63,635 bases of DNA from an uncultured virus (IMG/VR IMGVR_UViG_3300025635_000020) (lineage: Duplodnaviria; Heunggongvirae; Uroviricota; Caudoviricetes): IMG/VR virus record IMGVR_UViG_3300025635_000020. One strand, given 5' to 3'. How positions within the stretch are numbered: the stretch's first letter is position 1; the number at the start of each line of letters is the position of its first letter. Made by a program: the position numbers and the translations under genes. The notes under the pieces were generated by a model. It did no database searches. It was not told where the DNA came from and saw only the letters and a program-made list of their open reading frames with translations. Of the stretch, positions 1-63,635 are shown piece by piece.

Positions 1-344
1 TCATACGTGACGTTGGCCGCTGGTAAAATATTAGCTTTGACTGTGATTGTATTTGTGCCAAATACCGCAACATTTGAAGTTCCGCCAACGCCAACGGTGA
101 CATTGCCACCAGAACTGACCACAGTGACATTAGAAGTTCCGTTATTGATGTTTGAACTTGTGGTAGCTACCCCAGTTAATAACGAACCATTACCAAGAAT
201 ATATGTGCCACTAACGTTTCCTGTCGCAGTTACGTTACCAACCCCGACAATGTCACTACTGGTCAACGATAAATTATCACCGGCTGGCAGTTCTTGTATC
301 TGGCCGGTACCTGAATTAACGATTAACGGGACTCTATTTGTCAT
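1..344 (-). CDS. Tail fibre/virion structural protein, N-terminal part (runs off the window start)
   Basis: Not in the ORF track. Read by hand from ATG at 344: MTNRVPLIVNSGTGQIQELPAGDNLSL...GNVTATGNVSGTYILGNGSLLTG...NGTSNVTVVSSGGNVTVGVGGTSNVAVF. It has the same Gly/Asn/Thr/Val repeats as the neighbouring fibre genes, and a TAAATA box lies upstream at 364-369. Confidence 0.7.
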   Translation of the reverse strand, partial: MTNRVPLIVNSGTGQIQELPAGDNLSLTSSDIVGVGNVTATGNVSGTYILGNGSLLTGVATTSSNINNGTSNVTVVSSGGNVTVGVGGTSNVAVFGTNTITVKANILPAANVTY

Positions 345-366
345 TATCTTTTTCCAATTTTTATAT

Positions 367-1209
367 TTATGTGGTATACACTACTACATTTCCGCTGCTT
401 CGAGTGCCAACATTGAAACTGTTATTACTTGCCAAGGGAACTGTAACCGGTGTTGTTCTTGTCCCTACCGTGAGAGTTCTTGTAAAAACAGTGTTACCAA
501 TATAAATGTTTCCAGTGGCTCTAATATTGCCGCCTGTGACGTTGCCTACTGCGGTAAGTCCCGATGTGGTTACCACAACTACATTTGATACCCCACCAAT
601 ACTGATGTTTGCATTGCCATTTGATGATCCAATGGCGACACTACTATTACCATTAAAAATTTGATCTGTTGAAGTAGAAATGCCAGTAAGTAATGCACCA
701 TTACCAATAAAGTAATTGCCCGACCCGGCTGTAACGTTGCCATTTACAGAAATACCATTGGCTAAAAATTTTGCTACATTAGCAGTGCCGTTTACACTGA
801 TTGTAACTGGTCCATTAATATCAGCAATTGTTACATTGCTGTTGGCGTTGAGTATTTGGCTACCAGCTGAAACGGTGATACCTGTTAGGCCAGCACCGTT
901 ACCCTGAAAATAACCAGCATAAACTGTGTCATATCTGTAAGAAGGACTACCAAGATCAAATACTGCGTCAACTGATGGGCGCACAGAACTGTTGGTTACA
1001 ACATTGCCAATTCCGTTGCCTTGTAAAATTAAATTGCCGTTGGTACCATTTATTGAAATGGTATTATTGGCAATCACCACATTGCTGTCAACTGGACCAG
1101 CAGACCAAACTTGCGAAAAATTGTTGTTTACAGCTTCAAATGCAGTTCGTAACGATTCTCCAGTGCCATCATTGGCTGCTGCCCCGACGTCAATGATCTG
1201 TTGTGTCAT
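367..1209 (-). CDS. Baseplate-attached fibre protein with gp9/gp10-like N-terminus
   Basis: The N-terminus IDVGAAANDGTGESLRTAFEAVNNNF matches the T4 gp9/gp10-type 'DGTGD.LR' motif. GNVT/GGNI beta repeats follow. Confidence 0.7.
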   Translation of the reverse strand: MTQQIIDVGAAANDGTGESLRTAFEAVNNNFSQVWSAGPVDSNVVIANNTISINGTNGNLILQGNGIGNVVTNSSVRPSVDAVFDLGSPSYRYDTVYAGYFQGNGAGLTGITVSAGSQILNANSNVTIADINGPVTISVNGTANVAKFLANGISVNGNVTAGSGNYFIGNGALLTGISTSTDQIFNGNSSVAIGSSNGNANISIGGVSNVVVVTTSGLTAVGNVTGGNIRATGNIYIGNTVFTRTLTVGTRTTPVTVPLASNNSFNVGTRSSGNVVVYTT

Positions 1210-1257
1210 AGGTAATCCAGTCCTCTAGTGTATTTACCAAAGGGCAAGGATTATGCT

Positions 1258-2754
1258 TTAACCAATTCGAGTGTAAGTTAGATAAGATCCTGATGGTACC
1301 GTTACATTTGCTGCGCTAGTTTGCGCTTGAATTGTCACGTTTGCATTGCCTGCGCTATAGATTGTACCAGTAATTCTCACAGTTCTAGCTGTAGTTCCCG
1401 TCATAACCTGTGTGGTTCCTGTGCTAGCCGAAGTAGTAGATGTGGCCATTGCAAAACCAGCGGTTGGGGTGGTCTGCGTTTCTAATGTATAATAACAGGT
1501 TCCTGCATCAAAATATGTGCTGAATGCTGTTGTAGTACCTCCTGTAGGAACTACTGGCATGTACGCTTCAAACTTATAACTTGATCCTGCTAAAGCCAAG
1601 AATGCAAGATTGCCCACATTGGCCATACTAGCTGAACTAATATCAACGGCAGTACTTTGCCAAACAATGTTTTCTACCCCAATGCCTGTACCAAACATAT
1701 TGCCGGTAACATTAGCATTGCCTAAAATAGCTGTAGCGGCCAACACTGATCCTGTGGCACTAACATTGCCTTGAGTTTCTAAGCCGCCACCTGCGTATAT
1801 ATTACCCGTGGCACTGACCTTGTTGTCACTGTTGATGTTGCCGCCACGAATGTTGCCAGTGGCTGAAATACCACTGGCGCTGCCACTTATCACACCCACG
1901 CTGATGATGTTGCCACCAGTAATGTTGCCAGTGATTGAAGCGTAGCCTGTGGCCACCACATTAGCACCCGAAACTAAATTGCCAGTTGCAGTAACCAATC
2001 CAGCTGTAATTATGTTGCCACCAGTGACGTTGCCAACCGCAGTAAAAGTACTAGATCCATACATTGTGCCAGTAACAGCAAACGTATGCAAGGGTGCAGC
2101 ATTAGCAATACCCACATTACCTGTGGCTCCCAACACTGCAATTCTTGTAGTTGAATTAGTCTGCAACAATATATTAGCATTGCCGTTTACATCACTGTAA
2201 ACTGCTCGAAGCGCAGCGGTAGTCCTAGGCCCTAATCCAGTAGAATCTGCTGTGGTCCATTCAACTGAACCAATATTTGCACCCAAAGTAGTTACTGCTG
2301 TGTTGGCATCTGTGAACTGAATCTTTTGAGCTGTTGTGGCACCAGATGTTTGAGTCAACACTATATTGCCTGTGGTTACTGTAACATTGCCGCTTGTAAC
2401 ATTACCTGTAGCAGAGACTTGACCTGTAGTGAGTATGTTTCCTCCCTGCACATTGCCTGTTACGCTGTAAGCTCCGGTTACATTAAGGCCGGCAGGCGTG
2501 AATACCGCCACATTTGAAACCCCGCCCACGGTTATGTTGGCATTACCACTGGATGTTTGGATTTCGATAGAAGTTGTACCATTGAACAACTTGTCGCCAG
2601 ATATGTTACCAGTTAAACTGGCATTGCCAGAAACACTTAGATCGCCAGTGATAATAACATTGGCTACACCTGTAGTATTTTGAAATGTCACGGTGTTAGC
2701 CGCGCCTATATTTTCAATAATGAGATTACCAGCAACACGCTTGTAGATAGCCAT
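1258..2754 (-). CDS. Tail fibre-like protein with GNVTGGNI repeats
   Basis: 498 aa with many SATGNV/ITGGNI repeats and a distinct C-terminal beta domain. A perfect TATAAATA late box lies at 2772-2779. Confidence 0.65.
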   Translation of the reverse strand: MAIYKRVAGNLIIENIGAANTVTFQNTTGVANVIITGDLSVSGNASLTGNISGDKLFNGTTSIEIQTSSGNANITVGGVSNVAVFTPAGLNVTGAYSVTGNVQGGNILTTGQVSATGNVTSGNVTVTTGNIVLTQTSGATTAQKIQFTDANTAVTTLGANIGSVEWTTADSTGLGPRTTAALRAVYSDVNGNANILLQTNSTTRIAVLGATGNVGIANAAPLHTFAVTGTMYGSSTFTAVGNVTGGNIITAGLVTATGNLVSGANVVATGYASITGNITGGNIISVGVISGSASGISATGNIRGGNINSDNKVSATGNIYAGGGLETQGNVSATGSVLAATAILGNANVTGNMFGTGIGVENIVWQSTAVDISSASMANVGNLAFLALAGSSYKFEAYMPVVPTGGTTTAFSTYFDAGTCYYTLETQTTPTAGFAMATSTTSASTGTTQVMTGTTARTVRITGTIYSAGNANVTIQAQTSAANVTVPSGSYLTYTRIG

Positions 2755-3342
2755 TTACAGTTCCTTTGTGTTATTTATACGGTATTGAAAGTCTTGTATA
2801 GGCATGTGAGCCAAGTTGGCTATGGCTCGAATATCTGACAAATCTGCTGTGGTTTCCCCGACAACACGGAAAAAACTGACTTTGGGAAAATCTTTGGTTA
2901 TTTGCCGTAATTGGCGAACCCAATTTCCAGTAAATGTAGGATTAGCTGAACTTTTTTTGTAGAATTCTGTGTCAGCATAACAATTGTTGAACCTACCTGT
3001 GCGAGTTGGTCCCATATCAAATCCTATCAAATAGATCACTGTTGCTCCGTCTAGCGCAGCTTGTGCCACTGCAACTGGGCCCGAACTATATCCAAAATAC
3101 TGTTGAGCTATGCGCAAGGCGCCTGACCCTGGCAGTGGTTTGCGTGTGTAGTGAGTGTGTGTTTGGCTGTAGCCGTCTTGTTGTATGCGTTGACTCACCG
3201 GAGAATCAGTAGATATCAAAACATCAGGTTCAAACTCTCGATAAATGGCATTACAACCATAAACACGCCCAAGTGTTTTTAGCAGGTTCAAATCAATTTG
3301 CCGACGGCTTATACCGTTACCAAGTACAAAAGCTGGTCCCAT
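2755..3342 (-). CDS. Maf/sialyltransferase-like (GT29/GT42-type Rossmann fold) protein
   Basis: Motifs AFVLGNGISR, VYGCNAIYR, PDVLISTD, SSGPVA and IYLIGFD are typical of this fold. Confidence 0.55.
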   Translation of the reverse strand: MGPAFVLGNGISRRQIDLNLLKTLGRVYGCNAIYREFEPDVLISTDSPVSQRIQQDGYSQTHTHYTRKPLPGSGALRIAQQYFGYSSGPVAVAQAALDGATVIYLIGFDMGPTRTGRFNNCYADTEFYKKSSANPTFTGNWVRQLRQITKDFPKVSFFRVVGETTADLSDIRAIANLAHMPIQDFQYRINNTKEL

Positions 3343-3373
3343 AAAAAATCCTCCCAGTATGTATCTGAGAGGA
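3343..3373 (-). terminator. Intrinsic terminator after the 3393-4175 gene
   Basis: Minus strand reads TCCTCTCAG-atacata-CTGGGAGGA-TTTTTT. Confidence 0.6.
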
Positions 3374-3392
3374 CTTGGGGGCTAAATCAAAA

Positions 3393-4175
3393 TTAGCTTG
3401 TAACGCTGTCAACTTGTGCAAGCTGTAGCGTGCCGTTTTGCGACTGCGAACCACCAATAACTTCAGCGCCAGACCATGTAACTGTGCCTTCGTCTGTGAA
3501 GAAGTTAACAGGGTAGAAGTTTTCACTGGACTGAATATTTACTCCGTTGTTGCTGTCTGAGTAGTTACCATAGGTCATACCGTTCCAGTCACGAACCCAT
3601 TTGTTGGTAATGTAACTTGCATAAACCGCAGAGCTGTCGCCCACAGAGTAAGAAATTGCCATGTATCCTGCAGCCGGTGTTGCTGTATTTGACAAAATGC
3701 ACTGACCAACAATGTATACTGTACCTGTGCCTGTGCCAGCGCCTGTGGCAGTAAAGATATCGCCTGCAGCCGATTGTGTACCACCACCGCATGCTGACCA
3801 ATCAGTGTTGCCAACTGAAGCAATCTGATAAGCAGTGCCTGATACCAAACCTGTGGCTGCTACTGTGGCGCCGGTGGCAGCAACCAAAAACTTATGACTA
3901 CCTTTCTGACGAACAATACGACCAGTGTAAGAACTTGTGGCTGTTTGACTATCTGTGCCGTCAGACAACAAAATGTTGACCAATGCAGAAATTTCTGGGT
4001 TGGTTGCACTTGCTGTGCTGGTGGCAGGTGAACCGCCGACCACACCCAGGTAATCAGTGGCGCTCAAAGTAGCGTCACTGTTGTAAACCGGATTTGTTAA
4101 ACTACCGAAGTTGGGATAACCAGCATCGGTTAAAATGCTGTTGTTTGTTTTTTGAATTTTTAGAGCTCGTCCCAT
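3393..4175 (-). CDS. Virion structural protein (hypothetical)
   Basis: 260 aa, Ser/Thr/Gly-rich, with a strong AAGGAG RBS. It carries a module also found twice in the 5058-aa protein. Confidence 0.6.
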   Translation of the reverse strand: MGRALKIQKTNNSILTDAGYPNFGSLTNPVYNSDATLSATDYLGVVGGSPATSTASATNPEISALVNILLSDGTDSQTATSSYTGRIVRQKGSHKFLVAATGATVAATGLVSGTAYQIASVGNTDWSACGGGTQSAAGDIFTATGAGTGTGTVYIVGQCILSNTATPAAGYMAISYSVGDSSAVYASYITNKWVRDWNGMTYGNYSDSNNGVNIQSSENFYPVNFFTDEGTVTWSGAEVIGGSQSQNGTLQLAQVDSVTS

Positions 4176-4202
4176 TTGATTTCTCCTTATAGAAGCCCAA
4201 TG

Positions 4203-4265
4203 TGCGTTCTAGGCACTACGCGGTGGTTGCCGCATAAAACGCAGAATTGCGTTGACTTGTATTTA
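4203..4265 (-). promoter_or_regulatory. Late promoter plus structured 5' leader
   Basis: TAAATA at 4260-4265, followed by AACGCA/TGCGTT/AACGCA alternative pairings around a TATGCGG-caacca-CCGCGTA stem. Confidence 0.45.
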
Positions 4266-4308
4266 TGGAAAATGTAAAATAGCATTGGCTAGGAGCGTAA
4301 ATATCCCT

Positions 4309-5457
4309 ATGAATACTAATGAGTTAATTGATGCTGGTAATCAGCACAGAGCCAATGGACAACCCCAACAAGCATTGCATTGCTATGCTATGGCATTTGT
4401 ACAAGATCCTGATTCCGCTGCGGCATTTAACAATTACGGCAATGTCATGCGCGAATGTGGGTATCCGCAACGTGCCCTACCATTTCTTCAGCATGCTGCT
4501 GTTTTAGATCCCAACAATGTCACTGCGCATTTTAATCTTGCAGTAAGCTATTTACTCATGGGAGATTATCCTCGTGGTTGGCCTGCTTACGAAGCTAGAT
4601 GGAATTATGAACACTTGGTAGGAACTGAACCTAAATTTGCTCAGCCTCGTTGGCGTGGAGAAGATCTCCGAGACCGAACTATTCTTGTGGTAGGAGAACA
4701 AGGTCACGGAGACTGCATTCAGTTTGTGAGATTTGTTTACAATTTGCATTTGATGGGTGCCCGAGTCAAACTACAAGTAACAGACGGTTTGGTTCCGCTG
4801 CTCAACACCAGTGAGATCATGCAACAAGTTGCTGGTTACAACACAGACATGGGAGAATTTGATTACTGGGTTCCTATAATGAGTATTCCGGGTATACTTG
4901 GTATTACCTTGGACAACTTACCACGGATACAAAGTTACTTAAACGCCAATCCTGTGTTGATGAAGCAGTGGCAAGATCGACTAGGACCCAAGTACAAAAT
5001 GCGTGTGGGAATATCCTGGAGTGGCCGCAGAGATTCCTGGCTCAATCAACACAAATCAGTGCCGTTTGATCAAATACTGACCATGATACAACGTCACCCT
5101 GAATATGAATGGATAAGTTTACAAGTAGATGCAGCTCCGGATGAAGAACAGGCCCTGGCCGAGGCTGGTCTAAAACTTTGGCCTGGATCAATTCACAGTT
5201 TTGCCGACACAGCCGCATTGATGCAACATCTAGACGTGATTGTGAGTGTGGACACTGCTATAACTCATTTGGCTGGTGCGCTTGGTCGACCTGTGTGGGT
5301 CATGCTCAACGCCTACGCCACGGACTGGCGTTGGTTGTTAGATAGAGACTCAAGTCCATGGTATTCCACGGCAAGACTGTTTAGACAACCCCAAATCGGC
5401 GACTGGGAAAGTGTTACAAAGAAGATTGCCCAATACCTCTCGTGGTACAAAGTTTAA
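4309..5457 (+). CDS. TPR-repeat protein fused to a GT9-like glycosyltransferase domain
   Basis: N-terminal TPRs (PDSAAAFNNYGNVMRE, PNNVTAHFNLA), then EQGHGDCIQF, RVGISWSG, VSVDTAITHLAGALG and DWRW. The start is moved to ATG 4309, 5 nt after TAAATA. Confidence 0.8.
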   Translation: MNTNELIDAGNQHRANGQPQQALHCYAMAFVQDPDSAAAFNNYGNVMRECGYPQRALPFLQHAAVLDPNNVTAHFNLAVSYLLMGDYPRGWPAYEARWNYEHLVGTEPKFAQPRWRGEDLRDRTILVVGEQGHGDCIQFVRFVYNLHLMGARVKLQVTDGLVPLLNTSEIMQQVAGYNTDMGEFDYWVPIMSIPGILGITLDNLPRIQSYLNANPVLMKQWQDRLGPKYKMRVGISWSGRRDSWLNQHKSVPFDQILTMIQRHPEYEWISLQVDAAPDEEQALAEAGLKLWPGSIHSFADTAALMQHLDVIVSVDTAITHLAGALGRPVWVMLNAYATDWRWLLDRDSSPWYSTARLFRQPQIGDWESVTKKIAQYLSWYKV

Positions 5458-6419
5458 TCAACATTTAGATTTTTTTTGAAATCACGCTCAAATGCCAACC
5501 AAGATTCTTTTGTTATGAGTCCAAATGTCCGGGGCATTTGATTCATGATTCGGTTTCTAAACGCTTCACTGTGAAAGTATTGCTTGTTGGCTTGTATTCG
5601 CGGCAACACACGACGGTAATCATCTAGAATAGTTCCACTGTGTATCCATTGTTCCACAAATGCAGCAATTTTTTCCAGTCGAACGTTGGTATCTGACTCA
5701 CTGTCCCAAGACTGCCAAGGCACCAGGTCTTCAAACATGTCAAGACCTGTATCTTGTAAAAATTTGTTCACACCTGCCGATGCTACTATTATAGGTATCT
5801 GGTGTGCCACAAAAGGCTTGCATGTTTTTTCACTGATCCAGGCCAAGTCAACTGCGGTCTCTGTTACTATGTTCACGGCTGTTTGAGCATATACAGGATG
5901 GCCAACTCCTACGTCATTCCTGTTAAGATCGGTAGGTTCATCGGGCAGTCCTTGCCTGTTTATGGTGTAGACAATGTGAGACACTGCTCCGTTGTTCTGC
6001 ATGAGTTGATACAGTTTGGTTCTGTGCTCTCGGGGTTGATTGTTAAGGCACATGAAGCCTTGTGTTTTGTTGATGCCAGCGTCAAAAACGAAATCTTCCC
6101 ACCATAATGTCTTTCGCAAACTGTACGCCCAAAGAAACAATGGAAAGAAAAACACCCCCGAACTGGGTCGGTAAAAAAATTCAAAGTTGTTGGTTAGACG
6201 TGGGTAAATGTCAACTGGCAGTTGATTGTCTGGCCAAGGGTTATGTGTGATATCCAGTATGCGACGGGGATTGGGATGCTCAGCAAGTAATTCTCGAGTC
6301 CGGCTGATTGTTGTATCTTCAAGGTCATTGTCAGTGACACACAAAGTCTCTCCCTGGAACCACTGAGTCAAGTATTGTCTATTTGTGTAAAAACGACGGG
6401 GATCCAAAAACCGTATCAT
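5454..6419 (-). CDS. Putative glycosyltransferase (GT10/fucosyltransferase-like motif)
   Basis: FMCLNNQPREHR and NIVTET...ISEKTCKP...IPII resemble the GT10 'ITEK' motif region. Confidence 0.5.
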   Translation of the reverse strand: MIRFLDPRRFYTNRQYLTQWFQGETLCVTDNDLEDTTISRTRELLAEHPNPRRILDITHNPWPDNQLPVDIYPRLTNNFEFFYRPSSGVFFFPLFLWAYSLRKTLWWEDFVFDAGINKTQGFMCLNNQPREHRTKLYQLMQNNGAVSHIVYTINRQGLPDEPTDLNRNDVGVGHPVYAQTAVNIVTETAVDLAWISEKTCKPFVAHQIPIIVASAGVNKFLQDTGLDMFEDLVPWQSWDSESDTNVRLEKIAAFVEQWIHSGTILDDYRRVLPRIQANKQYFHSEAFRNRIMNQMPRTFGLITKESWLAFERDFKKNLNVD

Positions 6420-6439
6420 GTGATTTTTTGGTGAGTCCG

Positions 6440-7156
6440 TTAGAACAAGTCATCTAATTCTTGACGCAGTCGTTGCTGTTGGGCCGCACGGCGTGCTGCA
6501 CGTTCTTGTCCAACTCGTTTTTGTGCCTCGGGGCCGCCAATTTGTGCGCGACGAGCACTGTTTTCAATTTCAGCTCGAGTCCATTTACCTACTATCTGAT
6601 AAGCAGGTTTAAAAAACACAGCAATGTTGGACTCCGGATTATACTGACCAACTTTGCTTTTACCACTGGGCGGCCGAATTCCTACAACAGCAGCTCTTAA
6701 TTTTTGCCAGTTGTCAACTGGTTGCAACCAGGCCGTGTCATTGAGTCGAACTAAAAATAAAAAATTTCTCAAGTATGGGTATTGTCCCATTTCCAATTGC
6801 TTGAAAACCGTTTTCAAAGGCATAAACCACAGTCCATAGCGTTGTTGAGTCGGTTTGTCTCCCCAATAGGCAGCACCACCATAAGTGGCATACTCAGGCG
6901 ATGAATATTTTCTTTGGTCTTGAAATGCCCCCATGGGCACATCAAATGCTCGGCCTGGACGAGTCTTTTCAGGTTGGGGATGACTGCTATCGCCGCCGTA
7001 AAATCCCAAATGATCTACTGTGGTACTGCTGACCCAATAGTCATCAATGGTACCGCCGTTTTTTTGAATAATTTGGAGGATTTGTTGACGTAGTGGAACT
7101 CGAACATTCTGACCGGCTTGGGCCCTGCGTTCAACAACAATTTCTTGGATTTGCAT
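6440..7156 (-). CDS. Hypothetical protein
   Basis: 238-aa ORF with TAAATA 4 nt upstream of its ATG. No recognisable motif. Confidence 0.6.
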   Translation of the reverse strand: MQIQEIVVERRAQAGQNVRVPLRQQILQIIQKNGGTIDDYWVSSTTVDHLGFYGGDSSHPQPEKTRPGRAFDVPMGAFQDQRKYSSPEYATYGGAAYWGDKPTQQRYGLWFMPLKTVFKQLEMGQYPYLRNFLFLVRLNDTAWLQPVDNWQKLRAAVVGIRPPSGKSKVGQYNPESNIAVFFKPAYQIVGKWTRAEIENSARRAQIGGPEAQKRVGQERAARRAAQQQRLRQELDDLF

Positions 7157-7173
7157 GCATTATTTATTTTCAA

Positions 7174-7201
7174 CAAAAAAGCACCCGAGGGTGCTTTTTT
7201 G
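7174..7201. terminator. Bidirectional intrinsic terminator
   Basis: CAAAAAAGCACC-cgag-GGTGCTTTTTTG is a perfect inverted repeat with A/T tails. Confidence 0.85.
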
Positions 7202-7243
7202 TTCCTTCCCATCCCTGGGTCGAGTTGTTGCGGTCCAGTTTAT

Positions 7244-7828
7244 TTATTGTTGGAATCCAAGTAAATTTCTTAAAATAGGCTCTTTGTATAACATTTGAGC
7301 ACCTACCACTGCCAGCACTGCCGACCCAATGTAGATGGCTCTAGGCCAGCGTTCAAGTATGCGGTTGACCATGGTCGAACCAAACAGTATGATGGGTACA
7401 GAAATCAGCAAGCCAAATATGATTACCCACCAATTACCGCCCGCTGCGGCTGCAATGCCCAAGGCATTGTCAATGCCCATCACAGCATCGGCCATGATGA
7501 TGGTGCCCATGGCTCCCCAGAATGTGTCTGCTGTGTGATCACGATGTTCTTCAGCATCGGCAAATACCAGTTTCCAGGCAATGTAGAACAAGGCCAGACC
7601 ACCTATGAGCCGTAAGCCAGGTATGCTCAACAGCCAAGTGATCACCGCCACGCTGAGGAACCTAATGCCAATGGCGCCTACCGTGCCCCATACAATGGCT
7701 CGGTTTCTCAAATCGGGTGGCAGTTTGTTGGCCACCATGCCAATGATCAAGGCATTGTCGCCGGCTAGCACTATGTCTATCAAGATCACAGCCAAAATCG
7801 CCCATGCGGACGCTAATAAAGTTTCCAT
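7244..7828 (-). CDS. terC: TerC/YjbE family integral membrane metal (Mn) transport protein
   Basis: Motifs IDIVLAGDNALII, GLRLIGGLALFYIAWKL and IIMADAVMGIDNALGIA. AAGGAG RBS upstream. Confidence 0.9.
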   Translation of the reverse strand: METLLASAWAILAVILIDIVLAGDNALIIGMVANKLPPDLRNRAIVWGTVGAIGIRFLSVAVITWLLSIPGLRLIGGLALFYIAWKLVFADAEEHRDHTADTFWGAMGTIIMADAVMGIDNALGIAAAAGGNWWVIIFGLLISVPIILFGSTMVNRILERWPRAIYIGSAVLAVVGAQMLYKEPILRNLLGFQQ

Positions 7829-7850
7829 AAATTTACTCCTTGAAAGTCGA

Positions 7851-7916
7851 TTACAGAATCATTATCGCAAGCATTGCGATTGTGAACAAAGTGAATACAG
7901 GGATAGAAGAATCCAT
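7851..7916 (-). CDS. Putative 21-aa hydrophobic small peptide between the riboswitch and terC
   Basis: Read by hand: MDSSIPVFTLFTIAMLAIMIL*. No clear RBS. Confidence 0.35.
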   Translation of the reverse strand: MDSSIPVFTLFTIAMLAIMIL

Positions 7917-7929
7917 AATACGCTTTCGT

Positions 7930-8033
7930 TATTATGGTCTTGTCCAGGACCCATTCCCCGCTGACACCGAGTATTGCTACTGTAATGACGATGTCAGTGA
8001 CTGGCCGTGCACCAGCGGACTACTCCCCATGTT
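7930..8033 (-). ncRNA. yybP-ykoY manganese riboswitch
   Basis: Minus strand reads ATGG-GGAGTA-GTCC ... CTGACATCG-TCATTAC-AGTAGCAATACT-CGGTGTCAG ... GGAC-AAGA-CCAT. This gives P1 with the L1 GGAGUA/AAGA loop and P3 with a UCAUUAC loop (consensus UCAAUAC). It lies upstream of terC, the canonical target. Confidence 0.85.
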
Positions 8034-8038
8034 GTTAT

Positions 8039-8782
8039 TTATGTTCGTGACTGACAACGGTCACCGTGCCAACGGGGGTAGGTGTTGACAGCTATTAGTT
8101 GCTGGCAATGCGGGCATAACTTCTTCTCCCGCTTTGACCCACGAATGGCGTCTGCCCTGCGTTTCTTTTCTTCTTCGGTATGTTTCCGTCCTCTGATTTT
8201 ATCGCCGATTTTTTTCTTTGTTTCTTCAGCCAATGTGCCATCAAATCCAGGCTGTTTGCTTTTGTGGTTTTTAGATAAGTTTTCTCTCCATTCGTTTGAA
8301 AACGGATCTCTTTTTCTACCAGTAATAGCCTTTATCTGTTTTTCTTTTTCGTGCTGAGGTTGTATTCTACCTGTGTTAGCAGCACTAATACGTTGCTTTG
8401 CTTCTTCAGTGTGTGTTTTGCCGTAGAATCCATTACCTTCACCTTTAAATCGTTCACTCTGAATCAATGAGTATTCCTCTTTAAGGTTAGCATATACTCT
8501 GCTTGTAATCTTTGTTTTATATCGTTGTTGTCTCGGGTTCTCAGCTCGCATCATCCTAAATGCGTTTATCATTTTCCAATGTTCTTCGCCTGTAGGATAC
8601 ATCTTAGTTAGTAACCAATGGCATACAAAATGTTCTCTTGCTGTTAGTTTAGTTAGATTTGTAACGTCATCTGACCCGCCCAAACTACGTGGTAGAATAT
8701 GATGTATTTCAGTGTATTCTTTAGTTGCTCGATTTTGAGCAGCAGATGTGATTTGATTGTACCAGGTTGTATATTTGTTCAT
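8039..8782 (-). mobile_element. Free-standing HNH homing endonuclease with NUMOD3 repeats
   Basis: EIHHILPRSLGGSDDVTNLTKLTAREHFVCH (HNH); FYGKTHTEEAKQRISAA and KHTEEEKKRR (NUMOD3-like); C-terminal CPHC. Confidence 0.85.
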
Positions 8783-8809
8783 AATATTATTTATGTTTAT
8801 AATCTCTAC

Positions 8810-8838
8810 ATAGTATATTTAAGTGGCAAAATCGTCAA
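8810..8838 (-). promoter_or_regulatory. Sigma70-like promoter for the HNH gene
   Basis: TTGACG-N17-TACTAT on the minus strand. A late TAAATA box also lies at 8788-8793. Confidence 0.5.
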
Positions 8839-8850
8839 TATTTTTAGTCA

Positions 8851-8880
8851 ACAAAAAACCCACCGAAGTGGGTTTTTGTT
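8851..8880. terminator. Intrinsic terminator after the major capsid gene
   Basis: AAAAACCCAC-cgaa-GTGGGTTTTT; the loop reads TTCG on the minus strand. Confidence 0.85.
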
Positions 8881-8919
8881 TTGCTTGTATACTTGTTTAA
8901 CACAAGTACATAACCAATC

Positions 8920-10116
8920 TCAACTAAACGAGAGATTACTCACCGCGATTTCACCGACATAGTCGCCCGCATTGCCGAAGCTAGATGCGGTGTTGGTCAA
9001 CTCGATGTACCCGTAACGTGTCATAAAGCTGACCACTGGTTCAAATGTGCTGGGATCCAACACAACGCCTGAAGACATCAATGGGATGTATGGGCAGTAG
9101 AATGCTGGAGCGTCAGCCTCTGAACTACCCTTGTAACCAACCAACACAGGTGTTGTGTCGCTTGCATAAGAGTCAACGAACACACGCATCGCGCCGTTCA
9201 ATGTACCAACAAACTTGGTGTTTGTAGGTGCTTCGAATGTACCTTCTGTGGTACGTGCAAATGCGCTGGTTGTAGCAGATTGCAATACTGTCAAGGCAGC
9301 TGAAGAAACAACAGCGTAGTTACCAGCGCCACGACGTGTACGTTGGGCGATCAAGTTAGCAACACGGTTGATCAACACCGCCAAAGCGGCGTGTTCGTCA
9401 CCAACGAATGTAGCAGTACCAGAAACGGTAGCTTGGTTGTATGTGAACTCAGTTGCAGCCAATGAACGTAGAGACAATAGAATCTCTTGGTCAATTTCAG
9501 CTGTGATCTCTTGAGCCAGTGCGGCCATGATTTCGGCCTCAACGTCAATGCCGTGCATGGCTTGAGCGTCTTGGGCTGATTCAAATGTCCAACGTGCTTG
9601 CAATTTACGTGTGCGAGCTTCAACAGCTTGCTTGAGGATCTGCACAGAAATTTGCTTACCGCCAGTACCTTCCATGGTAGCTGTGGCACCGCCGGTGTAG
9701 TTGGTGGCCGAGCTAGTGTTCTGAGGAACTGTGGAGTATGCTGTGGCGATCTTGAATGGGCTCAGGGCCTCTTCACCGGCTGTGACGCTGGTAGCGGCAG
9801 CAGATGTGTCTGTCAAGCTCTGTGCATAACGTACACGCAGAGTGTGGATTTGACCCACTGGGCCGGTCATGGGCTGAACGCCAACCAACTCGTTAGCAAT
9901 AACGGTGGGCATGACACGACGGATCACTGGCAGAATCACACGGTTAAGTGTGGCAATGTTGCCAGCGGCTGTTGAACCAGAACTTGCGTTCTCTTTCAAA
10001 TACTTACGAGTGTTTTCAAGGATAACACTCATGCTGTTGCGCTTTGAGCCATTCAGACCTTCGAGCAATGCTTCTTTAGTCTCGCCCCAGCGGCTTTCTA
10101 ATAGTTCTTGTGACAT
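8920..10116 (-). CDS. gp23: Major capsid protein (T4 gp23-like)
   Basis: Motifs VIRRVMPTVIANELVGVQPMTGPVG, RKLQARWTFESAQD, EITAEIDQEI, FYCPYIPL and FMTRYG. Confidence 0.97.
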   Translation of the reverse strand: MSQELLESRWGETKEALLEGLNGSKRNSMSVILENTRKYLKENASSGSTAAGNIATLNRVILPVIRRVMPTVIANELVGVQPMTGPVGQIHTLRVRYAQSLTDTSAAATSVTAGEEALSPFKIATAYSTVPQNTSSATNYTGGATATMEGTGGKQISVQILKQAVEARTRKLQARWTFESAQDAQAMHGIDVEAEIMAALAQEITAEIDQEILLSLRSLAATEFTYNQATVSGTATFVGDEHAALAVLINRVANLIAQRTRRGAGNYAVVSSAALTVLQSATTSAFARTTEGTFEAPTNTKFVGTLNGAMRVFVDSYASDTTPVLVGYKGSSEADAPAFYCPYIPLMSSGVVLDPSTFEPVVSFMTRYGYIELTNTASSFGNAGDYVGEIAVSNLSFS

Positions 10117-10139
10117 TTAAGTCTCCTAAAAAATTAATT

Positions 10140-11237
10140 TTATAACCCTGCCAGGCGCTTGAGGTCGATAACGTTGCTCTTGACATCGGTATCTTCCTGT
10201 GGACTACTTGGAACAGTTTTATCCCCAGTTGCAACGGAAACGTTTTCTGTGATCACTTTAGAGGCTTTCACAGAGCGGTCTTCCAACACAGCTGGTAGAT
10301 ACTTTTCGAAGGCGTTTTTCAGACGGCTAGTCTGTACGCTTTCCAGCAAATTACGCATGACTTCAGCTTTGTCCCGGTTTAGCGGGGCCAGCAACTCTTG
10401 CATCAAATCTTGACGCTGATTGCTTTCCTTGATCATACGTATTTCACGTTCTTTGCTTTCAACAACAACTTTTGCCTGTTGTGAAAGTTCAATGGCCTTG
10501 GCCAATTGCTTGTCTTTGTTTTCTAGCATAGCGTATAGCTTGCGGACTTCTGCTTTCTCGTTCAAATGAGTAGCACCAAATTCTGCGGCGTAGGCTTCAA
10601 AAATGCGACGACCAAAATTGTTCTCGCGAGCAACTTTGATGTCTTCTTGCAATTGGGTAAGTTCTGCCTTGAGATGACGGCTAACAGCTTGGCTCATTTT
10701 CTCCGCACTTTCTTTTACAAAACGTGTTTTGAGTGACTCAAGTTTTGTACGAGCTTCGCGGACCAAGCGGACTTTGGTTTCCACTACGTCACGCTTGTCA
10801 GCGGCAAATTCTTGAATTTCACGAGCCAATGCATGCACCATGAAGTTTTCTAGCTTGGCTAGACCTTCAGTGTGCATTTTGCGGTCCCGGCGCAGTTCGC
10901 CAATTTCTTCAGCTAGCTTTGTCACCAAGAAGCCGTTAAACTTCTGTGCTGACTCTTTCATCTTGCTTTGGAAACGGACGCGGTCTTCAGCCAGTGCTTG
11001 CTTTTCAGCAGCCACGGCTTGAATCTCTGCGGCCAGACCTTCTGTTACCATTTTATCCAGGGCTTCTACCATTACTGACTTGTCATGTTCGTAGCGTTGT
11101 GCGAACTCTTCACGTAGTTCTGCACGAGCTTGTTCACGAGCTTCCTGTAGCTTGGCTTCCCATGCTTCATTAATCTCCTGGCGAGTTTCCTCGGTGATCA
11201 AGTTGCTATCTAACAATGGTTTGATTGCATCTAACAT
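10140..11237 (-). CDS. Prohead scaffold/core protein (gp22-like)
   Basis: Coiled-coil protein lying between the protease and capsid genes, as in T4. Confidence 0.8.
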   Translation of the reverse strand: MLDAIKPLLDSNLITEETRQEINEAWEAKLQEAREQARAELREEFAQRYEHDKSVMVEALDKMVTEGLAAEIQAVAAEKQALAEDRVRFQSKMKESAQKFNGFLVTKLAEEIGELRRDRKMHTEGLAKLENFMVHALAREIQEFAADKRDVVETKVRLVREARTKLESLKTRFVKESAEKMSQAVSRHLKAELTQLQEDIKVARENNFGRRIFEAYAAEFGATHLNEKAEVRKLYAMLENKDKQLAKAIELSQQAKVVVESKEREIRMIKESNQRQDLMQELLAPLNRDKAEVMRNLLESVQTSRLKNAFEKYLPAVLEDRSVKASKVITENVSVATGDKTVPSSPQEDTDVKSNVIDLKRLAGL

Positions 11238-11250
11238 TAGTAGATTCTCC

Positions 11251-11886
11251 TTAGATCTTGAGTTCTCTGATGAGTTTTACAACTTCATTCTTGAGATACT
11301 TCTGCACTTTGTTGTCTTCGCCCGCTTCCTTGGCTACCTCTAACAGTCTATGTCCATACTTCATGTTCATGAGACTTTCATATATTGCTTTTGGGTATGC
11401 ATTGGGTGCGCTGGGTTGAGCAACCACATCTATAGTGACAATTTCAAAGTCACTAACATGTCCTGTTCTGTCGTCAACGTTGCCGCTGCCACGACTTGAA
11501 ACTCCAAGTTTCACGCCAGATGTCAACAGCGTCTTGATCAACTCGCCCATGGGGGTTGGTAAAATCTTGAGCTTGCCACAACCGGCGTCACCGTCCATCC
11601 ACATACCTTCTACACTGTGGCAAACACGGTCCAAATTGATCTTCAAATCATCTGGATGGTCCACTTCACCTAGTACCGAGTTACCTTCTTTAATCTGTTG
11701 ATTAATTGTGTTAACTGCTTTGCTGATTTCGTGTAAAGGGTAAACGCGGTCATTTGCATTGCGCTTGTTGCCTTCAATGCAAATGCCCTTGAGATAGAGG
11801 TTCTTACCGTGGCCATCTGGGCCAGATTCTTCTAGAACCTGGATGTTGGCTTGATTATAGGTAAGTTGTTCTCTTAGCGTTTTCAT
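11251..11886 (-). CDS. gp21: Prohead protease (T4 gp21-like)
   Basis: Motifs NANDRVYP, LGEVDHP, GVSSRGSG and DVVAQPSAPNA. Confidence 0.95.
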   Translation of the reverse strand: MKTLREQLTYNQANIQVLEESGPDGHGKNLYLKGICIEGNKRNANDRVYPLHEISKAVNTINQQIKEGNSVLGEVDHPDDLKINLDRVCHSVEGMWMDGDAGCGKLKILPTPMGELIKTLLTSGVKLGVSSRGSGNVDDRTGHVSDFEIVTIDVVAQPSAPNAYPKAIYESLMNMKYGHRLLEVAKEAGEDNKVQKYLKNEVVKLIRELKI

Positions 11887-11894
11887 TAATTTTA

Positions 11895-12737
11895 TTAGCC
11901 TTTAGCAACTGGGCTCTTGGTGTTTACACCGCTGGCCTGGCCTGTTGTGGGCTTGGTAGCTGGGCTCAATTTTTGTGTGCTTTGAGCAGGTGTATTGCCA
12001 ACTTTGCCAATCAAATCTTTGGTTGTGTTGCTGTATGCGCCCGGGGCATCGTGCTTGCCACCCATTTCGCCGCCGGCATGTACTGGTTTAACTGTGTTGC
12101 CAACTGGGCCTTTGGCACCAGCATTTGCAGCTACGCTAGACTTCTTGTTGACGCTGCCTTCTTCAGAAGTCACTGGCTTTGGGGCTGCTTTTAGAGTTAC
12201 AGCTTCCATCATGCCCATTTCTTCTGTGTCGTCCATTTCAATGGCGTCGCCACCTTCTTCAGAGCCAAAATCGTCGCCATCGCCCATGTCGTTGCTGCCT
12301 TGATCGCCCATTAGGTCTTCAAATTCAGCCATGAGTTGGTCTAATTTGTCTTCAAGATTCATAATGTCGTCTTTGGTAGCTGGCTCATCGCCGTCGCCCA
12401 TGTCATCGCCGTCGCCCATGTCATCGCCGTCGCCCATGTCATCGCCAAGATCGTCACCTTCCATGTTGATTTCATCGGCTTCAACATTGTCAATTAGGTT
12501 ATCAGCGGCATCACCGCCCATGGCACCTTCTTCCATGTCTTCAGCTTCGTCGATATCTTCGGCTTCTTCAATATCTTCGGCTTCTTCAATATCTTCGGCT
12601 TCGTCAACTTCTTCCTCTTGCATGAGGTTTTCATAAATTTCACGACTTTTTTCCACAACAATATCATGGAAAAGCTCACGTGCTTTGCTTTCTTCATCGT
12701 TGATCACGTATTCGATCAATTGCTCAAATTTGTTCAT
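11895..12737 (-). CDS. Acidic prohead core protein
   Basis: Very Asp/Glu-rich with tandem EAEDIE and GDDMGD repeats. It occupies the gp67/68 position between portal and protease. Confidence 0.65.
   Translation of the reverse strand: MNKFEQLIEYVINDEESKARELFHDIVVEKSREIYENLMQEEEVDEAEDIEEAEDIEEAEDIDEAEDMEEGAMGGDAADNLIDNVEADEINMEGDDLGDDMGDGDDMGDGDDMGDGDEPATKDDIMNLEDKLDQLMAEFEDLMGDQGSNDMGDGDDFGSEEGGDAIEMDDTEEMGMMEAVTLKAAPKPVTSEEGSVNKKSSVAANAGAKGPVGNTVKPVHAGGEMGGKHDAPGAYSNTTKDLIGKVGNTPAQSTQKLSPATKPTTGQASGVNTKSPVAKG
12385..12446. repeat. 18-bp tandem repeat (GDDMGD)
   Basis: TCATCGCCGTCGCCCATG three times plus a partial copy. Confidence 0.95.
12553..12606. repeat. 18-bp tandem repeat (EAEDIE)
   Basis: ATATCTTCGGCTTCTTCA about three times. 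Confidence 0.9.
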
Positions 12738-12821
12738 ACGGAAACTCCTATAGGTAAAGTGTGCTGTTATTTACACAGGAAGAGAAAAAGTAGCGGTTTA
12801 TAAGGCCAAAACAGCCATAAA

Positions 12822-13043
12822 TTACATGGCTGGTGCAGCCGGGGCAGGTGCATACTGCTGACGCACCAGTTTGAGTTTTTCTTTGTATTCTACCATGCGC
12901 ACATCATTCATTCTACGAAGTTTGTTTAACTGACGTAGAGTTAGATGCGTCTTGCGCATATCACCTAGTTCGAGTTGGCTGTTGTCTTGATCTAATTCCT
13001 GATATGCTTCAGGGTTTTTGTGCCAAAATTCATTGAGTATCAT
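12822..13043 (-). CDS. Small head-module protein (hypothetical)
   Basis: 73 aa containing LTLRQLNKLRRM. A perfect TATAAATA lies at 13049-13056, 5 nt upstream. Confidence 0.7.
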   Translation of the reverse strand: MILNEFWHKNPEAYQELDQDNSQLELGDMRKTHLTLRQLNKLRRMNDVRMVEYKEKLKLVRQQYAPAPAAPAM

Positions 13044-13051
13044 GTTAATAT

Positions 13052-14836
13052 TTATACTGCTGGAGCAGGTCCCGGTGCTGGCATTGCTCCGCCTGCGGCT
13101 GTAGGACCAGCAAGTCCTGGTGTGAGTTCTGGTGTTCCTGGTGCCGCAGGTTCCATTTGCCCAATTTCTGCACCAGTCTCGATGTCAGTTTGCATAGCAC
13201 CTGGACTAATTCCCACCGAACGTAGATCGCTGCCAACTGGTTCAATACCGGGCTCGTCGCGTTCTTCTCTCCACATTTCTTCGTTCTCTTTGATTTCTTC
13301 TTCAGTCAATCCTAAGAAACGTTCAAGCATGAAACGTTTTGACATGTAAGGCAATGGTTCCATTTGCATAAATGCTTGAATACGTGTGTTGTCCAGTTCG
13401 CTTTGACGGTAACTAGCAAAATTTTGCGGGGGATTAAAACGAATACTGAATAGTCCAGAGTCTATGTTAAACCCACGCCATTTCAAAAACATTTTGAATT
13501 CGTCGTCTAGTTTCTGGCAAATTAAGGCCTGTAAACGTTCACAATACTGGTTGAATCTGTACTCTTGTATCAGGGCTGTGCCTACTTTTCCGTCGCTTAA
13601 AGCACGGTCTGAATCGTCGGGGCCGGTGGGCAAATAGCTACTAGGCACACGCAAACCGCGAGCCATTTTGTTGTTAAAGTACTTTAAATCGTCGATTTCG
13701 CCCAGGTTTGATCCGCCTGCTAATGTTTCTACCGACGATCCACGTCCGTCCTGACCTTGTGGAAAAAAGTAATCTTCGTTGATTGAAAGTGGGTTATAAC
13801 TAGCATCCATCATATTTTGTCCGCCACCTGTTATGGTAGGGATTCTGCGCTGATGCATTTCGTTTTTGATACGTTCCACAAACTGCATGGCCAAGTGACT
13901 TGGCATGTTACCAACGTCAATTTTGAAGATTCTACGCTCTGGGGCACGGCTCACACGATAGATAAGAATAGCATCTTCCAAGAGTTCTTTCTGTTTGTAG
14001 ACCTTGTAGATCTGTTCCAGTATACTACGTCCAAAAGGCCAGAACACATCCAAACCTTCGTTCAAACTGCAATGAACAATGTGTTTTGCGTCCAAAGTGG
14101 CTTCGTTCATGGCATGCATAAATCTGCTGTTGCCCACGCCACCACCCACGCCACCATTGGGCATGGTATAGTTTGCCGAGCCTGAAATTGTACCTGTTAC
14201 AGGATTTGTCATGTAGTCTGTGGTGGTTTTGGCTGCCACAGTCATGTTCTGAAAGTTAGGATTGATGTCACGAATAACGTATTGCTCAGGACGCTTACCT
14301 TCGCTTTCGTTTACAATTACTCGCATGACTTTTGACATGTCTACCCACATCATTTCAAATGTTTGCGGATCTCGAACAAACACTTGATCACCGTATTTGA
14401 TAGTGTTACGGAACAGTTTGAAGATGCGCTGGTCTAGTTTGTTGAGTTTAACCCACTGTTGTAACTGCTTTTTAATAATACTGATTTCATTGTCAGTGGG
14501 TTTGTCGTTGTATGTTACATCAAACGGTGTACCGTTTGTTTCATTCATTTGAGTTGAAAATTCAGCTATGATATCCAAACAGGCATTGACTTCTGAATCC
14601 ATGTCCATGTTTTCGTACTGATTATAACGTTCCACACGGTTGGGGTGGCCTGAATAAACTTCTGGTAGTCGGCTGGCATAGTTACGGAACACAAAGTCAG
14701 CCTGTGCTAAAGAGTTGTTTCCGTCGTTCTTGGGATAGTTTGGTAGACCAAATTGATTTTTGCCCGAAATAGGGCTCATTACACCTGAATTATCTGCAAC
14801 TTTAAAATATTTGCGCCACGATTGTTTATCTGCCAT
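13052..14836 (-). CDS. gp20: Portal protein (T4 gp20-like)
   Basis: Motifs LLEDAILIYRVSRAPERRIFKIDVGNMP, EDYFFP and LGEIDDLKYF. Confidence 0.96.
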   Translation of the reverse strand: MADKQSWRKYFKVADNSGVMSPISGKNQFGLPNYPKNDGNNSLAQADFVFRNYASRLPEVYSGHPNRVERYNQYENMDMDSEVNACLDIIAEFSTQMNETNGTPFDVTYNDKPTDNEISIIKKQLQQWVKLNKLDQRIFKLFRNTIKYGDQVFVRDPQTFEMMWVDMSKVMRVIVNESEGKRPEQYVIRDINPNFQNMTVAAKTTTDYMTNPVTGTISGSANYTMPNGGVGGGVGNSRFMHAMNEATLDAKHIVHCSLNEGLDVFWPFGRSILEQIYKVYKQKELLEDAILIYRVSRAPERRIFKIDVGNMPSHLAMQFVERIKNEMHQRRIPTITGGGQNMMDASYNPLSINEDYFFPQGQDGRGSSVETLAGGSNLGEIDDLKYFNNKMARGLRVPSSYLPTGPDDSDRALSDGKVGTALIQEYRFNQYCERLQALICQKLDDEFKMFLKWRGFNIDSGLFSIRFNPPQNFASYRQSELDNTRIQAFMQMEPLPYMSKRFMLERFLGLTEEEIKENEEMWREERDEPGIEPVGSDLRSVGISPGAMQTDIETGAEIGQMEPAAPGTPELTPGLAGPTAAGGAMPAPGPAPAV

Positions 14837-14855
14837 AGTAGTTTATTTACCGTAA

Positions 14856-17651
14856 TCACTGTTGCATACGCAACATCTTGCTTGAGATGTCATTGTTGGT
14901 TTTCTGAGCCCGGACCAATTCATCTAATTTGTCCACCGACTGTGACATCATACCGGCTAAACTGCCAAATGCTTTCATGAGATCATTGATTGGAGTAATT
15001 TCTGCTGGGCCAGTAATTAATTCTGGTTTGCCTGCTTCACCTGCAATGCCTAACTTACCAGCACCCAATTCTCCACCATCTTCAAATGCAGGCAACTGTG
15101 CATGAAAGTGGCCACCAGTGGCCTTGGCGGTAGGACTGTTGTATTCGTCTATGGCCACACTGGCACCCATTTGTTTGAGCCAGGATGTAATGGCTCGCCC
15201 ATCTTCGATACTGGGAGGTTGTGCTACTGTAAAATCTACGGCTAGACCTTGAGTGTGCATGCTGGACGGAGCTTTTTCATTGTGAAACTTGTCATTGAAA
15301 CTGCTGAAATATCCAAACCCCGGAACTCCTGACTGTATAGCTTTGGCCAGTTCAATCAACTTAGGACTAATTTTAGCATTCTCAGCCTGCACATCACCAG
15401 CCTTGATGTTTAATCCAAGTTTCCTTAAATCATCCTGACTGGCAACTTGTAATCCACCAGCTCCGCCCAGGCTGGGCATGCCAGCTGCTGACGGCATTTG
15501 TAAACCTTGGCCGCCACTCATGGCACGTTGCATTGTAATACTTTTACGCAGGTTAGACGCAGCATCTTTGCCCATGGATTTTTCCACGGCATCTAACATT
15601 TTTGTCAGTTGATCTTTTTGTTCTTCAAGTAATTCAATTTCATCAATCATCAGCGGTGTTTTTAAATTGCGCAGACGATCTGACAGTCTACTGAAATTTT
15701 TTGTTTTATTGAGATCTTGATCGGTCAAGCGTGTTAGTTCAATAGTATCTTTGAGCATCTCATTGTAGAGAGCGTTCATCTTATCAAGTTGTTCGCCACC
15801 CGCACCAGCCATGCCGCCGGTTTCTACACGACCCAGTAATTTGTCTTCGGGTATGACCAGTTCGTTGCCATGCAGCATGGCAAGATAACCCGACTCGGGG
15901 CCTTTTAAAAATCCCCCTTTGGCTGCACCGGGTATAGTGCCTTCGCCGGCCTGGCCGCGACTTCCAGTTTCTCTTTCTAATCGATCTTGTTCTAATCCAC
16001 GACGTTCATCTAGAGCACGTTGATAGGCTTCTTGTGCTTTTTTCTGATCTTCGGTCATGCCTATACCAAACAACCGCTGCATGATATTGGAGCCTTCAAA
16101 TGCTTTATCACGTGCAGATTTGGTTTCTACTACTGCTTCGTTGGCTTTTTTCTCTTCGGCGCTGAGTTCTCGGGATTTTACCAGGCCGTACAAAGCTTCT
16201 GCGGCAGCCCGACTGGCATTGGCCACAGCTATCATACCGTCCTGTGCAGCTGAAATGCCTTGCTTGATAAAGCGTTCCATTGCATCATTTGCCCTGATCT
16301 GCGTGTCAATAAGTTTAGCCTGTTTGTCCAACATATCGTCAGCAGCCTTGCCACCTTTGACACCTTGTTTTTTCTGTTCTTCTGCAATTTGTTCCAGGGT
16401 CATTGTCTGCAACTTTTCAGCCACAATACGTGCCTTGGTGGTTTCGCCCATGCTCACAAATGTGTCATCGTTGGCACTGAGTTTGGCCAAGCTGGCACGG
16501 AAACGATCTCCTGATTCTCCAACTGCACCGAATATGCGTTTTATTGCTTCGAGTTCTGATATTTGGCCTTTTTGTGCCAACATCAAATCTCGCATGGCGT
16601 TTGGTGCTGATTGCAATAGTTTTGCACCTTCGTCAGTGATAACACCTGATTGCAGAGAGCGTACCATCTTGGCAATAGCTGGACTAAAGTCGTTGGCAAT
16701 ATCGCTGATTTTTTGTACTCTGTCTGCTTCTAGTTTGCCACGCTCACCTTGCATTTGCAATTCACGAATCACACCAGCATGTTGCTCTTCCATCATGGCT
16801 TCTTCACGTGCTTTTTCACGCTCAGATCTTTGAACACCTGTGAGCTTGGTCAGCGCATCTTGTTCTACTAAGTATTTTCTTGCACCTTCAGCTAGCTGAT
16901 CCACTGTCATTTTTTGTGCGTAACCCAAACGAGTTTGAGTACGCAGATAACCAGCCATACCTTCGGTAATGTCTTTGGGCATGAGGCCCATTTTGAGCAT
17001 GGCTTCTCGCGCAGGCTCCATGGCCTTGCCCATGTTTTCCAGTGCTTGACGACCTTTGTATACTGACCCGCCAAGGTTGGCCAAATCTCTGCTGTTTTGT
17101 GCAACTATCTGAACATAGTCGCCCAGTTCGTTCATACTCAGGCCTAGTTTTTTGGCTCCTTCAAAAACTCCACTCATGCCGTCACTGGCTGCTGCACCCG
17201 ATTTGGCCAGGCCCTGGAATCCTGTGTAGAGCTTGTCAGCCATTTCGTTGGCTGCTTGAGTATATTTTATTAAACCAGCTGTGGCGGCTGTCAAGCCGGC
17301 AATCAATCCTTTGATTAGAAGACCACCAGGTACCATTAACGCAAGAGCGGCTCCTGCAGCAGTGGCTGCGGTGCTCAACTGATCTAAACTGTCGTTAAAT
17401 GCTGCGGCACCTTTTTTACCGTCCAGCATGGCTTTGCCGGCAGCCAGGCCTGCCGAAGCCAGAGCTGAAATTGCGTCAGCACCTTTTTTGGTGCCGGCTG
17501 TGAAGTTTTCAACACCATGTTTGGCCTTCATTTCCGCATCGGTGCGTTGGTCCAAAGTTTGTTGAGAAATGCGGCCATGTGTTGCCAACTCATTGTTGAT
17601 TTGTTGCAACGTTCTGGCCAGTTCTTCTGCGGCTTGATTTGCGTCTGCCAT
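14856..17651 (-). CDS. Tape-measure-like protein with C-terminal M15-type zinc peptidase domain
   Basis: Long Ala/Lys/Gln helical region; typical tape-measure motifs GG...LHGNELVIP and GEAGKPELI; SMHTQGLAVDF...GHFH (HxxxxxxD...HxH). Confidence 0.75.
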   Translation of the reverse strand: MADANQAAEELARTLQQINNELATHGRISQQTLDQRTDAEMKAKHGVENFTAGTKKGADAISALASAGLAAGKAMLDGKKGAAAFNDSLDQLSTAATAAGAALALMVPGGLLIKGLIAGLTAATAGLIKYTQAANEMADKLYTGFQGLAKSGAAASDGMSGVFEGAKKLGLSMNELGDYVQIVAQNSRDLANLGGSVYKGRQALENMGKAMEPAREAMLKMGLMPKDITEGMAGYLRTQTRLGYAQKMTVDQLAEGARKYLVEQDALTKLTGVQRSEREKAREEAMMEEQHAGVIRELQMQGERGKLEADRVQKISDIANDFSPAIAKMVRSLQSGVITDEGAKLLQSAPNAMRDLMLAQKGQISELEAIKRIFGAVGESGDRFRASLAKLSANDDTFVSMGETTKARIVAEKLQTMTLEQIAEEQKKQGVKGGKAADDMLDKQAKLIDTQIRANDAMERFIKQGISAAQDGMIAVANASRAAAEALYGLVKSRELSAEEKKANEAVVETKSARDKAFEGSNIMQRLFGIGMTEDQKKAQEAYQRALDERRGLEQDRLERETGSRGQAGEGTIPGAAKGGFLKGPESGYLAMLHGNELVIPEDKLLGRVETGGMAGAGGEQLDKMNALYNEMLKDTIELTRLTDQDLNKTKNFSRLSDRLRNLKTPLMIDEIELLEEQKDQLTKMLDAVEKSMGKDAASNLRKSITMQRAMSGGQGLQMPSAAGMPSLGGAGGLQVASQDDLRKLGLNIKAGDVQAENAKISPKLIELAKAIQSGVPGFGYFSSFNDKFHNEKAPSSMHTQGLAVDFTVAQPPSIEDGRAITSWLKQMGASVAIDEYNSPTAKATGGHFHAQLPAFEDGGELGAGKLGIAGEAGKPELITGPAEITPINDLMKAFGSLAGMMSQSVDKLDELVRAQKTNNDISSKMLRMQQ

Positions 17652-17662
17652 GTTTTAGCACC

Positions 17663-17684
17663 TATAAGTAATCATATATTTATA
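17663..17684. promoter_or_regulatory. Back-to-back late promoters
   Basis: TATAAGTA on the plus strand (17663-17670) faces the gp26-like gene. TATAAATA on the minus strand (17677-17684) faces the tape-measure gene. Confidence 0.6.
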
Positions 17685-17692
17685 GGTGACTT

Positions 17693-18538
17693 ATGCCCCA
17701 AAATGCTAACCCATTAAAACAATTTTTCCGACAACCATTGATCTATTTGAGATTACCGTCTTTGGGCCAATACTGGGACAAAACAGCAATTGACATGCCA
17801 GAAAACAAAGAATTGCCTGTGTACCCAATGACCGCCATAGACGAAATTACCTATCGCACCCCAGACGCTTTGTTCAACGGGCAAGCCGTGATAAATGTGA
17901 TTCAAAGTTGCATACCTGCCATTAAAGATGCTTGGAGCATACCCAGTTGTGATTTGAATGCAATTTTGGTAGGCATTAGAATTGCCAGCTACGGACATGA
18001 AATGGAAATGACTATCAAATGTCCCAAATGCGAAACCGAAAGCGATTTTACTTTGGATCTTAGAAGTGTGCTGGACAAACTAACAAGCCCGGACTACAGC
18101 AAGGCAATCAAGCAAGGCGATTTGGAAATCACCTTCACTCCAATTTCTTATCGTCATCAAAATGAAACCAATCTCAAACAGTACGATTACCAGCGAATGG
18201 TACAACAAATACAACTGTCTGATCAACTGACTGATGAACAAAAAATTAAACAGCTCAATGAAACGTTGCAAAAGATTACCAATCTCACTATTGAAACTTT
18301 GAAATACAGCATTGCCAGTATCCGTACTCCGCAGAGTTTGGTAACTGAGCCTGAATTTATTCAGGAGTTTTTGGTCAATTGCGATCGTAGTTTTTTTACA
18401 GAAATTCGAGATCACATCATTGATCTAAGACAAAAAAGTGAAATTGAATCAATTGGTGTGACCTGTTCACATTGCGATCATAAGTGGGAACAAACTCTTA
18501 CATTGGATCAAGCCGCTTTTTTCGGGGACGCCTCCTGA
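17693..18538 (+). CDS. gp26-like baseplate hub/tail assembly chaperone
   Basis: IYLRLPS, ELPVYPMTAIDEI, DLNAILVGIRIASYG, and two CxxC pairs (CPKC, CSHC). Confidence 0.8.
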   Translation: MPQNANPLKQFFRQPLIYLRLPSLGQYWDKTAIDMPENKELPVYPMTAIDEITYRTPDALFNGQAVINVIQSCIPAIKDAWSIPSCDLNAILVGIRIASYGHEMEMTIKCPKCETESDFTLDLRSVLDKLTSPDYSKAIKQGDLEITFTPISYRHQNETNLKQYDYQRMVQQIQLSDQLTDEQKIKQLNETLQKITNLTIETLKYSIASIRTPQSLVTEPEFIQEFLVNCDRSFFTEIRDHIIDLRQKSEIESIGVTCSHCDHKWEQTLTLDQAAFFGDAS

Positions 18539-18753
18539 CAGCTTCCCCTGAGGAGATATCTACCATGGTAGATCGCATGGACCAGGAGGCCAAAGATATC
18601 AGACAGCAAAGTTTAAAAATGTGTTGGTACATGCGCGGTGGTGCCACTTATGAAGATGTACTACAGATGAGTTTTCAAGAACGTGACTTGATTAGAGAGC
18701 TCATTAAAGAAAATCTTGAAACTACTAAATCTAGCAAACTACCTTTCTTTTAA
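18523..18753 (+). CDS. Tail chaperone C-terminal extension (-1 frame) or separate small protein from ATG 18565
   Basis: The -1 frame overlaps the end of the gp26-like gene at T_TTT_TTC. WYMRGGATYEDVLQMSFQER resembles the gpT/gpE' part of tail chaperones. Confidence 0.65.
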   Translation, partial: RGRLLTASPEEISTMVDRMDQEAKDIRQQSLKMCWYMRGGATYEDVLQMSFQERDLIRELIKENLETTKSSKLPFF

Positions 18754-19253
18754 TGCAAATAGAACAAGTCAAAGCTGACATAGAATCATGGATAGAAAAC
18801 TTTGTAGAAGTTCCACATCCAGCCTTGGGTGGATTTCCTCCCTGTCCCTATGCACGGGCTGCAAGACTAAAGAAAAGTTATGAGGTTCGTCTAGGAACTG
18901 ATCCTTACTATGATCTCAAAAATCAAGCACGTTGGGGCATGGGCAACCGAGAAGTTATCATCTATGCCTATGATCCTGCAGAGTGGAGTCCAGAACTATT
19001 CTCTGCCAGCATCCACTCGGCCAACACCGAACACTTATTACAAGCTGACTTGCTGGCATTAGAAGATCATCCCGCAGATGTTGAAGATGTCAATGGTGTT
19101 GTAATGAATCAAGGTCAGTATGCACTTGCACTGGTACAAAGTTTGAGCGATTTAAATGCCAAAGCACAACAAATGGCCAGCCGAGGGTTTTATCACGGGT
19201 GGCCAGAACCGTACTTACAAGAATTGTTTCGCCATAGGCAGGACCCAAGATGA
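18753..19253 (+). CDS. DUF1415/DUF6875-like protein with CPY motif
   Basis: SWIENFVEVPHPALGGFPPCPYARAA, LEDHP and LALVQ. Confidence 0.5.
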   Translation: MQIEQVKADIESWIENFVEVPHPALGGFPPCPYARAARLKKSYEVRLGTDPYYDLKNQARWGMGNREVIIYAYDPAEWSPELFSASIHSANTEHLLQADLLALEDHPADVEDVNGVVMNQGQYALALVQSLSDLNAKAQQMASRGFYHGWPEPYLQELFRHRQDPR

Positions 19254-19693
19254 CTTATCAATTTGCTAGAATTGACCTAAGTAAAACCAATTATGAACCC
19301 TGTGTGGAATGGGCCTACATTGAACACTTTGACGATAAAACTCTAGCACGACTAGATGATATCTACAAAACTTACACAACCTACAAGCATTTTGCCAGTG
19401 TCATGCCAGTGTTTCATAGCCGCTATACTGACCCCATGGCTGACGTGATTGGCTACTATGACAATCAAAAACTAGTGGCCTGGAGTTTGATTCGACGTTT
19501 TGACAATCACAATGCCTTGTGCGATCAATTTGCATGGACCTATCACAGCCCCAAAATGCGACTGGGAATAGAAACAATGAAAACAGAATGTGCTATCTAC
19601 AAGGCTCGCGGATTTCAATACCTGTATCTTGAACAGGCACACCTGTACAAAAGTGAAATAGATGGATTTGAATTATTAGGACCACTGGAGTAA
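19250..19693 (+). CDS. Aminoacyl-tRNA-protein transferase (ATE1/Bpt C-terminal, GNAT-like) homologue
   Basis: YYDNQKLVAWS...KMRLGIETMKTECAIYKARGFQYLYL...YK parallels the ATE_C pattern LVAV...SLG....EI..A...G..Y.YLG....YK. Confidence 0.55.
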   Translation: MTYQFARIDLSKTNYEPCVEWAYIEHFDDKTLARLDDIYKTYTTYKHFASVMPVFHSRYTDPMADVIGYYDNQKLVAWSLIRRFDNHNALCDQFAWTYHSPKMRLGIETMKTECAIYKARGFQYLYLEQAHLYKSEIDGFELLGPLE

Positions 19694-19696
19694 AAC

Positions 19697-20032
19697 ATGG
19701 CAGACTTATATACAATTTGGGCAGACAAAGAAGGCGACATCTCAGACATTGACTGGGTCAACGGCATGAAGAGCTTTTTTGATCACTTGATCTCAGAAGG
19801 TAAAATGGAGAGCTATCGTATCACACGATGCAAGATGGGGTTTCGTTCAATTGCAGACATGCCTGAATGGATGATCATTATGGAGTTCAAAGACATGGGT
19901 CAAATGGATCAAGCATTTCGTCGTGTTGCTCCTCTTGAAGGCGAACTTGAAGTCAAACACAAGAGCTTCAATCAATTTGTCTCAGGCAATATCCAGCATG
20001 CACTTTTCCGGGATTGGCCTGATCAATTCTAA
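19697..20032 (+). CDS. DUF6614-like dimeric alpha-beta barrel protein
   Basis: YTIWAD, YRITRCKMGF, PEWMIIMEF and HALFRDWPD. GGAG RBS upstream. Confidence 0.5.
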   Translation: MADLYTIWADKEGDISDIDWVNGMKSFFDHLISEGKMESYRITRCKMGFRSIADMPEWMIIMEFKDMGQMDQAFRRVAPLEGELEVKHKSFNQFVSGNIQHALFRDWPDQF

Positions 20033-20038
20033 CAGTCA

Positions 20039-20111
20039 AGATGTGCTACGCACATCTATTAACTCGCTCGCGCTCGTTAATGGATTGTTTGATTCAAGAG
20101 CGAAGCGATTG
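20039..20111. other. Cluster of GNA-loop/tandem-GA mini-hairpins (possible ssDNA structure or origin signal)
   Basis: AGATGTGC-TAC-GCACATCT (20039-20057); ATTAAC..GTTAAT (20058-20081); CAA-GAGCGAAGCGA-TTG (20095-20111). Confidence 0.45.
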
Positions 20112-20469
20112 TAAGTTTCATCCAGATTCTATGGTCACACTTTGCCCGCACAGGGCAAAGATTGCTTCATCCGAGTTCAGCAAGTCACACAGCGTTAGGG
20201 TATTTGTCAGAGGCGGTTGTCCGGTACCTCCATCCCCGTCTTATTACAACGGCGGTTGATATTGCATACGCTATCACACAACATCAACGTGCTCAATCGC
20301 TTGAGCGTCTTTGGGCCTTTTAAATTCTGTTCAAACAGCAAAACCGCGGCATTTTGCGATCGTCGTCCGGTCAAGGATAGTTGCTGAGTGCTCGCTAGCG
20401 CGGCGAGGCTTCCATTCCCTGCGATCCGTGATCCAGGTCTAGGGCACACGATGTTGGCTTGTGCGGGCC
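20112..20469 (-). ncRNA. Candidate large structured non-coding RNA (family not recognised)
   Basis: Gene-free region with about 10 consecutive stems. G-U pairs and a GCGA tetraloop work only on the minus strand, and a pseudoknot is possible. Confidence 0.6.
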
Positions 20470-20904
20470 TTAACTGCTTAGTTTGTTGATTATGTGGCTG
20501 CCATGGACGCGAACTTGAATATGACCGTTGTACCAGTCTGTTGATTCAAGCACACGCCTTGAAAATTGTTCTCGTGCTTCGACGTAGCTGCATTCTGCTT
20601 TGGATCGACAATAATAAAGTATTTCTCTTTGAAAGTTTTCTTTGCCTAGTAGTTCAACATCACGACTTAATTCGGGGCTGGAGCCGTAGTAGTCTCGCCA
20701 ATCCGAATCAATCTTGCTGCGAATTTTTCGTTTTTTCTTGTTGCCGTTTTTGAGTTTGACTGTTTTCTGTGTAGTCTTTGAGAATTTTGCTAGTTTTTTG
20801 CCTATGTATTTGCGATTGTTGGTAAGATTAGTTATGATATAAACAAAACCCACGCAATCTTCGGGGAGAAAGTCTACTAGTTGATTGTTGTAAAGCCATG
20901 TCAT
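20470..20904 (-). CDS. Small GIY-YIG endonuclease (T4 endonuclease II/DenA-like)
   Basis: GFVYIITNLTNNRKYIGKK, YYGSS, FQREIL, conserved Glu in VEAREQF, and WYN. Confidence 0.8.
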   Translation of the reverse strand: MTWLYNNQLVDFLPEDCVGFVYIITNLTNNRKYIGKKLAKFSKTTQKTVKLKNGNKKKRKIRSKIDSDWRDYYGSSPELSRDVELLGKENFQREILYYCRSKAECSYVEAREQFSRRVLESTDWYNGHIQVRVHGSHIINKLSS

Positions 20905-20948
20905 TCATGCTTAGTTACCTGATTTCTGCCTGCAATTAAAATTTTATA

Positions 20949-22712
20949 TTATGCCATGTCAACATCCGTGTTGTAGCTGGTAAAGCCATTTTCCTTAACC
21001 ACTTTGAGAATGTTCTCCACACGCCCAGCTAGTTCATCTTTGTGACTCACAAGCCAAACGCTCTTGTTGCGCTCCCGGCTCATTTTCTTCAGCAAGGCCA
21101 GGCCATTCTCCACGCCCTGCGTGTCCAAGCCATTGTCCATGAGCTCGTCAATGAACAGCAAATTAATAGGATGATACAGACTTTCCCAAACATCACGAAA
21201 AGCCCAGCTCATGCTCAAGATCAATCTGCCACGCTCGCCGCGACTCAAGTTGTCAAAGTCCAGCTCACGACCCAGTTCTTCAATGCTCACAGTGAGGTCG
21301 TTCATGAATCGAACCGTGTGCGGCAGGCCAATACGATCCAGGTAGTGTGTGAGCCGTTGATTCAAGTAGGCAAGATTTTGATCAATAATTTTCTTACGAA
21401 CAAAACTATCTTTGCTGGTCAACAGCTTGATCAAAAACTCTTGATGGTCTTGTAAACGTGTGAGCTCGTTGATGGTGTCATAGCTGACGGTCTGCAGGGC
21501 CTGCCCCTCCATGTCTGAGATTTGCTCACCGTAAGGATCTACATCAAGTTCACGTGTGGCCAAGTTGCCTTTGAGTGTGGTCAAACTGTTTTTGTGATTG
21601 AGAGCATTTTCCAGCGTGTCATAAAACACCGTGGGAGCCGTGCCCAACTTGCCTAGTTTGGTCAAGGTGTCTTGATGCTCCATTCTCTGTGTGTCGTTGG
21701 CTAGTAGTTGTAGTGCTGTTTCTTGAACCAAGGCCTGTTTGGCCTGCTTTAATTCAGTTTGCTTGTCGTCATGCAGTTCTTGACCACAAGCATGACATTT
21801 GTGGTCGTCTAGAGCTGCAATTTCGTTCTTGAGTTTTTCCAACAGCCGGGTTTGTTTGACATCATCGGCATCGATCTGTCGAATGTACTTGTTGGCTTCG
21901 TTGATGGCCTTTTGCTGAATATGGTATGCTTCTAGGTTTCTATGTGCTTGAATTTCTGACTCAATGTCAATGTGTTCAAGGTCAGCAATGGCCTGTTTGA
22001 GTGTGGCCACATCCTCATCTCTTTTAACAGTCCACAGCCGCTGGCGCTTTCGCAAACTGTCAATTTGTTCTTGAATACGAATGTTGGCTTCTTGTACTGC
22101 ACGAATGCGTATCTCTTCGGCATGTATTGCGTCTTTGGCGGCCTTGTTTAGTTCTTTGATCTTTTCAGCACGTTCGCTCAGTAGAGTAATGCCCAACAAC
22201 TGTTCGATCATGTTACGTTGATCGTTGGCCTTCATGGACAAAAATGCTTCTGTGTAGGTGTTCAAGGCCAAGATGTGTTTGAACATGTCATGACTCATGC
22301 CCAGAATGCCTTCAATGGCATCCTGTGTTTCACGACTGTCGCCTTGTGCTTCATCTGTAGCTGACTGTTCTTCGTCATTGACGTAGAACTTTAACACATT
22401 GGGTTTGCGCCCGCGCTCAATTCGATACGCCTTGCCGCCAACATCAAATTCAAGACCCACCAACATGTTCCGACCATTGGTTTTGTTTACTAGATTGTCC
22501 TTGCGTATATTGCTAAGAGCTGTGCCATACAAGGCATAGCTTAAGGCATTGATGATTGTGGTTTTACCTGTACCGTTGCGACTACCATCACCGCCCATGT
22601 CTAGGTTCTCGCCTAGGACCAGGGTTAAGTCGCCTCGATCAAAGTCAATGCCCTGTGTGGTATTGCCCACACTCATGAAGTTTCGAACAGTAAGATTTTT
22701 TATTGAGATCAT
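20949..22712 (-). CDS. gp46: Recombination ATPase subunit (gp46/Rad50/SbcC-like)
   Basis: Walker A NGTGKTT, CHAC zinc hook, LSRGE signature, LFIDE Walker B and VSH. Confidence 0.95.
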   Translation of the reverse strand: MISIKNLTVRNFMSVGNTTQGIDFDRGDLTLVLGENLDMGGDGSRNGTGKTTIINALSYALYGTALSNIRKDNLVNKTNGRNMLVGLEFDVGGKAYRIERGRKPNVLKFYVNDEEQSATDEAQGDSRETQDAIEGILGMSHDMFKHILALNTYTEAFLSMKANDQRNMIEQLLGITLLSERAEKIKELNKAAKDAIHAEEIRIRAVQEANIRIQEQIDSLRKRQRLWTVKRDEDVATLKQAIADLEHIDIESEIQAHRNLEAYHIQQKAINEANKYIRQIDADDVKQTRLLEKLKNEIAALDDHKCHACGQELHDDKQTELKQAKQALVQETALQLLANDTQRMEHQDTLTKLGKLGTAPTVFYDTLENALNHKNSLTTLKGNLATRELDVDPYGEQISDMEGQALQTVSYDTINELTRLQDHQEFLIKLLTSKDSFVRKKIIDQNLAYLNQRLTHYLDRIGLPHTVRFMNDLTVSIEELGRELDFDNLSRGERGRLILSMSWAFRDVWESLYHPINLLFIDELMDNGLDTQGVENGLALLKKMSRERNKSVWLVSHKDELAGRVENILKVVKENGFTSYNTDVDMA

Positions 22713-23725
22713 AGACTTTGATAAATTTTCAACAACAATTTGTTATCGTAAAATTCACTTTCAATGTTGGTAATTTGATCGGTGACAATTTGATCCACAC
22801 TCTCAAATTTAACGTCGCCTGGCGCGAGATCTTCTTCTACGCCTTGGGTCTTGTTGGGCAACAGGGCCATTTCACGCAGGTTGTAATTATTTACAAAATT
22901 GTCTTTGATAAACCCTGCTTCTTCATAACTGATTTCAATGTCTAAGTTAACACGCACATGCATCTTGGGCTTTAATAACTGGTCAGCGTGATCAATGACA
23001 TTGGCAAGACCATAGACTCTGTAGGTGGGCTGATCAGGCCAGGCATGATACACCGGCTCTTGACCCCACTCTAATACAGTCAGGCCTCGTTCGTCATCGC
23101 CGGCATCGGCATAATTGTGTGGGAAACAGTTGCCAATGTAGGTGATATTCTTTTTGGTTTGCCTTTTGTGGAAGTGACCAGTGTAGACATGTTCAAACCC
23201 ACCAAGGTCCTCTCTGCAGATTTCGCCATGATCGGGCATTTCCACCATGGCATTCATCAAGTAGCCTGGCAGTTCAAAGTGCCCAAACAAATATTTACCG
23301 GACATTTTAGCTAGTCGGCGATGATCATCACCAACGAGCCAAGGAGCAATGACAACGTTCCCAGAACTAAACCAATCATTACAAATTTGTATCTTTGGGA
23401 GGTGTCGAGCCCACTCGACGGACTGAATATCTCGCTTATCACGATAATATAAGTCATGATTGCCAGGAATAAAGAAAACCCGCTCAAAATTGTCATTCAA
23501 GTGCTCCAAGGCTCGCAGGCTGTAGTTCAAAGTAACAATGTTTAAACTGGCACGGCTGTTGTGCCAGTCACCCAAAAACAAACAGGTTTCACAACCTTCT
23601 TCCTTTGCTCGAGCAGTGGCCCACTTTACAAATGCCAAACAATCTTCGTTGTGTAGTGTGCTATTGGACTTTAGGCCAAAGTGGATGTCTGTAAAGATCG
23701 CAGCCTTCCGGAATAGGTTAGTCAT
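22709..23725 (-). CDS. gp47: Recombination nuclease subunit (gp47/Mre11/SbcD-like)
   Basis: Metallophosphoesterase motifs DIHFG, LGD, GNHD and GHFH. The start is placed at ATG 23725. Confidence 0.95.
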   Translation of the reverse strand: MTNLFRKAAIFTDIHFGLKSNSTLHNEDCLAFVKWATARAKEEGCETCLFLGDWHNSRASLNIVTLNYSLRALEHLNDNFERVFFIPGNHDLYYRDKRDIQSVEWARHLPKIQICNDWFSSGNVVIAPWLVGDDHRRLAKMSGKYLFGHFELPGYLMNAMVEMPDHGEICREDLGGFEHVYTGHFHKRQTKKNITYIGNCFPHNYADAGDDERGLTVLEWGQEPVYHAWPDQPTYRVYGLANVIDHADQLLKPKMHVRVNLDIEISYEEAGFIKDNFVNNYNLREMALLPNKTQGVEEDLAPGDVKFESVDQIVTDQITNIESEFYDNKLLLKIYQSL

Positions 23726-23733
23726 AAACAATA

Positions 23734-25326
23734 TTATAGCATGTATCCCATTGCTTCTGCAATCTCTTTGTGAGTCAAATTAAAAGTTTGTGAGCGAATG
23801 GCATCTAATTTTTTCATTTCCGCACAAAATTTTTGGCCGTTAGACGTGGCAGATTGTTGCACCTGTTGTATTACTGTTGCTAACATTGTTTGATCTTGTT
23901 GAGGTAACTCTGCCGATAGCAATTTATCTAAAACTATAATTTTGGCATTGCTTGTTAGGCCGTTGAGGCTAAGCCAAGATGGAGTAGATAGGAAATTGTA
24001 GTAGTAGTGACTGATACCTTTGCTGGTAAGCCATGCAATTAGTTCAGGCAAATAATATACATTTTGTATGTTCACAGTTATACTAACTCCTATTTTCATT
24101 GAACTACATGAATTTTTTCGATTGATTAATTTTTCTAAATTAGTTTCCACAATGTTCCATGACGCACCAGATCTTTCAAGCTCAAATCTTTTGCCTAAGT
24201 TATCAATGCTTACTGTTATAGTTAACCGTTTAAATTTATCAGCATGATCAAAAATTTCTGGATATTGTGTTCCGTTGGTAACAAACTCAAATATGCAGTC
24301 CTGGCTAATCCCAGAATCTATTAGGTGTTGCATAAATTTGATATTCTCCAACATCAACAACGGCTCCCCTCCTAGAAATTCAAAATTTTTAATTGGCGGG
24401 ACTATCTGTTTTAGGTTGCTATAAAATGTATTGCTGTAGTCAGCCCAGGTGTTGGCAAAAAATTTATACACTGGATCTTGTTTTTTGTTTTCATACAAGC
24501 TAAATTTTATTTTTTCAGCAGCAATGCTAGAACTATAAGTTTCGTTACATATTCTGCATTTGAGATTGCATAGATTACCGAGATGCCCGCCAATCCATCC
24601 CATTGAGTCAATTGAATCAGATTCCCAATTGATGTTGCCGTAGATATTTTCTAACTTGAATGGAGTTAATGATTTTTTACTAGTCCCCCCGACAGATTCT
24701 ATTTTTAAACAATTATTACACCCAGGCGGAGTTACTCCTTGCCTAAATTGATGCCTTACTTTTTTAATGTGCTCACTATCTAGGATGTCTAAAATGTCGG
24801 TGGTTTTTATGTTATATGGCGTACCTTGAGTATCCTTGATCAAATCACGATCTTCACAGCATAATCTGGTGGTGCCATCGGGGTTGACATGCAGTCCTGC
24901 CCAGGCATGGGCACACATTCTTTTATCAGTATTGAACAGTGGTTTTATTTCTGTAATATTTTTTTGAAGATGAGACGATTCAGACGATAGGATTACAGAA
25001 ATAGGCTCAGGCAACGATTTGAAATAGGAAGCAGTTGATTCCTGATTAGTGACTACTAATATAAAATATGGAGAAATATCGATGTATTGTAATGTTGCAA
25101 TAACGTGATCTAATGTTGTTTTTTGTATAGGCGCAAAGTTAAAAAAAACAAAGCGTTGTTGAGCACGATATACTGGTTGGTATAACGGTATTAACTTTTT
25201 ATATAAAAAAGAACTTGGGGAATTTTCTATCTCTTCAATGAAAATAGTACACTCAACTTGATACTGGTTGGATAATTTATTTCTGATTGATTGCAACGAA
25301 TCATCTTCAACAAATAGACTAGTCAT
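23734..25326 (-). CDS. Radical SAM protein with twitch/SPASM-like auxiliary cluster
   Basis: CNLKCRIC, GGEPL and VTNGT, with an upstream CAHAW...RLCC...CNNC. The DNA looks AT-rich by eye. Confidence 0.85.
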   Translation of the reverse strand: MTSLFVEDDSLQSIRNKLSNQYQVECTIFIEEIENSPSSFLYKKLIPLYQPVYRAQQRFVFFNFAPIQKTTLDHVIATLQYIDISPYFILVVTNQESTASYFKSLPEPISVILSSESSHLQKNITEIKPLFNTDKRMCAHAWAGLHVNPDGTTRLCCEDRDLIKDTQGTPYNIKTTDILDILDSEHIKKVRHQFRQGVTPPGCNNCLKIESVGGTSKKSLTPFKLENIYGNINWESDSIDSMGWIGGHLGNLCNLKCRICNETYSSSIAAEKIKFSLYENKKQDPVYKFFANTWADYSNTFYSNLKQIVPPIKNFEFLGGEPLLMLENIKFMQHLIDSGISQDCIFEFVTNGTQYPEIFDHADKFKRLTITVSIDNLGKRFELERSGASWNIVETNLEKLINRKNSCSSMKIGVSITVNIQNVYYLPELIAWLTSKGISHYYYNFLSTPSWLSLNGLTSNAKIIVLDKLLSAELPQQDQTMLATVIQQVQQSATSNGQKFCAEMKKLDAIRSQTFNLTHKEIAEAMGYML

Positions 25327-25338
25327 CTTAGTTTTGTA

Positions 25339-26244
25339 TTACTCATCCAGGCTAGACACAACCGGCCCGCTCATGGCAGCCATTGAATGTTTGCCAGAAT
25401 TCTGGCGGGTCCACGAAGGATTGAGCCCGTTCATTTCTAAAATGTCATCACGTATGTTTTGATTCTTCTTTTCAATATTCAGGATACGAGTAAAACTGTT
25501 GGTAATGGCAGCGGTGTAATAGGCAAAGGGATTTTGTGATTTTGACTCGTCAAATTGCAGGCCAATTTGACTGAGTTGTAGTAGTGCTTGCCCGCGCATT
25601 TCTTCGTTGTAGGTGTAGCCGCGCCAGTTCGATCGTGTGGCATAGCGCTCGCACAGTTTCATAAACATCATGGCCAATTTCTTGGTCATGTCGCCGTGAT
25701 CTTTGGAAAACTCTCCTGTGGCCAAATCACCTTTCCAGTGTGAGCGACCCACAATATAAGGCTTTTTCTCTTCGTCTATACGGTAGTGTTCAAAAGGTGG
25801 AAAGTTTACTCTAACATGGTTCAGATCTAGCACAGGAACGTCCACAATGTCTGCCATTGAATCGTCTTCAATAACATCGTCTAGATCTAGAATATCTTCT
25901 AGCTTACGCTTTTTTTGCTCGGCTTTGGTTAGTTTTTTGGGTGCCCGTGGTATATGATCCCAACATGTAATACGGAACACAATGTCTATGTTGGGTATTT
26001 TTTTTGGATCCACAATAATGCCTTCGCGTTTGAGACGGTCAGCTCGATTACGTCTTGCTTCTGCAATGGTACGTTGATTGATTCGTTCTATAGATGGCAA
26101 AATAATATCGTATTGATGGTCAAGATCACGGTCTCGGAACCAGCAGTAGTTGTTTTTGCTTAGGTGAATTTCTTTTAAAATGTCTCTGTTGTTGAGATAG
26201 TTAACTCGCGGCGCGGCTTTTGGTATAAGAGTCATAAGTGACAA
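25339..26244 (-). CDS. gp55: Late transcription sigma factor (T4 gp55-like)
   Basis: NYLNNRD, NWRGYTYNEEM and FDESKSQNPFAYYTAAITNSFTRILNIEKK; it lies upstream of gp47-gp46 as in T4. The start may be ATG 26235. Confidence 0.9.
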   Translation of the reverse strand: MSLMTLIPKAAPRVNYLNNRDILKEIHLSKNNYCWFRDRDLDHQYDIILPSIERINQRTIAEARRNRADRLKREGIIVDPKKIPNIDIVFRITCWDHIPRAPKKLTKAEQKKRKLEDILDLDDVIEDDSMADIVDVPVLDLNHVRVNFPPFEHYRIDEEKKPYIVGRSHWKGDLATGEFSKDHGDMTKKLAMMFMKLCERYATRSNWRGYTYNEEMRGQALLQLSQIGLQFDESKSQNPFAYYTAAITNSFTRILNIEKKNQNIRDDILEMNGLNPSWTRQNSGKHSMAAMSGPVVSSLDE

Positions 26245-26263
26245 AATCTCCTGATTAGTACTT

Positions 26264-26291
26264 ATTGTAACATATTTACAACAGTTGTCAA
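26264..26291 (-). promoter_or_regulatory. Sigma70 promoter for gp55
   Basis: TTGACA-N16-TACAAT with a TG extended -10. AGGAG RBS downstream. Confidence 0.7.
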
Positions 26292-26350
26292 CCTATGGTT
26301 AAAATACGCCGTTTTAAAAATGGTTAAATAAGTGATAGGAACAAACCGTC

Positions 26351-28483
26351 ATGGCGTACGATGCAGGCAAAGCAGCAACATACAACAAATTAATTCAATC
26401 GGGCATTTCGGAAGATGCCGCACTGGCCCAGGCCGGCATCGGCGCCAACGACTTTGCAGATTATGCCATTGGCATGGATGGCAAAATGGGAGCATTGATC
26501 ATTGGAACCGGAACTAAACCCAATGTTGAAGTTGTCACTGGCCAAAATCAACCTGCTCAAGTAGAATACAAACAATCAGCCGACGGACTGCCGAGTCAAC
26601 AACCCAGTGCCAAAACTGTAACTTATACCACTACCAGCACAGAAACTGTGAGTGGCGGCGGCTCAACCACAATCACAGCAGGCCCCAGGCAGGCTACCGA
26701 AGCCAGCCAGGCCTATGCTCAAGAAGCTGCTGCCAAACAGGCAGAAATTGATCAATTTATCAAAGACAATCCCAGCAATTTTCTTCGCCGGCGCCAAGGG
26801 TTACCACCATTGACTCCTGAAGAAAATCTAGCTAGATCTGAACAATTACGTGCCTTGCAAGAACAAAAAGGTCAACTGGTCAATCAGCAAATTGATGCTG
26901 AAACTCCTGGAACCCCCACGGTAACCACGGTACCTAATACCACAACATCTACAGAAACTGTGACCACACAAACGGCCGCGGTCAATGCTCCGGTGAATTT
27001 CAGCAACGACGAATCATTGAATCAAAAAACTGAAATACAACTAAATCAACAGACGCCCACAGCAGCCAATGGCACTACCACAACCAGTGCTGCTGCGGTT
27101 AACTTAGATCAAGATCCTGGTACAGGCACTCGAGGATTAACTGTAGCTGATACCAGAGTAGCGGAAGTAGCACCCGAAGCGCCGCCACAACAAAGCGTTT
27201 ATCCTACAGCGTTTGACGACGAAGGCAATCTCAGCCCTGGATTTGAACTTGACGAAAACAACAACCCAGTACGAGTCGATCCTGACACCCCGCCTACTGT
27301 GTTTAGCCCACAATCAGGACTATCAGACGAAGAAATTCTAGCCAGACAAAATGCTGGTGGGCTGTCAGATGAAGAAATTTTAGCACGCCAAGCACAACCT
27401 GTAACATTGTCTGATGAAGAAATCTTAGCAAGACAAAATGCTGGGGGTCTAAGCGACGAAGAAATTCTGGCTCGTCAACAACTACCAGTGAACCCTGGAG
27501 TTGATCCAGGTATTGGCGGCACAGCTTACGACGATAATGGTTTTTTGAATCCAGGCTATACTCTTGATGAAGACAACAATCCAGTTTTTGTAGGGGGAGG
27601 TTTTGTTGAACCAGCTACTGCAGAATCGGCAGCAGCCAGCAGAGAAGCCGCTGTTAGAGACCGAGCACGGCAACAGGCCACATTCCAGGCGCGATACAAA
27701 CAACCTGGCAACAATGACTGGCGTGTAAGACTGAGCCTTGCACCTAATGCACAATACCTGTACAATGAAAAAAACTCGGTTGGCATTCTTGCCCCTTTGG
27801 CTAAAACGGACGGAGTAATATTTCCCTACACACCCAACATAACTACCACGTACTCAGCTCAATATGAACAGTATGATCTTGTTCACTCCAATTATCGTGG
27901 CTTATTTTACAAAAATTCCAGAGTAGGGGACATTCAAATTAGAGGCACATTCACGGCTCAAGATACCGCAGAGGCCGACTACTTGCTGGCAGTGATACAT
28001 TTTTTTCGCTCAGCAACCAAGATGTTCTATGGACAAGATGCACAACGTGGTGTGCCACCGCCTGTGTGCTTGTTGAACGGGTTTGGACAGTACCAATTCT
28101 CAGATCATCCAGTGGTGATATCGTCATTTAATTACACCCTGCCCAATGATGTTGACTACATACGAGCAGGCAGTCCCAACAATTACGGCATTAACCTGTT
28201 GAATCGCCGTGCCGCAGCGGCCAGCAACCCAGGTGGGCAAAGTCTAGCAGGATTGAATAGATTGGCCAATGCCTTGCTGAAAAAAGGTGCGCCTGGTCAA
28301 GGTGTTCCAGACCCCAGCGCCATTCAACAAAATGTCAGCAACACCGCTGGCGCAAGTTATGTACCAACCAAGATGGAAATTGATATTACTTTGATACCTG
28401 TACAAACACGCACACAAGTCAGCAAACAATTCAGTCTCAAAGGCTTTGCTAACGGACAACTACTCAAAGGAGGGTTCTGGTAA
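26351..28483 (+). CDS. Baseplate/tail-tube initiator-like protein with long low-complexity N-terminus
   Basis: The C-terminal GVIFPYTP...HSNY...GTFTAQ...HFFRSATKMFYG...PPP...PVVISSFNYTLPNDVDY resembles tube-initiator proteins of contractile tails. It is the first gene of the baseplate operon, with TAAATA at 26325-26330. Confidence 0.6.
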   Translation: MAYDAGKAATYNKLIQSGISEDAALAQAGIGANDFADYAIGMDGKMGALIIGTGTKPNVEVVTGQNQPAQVEYKQSADGLPSQQPSAKTVTYTTTSTETVSGGGSTTITAGPRQATEASQAYAQEAAAKQAEIDQFIKDNPSNFLRRRQGLPPLTPEENLARSEQLRALQEQKGQLVNQQIDAETPGTPTVTTVPNTTTSTETVTTQTAAVNAPVNFSNDESLNQKTEIQLNQQTPTAANGTTTTSAAAVNLDQDPGTGTRGLTVADTRVAEVAPEAPPQQSVYPTAFDDEGNLSPGFELDENNNPVRVDPDTPPTVFSPQSGLSDEEILARQNAGGLSDEEILARQAQPVTLSDEEILARQNAGGLSDEEILARQQLPVNPGVDPGIGGTAYDDNGFLNPGYTLDEDNNPVFVGGGFVEPATAESAAASREAAVRDRARQQATFQARYKQPGNNDWRVRLSLAPNAQYLYNEKNSVGILAPLAKTDGVIFPYTPNITTTYSAQYEQYDLVHSNYRGLFYKNSRVGDIQIRGTFTAQDTAEADYLLAVIHFFRSATKMFYGQDAQRGVPPPVCLLNGFGQYQFSDHPVVISSFNYTLPNDVDYIRAGSPNNYGINLLNRRAAAASNPGGQSLAGLNRLANALLKKGAPGQGVPDPSAIQQNVSNTAGASYVPTKMEIDITLIPVQTRTQVSKQFSLKGFANGQLLKGGFW
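27320..27478 (+). repeat. Four LSDEEILARQ peptide repeats
   Basis: Identical amino acids encoded by synonymously diverged codons. Confidence 0.9.
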
Positions 28484-28782
28484 TGGCCAACTACGACTCA
28501 ACCAGTCCGTACTTTGAGACTGGATACACACAATTTTATCTTGATGTCATGGTCAATAGGCCTATACCCAAAGAGGATGACGATCAGACTTTTGTGATCA
28601 ATACCACTTATCAGTATCGACCAGACATGTTGGCATTTGACCTTTATGACAATGCCACTTTGTGGTGGGTGTTTTATCAACGCAATCCCAACACCCTGCA
28701 AGCACCACCTTTGGACTTTAAAGTAGGCACCTTGATATATTTGCCAAAAATTACAACGCTGAAATCAGTATTGGGGTTTTAA
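28483..28782 (+). CDS. gp53: Baseplate wedge protein (gp53/LysM-like)
   Basis: YRPDMLAFDLYDNATLWWVF...N...IYLP. Confidence 0.8.
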   Translation: MANYDSTSPYFETGYTQFYLDVMVNRPIPKEDDDQTFVINTTYQYRPDMLAFDLYDNATLWWVFYQRNPNTLQAPPLDFKVGTLIYLPKITTLKSVLGF

Positions 28783-28785
28783 TCT

Positions 28786-31700
28786 ATGGCCACCGTAGCT
28801 GAACTAGAAGTTATTATCAATCGTCTTAAACGAGACATTGCAAGATCTGAGCAGTTGATTGCTCAACGAGATCAATTGTTGGCGAATCCTAACCTGTCAG
28901 AAGCACAAAGACGAACTGGTGAAACAGTACAGGCAAGAAATCAGGAGGTTATCGCAAATCAACGACGAGAACTGGCAGAAGCAGAACAAGCACTATCCCA
29001 GGCGCAGGCGCCAGGACAGCAACCACAACCACCGGTTACAGCCAGCCAGGCTGCCCAGGATGATGCACCCAAGGGACCTAATGCGCCCGCAGCAGTGCAA
29101 GTTGCTGGTAACGGTCGTGTAGTAGCGCCGCCAGATACTTCAACCCCTGCTAGTGCCGAAACACCAACGACCTCTGACACAGGCGGCGACACAGGCACCA
29201 ATGCTCCAGTGCGTACCACAGAACAAACACAAGCTACTAACGGTTATAATACCAACGGCAACGCCAGGGGATTAGATGTCAGGGCCGCCGACGGCACGCT
29301 ATCTAATCTTAGAAAGGCTCCTGAAGCAGGTGAGTTGGACGCTCCTGGTGGCACACCAGGTAGTGTTGAGTTAAAAACAGAACCTGGTCCACCCACTCGG
29401 GATGATGCAGCCAACAATTCTACATCTACTAAACAAACTGAAGTAAACGCCAGCGAAGCCAGTCTTGTCAAGATCATTCCTCAACCAAACGTGCTGGATG
29501 ATTATTACAGTTATTCCTATCAGATATCTGTGTATCTGTGCAATGACTCGCAATACAAGAGATTGTTGTTTGGCAACAATCTCAAACTTGACGGTTATCA
29601 ATTGCTATTTCAAACTGGAGGAGCACCGTTGAATCGTGACGGATTTAGGCCACAGCCCGCAGCTGGCACCACGGATCAAGACGGTGGCACCGTGCCCCCA
29701 GAAGAACGCAACTACCCCGATGGTGGACGTAATCCATTTTTTGACAATGATTTCTATATAGATTCAGTAACGCTAGAAAACAAATTACCAGGTGGCGGCT
29801 CAGGTGGAGCACACTTTGACACTGATCTAAAATTTACCTTGATAGAACCACAGGGCGTGACCCTGCTGGAACGCTTGCGAGATGCTGTGGAAAATCATTC
29901 ACCTCAAAATGAAAACGGCAAAGTCAACTATCTTGCTGCCACCTATGTCATGGTGATTAGATTTTATGGATATGATCAAAATGGCAACATTGTGATGCCC
30001 ATTAAAGGAGGCCTCACAGTAGGCAGCCAAACCAGTGATACCAAGGCAGTGGTAGAAAAACTTGTGCCATTTCAGATTGTAAATATAGACTGGACAGTGG
30101 GTACCAAGACTACCAGTTATGAATGGAAATGCAAACCTGTGGGGCTGCACATTGCTGGGTCTACAGCCCGTGGGACCATTCCCTATGATTTACAGCTCAA
30201 TGCTGCCAGTATAGACAAATTACTAGGTGGGCAGGCAAAATATTCATCAGCAGTGACACCTGCATCCAGTCCTGGAACATCAACTACCACATATTACGAA
30301 AATGATGGGACCGCGTCAACTGGCGCACCAGCACCACAAACTGCTGTGTCTGCGCCTAATCCTTCACGTACCATTGTACAAGGACTCATGCAGGCCATGA
30401 ATGACTTTCAACAAAAACTTGTGCTGGATGGTGTTTATGAACAGGCTGACAACTATTCAATTGAATTTGTTGGGCCTGGCTCTGAGAAAATAGCCGGAGC
30501 CACCTTAGCACAGAATACAGTTAAAATAGACAAACTTAGAACTGCTAGCGGGGTTGCTGGTAGCGGCGGCAATATTAGTCCTGATAGTAACCGAGTAGAC
30601 AATGTTAGCAGAAGTTTCAGTATCACTGCTGGCCAACAAATTTTGCAAGTGATTGAATTAGCCATTCGCAACAGCAGCTACATCAGTTCGCAGGCCTTGT
30701 TTACCATTGATGAAGAAGGACGTCAAATACCCACCAAGAATCTCAATTACAACGAGCCAGTAAAATGGTACATCATAAACATGAGTGCTCAACCGCGCAG
30801 CAGCAAACTTGATGGCAAAAGAAACGACTATGCTTACGATATCAAATACACTGTGAGTCCTTTTTTGATCAAGAATCTAGCCAGCGTATATTTTCCAGTG
30901 AACAAGTTTAGTGGAGTTCACAAAAGTTATCCTTATTGGTTTACTGGCAAAAATACCGCGGTGTTGGAGTACCAAGAAAATCTCAATGGTATTTTTAGAA
31001 TGACCTTGAGTGGCAATGTTGAAGAGGATGCCGCAGCAACAAAATTACGCAACGCACAAACTGCAAGTTTAAATGAAATCATGATGTATACCTATCAGGC
31101 TCGCAGTGTAGAATCCAGTGCAGGTGCCCTGGGCAAGAGTTTTGAATTAGGCGCCAATGCAGCTGAGTTGCTTTATGATCCAGCAGGATTGAAAAATGCC
31201 AAAATTAAAATCATTGGTGACCCTGCTTGGATCGCGCAAGGTAGTTTTTTTCGTCCTGTTACTCAAGAAACATTTGGTGGCAACGCACTGACCTCCGGTT
31301 TCATGCCTGACGGATCAGTGGCATTTGACAATCAAGAAATTTTGTTTGAAATAGTTTGGCAACGCCCCGAAGACTATGATCTCAGTACCGGCCTGGCAGA
31401 TCCTTATAGCCAGACACAAAAAAAATACAACGCTCGAGTGGCCTTGCAAAGTCGAGTGTATATTGCTACCAAGGTTACCAGTGAATTTAGATCTGGAAGA
31501 TTTGAACAAACTCTTGAAGGCAAACTTTACACTTTTTTGAAATCAGATGCTAGCAATGCCGCCAAACCTTCAGTGGCTGCACTGGCCACTAACAAAACTG
31601 GCAGCGATGCTGGTCGAAGTAATAATACAGCAAATAAAACCAAAGAAACTGCTGCCCGATCCGGTGTAAATTTAACAGAGGAAGCTGCTCAAAAAGCTAG

Positions 31701-32094
31701 ATCTAATTTTGCAGCAACAGATCCTAGACGCCTTGACACAGGTGACGGTGGTAAACGTGCAATTCTTGGAGCACAAGGCGCATACAAACAAGCAAAATTT
31801 GCTGAAACTGGTGAGGGCGCAGCCCTTGGTAATCCCAGCATTACACGACAAGGTATCACAGCAGGCGCAAATCTTGGACCTGCAGGTGCACCTACTGCAC
31901 CAACTGACGGCACTGGAGGCACAGTTGGCACAACAACAGAAGAAGCCGGAAACGGTCCGCCAAAATTACCTGGACGACCCATTGTTCCAGGCAGTTTGAG
32001 AGATATTCAACGCCAGCGTCAAGCAGCCGCTGCCGCTGGCACGACATCAAACAGCCCCACTAATCCAGCTGAGCAACAAATTGTAAGAGATTAA
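28786..32094 (+). CDS. Baseplate hub protein (gp27-like) with disordered termini
   Basis: PNVLDDYYSYSY, FTLIEPQG, KIIGDPAW and VTSEFRSGRFEQTL. It lies between gp53 and gp5. Confidence 0.6.
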   Translation: MATVAELEVIINRLKRDIARSEQLIAQRDQLLANPNLSEAQRRTGETVQARNQEVIANQRRELAEAEQALSQAQAPGQQPQPPVTASQAAQDDAPKGPNAPAAVQVAGNGRVVAPPDTSTPASAETPTTSDTGGDTGTNAPVRTTEQTQATNGYNTNGNARGLDVRAADGTLSNLRKAPEAGELDAPGGTPGSVELKTEPGPPTRDDAANNSTSTKQTEVNASEASLVKIIPQPNVLDDYYSYSYQISVYLCNDSQYKRLLFGNNLKLDGYQLLFQTGGAPLNRDGFRPQPAAGTTDQDGGTVPPEERNYPDGGRNPFFDNDFYIDSVTLENKLPGGGSGGAHFDTDLKFTLIEPQGVTLLERLRDAVENHSPQNENGKVNYLAATYVMVIRFYGYDQNGNIVMPIKGGLTVGSQTSDTKAVVEKLVPFQIVNIDWTVGTKTTSYEWKCKPVGLHIAGSTARGTIPYDLQLNAASIDKLLGGQAKYSSAVTPASSPGTSTTTYYENDGTASTGAPAPQTAVSAPNPSRTIVQGLMQAMNDFQQKLVLDGVYEQADNYSIEFVGPGSEKIAGATLAQNTVKIDKLRTASGVAGSGGNISPDSNRVDNVSRSFSITAGQQILQVIELAIRNSSYISSQALFTIDEEGRQIPTKNLNYNEPVKWYIINMSAQPRSSKLDGKRNDYAYDIKYTVSPFLIKNLASVYFPVNKFSGVHKSYPYWFTGKNTAVLEYQENLNGIFRMTLSGNVEEDAAATKLRNAQTASLNEIMMYTYQARSVESSAGALGKSFELGANAAELLYDPAGLKNAKIKIIGDPAWIAQGSFFRPVTQETFGGNALTSGFMPDGSVAFDNQEILFEIVWQRPEDYDLSTGLADPYSQTQKKYNARVALQSRVYIATKVTSEFRSGRFEQTLEGKLYTFLKSDASNAAKPSVAALATNKTGSDAGRSNNTANKTKETAARSGVNLTEEAAQKARSNFAATDPRRLDTGDGGKRAILGAQGAYKQAKFAETGEGAALGNPSITRQGITAGANLGPAGAPTAPTDGTGGTVGTTTEEAGNGPPKLPGRPIVPGSLRDIQRQRQAAAAAGTTSNSPTNPAEQQIVRD

Positions 32095-32096
32095 TT

Positions 32097-33623
32097 ATGG
32101 CAGAGAATGTAGAACGCAGTAGAGGAAGACCGCGCAATTATAAACTAGATCGAGGCGGCGTACCTGCGGAGTTTGGGCCATTTACTGGCGTGGTAATGAG
32201 CACGGTAGACCCCACACGGTCGGGGCGATTGCGAGTTTACATTGATGCTTTTAGTTCAGGATCAGATATCAATAGCATGAGTAACGAAGCTACCTGGACT
32301 ACTGTGAGTTACATGCCTGCATTTTATGGTAATACACCGCCTAGCCAAAGCCAAGGGGCTACACAAGGTATTGGTGCTTATCCTGGAAACCCCACCAGCT
32401 ATGGTATGTGGTTTACACCACCTGACGTAGGAGTAACTGTAATTTGCATATTTGTCAATGGTGACCGCTCACAGGGTTTTTATATTGGGGTAGTTCCGGA
32501 ACAAGGGCTAGGGCACATGGTGCCAGCTATTGGTTCAGCATCCTCAACACAAGCAGAAATACAAAATCAAAATCAAGAAACTTATTTTGCTGACGCACCT
32601 AGATTACCAGTGTCAGAAATTAACATTAATAACGATGGTATTTTTAACAATCCAAGATTTTATGATCAACCCAAACCAGTACACGGTTATCTCGCACAAG
32701 CATTGTTGCAACAAGGATTGATTACAGATCTTGAGCGCGGCACAATTAAAAGCTCTAGTCAGCGCGAAACGCCTAGTGCTGTGTTTGGCATCAGCACACC
32801 AGGTACAGCCATTTATCAAGGTGGCATGAAACCCAATGACATTAGAAGTAAATTAAATTCAGGAGAAATCAAACCTGGTGATGCTAGAGTAATTGGTCGA
32901 ATAGGTGGTCATAGCTTGGTTATGGATGACGGTGATCTAGACGGCAACAACGCTTTGTTGCGTTTGCGAACCAGTCTTGGCCATCAAATCACAATGAGTG
33001 ACTCTGGCAACTTTTTTTACATTGTGCATGCCAATGGTCAAACCTGGTTGGAATTTGGGGTTGAAGGTACAGTAGACGTCTATGCTACAAATTCTGTAAA
33101 TGTACGTACTAAAGGAGATATTAATTTTCACGCTGACAGAGATATTAATATGTTTGCTGGACGATATTTTAAAATGAAAAGCAAAGAAGATATGCAGATA
33201 GAGTCTGGCACATTCTTGGCCATTCAAGCACAGGAAGATATCACACTGTATAGCAAAAACACAATTGGAGTCAAAGCTGATGGAACATTGACATTGAACA
33301 GCTCATCAGGATCCTGGGGCGCAGGATCTGCGCTGGTATTACAAGCAGGCGGCATTGATCTCAACGGGCCTGCCGCGGGTCAAGTGAACACACCACAACC
33401 CTTGACCAAAACACTCTTAGACGATACTGAATGGGATACCAGCCGAGGTTGGATAGTCAAACCCGAAGGACTTGAAAGCATTGTGAACCGAGCGCCCACG
33501 CACGAACCATATCCTTATCACAACAAGGGCGTGGATGTTGAGATTGCGTTCGAAGAAGGTAAACCAAGCCCGCCACCAGGTGCAGTACCAGTTCCGGCTG
33601 GTGTAGAAATACAGGCAAAATAA
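32097..33623 (+). CDS. gp5: Baseplate spike protein (gp5/VgrG-like OB fold and beta-helix)
   Basis: DPTRSGRLRVYI, SYGMWFTPPDVG, GGHSLVMDDG, LRTSLGHQITMSD and PTHEPYPYH. No lysozyme domain is evident. Confidence 0.8.
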   Translation: MAENVERSRGRPRNYKLDRGGVPAEFGPFTGVVMSTVDPTRSGRLRVYIDAFSSGSDINSMSNEATWTTVSYMPAFYGNTPPSQSQGATQGIGAYPGNPTSYGMWFTPPDVGVTVICIFVNGDRSQGFYIGVVPEQGLGHMVPAIGSASSTQAEIQNQNQETYFADAPRLPVSEININNDGIFNNPRFYDQPKPVHGYLAQALLQQGLITDLERGTIKSSSQRETPSAVFGISTPGTAIYQGGMKPNDIRSKLNSGEIKPGDARVIGRIGGHSLVMDDGDLDGNNALLRLRTSLGHQITMSDSGNFFYIVHANGQTWLEFGVEGTVDVYATNSVNVRTKGDINFHADRDINMFAGRYFKMKSKEDMQIESGTFLAIQAQEDITLYSKNTIGVKADGTLTLNSSSGSWGAGSALVLQAGGIDLNGPAAGQVNTPQPLTKTLLDDTEWDTSRGWIVKPEGLESIVNRAPTHEPYPYHNKGVDVEIAFEEGKPSPPPGAVPVPAGVEIQAK

Positions 33624-33624
33624 C

Positions 33625-35580
33625 ATGGCTGAATTTACATTTAATCTTGATCAACTCAAAGCCAGTGTTAGCAAAGGTGCTAGCAAGTTTGAAGCTGGCC
33701 TGTATTCCAAAACAAAAGATGAAGACCTAACCTATACTGGCAATGACTACATTGTCTGGGACAACACCAATAGAGAACGCCTGCGCAGAGGATTGCCTAG
33801 TTTAACCCAACTTGGTTATCCGCGCCCGCCTGAAGACACCACAGGAACAGCAACTGACATACCGGCCACAGGATCAGTGCCCACAAACCCCGACGGCTCT
33901 GCAAAAACATTTGCCATCAAAGGTCCACCAGGACTCACACGTGAGCAGGCATTTGCAATATTCAAGAAACAAGCCGACACTGGTAGCCTAGTAGGATTCA
34001 AACCAGGTGAAACACTAAGCGCCGCAACACAAGCTGCAGACGGCCTGGCCGGAGCACAGGCCATGGTAGCACAAGCTCAGGCAGGTGTAACCGGCAGTCT
34101 CGACGTGGGAAGTTTTACATCCAGACTATCAGCATCTGGGGTAGACCTAACCACTGGGCGCATACCATCAGTTGACGCGGCATTCGCTCGCGGCGGCGTC
34201 AATGGCGGAGCTGGTGCGTTTAATAGTGTAATAGGCAGCGTGGCCAGTGGCTTGGGCGCCGCCGGCGGTGCCATTAGCGGATCATTGGCCGGTATTACTC
34301 CAGGACTTACAGCCGCTGTGGGTCCAGCAGTCAACTCGGTATCCGGCTTGGGCACTGCACTAGTAGGAGCTGCTGGCATACAGGGATCAACAGCTATCAA
34401 AAGTATTGAAACTATCAATCGCACACTCACACAATTTTCAGTGACCAGCCCCATCGACGCTGCGGATTTTACTAAAATTGCTGGTAGTACTAATCCTGCA
34501 GGTGCTGTGGCCAGACTAGGACCCATGAGTGTACCTGAAGTCAACGGAGTGTTGGCACAGGCTAAAAATCTAGTAAACCAAGCCAGTTCAGTGTTAAGCA
34601 ATACCAAAGGTCTTGGATCATTCGGACTTGATGTTGGACAATTAGAAACTGCTGGTTATGTAAAACCGGGTACAAAAGCATTGCTAGCAGCAGGTACAAA
34701 TGTGTTTGCTGATGTGATTAAAAGTCCTGCGGTATGGACTGGAAAAGACGGAATAAAGACTGCCACAGACCTATTGCAAAACATACCCAAACAAAGTCAA
34801 ATACAACAAGATCTCATGACTAAAGGTGTCGCTGGACTGGCAGCAGTAGGCGTGCCCGTTCAAAATTTATCTAGTCAAGGTCTTGCCGGCATGGCATTAA
34901 ATGCTGCAAAAGATTTACCCAGTGCTGAAGCATTTGTGAAAGGTCTTCCCATACCTGGAGATGCAACAGGTGCGCTACAAGCAGAGTTTTCATCTGCGGT
35001 ACGCGACGGTGCATTTGCTGTGAACTTGGTGCAAACTAAAATTCCCACGGCGTTCAAACAAGAAGACACGCCGGTGCCATCCTCTAACACAGTAAATCGT
35101 GCCACAGTAGATGCTGCTAGCACCCGAGTCATTGGGGACGACAAAGTTCCCACACCCAACTATGGACCAAAACAAACAATTGAAAATCAAGCTGACGGCG
35201 AAGCGTATGTGATCAAATCTGTTGAGCTTATAAACAAATACATCAATGTAGCAGGCCGGGCCTTAGAAGTGGTAAAAACAAAGATAGAAGCATTAGCAAA
35301 TCAGCAATTTATTACTCAACAACAATACGACGCAGTAAACAACGAATTTCAAACTGCTAGTCAGGCATATAATCCTCAAGGTCCTGTACTTGCTTCAGAA
35401 GTATTTGCTATCTACGACCGGTTGAGTGCATCACAAAAACAAGTAGTTAATTCTTTTCAGTCAAATTCGCCAAGTAAAATAGCAAGTTTAGTTCAATACA
35501 TCGTTGAGCAATTTCGCCAGATAAAAGAATTATTATATCAACTATCTCTCAAGATTGAAGGTCAACGGGCAGGCGAATAA
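33625..35580 (+). CDS. Baseplate-associated protein (hypothetical)
   Basis: 651 aa, Gly/Ala-rich, between gp5 and gp25. GLGSFG...QLETAGYVKPG may be a degenerate lysozyme-like segment. Confidence 0.5.
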   Translation: MAEFTFNLDQLKASVSKGASKFEAGLYSKTKDEDLTYTGNDYIVWDNTNRERLRRGLPSLTQLGYPRPPEDTTGTATDIPATGSVPTNPDGSAKTFAIKGPPGLTREQAFAIFKKQADTGSLVGFKPGETLSAATQAADGLAGAQAMVAQAQAGVTGSLDVGSFTSRLSASGVDLTTGRIPSVDAAFARGGVNGGAGAFNSVIGSVASGLGAAGGAISGSLAGITPGLTAAVGPAVNSVSGLGTALVGAAGIQGSTAIKSIETINRTLTQFSVTSPIDAADFTKIAGSTNPAGAVARLGPMSVPEVNGVLAQAKNLVNQASSVLSNTKGLGSFGLDVGQLETAGYVKPGTKALLAAGTNVFADVIKSPAVWTGKDGIKTATDLLQNIPKQSQIQQDLMTKGVAGLAAVGVPVQNLSSQGLAGMALNAAKDLPSAEAFVKGLPIPGDATGALQAEFSSAVRDGAFAVNLVQTKIPTAFKQEDTPVPSSNTVNRATVDAASTRVIGDDKVPTPNYGPKQTIENQADGEAYVIKSVELINKYINVAGRALEVVKTKIEALANQQFITQQQYDAVNNEFQTASQAYNPQGPVLASEVFAIYDRLSASQKQVVNSFQSNSPSKIASLVQYIVEQFRQIKELLYQLSLKIEGQRAGE

Positions 35581-35585
35581 CGCTC

Positions 35586-35593
35586 TATAAATA
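35586..35593 (+). promoter_or_regulatory. T4-type late promoter
   Basis: Perfect TATAAATA 4 nt before the gp25 ATG. Confidence 0.8.
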
Positions 35594-35597
35594 CAGC

Positions 35598-35975
35598 ATG
35601 ATACAAAAATTTATTGGATTCAACACACAAAATCAGTTTAAAAAATTTACACTCACTAATTTTGAACTGGTCAAACGCGACTTGTTGAATGCGTTTAATA
35701 TTCGCCAAGGACAACTGCCTGGGAGACCAGGTTATGGCACTGTGATATGGGATTATCTGTTTGAGCCGCAACTGGAAGAATTACAACAGGCCATTGAAAC
35801 AGAAATTCAGCGAGTGGCCGGCGGTGATCCTAGAATCTACATCAGCGACATCCAAACGTTCCCACAAAATAACGGTATTTTAATACAAATAGAACTCACA
35901 GTGGTTCCCAGTACCAATGCCGAGAGGTTGAGTATTTTCTTTGATTTTCAACAGCGCAATGCCTCCTATGTATAA
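35598..35975 (+). CDS. gp25: Baseplate wedge protein gp25-like
   Basis: LVKRDLLNAFNIRQG..PGRPGYGTVIWDYLFEP...DPRI. Confidence 0.9.
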   Translation: MIQKFIGFNTQNQFKKFTLTNFELVKRDLLNAFNIRQGQLPGRPGYGTVIWDYLFEPQLEELQQAIETEIQRVAGGDPRIYISDIQTFPQNNGILIQIELTVVPSTNAERLSIFFDFQQRNASYV

Positions 35976-36023
35976 CTAAGCCGTTTTCAGCCCCGATAAA
36001 TAAAACACAGAGGCATATCTAAG

Positions 36024-39000
36024 ATGGCAACAACAACAAGACAAACGGCAATATTTGGAGTTGAGGACTGGAAACAGATCTATCAAACTTATCGCGAAGC
36101 CGATTTTCAAAGCTACGACTTTGAAACACTACGTAAGAGTTTTATTGATTATTTGCGTTTGTACTATCCTGAGACATTCAATGACTACATTGAGTCGTCA
36201 GAGTTTATTGCATTACTAGATGTCATGGCCTTCATGGGCCAAGCCCTGGCCTTCCGCACTGACTTAAACACTCGCGAAAACTACATGGACACGGCAGAAC
36301 GTAGGGATTCTGTTGTGCGTCTTGCTAACTTGGTTAGTTATACTGCCAAACGAAATACCGCTGCCCAAGGATTACTCAAAGTTTTTTCAGTAACAACAAC
36401 AGAAAATGTTATAGACTATCAAGGAATAAATTTAAGCAATGTCACAGTTAACTGGGCAGACCCTACTAATCCAGATTGGCAAGAACAATTTACTACCATT
36501 ATCAATGCCAGCCTTGTTAATACTCAACGAGTAGGACGTCCCGGTAACCGCCAGACCATTTTAGGCGTAAGAACAGACGAATATGGTATTAACTTGGTAC
36601 CTGGTTATTTGCCAATTGTGCCTTATACAGCCACTGTTGATGGTGTAAACATGCCATTTGAAGCCATGACATCTACATCGGTGGGCGCAGATTATTTGTA
36701 CGAACCAAGTCCAAGAGCGAACCAGCCTTTTAACATTTTGTTTAGAAACGATCAACTGGGATTTCAATCTGCCAATACAGGTTACTTTTTTATGTTCAAA
36801 CAAGGTGTGTTACAGAATCAAGATTTTAACTTGGCTGAAAAAATTAGCAACCGCACAGTAAACATCAATATTGAAGGTGTCAACAACGAAGACCGTTGGT
36901 TGTATCAGCTGGATAATGTGGGCAATATCAACCGCGAATGGGAATACACAGAAAACATTTATGCAGCGGCTGCTGAACAAATTGGAACCACTTTGCGTCC
37001 AATCTACACAGTGACATCACGTACCAATGATCAAATCACCTTGGTGTTTGGCGACGGTGTGTTTTCAGAGATCCCAGTAGGTACGTTCCGTGCCTATGTT
37101 CGTGCATCAAACGGATTGCAATACATTATCAATCCTGAAGAAATGCAGAGTGTAACTATTCCCATCAGTTACATCAGTCGCAACGGCAATCTAGAAACCA
37201 TCACATTCACCTGCGGTATCACAAGACCTGTGAGCAATAGCCAGGCACGTGAAACTATCGATCAAATCAAACAACGTGCGCCTGCACAATACTACACTCA
37301 AAATCGTATGGTCAACGGCGAAGACTACAATCTCTTCCCGTACACACAATACAATTCAATTGTGAAAAGCAAGGCTGTGAATCGTGCCTCAATTGGTACC
37401 AGCCGTTATCTTGACCTTGTGGACAACACAGGCAAATATTCTAGCACCAACAGTTTTGGTGCTGATGGCGGGCTGTGGGAACAAAACATATTGCCCACTA
37501 TTTTGTTTTCATACACTAACCGAAATGAAATAGCGGATGTGATTTCCAATCAGGTACAACCTGGCCTAGCTGAAACTACCATGAAGCAGTTTTACTATGC
37601 TAACTTTCCAAGGGTAACTGAGTCTACTCTGCCCACATATGGCGGCACTACCTGGGTTCCGGACGCCACCTGGAATCAGAGTACCACCTTGGCCAATGAA
37701 ACAACTGGTTATTTTAGAAATGCAGTGACATCTGCAACTTGGCCCAACGGTACCCCAATTCCTGTAGGACTTACTACCACTACCAATTTTAGGTATGTGG
37801 CAGTGGGCAGTTTGATAAAATTTGTACCACCTGCTGGTTACTACTTTGACGCTAACAATAGACTCAAGCCTGGCACACCCAGTCGCGCCGACGAAACACT
37901 GGAAATTTGGGCCAGTCCATTGAGCATACAAGGCACTGGATACAACAATGGACTTGGAAATCTCAGTTCAGGTGCAGGCCCTATCACGCTGAATAATTTT
38001 ATACCAACTGGTGCCCTAGTTGATACTATTATTCCACTGTTTGTTTCAGACTTGCCATTGGCATTGGAACAGGCCATGGCTGAACAAATTTTGCTCAATC
38101 GTAACTTTGGTATTGGCTACGACAGTAATGGTGATATTACTGGAACTCCTTACAGCTGGTACTTGATCACCAGTACCAACCTAGCGGCTGGCAGTGCATT
38201 TAGTCAAGCCAACGCAGGATCTACATCAGGCACAAATCAAGATGCATCTTGGTTGGTCCAGTTTGTGGTTCAAAATCAAAATTACACAATCACTTTCCGT
38301 GGCTTAGCCTATTACTTTGGTTCAGTATTGAGCACACGCTTTTTCTTCTATGATGGATCACAAATTTACGATTCACGAACTGGCACAGTGATCAAGGACT
38401 ATATTAATGTTTTAGCAGTAAACACCAAACCTGACTCTACCGATCATTTGTCTGGAGATATTATCATGACAATTACTGGACAACCTGTTGAGTCTGACGG
38501 CTATGTGGACGATTTTCAAGTGCTGGTCAGTTATCGTGACAGTGACAACGATGGTGTACCTGACAACCCTGATTTTTTTGCTGACATTGTTGCTCCTTCT
38601 GTAGACCCTACGCAAAAGTATGTATACCTACAAAAAACAGTGGACTTTGATAATTTACAACGTTATCTTTTAGTAGCTCAGGGCGAAGTCGTCAGTGACT
38701 ATGCCACTCTAGATGATATTGAGTTGGCCAAGACTGAGTGGTCTCCAGGCCAGATTTTTTATGCCTACACCGACGAAGCATTTTATCAATTGAGCGTGGG
38801 CGCCACAGGACTAAGAACCTTGATTGATGTCAGTACAGAATGGCTGGCCAAAACAGGTCGACAAAATTTATATTTTCAATATAGACACAATGCCCCTTTA
38901 ACTACACGCATTGATCCAGGCACTACTAATATTATTGATTTATATGTGGTTACTTTGGCCTATTATACTGCATATCAAAACTGGATTCAGGATACTACAG

Positions 39001-39500
39001 ACACAGTGATTGAACCTGACGCCCCGACCCTTGATGAATTAACAACCACTTATCAAGGTCTGCAGAACTACAAGATGCTGAGCGACAATATTATTTTAAA
39101 TTCTGTTGTGTTCAAACCATTGTTTGGACAAAAAGCAGCACAAGAACTACGTGCCACTATTAAAGTCATTAGAGCTAGCGGTTCAACTGCTAGTACTAGT
39201 GAAATAAAAAGTTCTGTAGTTGCTGCAATGAATACATATTTTAGCATTGATAAATGGAACTTTGGAGATACTTTTTACTTTTCAGAACTTGCGGCCTACC
39301 TACATAGTAATTTGGGTAGTATTATTAGTTCAGTTGTTTTGGTTCCGTTGAACCCACAAAAGTACTTTGGCGACTTGTACGAAATACGCTCAGAGCCAAA
39401 TGAAATATTTGCTAATGGTGCCACTATCAATAACATTGAAGTAATTGAAGCATTGACCAGTACCAACTTGCGTACTGCCCCTGGTAGCGGAGTAATTTAA
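36024..39500 (+). CDS. gp6: Baseplate wedge protein gp6-like
   Basis: YDFETLRKS, FNDYIESSEF, ENYMDTAERRDSV, FGDGVF and ETIDQIKQRAP...QNRMVNGEDY. Confidence 0.9.
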   Translation: MATTTRQTAIFGVEDWKQIYQTYREADFQSYDFETLRKSFIDYLRLYYPETFNDYIESSEFIALLDVMAFMGQALAFRTDLNTRENYMDTAERRDSVVRLANLVSYTAKRNTAAQGLLKVFSVTTTENVIDYQGINLSNVTVNWADPTNPDWQEQFTTIINASLVNTQRVGRPGNRQTILGVRTDEYGINLVPGYLPIVPYTATVDGVNMPFEAMTSTSVGADYLYEPSPRANQPFNILFRNDQLGFQSANTGYFFMFKQGVLQNQDFNLAEKISNRTVNINIEGVNNEDRWLYQLDNVGNINREWEYTENIYAAAAEQIGTTLRPIYTVTSRTNDQITLVFGDGVFSEIPVGTFRAYVRASNGLQYIINPEEMQSVTIPISYISRNGNLETITFTCGITRPVSNSQARETIDQIKQRAPAQYYTQNRMVNGEDYNLFPYTQYNSIVKSKAVNRASIGTSRYLDLVDNTGKYSSTNSFGADGGLWEQNILPTILFSYTNRNEIADVISNQVQPGLAETTMKQFYYANFPRVTESTLPTYGGTTWVPDATWNQSTTLANETTGYFRNAVTSATWPNGTPIPVGLTTTTNFRYVAVGSLIKFVPPAGYYFDANNRLKPGTPSRADETLEIWASPLSIQGTGYNNGLGNLSSGAGPITLNNFIPTGALVDTIIPLFVSDLPLALEQAMAEQILLNRNFGIGYDSNGDITGTPYSWYLITSTNLAAGSAFSQANAGSTSGTNQDASWLVQFVVQNQNYTITFRGLAYYFGSVLSTRFFFYDGSQIYDSRTGTVIKDYINVLAVNTKPDSTDHLSGDIIMTITGQPVESDGYVDDFQVLVSYRDSDNDGVPDNPDFFADIVAPSVDPTQKYVYLQKTVDFDNLQRYLLVAQGEVVSDYATLDDIELAKTEWSPGQIFYAYTDEAFYQLSVGATGLRTLIDVSTEWLAKTGRQNLYFQYRHNAPLTTRIDPGTTNIIDLYVVTLAYYTAYQNWIQDTTDTVIEPDAPTLDELTTTYQGLQNYKMLSDNIILNSVVFKPLFGQKAAQELRATIKVIRASGSTASTSEIKSSVVAAMNTYFSIDKWNFGDTFYFSELAAYLHSNLGSIISSVVLVPLNPQKYFGDLYEIRSEPNEIFANGATINNIEVIEALTSTNLRTAPGSGVI

Positions 39501-42500
39501 TGGCAACAGTTCGTAGTGTAGATTTTCTTCCTGAAATTTTTCAGACTGATGCTAACAAACAATTTTTGGCCGCTACTCTTGATCAACTGATCCAAGAGCC
39601 TAACTTTAGAAAAACACAAGGCTTTATTGGGCGCTCGGTGGGCCCGGGAGTTAATCCCAACGACAAGTATGTGGTTGAACCCACAGCTACCAGAGCCAAT
39701 TACCAATTGGAACCTGGAGTAGTTAGCCTCATACCTGAAACCAGCCAGATTCGCAATGCTATTACCTATCCTGGACTAAACGATGCTATTGGATTCCAAG
39801 GCGGTAACAGCAATCGCCCAGATCGGCTGTACTCTAGTGAATACTATACCTGGGATCCTTTTGTAGATTTTGATGCATTTGTGAATTTTTCACAATATTT
39901 TTGGGTACCTGGTGGCCCAGATGTGGTAGATGTTGGAGCTACGGGCGTCCCTACCTCAGACAATTTTACAGTAACTCGAGCCAATGGGGTCTATAGTTTT
40001 TCTGGCATTAATGGTGACAATCCGGTGATTGAATTGGTGCGCGGTGGCAATTATACTTTTCAAGTTGCCCAAAACACTAAAGAAACTGTTAATTATCGAG
40101 TAAAAAATTCAGGCACCACGGCCTATGTAATTGATTTTCAAAACAATCCTAGTCTGGAACTAGCTCGCGGCAATACTTATGTGTTTAATTTAACTCTAGA
40201 TGGAGTATATCCTTTTTGGATCAAAACCTCAGCTACCACTGGTACAGGAGACGCTTACACACAAGGAGTCAGCCGCAATGGTGCCAGTTCTGGCCTGGTA
40301 ACATTTACAGTACCACAAGATGCTCCTGATACATTATACTATGTGGCTCAAAATCAAGGCAGCATGCAAGGTATTTTAAACATTGTTGATGGTACACCAG
40401 GCACCGGACCGGGTTTTTGGATTCAGACTGCTCCAGGAGTGTCAGGAACGTTACCTGCTACTCCCAACATCAGTAGTAGAAACATACTGGGAGTAATCAA
40501 TAACGGTGAAGATTTAGGCACCATTACTTTTAATGTTCCGTACAAAGACGCACAGAGTTTCTATTACAACTTGACCAATATTGGTACAGTTGATTTGTTA
40601 ACAGACATGCAGTTTGCACAAATTAACAATCAACCAGTCAGCGAATTTATCAACCAATACAATGGTATTGACGGGATTACAAATCTTGATGGTCGTACTC
40701 TGGTGTTTACCAACCCCATAGAAGATACTGAAGCAGGTGGCTGGTATCGTACTAGTTTCTTTGATCCACTGATAGATGATCCATCTAATGTGGGTGTGGC
40801 AGGCAGCTATGACAGTGTGCCTTATGATTACACCATTGATATTGCACCTAATCAACGCTATCAAAAGTATCAAATCAGTTACGAAAACATTGCAGGTATC
40901 ATGTACATACAATTGAACAAGGTATCTGATATTGCATCGTTGGAAAAGTTTACTATTGGATACGGTCTGACCTATAGTAATACTCAATGGTACAAAGATG
41001 CCACCGGACAATTTCAACAAATTCCTCTATTGTCAGCAGTACAAGATACCTTGTATTATCAAGACGGAACAGACCCAGAAATATTTGGACGTATTAAATT
41101 AATAGAACAAACACAAACCAATGTGATATATGTGGACGAAATACTAGGTCGTCAAAATTATACCAGTCCCAATGGTGTAACATTCAGCAACGGCTTGCGG
41201 GTTCGCTTCGTTGGTGATGTGTCTCCTAGCAGTTATGCATCTGGCTTGTCTGAATTTGAATACACAGCCACCGAAGCTGGTACAAACTATATTACCTACA
41301 ACAATGCTACAGATTTGTACGTAGGTCAACAAGTAGTATTTTCTTCACCGTCACTGGGCGGTCTCAATCCCGGCCAGACCTACTATGTAAGATCAATTTC
41401 AGCTAACGGGATAAAATTTACTGTTAGCGCAGTGGAAGGTGGTCCTGCGGTGGTGTTGGCCAGCGGTATAGGCACCGCAGTGGCTACGGCTATTAGCAAT
41501 AGAGAATATTACGTGAGTGGTGTAGGTACTGCAATTGAACTTTTGCCTACAACAAATTATGTTGTGCCAGAACTCTATGTAGAAGATGCAGACGACAGTA
41601 CTATAGCTTCAGAACCTGCTCAACCAGACTATTTGACCATTAATCGTGCAAGTAAAGATTTAAATGCATGGTCTAGAAGTAATCGTTGGTTCCATATTGA
41701 TGTACTCAATGCCACGGCTGAGTACAATAACACTACCGCAGTATTGGACAACAACTACAGAGCCAAGAGACCAATTATTCAATTCAGACCAGGAATGCGT
41801 CTGTGGAACATGGGAACGTCAGGCAAAGCGCCAGTTGATATTATTGATTTTGAAGCCACAGATGCTTTTTCTAACATCGAAGGATCTACCAGTTACACTA
41901 CCGCTGGTTACACTTTTGTAGAAGGCACACGAGTTATTTTTGCAGCAGATGAAGATACATCTGTGCGCAACAAAATTTATATCGTGAGCTTTGTGACTCC
42001 AGATACTGTAGATCCGTTGATAGCACAACCTATTATTACCCTGACGCAGGCCACTGACGGATTGGTTTTACTAGATGAATCTACAGTGTGTATCAACGGC
42101 ACTGACATTGCTGGAAAAACTTTTTGGTACAACGGAATTGAATGGGTCGAAGCCCAACAAAAAACTTCAGTACAACAAGCACCATTGTTCAATATTTATA
42201 ATTCTGATGGCGTGAGTTTTGGAGATGGCACACAATATCAATCAACCACATTTGCAGGATCAAAGCTGTTTAGTTATGCTGTGGGTGACACAGGTATTCT
42301 TGACCCAATTTTGCAGTTTCCTCTTAAGTATTTGAATATCAACAACGTTGGCGACATAGTTTTTGACAACAATTTGTATGTTGATACGTTCTTGTATGTT
42401 GTTGACAACGTTAGTGTTACATCAGACATTAGTTCTGGGTCTGTAAGAGAATACTCTAGCCGAATCAATTATCAAAAGTTAATAGGGTGGCAAAAAGCCG

Positions 42501-45500
42501 CAGTGGATCAACAACTTTATCAGCAGTTTAAGTTTTCATACACAGGTGCTACACTCAAACTAGATGTAGCAGCATTGACTCAAACATCTATCGCCGTACC
42601 AGTGATTAAAATATATGTAGGAAGTATTTTTATAGATCCCAGCACATATACCTATACTACCACTGATAACAGTACTACTATAACTTTACTCAATACCTAT
42701 GAACTGACAGATATTGTAGAAGTCCTGGTATTAAGCAATCAAACCAGTAAAGTTGCATTTTATCAAGTACCTAACAATTTGCAAAGTAATCCGTTAAACT
42801 CAAACTCACAAGAGTTTACACTGGGAACTATTCGCACTCATTATCAAAGCATCTGCGAAAATCTGCAAACTCTTCAAGGTCCAGTCAATGGTGCCAACAA
42901 CACTCGAGATCTTGGCAACATAATTCCTTACGGTCTAGTTATCTTACAACAGAGCTCACCATTGACGCTGGCCGGATATTTCATGCGTAGCAGTGACTTT
43001 AATATTTTTGCCGCTATGCAATACAACAGCCGCGAATATACCAAATTTAAAGCACAAATGCTGGATTCAGTGTTAACTCAAAACCTTGGATTTGAAACCA
43101 CAGCACAAGTACTTGATACTGCTATACAAAATGTGACCTTGGGCAAACTAGATACTCAACCATTTTATTGGAGCGACATGATTCCTGCTGGTATAACCTA
43201 TGCCAGCAATTCTTACACTGTGAGTTTTATCACCACCAATGTTTTTGATACTGTACAGGTGTATGATTTTACTACTCAAAATTATCTTGGTCTTTTGGTA
43301 TATCTCAATGGTCAGCAGTTAACTCGAGGTACAGACTATACTGTGGCCACTGACGGTCCACGTATCACTGTGTTGTCTCCATTGGTACCAGGAGATATAA
43401 TACTGATCAATGAATACAACACCACTTATGGAAGTTTTCTACCTAACACACCTACCAAATTAGGACTGTATCCTTCTTGGAAACCAGCGTTGATCACTCA
43501 GGTAACCAGTAATGGAACAGCACAATTTATATTAGGCCATGATGGTAGTACCACTCCTGTGTTTGATGACATTCGCGATGATGTGTTATTGGAATTTGAA
43601 ACACGAATTTATAATAATCTTAAACTAGATGACAATCCAGTGCCGCTCACTATAGATGATGTGTTACCTGGGCAGTTTCGCGACACAGGATACACGTTTG
43701 AAGAAATCAACACTATCTTTAATAGTGATTTCTTGTCCTACTGTGGATGGAATAAACTAGACTATAATCAGCAAAATTATTTGGCCAGCAACGAATTTAC
43801 CTACAACTACAGTAGCAGTAACAATCGCCTTGACAATCAACCGTTGTTAGGTGCCTGGCGGGGAATTTATCGGTATTTTTACGATACAGAACAACCTAGC
43901 CTAACACCGTGGGAAATGTTGGGATTAACTGATGAGCCTGCCTGGTGGCAAGATCGTTATGGTCCGGCCCCTTACACTTCTGACAACTTGGTGTTATGGG
44001 ACGATTTAGAAATTGGTTTAGTGGCTGATCCTGTTGCACCCTACACAGTCCCAAATTATGTGCGACCAGGGTTGACCTCGGTAATTCCTACCGACAGCGA
44101 AGGCAATTTATTGAGCCCGCTTAATTCTGTGGTAGGATTTACTCCTTTGAATACAGGTCTTAACAGTAAATTTTCTAAGAGTTGGGCGTTAGGCGACGGC
44201 GGCCCGGTTGAAGCATCATGGTACAATAGTTCATCGTATCCATTTTCTGTGATGCATGTGCTGGCGGTAACACGACCAGCAAAGTTTTTTGCTTTGTTCG
44301 CTGATCGTGATAGATATCGATACAATTTAGACTACGACCAATATCTACTTGATGATCGCTATCGTTTAGACGCTAACGGCGTTGAAGTATATGGCAATGG
44401 TACAAGCAAGGCCAGTTATATCAATTGGATTGTGGATTATAATCGTCAGACTGGCATTGATTCAACTGACTTATTGACTGCGGATCTTAAAAATCTAGAT
44501 GTACGATTGTGCTATCGTATGGCGTCATTTAGTGACAAACAATATATCAAGTTGTTTACAGAAAAATCTAGTCCTAATTCAACCAACACTGCTTTGTTGA
44601 TTCCTGATCAAAGTTATGACATTTTGTTGTACAAGAATCAACCTTTTGATCAAGTGAGATACAGTAGCGTGGCTGTGCAAAAAGTTGCCAATGGTTATGC
44701 TGTGTTTGGATTTGGTAATTCGCAGCCTTATTTTAACATTCTGCAAAGCCAGGCTGTGGGCAAATTGGCTACTTACAGCTCGGGTGGTATCACCGTACGT
44801 ATTCCTACATTTTACACTGATACTGTGATACAAGTACCATATGGATTTGTATTCAGCAACGAAACTACTGTGTGTGATTTCTTGGCCAGTTACGGTAAAC
44901 TTTTAGATACACAAGGATTGGCATTTACCAACACCGCCAATGGTTATGTGTTAGATTGGCCGCGCATGATCAATGAATTTTTGTATTGGAGTCAGCAAGG
45001 CTGGGGTCAAGATGCAATTATCAATCTTAATCCACTGGCTGCCAAACTAGAAATTACTAGACCACTTGCTGTGGTTGATAGCATCAACGTCGAAACCACA
45101 GAAAACTTGCTGTTGAATCAAAATTCACAAGAAATACCACAGCGTTCACTCAATATTGTTAGACTAGGCAATAGGTTCTCTGTTGAACCATTAAATCTAG
45201 ATGCTATCAGTTATATTGATATGAGATTTACCAATTACGAACACATGATTGTTTTAAACAATCAAAGTGTGTTTGGAGATTTGATCTATGATCCGGTGAC
45301 CGGCGCAAGACAAAGTCGGTTGACTTTGGTGGCACTTACCACCTCAGATTGGACTGGAAGTGTTGATACTCCAGGATTTATATTAAATCAAGACAATGTT
45401 CAAGAATGGACTGGTTTACGAACCTATAGCAAAGGCGAAATTGTCAAATATAAAAATGTCTATTGGTCAGCACTGACCATTGTGCAACCTACCGACAAAT

Positions 45501-48500
45501 TTGATTTTAATGTTTGGACCCAAAGCGATTACACTCAAATTGAACTAGGTTTACTACCTAACTTGGCCAACAAAGCCAATCAACTAGCTAATAGCTACAA
45601 TATTAACACAGCCAATATTGAATCAGACAACGATTTGTTGGCATATGGTCTGATTGGATTTAAACCTCGCCAATACATGGCTGCGTTGAATTTAGACGAT
45701 GTTAGTCAAGTAAATGTATACCGACAATTCCTTAGAACTAAAGGTACTATACTTGCGGCAGAACTATTCAAACAAGCCAATCTTGGAAAAGAATCTGCAG
45801 ACTATGACATCTATGAAAATTGGGCAGTGCAACGTGCAGTATATGGTGCCAATGCAAACCGTAGTTTCTTTGAACTAAGGCTAAATCGCGCATTGTTAGA
45901 TAGCAATCCTAGTTTAGTACAAGTAATTTATCCACAACAGGCAAGTGAAGCTGATCAAACTATCTTCTTCAGTAATGTGTGGCGACAAAGTTTTGCATTA
46001 ACATCCACTGATATCTTGCCAGTAACCACGGACTTACCAACAGATACGGCTCTGCCAAGTGCTGGTTATGTAAATCTTGAAGATGTTGATATCACAGTAT
46101 TTGACATTGAGAATGCAGCCAGCCTTGCTGCCAATATTGATGCTATTCAAGTGGGAACCAGTATATGGGTGGCCAAGGTCAACTCTTACGACTGGAACAT
46201 ATATCGTGCCCAAGCTGTACCTGGTGTAATCCAGCACGTTTGCGACAACTTAGATGGCACAAGCCGTGTGATTTTTAACGCTCAACATGGCTTGACAGCA
46301 GGCAATAAACTAATTATTAAATTCTTTGACCCTGAAATTAACGGTGTATATCAGGTATTATCAGTGGCAAATTTGACCACAGTGAATATAGCGTTTAATT
46401 TTACTGGCGATCGTGTGGTAGCCAATGGACTAGGACTGGGATTCACCTTACAGACTATGCGTGTGGACCAGGCCAGCGATGTGATCAATTTGCCATATGC
46501 CAACAATATTCTACCAGGTGCCAAAGTCTGGGTAGACAACAACGGCTCAGGCCTATGGGAAGTTTTACAAAAGAACAGTGTATTTTCTGATATTATCTCA
46601 TTGAATCCTGTGTTGCTAGATGCGGGCGAACAGTATGGTGCCAGTGTGGCGCAAGCCCGCAATAGACTGGCTGCTCTAGTGGGTAGTCCCCGATATGGAT
46701 TTGGTTCTGGCACAGAGTACGGTGCGATTTATGTATATGTCAAAAGTTATGGAGACCAATACATACCAGTCAGCCCCATTGGCACAAGCGATTCAATACT
46801 TACAGTGGAAACCACCGGCGTAAGAGGCTTGGGCAACGCCGCTGATTTTGGCAACCAAACTTGGGCCGCCGCTGGAGCCAGTGCCAGTCAAGGTACCGCC
46901 AGTCTTGCTAATGTAGGCTATGCTTTTGTAATTTTCCGAGATCCTCTTCTTGGCGAACCAGGCAGCATTCCTTATACCACATGGCAATTGTTAACCCCGC
47001 CTACAGCACCAGATCGTGCTGTAGCAGGAGAAATGGGATATTCTGTAGCAGTCAGCCAAGACGAACGCTGGATATATGTAGGAGCACCAGGTGCAAATCA
47101 AGTACATGCCTATGGTCAGGTTGATTGGCAACAGCAGCAATTAAAGGTGTTTGCCGACGGGTCAACTAAATCCTGGAATATCAATAATTCAATTCAAATT
47201 GACAACATATATCAATTGAAAGTCACTCTAAACAGACAGGTTCAAACAGTGGGAGTAGATTACACTATTACTGATCTTAATACAGTGACTTTTATTAATA
47301 CTCCAGGGCTGGTTAATGCCACCGCTATTGTACCTGGAACAGAATACACTATTCTAACTGTGGGTACCACAGATTTTGTTTCAATAGGCGCTGCTTCAAA
47401 CACAGTGGGTGTTACCTTTACCGCTACTGGATCAGCTACGGGCTCGGGCACTGTGCTAGAAGAAACGTTGATTGAATTTGCAAGATACAACAGTTATCAA
47501 ATTCCATACACTGCTGTGACACAAAACTTAGCAGATGATCTAGACGCCAATGGTCGTAGATTGGGCTTGGCCACAGTAGAAACTGATAACATTTATTCAT
47601 TCAGTATCAAACTAAACGGTAATCTACTACGACCCAACCTTGATTATACGTTTGCCGGCACAACGGTAACATTTTTGATATCATTTATCAGTGCAGACAT
47701 CTTGGTTGTGTCTGCCAAAGAATATTTTACTTATGTTTACACTATTGACTCTAGCGATGTCACGGGTGGACTCACTGCCGGAGATAGATTTGGACACAGT
47801 GTATGCTGCACCACAGACGGACGCCAGGTATTGATTGGTACACCTTACAAAGCCATAGCAAATGCCATTGACACAGTGAGCAGTACGGGATTGGCAGCAG
47901 CAGGCTCGGCTGCTTACAGTAATCTCAGTCAGTACAGCACATCTGGGTCAGGATTTGGTGCTAAATTTGATGTTAGTCGAAGTGACTCGTCATATGTAGT
48001 AACAGTAGTACGTGGTGGGCAAGACTACGCAGTCAATGATACTATAACTATTCTAGGAACATCACTGGGCGGAACCAGCGTCAATAATTTGACTATAACA
48101 GTAAACGAAGTTGAAACTTTCACCGAAGCTGGGTCAACTTATGTATTTGACCGCAGTGTTCAAAAATTTATCTATGGTACCGACGGCAGCACAATTGATT
48201 TCACAGTGCTTGGGTCAGTCACTGGACCAGTAAGCGTGTTGCTGAACGGTCAGTTTTTGATCAATCAACAAAACAGTGTAGATGCCGGTCCAGGCTTAAT
48301 CAATACATTCACTGTAAATGGTAACATTATTACTATAAATGCTGACTTGGTCACAGGTGACATAATTGAAATAGAAACCAATCAATTTCAGCAGGTTCAA
48401 GAAATTGACCAAAACATTATAGCCGAGTTCTCAAACTTTGGTCAAGCCACAGACATTTGCAGCAACAACTGTAGTTTGTATGTAGGAGAGCCACAGAGTA

Positions 48501-51500
48501 GTCAACAAGTTTTCAAAGGTGGCGTAGTTGAGCGTTTTGTTAACCAAAGTCGCGTGTATGGTACTATTACCAGCACCATACCCATGGCCGACCTTGACAA
48601 CGGCGATACTATTTGTGTAAACAACATTGAGGTTGTAGTACCTGGGTCTTGGTCATCATCCACTGGATACGACGTCAACACTGTGGTCTACAACACAAGT
48701 GGCAGTACTGCACAAATCTACGTTTCTATACAAAATGTACCTGCATTTACAGCATTGACCAATACAGCCTATTGGACTCAATTAGAGTCAACTACAGTGT
48801 TGGCCAGTGTAGAAGTTCGTGCATTAGCACAACAAATTTCACTGTCGGTATTAAACGTATTGGCCACAGTTGATGCCGCTGGATATTTAACGCTCAGCGT
48901 GAAGAACTCCGATGCTGCTCCAGAATTTAATAAACTTCAAGTAGCACCCGGTACCATAGGCTCAACATTTGACGATTTAGGGTTTGAAACATTTGTTTGG
49001 ACTCAAACAATCACCAGTCCATATCCCACAGAATATGCAGGATTTGGTGCCAGTTTAAGCATTGATGATTCTGCGGTCAACCTTGTGGTAGGCGCACCAC
49101 AAGGTACGCTATATCTAGAAGCAGAATTTGACGATGGAACCACTTTCTTTGATGCTGGCAGTACTGTTTTCTTTTCAATTATTGTACAGAGTGGATCAGT
49201 ATACACATACGATTATCTCCCTAGCTCAACACTATTGATAACCAATCCGGGCAAATTTGTTTTTGGACAACAGATCAACAATGCAGATGTTGCACCATAT
49301 GATGGTTTTGGCACAGCAGTAAACTATACTTCTGGTGTGCTCATGGCCGGCGCACCCAAAAACGACTACAGTGACAGTACTGCTGATTTTGGCGCAGTAT
49401 TTGTATTTGAAAACGCTACTCGTACACCGTCGTGGACAGTGCTAAGACAACAGCAGCCTGTAGTAGACATTCGTTTATTGAACAGTGTATTTTTGTACGA
49501 TCGTATCACTAGTGCCAAGTCAGAATTTTTAGATTTTATCAATCCGTTGCAAGGTAGAATACTAGGAGCCGCTAGACAGAATCTTGACTACATTGGTGCT
49601 GTAGATCCTGCATCCTACAATGTTGGTTTTGTAAATATCACAGGAACCACCTGGGGCGCAGAACATATAGGCGAATTGTGGTGGGACGTTAGTTCGTTAA
49701 GATTTATTGATCCTAACCAAGATTCAATAGTGTACGCAAGTCGACGCTGGGCACAGTTGTTCCCGGGCAGCGAAGTTGATGTGTATCAGTGGGTAGTCAG
49801 TGATCAACCACCAGGCAGCTACACCGGCGAAGGCGTACCGTTGAATACTGCGTCTTATACTGTTAATACTAAACTTACCGTAGACGGAACATTTGCTACT
49901 GAATATTATTTTTGGGTACGAGGCATCACAGTCACTGCCACACAACTGGGTAAAACATTACCAGCTAGTACTGTAGCATCATACATTCAAGATCCTCGTG
50001 CCAGCGGCATAGCCTACATGGCACCTATCAATGCCAGTACCATTGCACTGTATAATAGTGCTGATTATATTGAAGCCAGTGACACCATTATCAGCATTGA
50101 GTTTGATCGTGAGTTGACCAATGACAATGTTCACGTGGAATATGAATTAATTCCACAGGATCGCGCAGACGGGTTTTTAAGTTCAAATCTGTACCGAAAA
50201 TTCCTAGATAGTTTTTGTGGAGTAGACACTTTTGGTAATTTGGTGCCGGACCCTAATCTAAGTCCAGCCGAACGTTATGGTGTGCAGTTCCGTCCAAGAC
50301 AAAGCATGTTTGTGGATCGTTTTGCCGCACTCAAGAATTATCTCACTAAAGCTAATGCAATATTAGCACAATACCCTATTGTTGAAACAAGAATCTTTAA
50401 CTTGCTGAATTCCAGCGAACCTGAGCCGAGTCAAATAACAGTAGTAAATGGGGTAACAGTAACCAACTGGAATCTGCGTGTGGCAACTCAAGAAATACTA
50501 GGATTCCAAGAACCAATTTGGAGCAATCCCAATGGTCCTATACCCATTGGTTACAAATACCTAGTGGTTTCTGACAGCGACAATCGAGGTCTGTGGACCA
50601 TTTACACTGTACAAAACAGTGACGTTACAGCAGGACAACGTGTGTTGGTGCTGACCAGTGTGCAAGGATACAACACCCCAGACTACTGGAGTTACATTGT
50701 ATGGAACCGCCCAGGATACAACCCCAGTACCAAGGTAATCACAGAAGTTGCAAACTACGCAGCGTTGAGTACGCTCACAGTTGACGTTGGCAGCTCGGTT
50801 AAAGTTACAGCCAATGCCCAGGGCAAGTACGAAATTTATCTGAGCACTGACACCGGATGGGAACGTGTGGTGTTACAAGATGGCACTATTAAATTCTCAG
50901 CAGAGCTGTGGGATTATGCACTGGGCAGATTTGGATTTGATCTTGAAGTATTTGATGCACAGTACTATGATCAAGAGCCAGTGATAGAAACTCGAAAGAT
51001 TATTCAAGCCATCAATGAAGAGTTGTTTATCGACGACCTGGCTATTGAACGTAACCGGTCCTTGGTGCTGATGTTTAACTTTGTATTGAGCGAATTCTCA
51101 GCACCCGAATGGTTAGTTAAAACATCTTTGATTGATGTAGACCATAGAATTCGAGAACTGCTACCGTTCCAAAACTATCGTCGAGACAACCAAGAATTTG
51201 TGGCAGACTATATTCAAGAAGTCAAGCCATATCATGTGAGCATTAGAGAATTCAATTTGAAGTATACTGGTAACGATCAGGCATTTGGAGACAATACAGA
51301 CTTTGATTTGCCAGCATATTTTAACACCGATTTGCAAGTAGCAAAATATACCAGTCCAATCTTGTTGCCTTATGAACACTCTACAAGTTTTAATGCTGGT
51401 ATCAATACTCAAAGTGATTTTTCTGCGTCAAGTACAATATGGGAAACATGGCCTTACTCACAATGGTATACAAATTATCTATTGAATATTGACAATGTAC

Positions 51501-54500
51501 AAATAGTTGATGGTGGATCAGGATATAATGAACCACCTCAAGTGACGTTTGTGGGCGATGCTGTAGTAGAAGCACAAGGTACAGCGGTTATCAACAGCTT
51601 GGGCCAGGTAGTAGCAGTCACAATAACTGATCCTGGTCAAGGATATCGTAGCACGCCCACAGTTGAATTCAGCGGTGGTAACGGCACAGGCGTACGAGCC
51701 TATGTGCATCTAATTGGGTCAGGTACCGGCGAAACGTTTAATACTGAACAAACTGGAGCAGAAAACAACTATAATCTAGTTAGAAGCTTTCGCACTGTGA
51801 TCAAATATGATAGATTCCAGTACTTCAGTGATGTTCAAACTTGGAGCCCAAATGGTACCTACCAAGACGGCACTTTGGTTCGCTACGATGATAGAGTGTG
51901 GCAAGCAAGTAGCTCAGATTCAACCGCCGTTGTGGGCCCTGAATTTAATCTTGAAGATTGGACTTTAGTAAACGCTGGAACGTACAACAACGGCCAAGGT
52001 CTCACAGGTGTTGATCGCACCATGGGCTTATATGTTCCCGGAGTAAGTGAACCCGGATTGGAATTGCCGCTTTTAATTGACGGGGTTGATTATCCCGGTG
52101 TGCAAGTGTATGGAGATTATTTCTTAGGAGACCCACTTGCAGTTGATGCAGAATATCAAAGCGAATTTACTGACACTACTTTAGGAACTTTGCCCACAGA
52201 TATTGATGTTGACGGCGGCCAGTTTGTTGATGTTTATGAAGGACATGCGCCTGAAGAGTTAGTCAATGGTGCAGAATTTGACACGCTAGACATGCGTGTG
52301 TACACTAGATCGGGTGCCGACTGGAGCCGTGACGGACATGGATTCCAACTGGGAACCATACGATACACATACGAACCTGCTGTAACTTCAACTTTGAGTT
52401 GGGCAGGTGTTGTCGAACATCCAGTGCAGGTGTTGGTCAGTAATATTACCACTGGAATAGATCTTGTGCCAGGCACTGATTTTACCATCGACTGGGACGA
52501 TTACACAATCACATTACTGACTGTGACAGCAGGCGATATTGTGAACATTTCGGTGTACGAGCTAGGCGGCGGCAGTCAATTGTATCGTGCCAATTACCTT
52601 GGCGGAGACATTGGCGCCACTGTTATAATTCCAGTAAACACCGCAGAAATCAGTGATGTCTATGTGTTTGTGAATGGCGAGTCAGTTAGTGGCATCACTT
52701 GGACACCTTATATTGACAGCACTGCCTGGAATATTTTGAATAGTTATTCAAGATTAGACATTGTAAACAACAGTGGCAATTATTACCGCGCACAGCAGAA
52801 TGTGCCACCTGGAGTTGTTATTACTAACACAGACTACTGGATCAATTTTGTGCCCACACTTGCAAGCGAAGTTGATCTTGGCACCAGTTACGGCCCAGGA
52901 TCAGGTATTGCCCTAGTAGCATTTGGCTTGACCACAGTTGAAGCTGGTTATTTTATCAAAGGCAACCAATATACCATTGCCACACTTGGCACCACTGATT
53001 TTGTTTCAATAGGTGCTGCCGAAAACACAGTGGGAGTAACTTTTACTGCTACAGGCGCAGGCACAGGTACGGGCACAGCCACAATTGACTACAGTTGGAG
53101 CACTCCACAGACACAGTACAAGGTAGCTGATGCAAACATGGTAGCTACACCTGTGATTACATTAATCAACAGCATGCAAGGCAGTAATTCTGCCAACATG
53201 GTGGTCACACGCAATGGATTGCGACTACAACCACCTGAAGGTATTGAATGGATTGGTGATAATGTTGAGGTGAGTTTTGGGTTACCTCAACGTGGCGGCT
53301 ACAGCCAAAGCATTATTGATGCTCCCAACGATATCCAGGTCTGGGTGGACAATATACTACAAGTACAAAGTATTGGCGCCATCATAGGAACCTACAGCGT
53401 AACTAACTGGTCAGGATCAAACACACCTGGGCGTCAAGTGGTGTTTACTGATCCTCCACGTAGTGGTGCTAGAATATTGATCAGTGTGAGTACCGAAGCA
53501 GATTATCGAGCAATAGGACAAACACTACAAATTTCTTCAGGAGTAAACCTAAATGATGTGTTTACTGTAACCACTTGGAATGACACAGCACAACAAAATC
53601 CAGTGACCCTGATATTCAATGGACCTATAGTAAGTGGATTGACCATCGCCGAACCGTATGACAGCACAGTTTATGATGCTGCAACTGTTTCAGGAGATCC
53701 TGGGTCATATGATTATTCCGTTGGTACCGCAGTCTACAGTAATGATTTTTTATTGAATCGTACTAGTGTCAATGCTGGACGTTTGTGGGTAACGTTAGAT
53801 GGATATAGATTGTTTGAGGGAGCCGATTTTACAGTTGAAGATGACGGGTCAACCCTCGAAAGTGCAACTTTGGTTTTGGCCGCAGGCCCCATTGCTCCTG
53901 GACAAATTCTTGCGGTGACCATGTTTACTGACAGCGTAGTTCCAGAATCCATGGCTTTTAGAATATTCCAAGACATGCGGGGGGTACAAGCCACATATCG
54001 AATTACTGCTGCAACCTCAACTACACTAAGTCAAGATCTCAGTGCTTCTGCTGATACTATTCATGTAACAGATGCTTCTGCGCTGAGCGAACCTAATCTT
54101 GAGCTAGGAGTGTTTGGGGTAATTACCATCGATGGCGAACGGATCATGTACCGCTACAGAGACACGGCTTTCAACACCGTTAGCAGTCTGTTGCGTGGTA
54201 CCGCAGGAACCGCAGCTACTACCCACACAGCAGGAGCAAATGTCTATGATATTGGGCGCGGTAATTTACTAGATCAACGATATCAAGATTACATTGTAAG
54301 CGACACCGGCATGGGAGACGGCACAACCAGCGTATTTTATGCACCAAGCATTGACGTTACTGATTTTGACGACAGCTCAACAGAAAATTTGTCAATCGAA
54401 GTCTACGTTGGGGGAGTACGGCAATACAAATACAGCGATACTTCTGCAACTAGCCAATATCGCTGGTTCTTAAGCCAGTTTGACCCAGTAACCATTGAAT

Positions 54501-54676
54501 TTGTAGTAGATGGCGCTGTGTATCCTGTATTGCAAGCACCAGCTGCTGGTAGCGAAGTGACTATTTTGGTACGCCAGGGCGTGACTTGGTATCAACAAGG
54601 AGAAACAACTGCCAGTGACGGTGTAGCTCTGCAAGATACCAATACTCTAGCCGCAAGGTTCTTGCGCGGTGAATAA
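39500..54676 (+). CDS. Giant (5058 aa) baseplate wedge/structural protein, gp7-like
   Basis: Follows gp6. N-terminal FLPEIFQT and FVNFSQYFW; EVKPYH motif near the C-terminus; FG-GAP-like repeats and carbohydrate-binding-like modules. Confidence 0.75.
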   Translation: MATVRSVDFLPEIFQTDANKQFLAATLDQLIQEPNFRKTQGFIGRSVGPGVNPNDKYVVEPTATRANYQLEPGVVSLIPETSQIRNAITYPGLNDAIGFQGGNSNRPDRLYSSEYYTWDPFVDFDAFVNFSQYFWVPGGPDVVDVGATGVPTSDNFTVTRANGVYSFSGINGDNPVIELVRGGNYTFQVAQNTKETVNYRVKNSGTTAYVIDFQNNPSLELARGNTYVFNLTLDGVYPFWIKTSATTGTGDAYTQGVSRNGASSGLVTFTVPQDAPDTLYYVAQNQGSMQGILNIVDGTPGTGPGFWIQTAPGVSGTLPATPNISSRNILGVINNGEDLGTITFNVPYKDAQSFYYNLTNIGTVDLLTDMQFAQINNQPVSEFINQYNGIDGITNLDGRTLVFTNPIEDTEAGGWYRTSFFDPLIDDPSNVGVAGSYDSVPYDYTIDIAPNQRYQKYQISYENIAGIMYIQLNKVSDIASLEKFTIGYGLTYSNTQWYKDATGQFQQIPLLSAVQDTLYYQDGTDPEIFGRIKLIEQTQTNVIYVDEILGRQNYTSPNGVTFSNGLRVRFVGDVSPSSYASGLSEFEYTATEAGTNYITYNNATDLYVGQQVVFSSPSLGGLNPGQTYYVRSISANGIKFTVSAVEGGPAVVLASGIGTAVATAISNREYYVSGVGTAIELLPTTNYVVPELYVEDADDSTIASEPAQPDYLTINRASKDLNAWSRSNRWFHIDVLNATAEYNNTTAVLDNNYRAKRPIIQFRPGMRLWNMGTSGKAPVDIIDFEATDAFSNIEGSTSYTTAGYTFVEGTRVIFAADEDTSVRNKIYIVSFVTPDTVDPLIAQPIITLTQATDGLVLLDESTVCINGTDIAGKTFWYNGIEWVEAQQKTSVQQAPLFNIYNSDGVSFGDGTQYQSTTFAGSKLFSYAVGDTGILDPILQFPLKYLNINNVGDIVFDNNLYVDTFLYVVDNVSVTSDISSGSVREYSSRINYQKLIGWQKAAVDQQLYQQFKFSYTGATLKLDVAALTQTSIAVPVIKIYVGSIFIDPSTYTYTTTDNSTTITLLNTYELTDIVEVLVLSNQTSKVAFYQVPNNLQSNPLNSNSQEFTLGTIRTHYQSICENLQTLQGPVNGANNTRDLGNIIPYGLVILQQSSPLTLAGYFMRSSDFNIFAAMQYNSREYTKFKAQMLDSVLTQNLGFETTAQVLDTAIQNVTLGKLDTQPFYWSDMIPAGITYASNSYTVSFITTNVFDTVQVYDFTTQNYLGLLVYLNGQQLTRGTDYTVATDGPRITVLSPLVPGDIILINEYNTTYGSFLPNTPTKLGLYPSWKPALITQVTSNGTAQFILGHDGSTTPVFDDIRDDVLLEFETRIYNNLKLDDNPVPLTIDDVLPGQFRDTGYTFEEINTIFNSDFLSYCGWNKLDYNQQNYLASNEFTYNYSSSNNRLDNQPLLGAWRGIYRYFYDTEQPSLTPWEMLGLTDEPAWWQDRYGPAPYTSDNLVLWDDLEIGLVADPVAPYTVPNYVRPGLTSVIPTDSEGNLLSPLNSVVGFTPLNTGLNSKFSKSWALGDGGPVEASWYNSSSYPFSVMHVLAVTRPAKFFALFADRDRYRYNLDYDQYLLDDRYRLDANGVEVYGNGTSKASYINWIVDYNRQTGIDSTDLLTADLKNLDVRLCYRMASFSDKQYIKLFTEKSSPNSTNTALLIPDQSYDILLYKNQPFDQVRYSSVAVQKVANGYAVFGFGNSQPYFNILQSQAVGKLATYSSGGITVRIPTFYTDTVIQVPYGFVFSNETTVCDFLASYGKLLDTQGLAFTNTANGYVLDWPRMINEFLYWSQQGWGQDAIINLNPLAAKLEITRPLAVVDSINVETTENLLLNQNSQEIPQRSLNIVRLGNRFSVEPLNLDAISYIDMRFTNYEHMIVLNNQSVFGDLIYDPVTGARQSRLTLVALTTSDWTGSVDTPGFILNQDNVQEWTGLRTYSKGEIVKYKNVYWSALTIVQPTDKFDFNVWTQSDYTQIELGLLPNLANKANQLANSYNINTANIESDNDLLAYGLIGFKPRQYMAALNLDDVSQVNVYRQFLRTKGTILAAELFKQANLGKESADYDIYENWAVQRAVYGANANRSFFELRLNRALLDSNPSLVQVIYPQQASEADQTIFFSNVWRQSFALTSTDILPVTTDLPTDTALPSAGYVNLEDVDITVFDIENAASLAANIDAIQVGTSIWVAKVNSYDWNIYRAQAVPGVIQHVCDNLDGTSRVIFNAQHGLTAGNKLIIKFFDPEINGVYQVLSVANLTTVNIAFNFTGDRVVANGLGLGFTLQTMRVDQASDVINLPYANNILPGAKVWVDNNGSGLWEVLQKNSVFSDIISLNPVLLDAGEQYGASVAQARNRLAALVGSPRYGFGSGTEYGAIYVYVKSYGDQYIPVSPIGTSDSILTVETTGVRGLGNAADFGNQTWAAAGASASQGTASLANVGYAFVIFRDPLLGEPGSIPYTTWQLLTPPTAPDRAVAGEMGYSVAVSQDERWIYVGAPGANQVHAYGQVDWQQQQLKVFADGSTKSWNINNSIQIDNIYQLKVTLNRQVQTVGVDYTITDLNTVTFINTPGLVNATAIVPGTEYTILTVGTTDFVSIGAASNTVGVTFTATGSATGSGTVLEETLIEFARYNSYQIPYTAVTQNLADDLDANGRRLGLATVETDNIYSFSIKLNGNLLRPNLDYTFAGTTVTFLISFISADILVVSAKEYFTYVYTIDSSDVTGGLTAGDRFGHSVCCTTDGRQVLIGTPYKAIANAIDTVSSTGLAAAGSAAYSNLSQYSTSGSGFGAKFDVSRSDSSYVVTVVRGGQDYAVNDTITILGTSLGGTSVNNLTITVNEVETFTEAGSTYVFDRSVQKFIYGTDGSTIDFTVLGSVTGPVSVLLNGQFLINQQNSVDAGPGLINTFTVNGNIITINADLVTGDIIEIETNQFQQVQEIDQNIIAEFSNFGQATDICSNNCSLYVGEPQSSQQVFKGGVVERFVNQSRVYGTITSTIPMADLDNGDTICVNNIEVVVPGSWSSSTGYDVNTVVYNTSGSTAQIYVSIQNVPAFTALTNTAYWTQLESTTVLASVEVRALAQQISLSVLNVLATVDAAGYLTLSVKNSDAAPEFNKLQVAPGTIGSTFDDLGFETFVWTQTITSPYPTEYAGFGASLSIDDSAVNLVVGAPQGTLYLEAEFDDGTTFFDAGSTVFFSIIVQSGSVYTYDYLPSSTLLITNPGKFVFGQQINNADVAPYDGFGTAVNYTSGVLMAGAPKNDYSDSTADFGAVFVFENATRTPSWTVLRQQQPVVDIRLLNSVFLYDRITSAKSEFLDFINPLQGRILGAARQNLDYIGAVDPASYNVGFVNITGTTWGAEHIGELWWDVSSLRFIDPNQDSIVYASRRWAQLFPGSEVDVYQWVVSDQPPGSYTGEGVPLNTASYTVNTKLTVDGTFATEYYFWVRGITVTATQLGKTLPASTVASYIQDPRASGIAYMAPINASTIALYNSADYIEASDTIISIEFDRELTNDNVHVEYELIPQDRADGFLSSNLYRKFLDSFCGVDTFGNLVPDPNLSPAERYGVQFRPRQSMFVDRFAALKNYLTKANAILAQYPIVETRIFNLLNSSEPEPSQITVVNGVTVTNWNLRVATQEILGFQEPIWSNPNGPIPIGYKYLVVSDSDNRGLWTIYTVQNSDVTAGQRVLVLTSVQGYNTPDYWSYIVWNRPGYNPSTKVITEVANYAALSTLTVDVGSSVKVTANAQGKYEIYLSTDTGWERVVLQDGTIKFSAELWDYALGRFGFDLEVFDAQYYDQEPVIETRKIIQAINEELFIDDLAIERNRSLVLMFNFVLSEFSAPEWLVKTSLIDVDHRIRELLPFQNYRRDNQEFVADYIQEVKPYHVSIREFNLKYTGNDQAFGDNTDFDLPAYFNTDLQVAKYTSPILLPYEHSTSFNAGINTQSDFSASSTIWETWPYSQWYTNYLLNIDNVQIVDGGSGYNEPPQVTFVGDAVVEAQGTAVINSLGQVVAVTITDPGQGYRSTPTVEFSGGNGTGVRAYVHLIGSGTGETFNTEQTGAENNYNLVRSFRTVIKYDRFQYFSDVQTWSPNGTYQDGTLVRYDDRVWQASSSDSTAVVGPEFNLEDWTLVNAGTYNNGQGLTGVDRTMGLYVPGVSEPGLELPLLIDGVDYPGVQVYGDYFLGDPLAVDAEYQSEFTDTTLGTLPTDIDVDGGQFVDVYEGHAPEELVNGAEFDTLDMRVYTRSGADWSRDGHGFQLGTIRYTYEPAVTSTLSWAGVVEHPVQVLVSNITTGIDLVPGTDFTIDWDDYTITLLTVTAGDIVNISVYELGGGSQLYRANYLGGDIGATVIIPVNTAEISDVYVFVNGESVSGITWTPYIDSTAWNILNSYSRLDIVNNSGNYYRAQQNVPPGVVITNTDYWINFVPTLASEVDLGTSYGPGSGIALVAFGLTTVEAGYFIKGNQYTIATLGTTDFVSIGAAENTVGVTFTATGAGTGTGTATIDYSWSTPQTQYKVADANMVATPVITLINSMQGSNSANMVVTRNGLRLQPPEGIEWIGDNVEVSFGLPQRGGYSQSIIDAPNDIQVWVDNILQVQSIGAIIGTYSVTNWSGSNTPGRQVVFTDPPRSGARILISVSTEADYRAIGQTLQISSGVNLNDVFTVTTWNDTAQQNPVTLIFNGPIVSGLTIAEPYDSTVYDAATVSGDPGSYDYSVGTAVYSNDFLLNRTSVNAGRLWVTLDGYRLFEGADFTVEDDGSTLESATLVLAAGPIAPGQILAVTMFTDSVVPESMAFRIFQDMRGVQATYRITAATSTTLSQDLSASADTIHVTDASALSEPNLELGVFGVITIDGERIMYRYRDTAFNTVSSLLRGTAGTAATTHTAGANVYDIGRGNLLDQRYQDYIVSDTGMGDGTTSVFYAPSIDVTDFDDSSTENLSIEVYVGGVRQYKYSDTSATSQYRWFLSQFDPVTIEFVVDGAVYPVLQAPAAGSEVTILVRQGVTWYQQGETTASDGVALQDTNTLAARFLRGE

Positions 54677-54696
54677 AGCAGGCTAAATAAGTGACC

Positions 54697-54846
54697 ATGT
54701 CAAACACACAACAAAAACAACCAGTTGAGCCCAAAACACAGAAAAAACCCAGTCGGCCCAACGAAACTGGATCTATATCTGTTCAGGCGCACATGAGAAT
54801 TTTTGATCCTAAAACACAGAAAACTTATGTGGAGGGCCGTGCATGA
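54697..54846 (+). CDS. Small 49-aa protein (not in ORF track)
   Basis: MSNTQQKQPVEPKTQKKPSRPNETGSISVQAHMRIFDPKTQKTYVEGRA*. TAAATA lies at 54684-54689 and there is an ATGA overlap with the next gene. Confidence 0.65.
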   Translation: MSNTQQKQPVEPKTQKKPSRPNETGSISVQAHMRIFDPKTQKTYVEGRA

Positions 54847-55448
54847 TTTCGGCAGGATTGGCAAAAATTACCGGGCATGTAAAAATACATGACCCCAACA
54901 GCGGCGAAATTTTTTACAATGATCACAACGCCATTCATTATGAAAACATATCTATTGCCATGGCTCAAACACTCAGTGATAGAAATATTGGTTATATCTA
55001 TCAAATGGCGTTTGGCAACGGTGGAAGCTCAGTAGATCCTACCGGGGTGATTACTTACTTGCCTCCAAACACCACAGGGCAAAACGCAGACTTGTACAAT
55101 CAAACCTATGCCAAAGTTGTTAATGATAACTCAGCTGCTGACACAGACCCAACCAACAACAAAATGACTGTGTTTCACACGTCTGGAAACGTTTATACTG
55201 ATATTTTGGTACAATGTTTGTTGGACTACGGTGAGCCCGCAGAACAACAAGCATTTGATAATTCAACCAATTTCAACGGTGAATTTGTGTTTGATGAACT
55301 AGGACTCAAGGCCTGGAACGGAGCCGCAGATAATTTGCGCTTAATTACACACGTGATTTTTCACCCTGTGCAAAAGAGTTTAAATCGTCAAATTCAAATT
55401 GACTACACGCTGAGAATTCAGACATTGAGCAATATCAATGCTGTATAA
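54843..55448 (+). CDS. Virion structural/baseplate protein
   Basis: GHVKIHDP, NAIH, MAFGNGG, FDELGL and THVIFHPVQKSLNR..I.YTLRI, a pattern resembling tail-fibre attachment/collar domains. Confidence 0.6.
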   Translation: MISAGLAKITGHVKIHDPNSGEIFYNDHNAIHYENISIAMAQTLSDRNIGYIYQMAFGNGGSSVDPTGVITYLPPNTTGQNADLYNQTYAKVVNDNSAADTDPTNNKMTVFHTSGNVYTDILVQCLLDYGEPAEQQAFDNSTNFNGEFVFDELGLKAWNGAADNLRLITHVIFHPVQKSLNRQIQIDYTLRIQTLSNINAV

Positions 55449-55451
55449 ATA
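55444..55451 (+). promoter_or_regulatory. T4-type late promoter
   Basis: Perfect TATAAATA upstream of the fibre gene at 55470. Confidence 0.75.
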
Positions 55452-55469
55452 TTGAACTAGGAAACAGAC

Positions 55470-57218
55470 ATGGCATATACAATCAATCTTACTGACGGCA
55501 CAGTTTTTGCCACAGTTAACGACGGTACAGTAAACACCGCAAGTAGCATGACCCTTGTGGGTAAAAATTACGCAGGGTACGGGGAGTTTTTGGATGAAAA
55601 CTTTATACACCTGTTGGAAAACGGATCAAATACTTCGGCTCCAGTAGCACCTCTTACAGGGCAACTATGGTGGGACAAAACCAACAACTTGCTGAAAGTC
55701 TACAACGGTAGCATATTCAAAACAATCAGTGCCGCCACTGCCAGCGCCACTCAACCTTCATCCAACGTCACAGGTGACCTCTGGTACGATACCACAAACC
55801 AACAGGTCAAAGTATACACAGGTTCCAGTTTCATTGTAGTGGGGCCTGCATTTACATCAACAGAAGGCACCGCTGGTGCAATTCCTGAAACAGTCAACGA
55901 CAACACAGCAACTCCTCACTATGTGACTGGCCTTTATGTAGCAGGTACCAGAGTGGGCCTGGTGTCCAAGGACGCAACCTTCACTGCCGCGGCTCCAACA
56001 TCTGTGTTGTTCCCCACTGTATTCAAAGGTATCACCATGAGCAATTCGGCAGACACTGTGTTTGCTGGCAACCTCAGAAATGGTGGCAACGTGGTGATTA
56101 CAGCAGGCGGTGCTACTACGGCCATTGTACAAGCTACTGGAGTTTTGACTACAGGATTTAGTTCAGTTACAGGCAACGTAATAGGTGGTAATATTACCAC
56201 AGCAGGATTAGTTACAGCCACAGGTAACATCACTGGCGCTAACTTGATTACTGCAGGTTTGGCCACTGTTACAGGCAACGTAATTGGCGGAAACATAATC
56301 ACTGCAGGCAATGTGTCTGCTACGGGGGTTGTCACAGCCGGCGGCAATGTAATTGCAGCCAACGTGTCAACCGCAGGTTTAATTACAGCCACAGGCAATA
56401 TCACTGGTGGTAACATTATTACATCCGCACTGATGCAGGCTGCCAATGTGTCTGCAACTGCTAACGTACAAGCAGGCAATTTACGAACTACTGGTCTTGT
56501 GAGTGCTACAGGCAACATCACATCTGCTGCTAATATTGCAGGCACTTATTTTTTAGGCAATGGATCACAACTTACAGGTTTAAGTTTGGGTGTGTCTGTA
56601 ACCAAGTTTGAAAACGGCACATCCAAGGGTGAAATAAATGCGCCCAATGGTAATATAGCCTTTACTGTAGCAGGCACAGCCAACGTGGTTGTTGTTGATA
56701 CTACGACAGTTTATGCCAACGTGGTCAGTGTTCAAAGCATTGCTAAAACAGGATCAAATGGCGTGGGGAACATTGGTTCCAGCGCCAACTACTTTAACCA
56801 AGTATTTGCTACTGCTACAACGGCACTTTATGCTGACGTTGCAGAAAGATTTGAAGCCGATGAGACTCTTGAGCCCGGCACAGTTGTTGAGCTTGGCGGT
56901 ACCAAAGAAATCACACGTTCTAAGACTGATCTAAGTGAAAATGTATTTGGTGTGATAAGTACTAGACCAGCGTATACTATGAACGGCGCTGCCGGCGAAG
57001 ACAATACTCACCCCAAAGTTGCTATGACTGGTCGTGTGCCTGTTAAGGTTACTGGTTATATCAAGAAAGGAGATCGACTAGTAAGTGCCGGAAACGGTAT
57101 TGCTAGAGCGGCCCTGCCCGGAGAAGCCACAGCGTTCAACGTAATTGGACGTAGCCTGGTTGACAAGAACACCCCAGAACCCGGTACAATAGAAGCGATT
57201 GTGACTATCAAGAACTAA
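55470..57218 (+). CDS. Tail fibre protein with C-terminal intramolecular-chaperone-like domain
   Basis: LVGKNYAGYGEFLDENF and P..GQLWWD repeats; many TATGNITGGNI repeats; C-terminal YADVAERF...EPGTVV...GVIST.P...VAMTGRVPVKV. Confidence 0.8.
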   Translation: MAYTINLTDGTVFATVNDGTVNTASSMTLVGKNYAGYGEFLDENFIHLLENGSNTSAPVAPLTGQLWWDKTNNLLKVYNGSIFKTISAATASATQPSSNVTGDLWYDTTNQQVKVYTGSSFIVVGPAFTSTEGTAGAIPETVNDNTATPHYVTGLYVAGTRVGLVSKDATFTAAAPTSVLFPTVFKGITMSNSADTVFAGNLRNGGNVVITAGGATTAIVQATGVLTTGFSSVTGNVIGGNITTAGLVTATGNITGANLITAGLATVTGNVIGGNIITAGNVSATGVVTAGGNVIAANVSTAGLITATGNITGGNIITSALMQAANVSATANVQAGNLRTTGLVSATGNITSAANIAGTYFLGNGSQLTGLSLGVSVTKFENGTSKGEINAPNGNIAFTVAGTANVVVVDTTTVYANVVSVQSIAKTGSNGVGNIGSSANYFNQVFATATTALYADVAERFEADETLEPGTVVELGGTKEITRSKTDLSENVFGVISTRPAYTMNGAAGEDNTHPKVAMTGRVPVKVTGYIKKGDRLVSAGNGIARAALPGEATAFNVIGRSLVDKNTPEPGTIEAIVTIKN

Positions 57219-57233
57219 ACAGGAACAGAGACA

Positions 57234-58196
57234 ATGACTTATTCATCAGGCGGCCTAATTCAAGCCACAGACTACAACGGATTTGTTAGCACCACATCAG
57301 GAGCAAACGTTAATGATCTATGGAGCACCGGATCCGGCGATAAAGGTTGGGGACAAAGTGCATTGGCCACTGTCAGCGCCGCTGGCACTGTAACTGCTAC
57401 ACAATGGGCTAGTTTGGTCAATACAATTGCAAGCATGGGCAGTCAAACCAATACTTCAATCACTTCAAGAGCAGCCCCTACTGCTGGAACATTGATCAGT
57501 GTACTTTCGGCTGTTAATACCGACTTGACAAACATTACTACCAATAGAAACAACGCTGTAGCAATAGGTTCTCAAAATACTGGATGGACGGGTACAAATT
57601 CTAAAACCGCAGCTACATCGGGCGCTACATGGACAATCACAATTACAAATACCATTACCTGGTCTTCTGCCAACGCGGCTCGTTATTTTTTCAATGGCGG
57701 CGGCCTGATCAAAATAGATGTAAGCAAAACCTCCACAGGTGCTTTAGGTGATCCAGAATGGAACGATTTAGCTAACACCTTGTGTGGCGACATTTGGATT
57801 TCCGGAGCAGGCACTGCACATACCATAGCAGCCACGTCATACACCGGTGTAACCAAAATTGGCGGGACTGGAACTCCTGCTTCACTACAAACAAGTCTAG
57901 GCTGGTACAATTTGACTACTAGCGATCAAATACTCTACAAGCAATTTGCTGACACAGCACCTTATACTAATAACTACATCCAACATCAAGCCAAGACAGC
58001 AACAGCAGGCACACAACTGGTCATAACTACTACTTGGTCAGCATCGGACGGCGACGCAATTTCGGGCGGCACAGCGGCCTCAGGCGCTACCCCTGGCACA
58101 GCTCCTTGTACCATTGTTACCTATTACCCACCAGCAACAACTTATCTAACATCAGCCAGTTGGGGCACACCAACTGTGGCGGCTACAACAGCTTAA
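57234..58196 (+). CDS. Virion structural protein (hypothetical)
   Basis: Thr/Ser/Gly-rich, with GLIQATDYN, GWGQ and ARYFFNGGG. Confidence 0.6.
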   Translation: MTYSSGGLIQATDYNGFVSTTSGANVNDLWSTGSGDKGWGQSALATVSAAGTVTATQWASLVNTIASMGSQTNTSITSRAAPTAGTLISVLSAVNTDLTNITTNRNNAVAIGSQNTGWTGTNSKTAATSGATWTITITNTITWSSANAARYFFNGGGLIKIDVSKTSTGALGDPEWNDLANTLCGDIWISGAGTAHTIAATSYTGVTKIGGTGTPASLQTSLGWYNLTTSDQILYKQFADTAPYTNNYIQHQAKTATAGTQLVITTTWSASDGDAISGGTAASGATPGTAPCTIVTYYPPATTYLTSASWGTPTVAATTA

Positions 58197-58200
58197 CCAA

Positions 58201-58226
58201 AAAGGGGCAACAGCCCCTTTACTTTT
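58201..58226 (+). terminator. Intrinsic terminator ending the structural operon
   Basis: AAAGGGGC-aaca-GCCCCTTT-ACTTTT. Confidence 0.75.
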
Positions 58227-58251
58227 ACCTAAAACTCCTGTACAATAAAGC

Positions 58252-58557
58252 ATGGATACTAATGCATTAATTGCTCACGCACGAGCACGTTTTGATCACG
58301 AAGCAGCCAAACGAACGCTCAAAGAAAAATATCAAGCCAAAATGCTGTTTGCTTATGCTGGCGGTATGTGGCGTGCTGGTCCTGAATTACAAACTACACT
58401 GTTGACTTGTTCAGGCGCAGAAGCAGTGCTGTTAGACCTATATGAAAATCCAATCCGAGTAGACACCAAAGAGTTATATGCTCAAAGTCAACAACGCTGG
58501 CAAGAACAAATGAACGCTTGGTTAGTAGAACACGAGCAAAACCAGAAAAAAAGATGA
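58252..58557 (+). CDS. Hypothetical protein
   Basis: 101 aa, preceded by TTTACT-N17-TACAAT and translationally coupled to the next gene. Confidence 0.65.
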   Translation: MDTNALIAHARARFDHEAAKRTLKEKYQAKMLFAYAGGMWRAGPELQTTLLTCSGAEAVLLDLYENPIRVDTKELYAQSQQRWQEQMNAWLVEHEQNQKKR

Positions 58558-59402
58558 CACGCGGCGCACTAATATTTGCCTTCAACAATGAACAAACAGA
58601 CTATTTGGAAATGGCTGCTTGGTCGGCTCAAAACATTCGTAGGCACCTCAACATTCCAGTGGCTGTTGTCACCGACCAAGAAGACGCGGAGTCAGATAAA
58701 AGATTTGATCAAGTCATCAAAGCCTTACCTGCCGCAGGAGGAACACGTTATTTTGAGGACTATGCAAAAACTGTATCGTGGCACAACGCTGGTAGAACCG
58801 ATGCCTACGCTCTTAGTCCCTGGGATCATACGCTTGTACTCGATGCCGACTATGTAGTAGCAGACAGTGATTTAAATCAACTGTGGAATCACGCAGATTT
58901 CATGTGTCATAGATTGGCGTTTGATCTATCTAACAGGTCACACGATAATCAAGGATATTTAGATGAATTAAACTATTTTGGGCAACACAAATTGCCCATG
59001 TGGTGGGCAACCGTAATGATGTTTAGACGATCAAATACCGCACAATACATATTTGATTGCATGAACATGATACGAAATAATTGGCAACACTACAGGGACT
59101 TGTATGGAATTCAAAAAGCAACGTATCGTAATGACTTTGCATTAAGTATTGCAATAGGTATTGTAAGTGGACAAACATTTAAAGTTAATGAAATACCATG
59201 GCCGTTGGCCAGTGTAATGCCCGATACTAAATTAGAAAAATTAGATCAAGATCACTACCGATTAGAGTACATTGATTCCCAAAGTAAACCTTATCAGATG
59301 TCAATCGCAGGATACAGTTTTCATGCCATGGGAAAAAAACATTTAGGGGAAATCGTTGAAACCGATTGCAGAACAAGGCTACTTGATAGTAGCACAGAAT
59401 AG
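58554..59402 (+). CDS. GT-A fold glycosyltransferase-like protein
   Basis: RGALIFAFN, DYLEMA, SPWDHTLVLDADY (DxD) and YRNDFA. The start is placed at ATG 58554. Confidence 0.65.
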   Translation: MTRGALIFAFNNEQTDYLEMAAWSAQNIRRHLNIPVAVVTDQEDAESDKRFDQVIKALPAAGGTRYFEDYAKTVSWHNAGRTDAYALSPWDHTLVLDADYVVADSDLNQLWNHADFMCHRLAFDLSNRSHDNQGYLDELNYFGQHKLPMWWATVMMFRRSNTAQYIFDCMNMIRNNWQHYRDLYGIQKATYRNDFALSIAIGIVSGQTFKVNEIPWPLASVMPDTKLEKLDQDHYRLEYIDSQSKPYQMSIAGYSFHAMGKKHLGEIVETDCRTRLLDSSTE

Positions 59403-60141
59403 CAAAGATGTAAATTACATTGATTGTGCTCGCACCTTGGCCAAAACAATCAAATATTGGCACCCAGATGCACAAATATGTTTGTTAACTAACGAGCAAG
59501 TTGGTACAGATGTGTTGTTTGATTACGTACACCAATTTCCTTATCCGTTGGCAGAAAACCCTTATGCCAACGACTGGCAGGTGTTTCAAGCTACACCATT
59601 TAGAGAAACAATCAAACTAGAAGCCGACATGATGATTACCAGTCACATTGATCACTGGTGGAACATGCTTCGAAATCGAGACATTGTTGTCAGCACTGGT
59701 TGTAGAGATTGGAAAGACCAACGGGCTGCCGCACGTCACTATCGAAAAGTATTTGATGCCAACAACTTGCCTGACGTTTACAATGCTATTACATACTGGC
59801 GTAGGTCAGAAACTGCACAAGAGTTTTTTAGCACAGTACGTAATATATTTGAAAACTGGACAGAATATCGAAAATTACTAAAGTTTCCTGAAGAAGTGCC
59901 GTCAACTGATGTTGTATATGCCATGGCTGCCAATATTGTTGGGCCAGAACTGTGTACCATGCCATTTGCTGATTATCCAAGAATAGTACACATGAAACGA
60001 CATATTGCTGGAACCCATCGTGAATCATGGCAAGACGAATTGGTTTGGGAATTTAAAAATTACATGATGAGAGTAAACACAATGACACAATGGGGTGCAT
60101 TTCATTACCACGTTAAAGATTTACGCCATGCAAATAGATGA
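59356..60141 (+). CDS. GT-A fold glycosyltransferase-like protein (paralogue of the preceding gene)
   Basis: QGYLIVAQN, NYIDCARTLA, TPFRETIKLEADM and HMK. Confidence 0.6.
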   Translation: MKPIAEQGYLIVAQNSKDVNYIDCARTLAKTIKYWHPDAQICLLTNEQVGTDVLFDYVHQFPYPLAENPYANDWQVFQATPFRETIKLEADMMITSHIDHWWNMLRNRDIVVSTGCRDWKDQRAAARHYRKVFDANNLPDVYNAITYWRRSETAQEFFSTVRNIFENWTEYRKLLKFPEEVPSTDVVYAMAANIVGPELCTMPFADYPRIVHMKRHIAGTHRESWQDELVWEFKNYMMRVNTMTQWGAFHYHVKDLRHANR

Positions 60142-60460
60142 ATTTTGGAGCATATTACATGCTATGCCTGAGCCCCAGCCGGTGTTTTTTAGATTATATC
60201 ACCAGGATGGGGTTCCGTTATTCTACAGCATGGAAGACTTGCCTGGTACATACATTGAGATCGACTCGGAAACATTTGCTCGGTCTTCCATGCATGTGCG
60301 AGTATGTGACGGTAAATTAGTAGAAAAAATTTGGAAAACTGTTGTAAAACTAGTACCTAGTGATACAGGAACACCGTGTCATTCTGACAATGTAGCCATA
60401 GTGGTTGCAGAAACCGAACCGCACCAACGATGGAGCAAACAAACTTATGAAACAGATTGA
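60128..60460 (+). CDS. Hypothetical protein
   Basis: MQIDEFW...FRLYHQDG. Overlaps both neighbours in operon fashion. Confidence 0.55.
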   Translation: MQIDEFWSILHAMPEPQPVFFRLYHQDGVPLFYSMEDLPGTYIEIDSETFARSSMHVRVCDGKLVEKIWKTVVKLVPSDTGTPCHSDNVAIVVAETEPHQRWSKQTYETD

Positions 60461-61370
60461 TATAGCAGATTTAGACTGCATTTACTTGACTTATGATGAA
60501 CCACAACGTGAAGAATTTTGGGTAAAAATTAAAAACATGGTTCCCTGGGCCCGACGAGTGGACGGGGTCAAGGGCAGTGACGCAGCACACAAGGCAGCTG
60601 CCCGGGCCAGTGACACAGAACGTTTTGTACTCATTGACGGTGATAACATCCCCGATCCAGCGTTTTTTAATCAAACTCTGGTTCTCCCTACGCTAGAGTA
60701 TGAAAAGGCTGTGTTTCGTTGGCGTGCCCGCAACCATGTCAACGGATTGATGTATGGCAATGGCGGATTGAGTTCGTGGACTAAAACTTTTGTTGAGAAC
60801 ATGCGCACGCACGAAGCCACCGACGGGCGTGCAGAAACCGAAGTTGAATTCTGTTTTGATCCCTTGTACTGGGCCATGTATGACTGCTACTCAACAACAT
60901 ATCCTAACCAGTCGCCTTATCATGCCTGGCGTGCAGGCTTTCGCGAAGGCGTCAAGATGTGTTTGCAAAAAGGCATCAAGCCCAGCATCGAACGATTCAA
61001 AACTCAAGTATTACGCAATCTTGATAATCTCACTATATGGCATAACATAGGTGCCGATGTCGAACATGGCGAATGGGCCATGGCCGGCGCACGCCAAGGC
61101 ACGTATATGACCATGTTGACCAATTGGGATCATACTCAAGTTCAAGATTTTCATGAATTAAGTAAATTGTGGGACACAGTAAAAGATTCTAATCCACGTA
61201 TTTTGGCCAATCAACTGGGGCCAGAATTAGGCACTCAGCTGGATCTGCCCATGGCCATTATGGAAAGTGAACAGTCAGCATTTTTCAAATATCACTATCG
61301 TAGCGACTGGCGCAATCGCGGTGTCATGACTCGTGAAATAGATGTAATCAGGCAACAAGAAGGCTGGTAA
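60447..61370 (+). CDS. Glycosyltransferase-like protein (GT-A)
   Basis: IYLTYDEP, RVDGVKGSDAAHKAAA, FVLIDGD, LMYGNGG and AWRAGFREGVK. Confidence 0.65.
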   Translation: MKQIDIADLDCIYLTYDEPQREEFWVKIKNMVPWARRVDGVKGSDAAHKAAARASDTERFVLIDGDNIPDPAFFNQTLVLPTLEYEKAVFRWRARNHVNGLMYGNGGLSSWTKTFVENMRTHEATDGRAETEVEFCFDPLYWAMYDCYSTTYPNQSPYHAWRAGFREGVKMCLQKGIKPSIERFKTQVLRNLDNLTIWHNIGADVEHGEWAMAGARQGTYMTMLTNWDHTQVQDFHELSKLWDTVKDSNPRILANQLGPELGTQLDLPMAIMESEQSAFFKYHYRSDWRNRGVMTREIDVIRQQEGW

Positions 61371-61371
61371 C

Positions 61372-62016
61372 ATGCTAGACAAAATAATTCAAACAGCTCA
61401 AGACACAAACAAGCAAATATTAATTCTTGCGGCGCCAAGAACAGGCACTCATGCATTGGGGCAAGAGATTGCTGTTTTATCTAAGGCAAAGAATTTTGGG
61501 GAAATTTGTATGACTGGTTACTGCAATGATCCATGGCAAGATATACACAGTCTAATAGATTGCAAAGTTTTTGCTGTGGGGCATGTTGTTCAACTTACTC
61601 CAAAAATGGTATTGGCAGAAAATGTTGAAAAAATAAAAAAACGATGTGTATTGGTCAATATCAAACGCAAAGATCTAGTTTTGCAGTTTGCTAGTTGGAT
61701 GTATTTTAGAGTTTTAGATCCCACAGGCCTTCACGGTTGGCACAATCATAGTAAACAAAAAACCAGATTACAACCTGGCCAAATAGTTGCCAAAAAAGAA
61801 GATATTGATCAATTCAAACTTGAGCAAATGTTAGACGAATATTTTTTGCCTGACTTTAGATTATGTTATGAGACTATGAATTTTAGTCAACAAAAATTAT
61901 ATCAAAAAAATCAATTTAGTTTTCCGCTGCCGCAGATGTTTTCAAATTTAGATTTTGTACAACAACAATTAGGCACTTGGAAATTCACATCAGCACATTT
62001 GGGACAAAATGAATAA
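61372..62016 (+). CDS. Sulfotransferase-like P-loop protein
   Basis: ILAAPRTGTHAL (5'-PSB-like loop), KRKDLVLQFASW (3'-PB-like) and LCYE. Confidence 0.55.
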   Translation: MLDKIIQTAQDTNKQILILAAPRTGTHALGQEIAVLSKAKNFGEICMTGYCNDPWQDIHSLIDCKVFAVGHVVQLTPKMVLAENVEKIKKRCVLVNIKRKDLVLQFASWMYFRVLDPTGLHGWHNHSKQKTRLQPGQIVAKKEDIDQFKLEQMLDEYFLPDFRLCYETMNFSQQKLYQKNQFSFPLPQMFSNLDFVQQQLGTWKFTSAHLGQNE

Positions 62017-63403
62017 CAAAGGCGATGAGTCAGTGGGGACGCAAAGCAAGTTTCTAAGTGCGGCGCAACTCATGAAAACTCATTTGGGGGCCGCCTTGTG
62101 TCTAGCCAAATGGAAACAGGTCAGTTTGCACCTACCAACAGGACTCAACAACTCATGTTATCATCCTCCCTTGCACCAAATATCAGTAGAAGATTTAAAA
62201 CGCACAGGTGGCCTGCACAATACCGACTACAAGAAGCAGCAACGTAAACTAATGTTGGCTGGGCAGCGCCCTAGCGAATGTCAGTACTGCTGGAACATGG
62301 AAGACCTTGGGCAATTAAGCGATAGGCATTATCGCAGTGGCGAGCCTTGGGCCGCTGTGGACTTTGAAAAAATACGCAATTCAACTGGAGATGAGGATGA
62401 TGTCATACCCAGTTACGTGGAGGTTAACTTTAATCACGCTTGTAACCTTAAGTGCAGTTACTGTAGTCCTCAGTTTAGTAGCTCATGGGCTGACGAAGTT
62501 GATAGGTTGGGAGGATACCCGACTAGCCGTGTTCATAATGATCCTTCTCACTTTACCGGTAATCGCAAACCTATCCCAGTTCGAGAGAACAATCCGTATG
62601 TGGACGCATTTTGGCAGTGGTGGCCCACGCTTTACCCTCAGCTGAAGCATTTCCGTATGACTGGTGGCGAACCTTTGATGGATCGCAACACCTACAGAGT
62701 GTTTGACTATGTGTTGGACTTGCCCAAGCCTGACTTGCACCTAAACGTAACATCGAACTTTTCAGTGGAAGATACACTGTTTGAACGATACCTAGACTAC
62801 GTTAAACGACTGTGCAATACCCAAATAGAACACTTCATGCAGTATGTTAGCCTGGACTCAGGCAACGGATTTCAGGCCGAATACATACGTCATGGCATGA
62901 GTGCTGATCGTGTGTTCAGCAATGTCAATCAGTATCTAACTGAAGTGCCCCATCGCAACAGTCTAACGTTCATTATCACAATGAACAATCTTTCAGTGTC
63001 GGGCTTTCGCGAGTACATGGAATGGATCCTGCGCCTGCGTCAAAGCTACAGTGAAACCTATCAACGTGTGTGGTTTGACACACCAGTGCTGCGACAGCCT
63101 GCGTGGCAAAGCCTGCAGATCCTGCCTGAAAGTTATGCTCAGAAGTTAGAACACTGTGCAGACTGGATGGAAAGTCAAGTAACAACAGACTTGCACGGAT
63201 TCCGCGACTATGAAGTACAGCGCCTGCGCAGAGACATTGCCTGGATGCGTGAGGGACAACGGCAGGACAACTCAGTGGCTCGGGCAGACTTTTATCGTTT
63301 CTTTGCAGAACACGATCGCCGTAGAGGCACAGACTTTTTGCGTGCATTTCCTGAAATGAAGAGTTTCTGGGCCGAATGTGAATCACATGCTAGGCGCACA
63401 TAA
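62009..63403 (+). CDS. Radical SAM protein with twitch-type auxiliary cluster
   Basis: CLAKW...SCYHP...ECQYCW, CNLKCSYC, GGEPL and VTSN. Confidence 0.85.
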   Translation: MNNKGDESVGTQSKFLSAAQLMKTHLGAALCLAKWKQVSLHLPTGLNNSCYHPPLHQISVEDLKRTGGLHNTDYKKQQRKLMLAGQRPSECQYCWNMEDLGQLSDRHYRSGEPWAAVDFEKIRNSTGDEDDVIPSYVEVNFNHACNLKCSYCSPQFSSSWADEVDRLGGYPTSRVHNDPSHFTGNRKPIPVRENNPYVDAFWQWWPTLYPQLKHFRMTGGEPLMDRNTYRVFDYVLDLPKPDLHLNVTSNFSVEDTLFERYLDYVKRLCNTQIEHFMQYVSLDSGNGFQAEYIRHGMSADRVFSNVNQYLTEVPHRNSLTFIITMNNLSVSGFREYMEWILRLRQSYSETYQRVWFDTPVLRQPAWQSLQILPESYAQKLEHCADWMESQVTTDLHGFRDYEVQRLRRDIAWMREGQRQDNSVARADFYRFFAEHDRRRGTDFLRAFPEMKSFWAECESHARRT

Positions 63404-63635
63404 ACTCGTGGTAGACGAATGGGCCGAAGTTTGGGATCTGCTGAGACCCTGGGCCGACGCAAGTTTTTGGCAACTGCCTGAACTGGACCCTGCCAACATC
63501 TACATTGTGGGGCGGGTGCTGTTGAAAGAAAATTGGAAGACCATCACCGACTGGGCCACACAGTATCCTGGACGTGTGATCTTTTCAAACCCAGCCGAAG
63601 GATCAGAAACCATACTGCTGCAACTTCAAAGGCTA
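63387..63635 (+). CDS. Hypothetical protein, N-terminal part (runs off the window end)
   Basis: The frame is open from ATG 63387 (MLGAHKLVVDEWAEVWDLLRPW...) to the window end. Confidence 0.55.
   Translation, partial: MLGAHKLVVDEWAEVWDLLRPWADASFWQLPELDPANIYIVGRVLLKENWKTITDWATQYPGRVIFSNPAEGSETILLQLQRL

What the first reader, a model, noticed from the sequence alone, without database searches (positions are those of the whole stretch)
20112..20904. Candidate large structured ncRNA co-transcribed with a small GIY-YIG nuclease
Seen: the largest intergenic gap in the window starts at the nuclease stop codon and folds into consecutive stems on the minus strand. These are GCACA/TGTGC, CCTG-GATC/GATC-CAGG, CTCGC/GCGAG, GCAAAAT/GTTTTGC, GCTCAA-GCGA-TTGAGC (GNRA loop, 20291-20306), a 14-bp stem at 20255-20288 with four G-U pairs, CCGTT/GACGG, GAGG..CGG-ACAA-CCG..CCTC, TTGCT/AGCAA and CTTTGCCC/GGGCAAAG. 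The loop of the long stem (TAGCGT) can pair with ACGCTG at 20190-20195 as a pseudoknot. The nuclease has a Lys/Arg-rich insert (KKLAKFSKTTQKTVKLKNGNKKKRKIRSK). I cannot match the RNA to tRNA, tmRNA, RNase P, group I/II introns or HEARO. Inference: this may be an undescribed phage RNA acting as a ribonucleoprotein partner or guide for the nuclease, a ribozyme, or a replication-primer precursor.
Basis: partly seen in the sequence, partly recalled or inferred. Interest (0 to 1): 0.85.

Follow-up and report, generated by a model that had tools for sequence, protein, structure and literature searches.

The report
Large folded phage RNA beside nuclease
The gap after a small DNA-cutting enzyme gene in this freshwater phage encodes a real, heavily folded RNA of about 430 bases whose first third is an already catalogued motif and whose larger, uncatalogued part carries two puzzling identical loops, while the enzyme looks like a selfish neighbour rather than the RNA's partner.

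Summary
Window 20039-20469 (minus strand) is a real structured non-coding RNA of about 431 nt. Its first 137 nt are a full-length, high-scoring match to Rfam RF01718, the Polynucleobacter-1 motif of Weinberg 2010, whose function is unknown. The remaining ~290 nt match no Rfam family.

Over 200 distinct copies exist in freshwater phage contigs. On 43 aligned copies, 92% of cells pair against 77.5% when shuffled, and 82 of 117 pairs show compensatory changes. No ORF is conserved.

The 3' core is the most conserved part. It also occurs with a different 5' domain and in bacterial integrative islands. It holds two loops whose variable 5-7 nt are always identical to each other, and I found no partner for them.

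In viral contigs a SegE-type GIY-YIG gene lies upstream in 114 of 115 and 75 of 77 evaluable loci. Two other loci carry an unrelated PD-(D/E)XK endonuclease there. The nuclease also occurs without the RNA, including in one complete phage genome, and the RNA occurs without it in bacteria. I therefore read the nuclease as a mobile homing endonuclease, not a guided ribonucleoprotein.

The scan found a related RNA before on other DNA (e1-8002962).

The parts
20039..20469 (-). Whole structured RNA, about 431 nt; the 5' end is the first base after the nuclease stop codon
   Evidence: Conserved end to end at 67-84% identity in related phage loci. 117 pairs in 24 helices: 92.3% of cells paired against 77.5% shuffled (0 of 500 shuffles as high); slid controls 37-40%. 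z = -2.84. G+C 50.8% against 44% for the window.
20333..20469 (-). 5' domain = Polynucleobacter-1 motif (Rfam RF01718), model positions 1-141
   Evidence: cmscan 113.7 bits, cut-off 37, E 6.5e-24. Helices 20464-60/20448-44, 20437-30/20426-18, 20409-03/20395-90, 20389-81/20341-33 and 20361-56/20347-42 covary. An extra pseudoknot 20469-67/20458-56 has 96% of cells paired.
20039..20332 (-). 3' extension, in no Rfam family
   Evidence: Only noise besides RF01718 at E up to 10. The conserved 3' core (about 20039-20253) also occurs without RF01718 behind a different 5' domain and in bacterial copies.
20291..20306 (-). Hairpin GCUCAA-GCGA-UUGAGC with a GNRA-type loop
   Evidence: 5 of 6 pairs show compensatory changes (helix 12).
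20255..20288 (-). Long hairpin (13 pairs) whose loop forms the pseudoknot
   Evidence: 13 of 13 pairs show compensatory changes; 94.3% of cells paired (helix 13).
20189..20195 (-). 3' strand of the pseudoknot that pairs with loop 20268-20274
   Evidence: 7 pairs, 6 with compensatory changes, 96.9% of cells paired (helix 14). MI pairs such as 20269/20194 read GC:94 AT:29.
20197..20253 (-). Pseudoknotted core: 20253-46/20220-13 crosses 20237-34/20200-197 and 20230-28/20212-10
   Evidence: Holds the top-ranked covarying pairs of the whole RNA: 20236/20198 reads GC:66 CG:41 TA:16 AT:5. Helices 15-17 have 95-100% of cells paired.
20166..20176 (-). Mirrored loop m1 (ACUC GGAUG AA)
   Evidence: Variable positions are identical to those of m2 in 128 of 128 rows and in 206 of 209 scorable distinct 3' domains.
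20140..20160 (-). Central hairpin CUUUGCCC-UGUGC-GGGCAAAG between the two loops
   Evidence: 93.6% of cells paired (helix 21). A hairpin of different sequence occupies the same place in the second phage form and in bacterial copies.
20117..20127 (-). Mirrored loop m2 (AUCU GGAUG AA)
   Evidence: Same evidence as for m1.
20058..20081 (-). Hairpin AUUAAC-GA-GC-GCGA-GC-GA-GUUAAU (GNRA-type loop, GA/GA internal loop)
   Evidence: Helices 22 and 23 covary. MI pair 20073/20066 reads GC:119 AT:9.
20039..20057 (-). Terminal hairpin AGAUGUGC-GUA-GCACAUCU, the 3' end of the conserved element
   Evidence: 6 of 8 pairs show compensatory changes (helix 24). Conservation ends here, 7 nt from the stop codon of the convergent gene.
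20470..20904 (-). SegE-type GIY-YIG endonuclease gene (144 aa), catalytic domain only
   Evidence: PF19835, E 5.3e-34. 135 distinct homologues of 141-159 aa keep G19 F20 V21 Y22, Y33 G35, R93, E109/E112 and N126. At least 577 relatives in viral contigs. 402 deposited phage records hold relatives, some annotated as homing endonuclease.
20949..22712 (-). Context: gp46/Rad50-like recombination nuclease subunit, upstream on the same strand
   Evidence: AAA_23 and SMC_N. 51.5% identity to the Pseudomonas phage PA5oct 'recombination endonuclease subunit'.
19697..20032 (+). Context: convergent DUF6614 gene that bounds the RNA's 3' end
   Evidence: PF20319, E 7e-21. Syntenic in related loci.

Best explanation
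The gap encodes an autonomous, mobile-element-borne structured RNA of about 431 nt. I call it an extended Polynucleobacter-1 RNA.

Shown: it has two parts. The 5' domain is exchangeable and here is of the RF01718 type. The ~215-nt 3' core is more widely conserved. That core contains crossing helices, a loop pseudoknot, GNRA-type hairpins and two loops that flank a central hairpin. The variable 5-7 nt of those two loops are kept identical to each other.

Inferred: the RNA has no promoter of its own and is made as the 3' end of the gp47-gp46-nuclease transcript. It acts in trans on its own, or with host factors. Its two identical loops contact two copies of one partner, which could be a repeated or dimeric nucleic acid or a dimeric protein.

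Inferred: the GIY-YIG gene is a free-standing homing endonuclease. It, and in two loci an unrelated PD-(D/E)XK endonuclease, occupies the site at the RNA's 5' edge. There it travels with the RNA as a linked cassette and probably spreads it by co-conversion. This resembles T4 SegB among the phage tRNA genes (recalled). The nuclease does not use the RNA as a guide.
For: RNA identity and structure.

Non-coding:
- The 80-aa ORF is open in 2 of 128 homologues.
- Segment lengths fall evenly across the three residues modulo 3.
- Antisense ORFs are open in 7 to 17 of 128.

Modularity:
- 37 loci (30 distinct nucleases) carry another 5' domain joined to the same 3' core. None of the 14 such or related loci scanned has an RF01718 match.
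- Bacterial copies share the blocks of the core and also show mirrored loops.

The nuclease is mobile and independent:
- It is 78% identical in a complete phage whose gp46 is only 29% identical. That phage lacks the RNA by three methods, and diverged positive controls were detected.
- There the nuclease gene is overlapped directly by the next ORF.
- 9 of the 80 nuclease loci lack the RNA; 1 has no downstream sequence.
- Relatives sit beside ribonucleotide reductase genes in phage Melnitz.
- The nearest cultured relative, PA5oct, has neither nuclease nor RNA after gp46.

The RNA is independent of the nuclease:
- Seven bacterial loci place it between a divergent DUF6641 gene and a ~190-aa tyrosine recombinase, with no homologue of this nuclease.
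- Only 2 of 151 Burkholderiaceae-level genomes carry it, which fits an accessory element.

Slot sharing: a PDDEXK_15 endonuclease (E 2.5e-29) sits directly 5' of the RNA in L110 and L372, and the two proteins are 73% identical.

Reassortment: the RNA type changes 15 times on the nuclease tree, against about 37 for shuffled labels and a minimum of 2.
Against: In viral contigs the linkage is nearly absolute.
- 75 of 77 evaluable loci found through the 3' core have this nuclease upstream.
- 114 of 115 evaluable loci found through the 5' domain have it.
- I found no phage locus with an intact full-length RNA and no endonuclease gene. L131, a diverged copy, is the only RNA without one.

A purely selfish homing gene should leave empty target alleles and decayed copies. 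Instead, 135 distinct nuclease proteins keep their catalytic residues.

The 144-aa protein shows no recognisable DNA-binding domain beyond the catalytic domain, so how it finds its target is open.

Replacement by a nuclease of another fold would equally fit a requirement for 'some nuclease'.

In Polynucleobacter rarus the ORF downstream of the RNA shows GIY/YIG-like motifs by eye. However, Pfam found nothing in its first 146 residues, and part of it is masked.

Transcription, RNA ends and any trans partner are not shown. The metatranscriptome evidence is one low-depth contig.
Confidence: 0.6

Rival explanations
1. Functional partnership: the RNA and an endonuclease form a ribonucleoprotein. 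The RNA would serve as guide, scaffold, activator or inhibitor of the nuclease, and the two identical loops would read a repeated or palindromic DNA target.
For: Linkage is near-absolute in viral contigs: 75 of 77 and 114 of 115 evaluable loci. The remaining full-length copies carry a different endonuclease in the same slot. The nuclease is only a catalytic domain. The loops hold short variable segments that behave like specificity elements. One metatranscriptome contig spans the gene-RNA junction.
Against: An intact nuclease occurs without the RNA in 9 of the 80 nuclease loci and in a complete phage genome. The RNA occurs without the nuclease in 7 bacterial loci and in L131. ORFs of 257 and 341 aa lie between nuclease and RNA in some loci. 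No nuclease column tracks the loop variants: the highest normalised MI is 0.15 for position +4. I found no complementary target in the flanks or in the window. To my recollection, no RNA-guided GIY-YIG enzyme is known.
Confidence: 0.14
2. Cis-acting 3' untranslated element: the fold only protects, terminates or regulates the upstream nuclease or operon mRNA.
For: The RNA always sits at the 3' end of an operon, abuts the last stop codon and faces a convergent gene. Weinberg 2010 scored the 5' motif as probably cis-regulatory (main-text table).
Against: About 430 nt with at least four crossing interactions, an exchangeable 5' domain and mirrored loops is far more than a stabiliser needs. In bacteria the same RNA lies upstream of, not downstream of, its same-strand neighbour. 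The upstream gene can be a different ORF.
Confidence: 0.08
3. Self-assembling 'ornate' RNA: like GOLLD, ROOL and OLE, the RNA works as an RNA-only homo-oligomer, and its identical loops or near-palindromic segments are assembly contacts. This bears on the mode of action and is compatible with the best explanation.
For: It is phage- and island-borne, large and multi-pseudoknotted. [quoted passage not shown] In phage variants m2 reads AUCU(G/A)GAU, which is self-complementary.
Against: It matches no Rfam model of those families. The palindrome is lost in bacterial and rarer variants. Identical, non-complementary loops do not explain kissing contacts.
Confidence: 0.1
4. Ribozyme or intron-like selfish RNA that lives in symbiosis with homing endonucleases of several folds, as group I introns do.
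For: It associates with two unrelated endonuclease families. It has GNRA-type loops, a CCUAGA...AUGG segment that resembles a tetraloop receptor (by eye, recalled motif), and a pseudoknotted core with invariant single-stranded purines.
Against: There are no flanking exons: the element lies between a stop codon and a convergent gene. It matches neither group I, group II nor any self-cleaving ribozyme model, even at E up to 10. Catalysis was not tested.
Confidence: 0.06
5. The gap is protein-coding, through the 80-aa ORF at 20207-20449 or an antisense ORF.
For: ORFs of 72-80 aa exist in the window.
Against: The frames are open in 2, 7, 7 and 17 of 128 homologues. Lengths are spread evenly over the three residues modulo 3. 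There is no Pfam hit. Substitutions are compensatory in helices.
Confidence: 0.01

Closest known systems
Polynucleobacter-1 RNA motif (Rfam RF01718; Weinberg et al. 2010, PMC2864571: main-text table, supplement table and seed alignment header seen)
   Same: Window 20333-20469 matches the whole 141-position model at 113.7 bits. The habitat is the same: fresh water and Burkholderiales. Function is unknown in both.
   Different: The catalogued motif is only the 5' third of the RNA. The paper lists 16 sequences and scores the motif as probably cis-regulatory. Here the RNA sits at the 3' end of a phage operon, runs for ~290 more structured nucleotides, and its 3' core also exists without the motif.
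GOLLD and ROOL large phage/prophage RNAs (Kretsch et al. 2025, PMC12286853, passages seen)
   Same: They are large, multi-pseudoknotted RNAs of unknown function carried by phages and prophages. [quoted passage not shown]
   Different: There is no sequence or model match. This RNA is smaller. It is not beside tRNA genes: none lie in the window. Oligomerisation is untested.
Free-standing GIY-YIG homing endonucleases of T-even phages, such as SegB in the T4 tRNA gene cluster and SegE (recalled knowledge; Pfam PF19835)
   Same: A small seg-type gene is inserted between conserved genes, next to a stable-RNA gene. It is highly similar between distantly related phages and is replaceable by another nuclease family at the same site.
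   Different: The protein is 144 aa, without the C-terminal DNA-binding region that I recall for T4 Seg proteins. No empty RNA allele was found. Cleavage and homing are untested.
RNA-guided mobile-element nucleases and recombinases: HEARO/IsrB omega RNA and IS110 bridge RNA (recalled; PMC13565253 seen only in a search listing)
   Same: A large structured RNA is encoded next to a mobile-element nuclease or recombinase. Short variable segments are displayed in loops.
   Different: Co-occurrence is not obligate in either direction. The nuclease fold is GIY-YIG. The variable segments are only 5-7 nt and identical to each other, and no target was found.
Ssn GIY-YIG nucleases with their hairpin repeats (Chenal et al. 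2025, PMC11893778, abstract and section outline seen)
   Same: A small GIY-YIG nuclease is genetically associated with a structured nucleic-acid element.
   Different: Ssn recognises short single-stranded DNA repeats present in hundreds of copies. Here a single 431-nt RNA gene lies beside the nuclease.

Membership tests
Polynucleobacter-1 RNA (RF01718) | Score at or above the curated gathering threshold over the full model | tested here: met
   113.7 bits against 37; model positions 1-141 of 141; not truncated.
Polynucleobacter-1 RNA (RF01718) | The model's helices are kept by compensatory changes in relatives | tested here: met
   Helices 2, 5, 6, 7, 8 and 10 have 89-98% of cells paired, and most pairs show changes on both sides.
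Polynucleobacter-1 RNA (RF01718) | Position in a 5' untranslated region, as a cis-regulatory element (as scored in 2010) | tested here: not met
   In phages the RNA follows the last ORF of an operon and faces a convergent gene. This bears on the proposed role, not on homology.
Polynucleobacter-1 RNA (RF01718) | The element is complete within the 141-nt model | tested here: not met
   Conservation and covariation continue for ~290 nt. A pseudoknot links the loop at 20348-50 to 20315-17, which lies beyond the model's end; 76% of cells are paired (helix 11).
SegE-type GIY-YIG homing endonuclease | GIY-YIG catalytic domain of the SegE type | tested here: met
   PF19835, E 5.3e-34, residues 3-129. 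The motif residues are at least 97% conserved in 135 distinct homologues.
SegE-type GIY-YIG homing endonuclease | Free-standing gene with patchy, horizontally mobile distribution | tested here: met
   78% identical in a phage whose gp46 is 29% identical. Found in other gene contexts in 9 of 80 loci and beside nrd genes in phage Melnitz. Absent after gp46 in PA5oct.
SegE-type GIY-YIG homing endonuclease | Separate DNA-binding domain that gives site specificity | tested here: not met
   The protein has 144 aa. Only 15 residues follow the catalytic-domain match, and there is no second Pfam family.
SegE-type GIY-YIG homing endonuclease | Site-specific cleavage of nuclease-free alleles, followed by gene conversion | not testable with these tools
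   This needs cleavage and co-infection assays. No nuclease-free RNA allele was found to serve as a candidate target.
RNA-guided nuclease system (OMEGA/HEARO-like) | Obligate co-occurrence of nuclease and RNA | tested here: not met
   The nuclease occurs without the RNA. The RNA occurs without the nuclease.
RNA-guided nuclease system (OMEGA/HEARO-like) | A variable guide segment complementary to a target | tested here: inconclusive
   Variable 5-7-nt loop segments exist. No complementary site was found in the flanks or the window, and two candidate sites did not covary.
GOLLD/ROOL-type ornate phage RNA | Match to the family models | tested here: not met
   The window has no such Rfam match at gathering thresholds, and 19900-21000 has none at E up to 10.
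GOLLD/ROOL-type ornate phage RNA | RNA-only homo-oligomeric assembly | not testable with these tools
   This needs native gels or cryo-EM.

The most novel reading that the evidence does not exclude
The two mirrored loops are programmable recognition elements. Each mobile-element lineage sets one short sequence (at least 14 variants seen) and displays it twice. The RNA would then pair with two copies of one nucleic-acid target, for example the two arms of a repeated or palindromic DNA site. It would thereby direct or license the adjacent mobile-element enzyme: the endonuclease in phages and the small tyrosine recombinase in bacterial islands. That would be a new kind of RNA-specified DNA targeting, outside the known RuvC, HNH and DEDD systems.
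Probability: 0.07. Interest if true: 0.92.

Novelty: new variant of a known kind. Interest (0 to 1): 0.64.

Why it matters
A motif catalogued 16 years ago as a small, probably cis-regulatory element turns out to be one exchangeable domain of a much larger RNA.

The analysis supplies several things:
- a well-supported secondary structure with several pseudoknots;
- a second form of the RNA that no database names;
- a cultured bacterium, Polynucleobacter rarus MT-CBb6A5, in which the RNA could be studied.

It also raises a concrete puzzle. Two loops are held identical through at least 14 sequence variants, and no partner for them is visible.

The finding also corrects the tempting reading of an RNA-guided GIY-YIG nuclease. 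Finally, it documents endonuclease genes of two unrelated folds competing for, or sharing, the same site beside an RNA gene.

Tried and rejected
Searches that found nothing:
- Rfam at E up to 10 over 19900-21000 gave only RF01718 plus a 7-bit tmRNA noise hit.
- ARAGORN found no tRNA or tmRNA in the window.
- blastn of the gap against 50,697 deposited phage records gave no match.
- The full-text search for 'Polynucleobacter-1' found only Weinberg 2010. Two further searches, for GIY-YIG plus structured RNA plus phage and for large non-coding phage RNAs, found nothing on this RNA.
- Weinberg's Additional files S1 (.doc) and S3 (too large) could not be read. They may hold gene-context notes on the motif.
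- The earlier-findings look-up by place was empty.

Uninformative record: the nearest held record, G001, ends inside the nuclease gene, so its lack of the RNA says nothing.

Structure proposals rejected:
- My own proposal that 20098-20108 pairs with the loop at 20064-20075. The A73/U66 variants keep the local GC-GNRA-GC hairpin and would break that pairing.
- Pairing of m1 RGAU with m2 AUCU. It holds in all 43 rows but fails in bacterial and rarer variants.
- Pairing of the two spacers in front of the loops, which holds in only one lineage.

Partners sought for the mirrored loops, none found:
- Inside the RNA, by mutual information.
- In flanks of up to about 4 kb of 187 loci: 74 hits, no more than control 5-mers gave.
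- In the 63-kb window: 2 extra sites against about 1 expected.
- The start region of DUF6614.
- The start region of the baseplate gene. It resembled the loops in one lineage but carries both T and C within one loop class.
- Residues of the nuclease.

Loose regex: the scan picked up wrong sites and was discarded.

Read cover: parts of the stretch without cover in the RNA-library contigs, for example 20264-20310, say nothing. X17 and X18 are probably DNA.

Uninformative loci: five gp46-anchored loci have neither nuclease nor RNA within about 4 kb. At least one of those contigs holds both further on.

Not run: no complex prediction or protein fold was run, because none would have separated the rival explanations.
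Full report
**What is there**

The minus strand of the window carries gp47/Mre11-like (22709-23731), gp46/Rad50-like (20949-22712) and a 144-aa ORF (20470-20904). That ORF is a SegE-type GIY-YIG domain (PF19835, E 5.3e-34). A 437-nt gap follows, up to the convergent DUF6614 gene (19697-20032).

Rfam places a full-length Polynucleobacter-1 RNA (RF01718) at 20333-20469 on the minus strand: 113.7 bits against a cut-off of 37. With permissive settings nothing else in 19900-21000 rises above noise. There is no tRNA or tmRNA.

Weinberg et al. 2010 (PMC2864571) list this motif with 16 sequences from Burkholderiales and fresh water or estuary. They score it as probably an RNA and probably cis-regulatory. 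I saw the main-text table, the supplementary table and the seed alignment header. The files with gene contexts could not be read. It is the only paper in the library that names the motif.

**The RNA is much larger than the catalogued motif**

- Relatives of the nuclease are very common in viral contigs: 577 of 600 matched stretches, of which the best 80 were kept.
- The whole gap, down to about 20039, is 67-84% identical in most of those loci. By profile search, 70 of the 80 loci hold the RNA, 1 has no downstream sequence and 9 lack it.
It yielded 156 full-length copies, 128 of them distinct.

I assembled a structure of 117 pairs in 24 helices from mutual information and RNAalifold, and tested it on 43 aligned copies.

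| Measure | Result |
|---|---|
| Cells forming standard pairs | 92.3% |
| Same after shuffling | 77.5% (0 of 500 shuffles as high) |
| Same after sliding partners by 1-3 columns | 37-40% |
| Pairs with compensatory changes | 82 |
| Covariation score | 0.418, against 0.06-0.09 for slid partners |

The window's own sequence folds better than all 100 shuffles (z = -2.84).

No reading frame is conserved. The 80-aa ORF is open in 2 of 128 homologues. Three antisense ORFs are open in 7, 7 and 17 of 128. Segment lengths are spread evenly over the three residues modulo 3.

**Anatomy (window coordinates, minus strand)**

The 5' domain holds the RF01718 helices plus a small pseudoknot (20469-67 with 20458-56). 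A second pseudoknot ties the loop at 20350-48 to 20317-15, which lies beyond the Rfam model.

Downstream of that come:
- a GNRA-type hairpin (20306-20291);
- a core in which 20253-46/20220-13 crosses 20237-34/20200-197 and 20230-28/20212-10, which holds the strongest covariation in the molecule (20236/20198: GC 66, CG 41, TA 16, AT 5);
- the two mirrored loops around a central hairpin (20160-20140);
- two 3' hairpins (20081-20058 and 20057-20039).

Three are displaced by exclusive pairings that covary, and one is weak.

**The 3' core is the conserved unit**

Loci anchored on gp46 showed a second form of the RNA. It has about 215 nt of unrelated but structured 5' sequence, in which 15 of 60 predicted pairs are compensated in 12 sequences. 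This is joined to the same 3' core. No RF01718 match appeared in the 14 loci scanned. It occurs in 37 loci, with 30 distinct nucleases.

Bacterial copies were found through a 5'-domain pattern. There are six loci, including Polynucleobacter rarus, plus one more from a family-level search in which 2 of 151 genomes scored above the cut-off. They share the core's blocks. There the RNA lies between a divergent DUF6641 gene and a ~190-aa tyrosine recombinase, inside what look like integrative islands.

**Mirrored loops**

The two loops have constant, different heads (CUC and UCU). After each head comes a 5-mer, an invariant A and one more base. These vary between lineages but match within each RNA.

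- They match in 128 of 128 rows at three variable columns.
- They match in 115 of 115 distinct anchored pairs.
- They match in 206 of 209 scorable distinct 3' domains. Of the other three, one is a true single mismatch (L368) and two are mis-paired by my regex. Sixteen further sequences did not fit the regex.
- Of the 19 sequences that one search left unmirrored or unmatched, I read 11 as mirrored with other heads. Seven are truncated forms with one loop. The other is L368.
- At least 14 variants occur, including AGCGA, AUCAA and AACAA in bacteria.

I found no complementary partner for the loops. I looked inside the RNA, in the flanks, in the window, in two candidate translation-start regions and in the nuclease protein. 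This remains unexplained.

**The nuclease**

In viral contigs the RNA almost always follows this gene: 75 of 77 evaluable loci from the 3'-core pattern and 114 of 115 from the 5'-domain pattern. The exceptions are L131, a diverged RNA with no nuclease, and L110 and L372. In those two a PDDEXK_15 endonuclease (E 2.5e-29; the two proteins are 73% identical) ends within 10-20 nt of the RNA.

Neither component needs the other.
- Nine nuclease loci in other contexts lack the RNA.
- The complete, terminally repeated 161,882-bp phage G002 has a 78%-identical nuclease and a gp46 only 29% identical. It has no RNA by BLAST, by profile HMMs that do detect diverged controls, or by the Rfam model. Its nuclease gene is overlapped by the next ORF.
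- Homologues lie beside ribonucleotide reductase genes in phage Melnitz. Some of the 402 deposited phage records with relatives annotate them as homing endonuclease.
- PA5oct, the nearest cultured relative (gp46 51.5% identical), has neither gene nor RNA after gp46.
- ORFs of 257 and 341 aa separate nuclease and RNA in some loci.
- The RNA form switches 15 times on a FastTree of 155 distinct nucleases, against about 37 with shuffled labels. The tree is of a short protein, so this is a rough figure.

Against a purely selfish reading, 135 distinct nucleases keep their catalytic residues, and I found no full-length phage RNA without an endonuclease.

**Expression**

One metatranscriptome (X16) holds a 151-nt contig that matches 20365-20515 without mismatch, across the gene-RNA junction. 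It also holds contigs over the nuclease gene. Another (X20) holds a relative of 20116-20253. Depths are low and DNA carry-over cannot be excluded.

**Conclusion**

The RNA is real, larger than stated, and partly already catalogued.

The most economical reading is an autonomous, mobile-element-borne RNA with a modular 5' domain and a conserved 3' core. It is linked in phages to free-standing homing endonucleases that share its 5' flank. A true ribonucleoprotein remains possible but is disfavoured.

An earlier report of this scan (e1-8002962, a marine phage) described a related large RNA with a swappable nuclease neighbour. I reached the same reading from this window's own data.

Noticed in passing
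window 4173-4254 (-): A full-length match to Rfam RF02980, the freshwater-2 RNA (73.3 bits, cut-off 49.9), fills a 76-nt intergenic gap. This is a second catalogued metagenome RNA motif in the same phage.
   Followed up: no
L299:1979-2402 and 12 similar loci (e.g. L233, L252, L268, L296): A second form of the RNA: an unrelated, structured ~215-nt 5' domain joined to the same 3' core, directly after the nuclease. It has no Rfam match.
   Followed up: partly
L254, L259, L282, L017, L277, L258: Truncated forms that keep only the last ~110 nt (one loop of the AUCU-ACAUG type plus the two 3' hairpins). In L258 the nuclease match is also only partial.
   Followed up: no
L110:1746-2267 and L372 (minus strand of the locus, 1939-2457): A Pfam PF24608 'phage putative PDDEXK endonuclease' replaces the GIY-YIG gene directly upstream of the RNA in two contigs.
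   Followed up: yes
L206, L208, L209, L219 (bacterial contigs): The bacterial copies sit in a conserved island module. It runs: a divergent DUF6641 gene, the RNA (about 600 nt to the next gene), a ~190-aa tyrosine recombinase, a ~250-aa unknown protein and an AAA ATPase. In L219 a 430-aa ORF lies nearby that, by eye, looks like an integrase.
   Followed up: partly
L210:1126-3567 (-), Polynucleobacter rarus: The ORF downstream of the RNA begins with GIY...YIG-like motifs by eye, but Pfam finds no family in its first 146 residues. Much of it reads N (withheld). An IS3-type transposase pair lies on the other side.
   Followed up: partly
L020:3426-4199 and L045:3426-4451: Cargo ORFs of 257 and 341 aa, overlapping the nuclease stop codon, are inserted between nuclease and RNA in some phages. 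The gp46-to-DUF6614 interval is a variable cargo region of 0.5 to more than 4 kb.
   Followed up: no
L368 (loops of its RNA): This is the only clear case of unequal loops: GGAUAAU in the first and AGAUAAU in the second. It may be an intermediate between two variants.
   Followed up: no
window 20117-20127 and 20166-20176, and homologues: The last three bases of the variable 5-mer look codon-like (AUG, AUA, UUG, CGA, CAA, UCA, GAA) and are always followed by A. This recalls the specifier loop of T-box RNAs (recalled, untested).
   Followed up: no
window 18753-20032 (+): The convergent genes are a 166-aa protein with a weak DUF6875 hit, a 147-aa protein with no Pfam hit, and DUF6614. They may correspond to a phage enzyme cassette described in an earlier scan note (e1-5877655), which shares short words with this region. 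I did not examine this.
   Followed up: no
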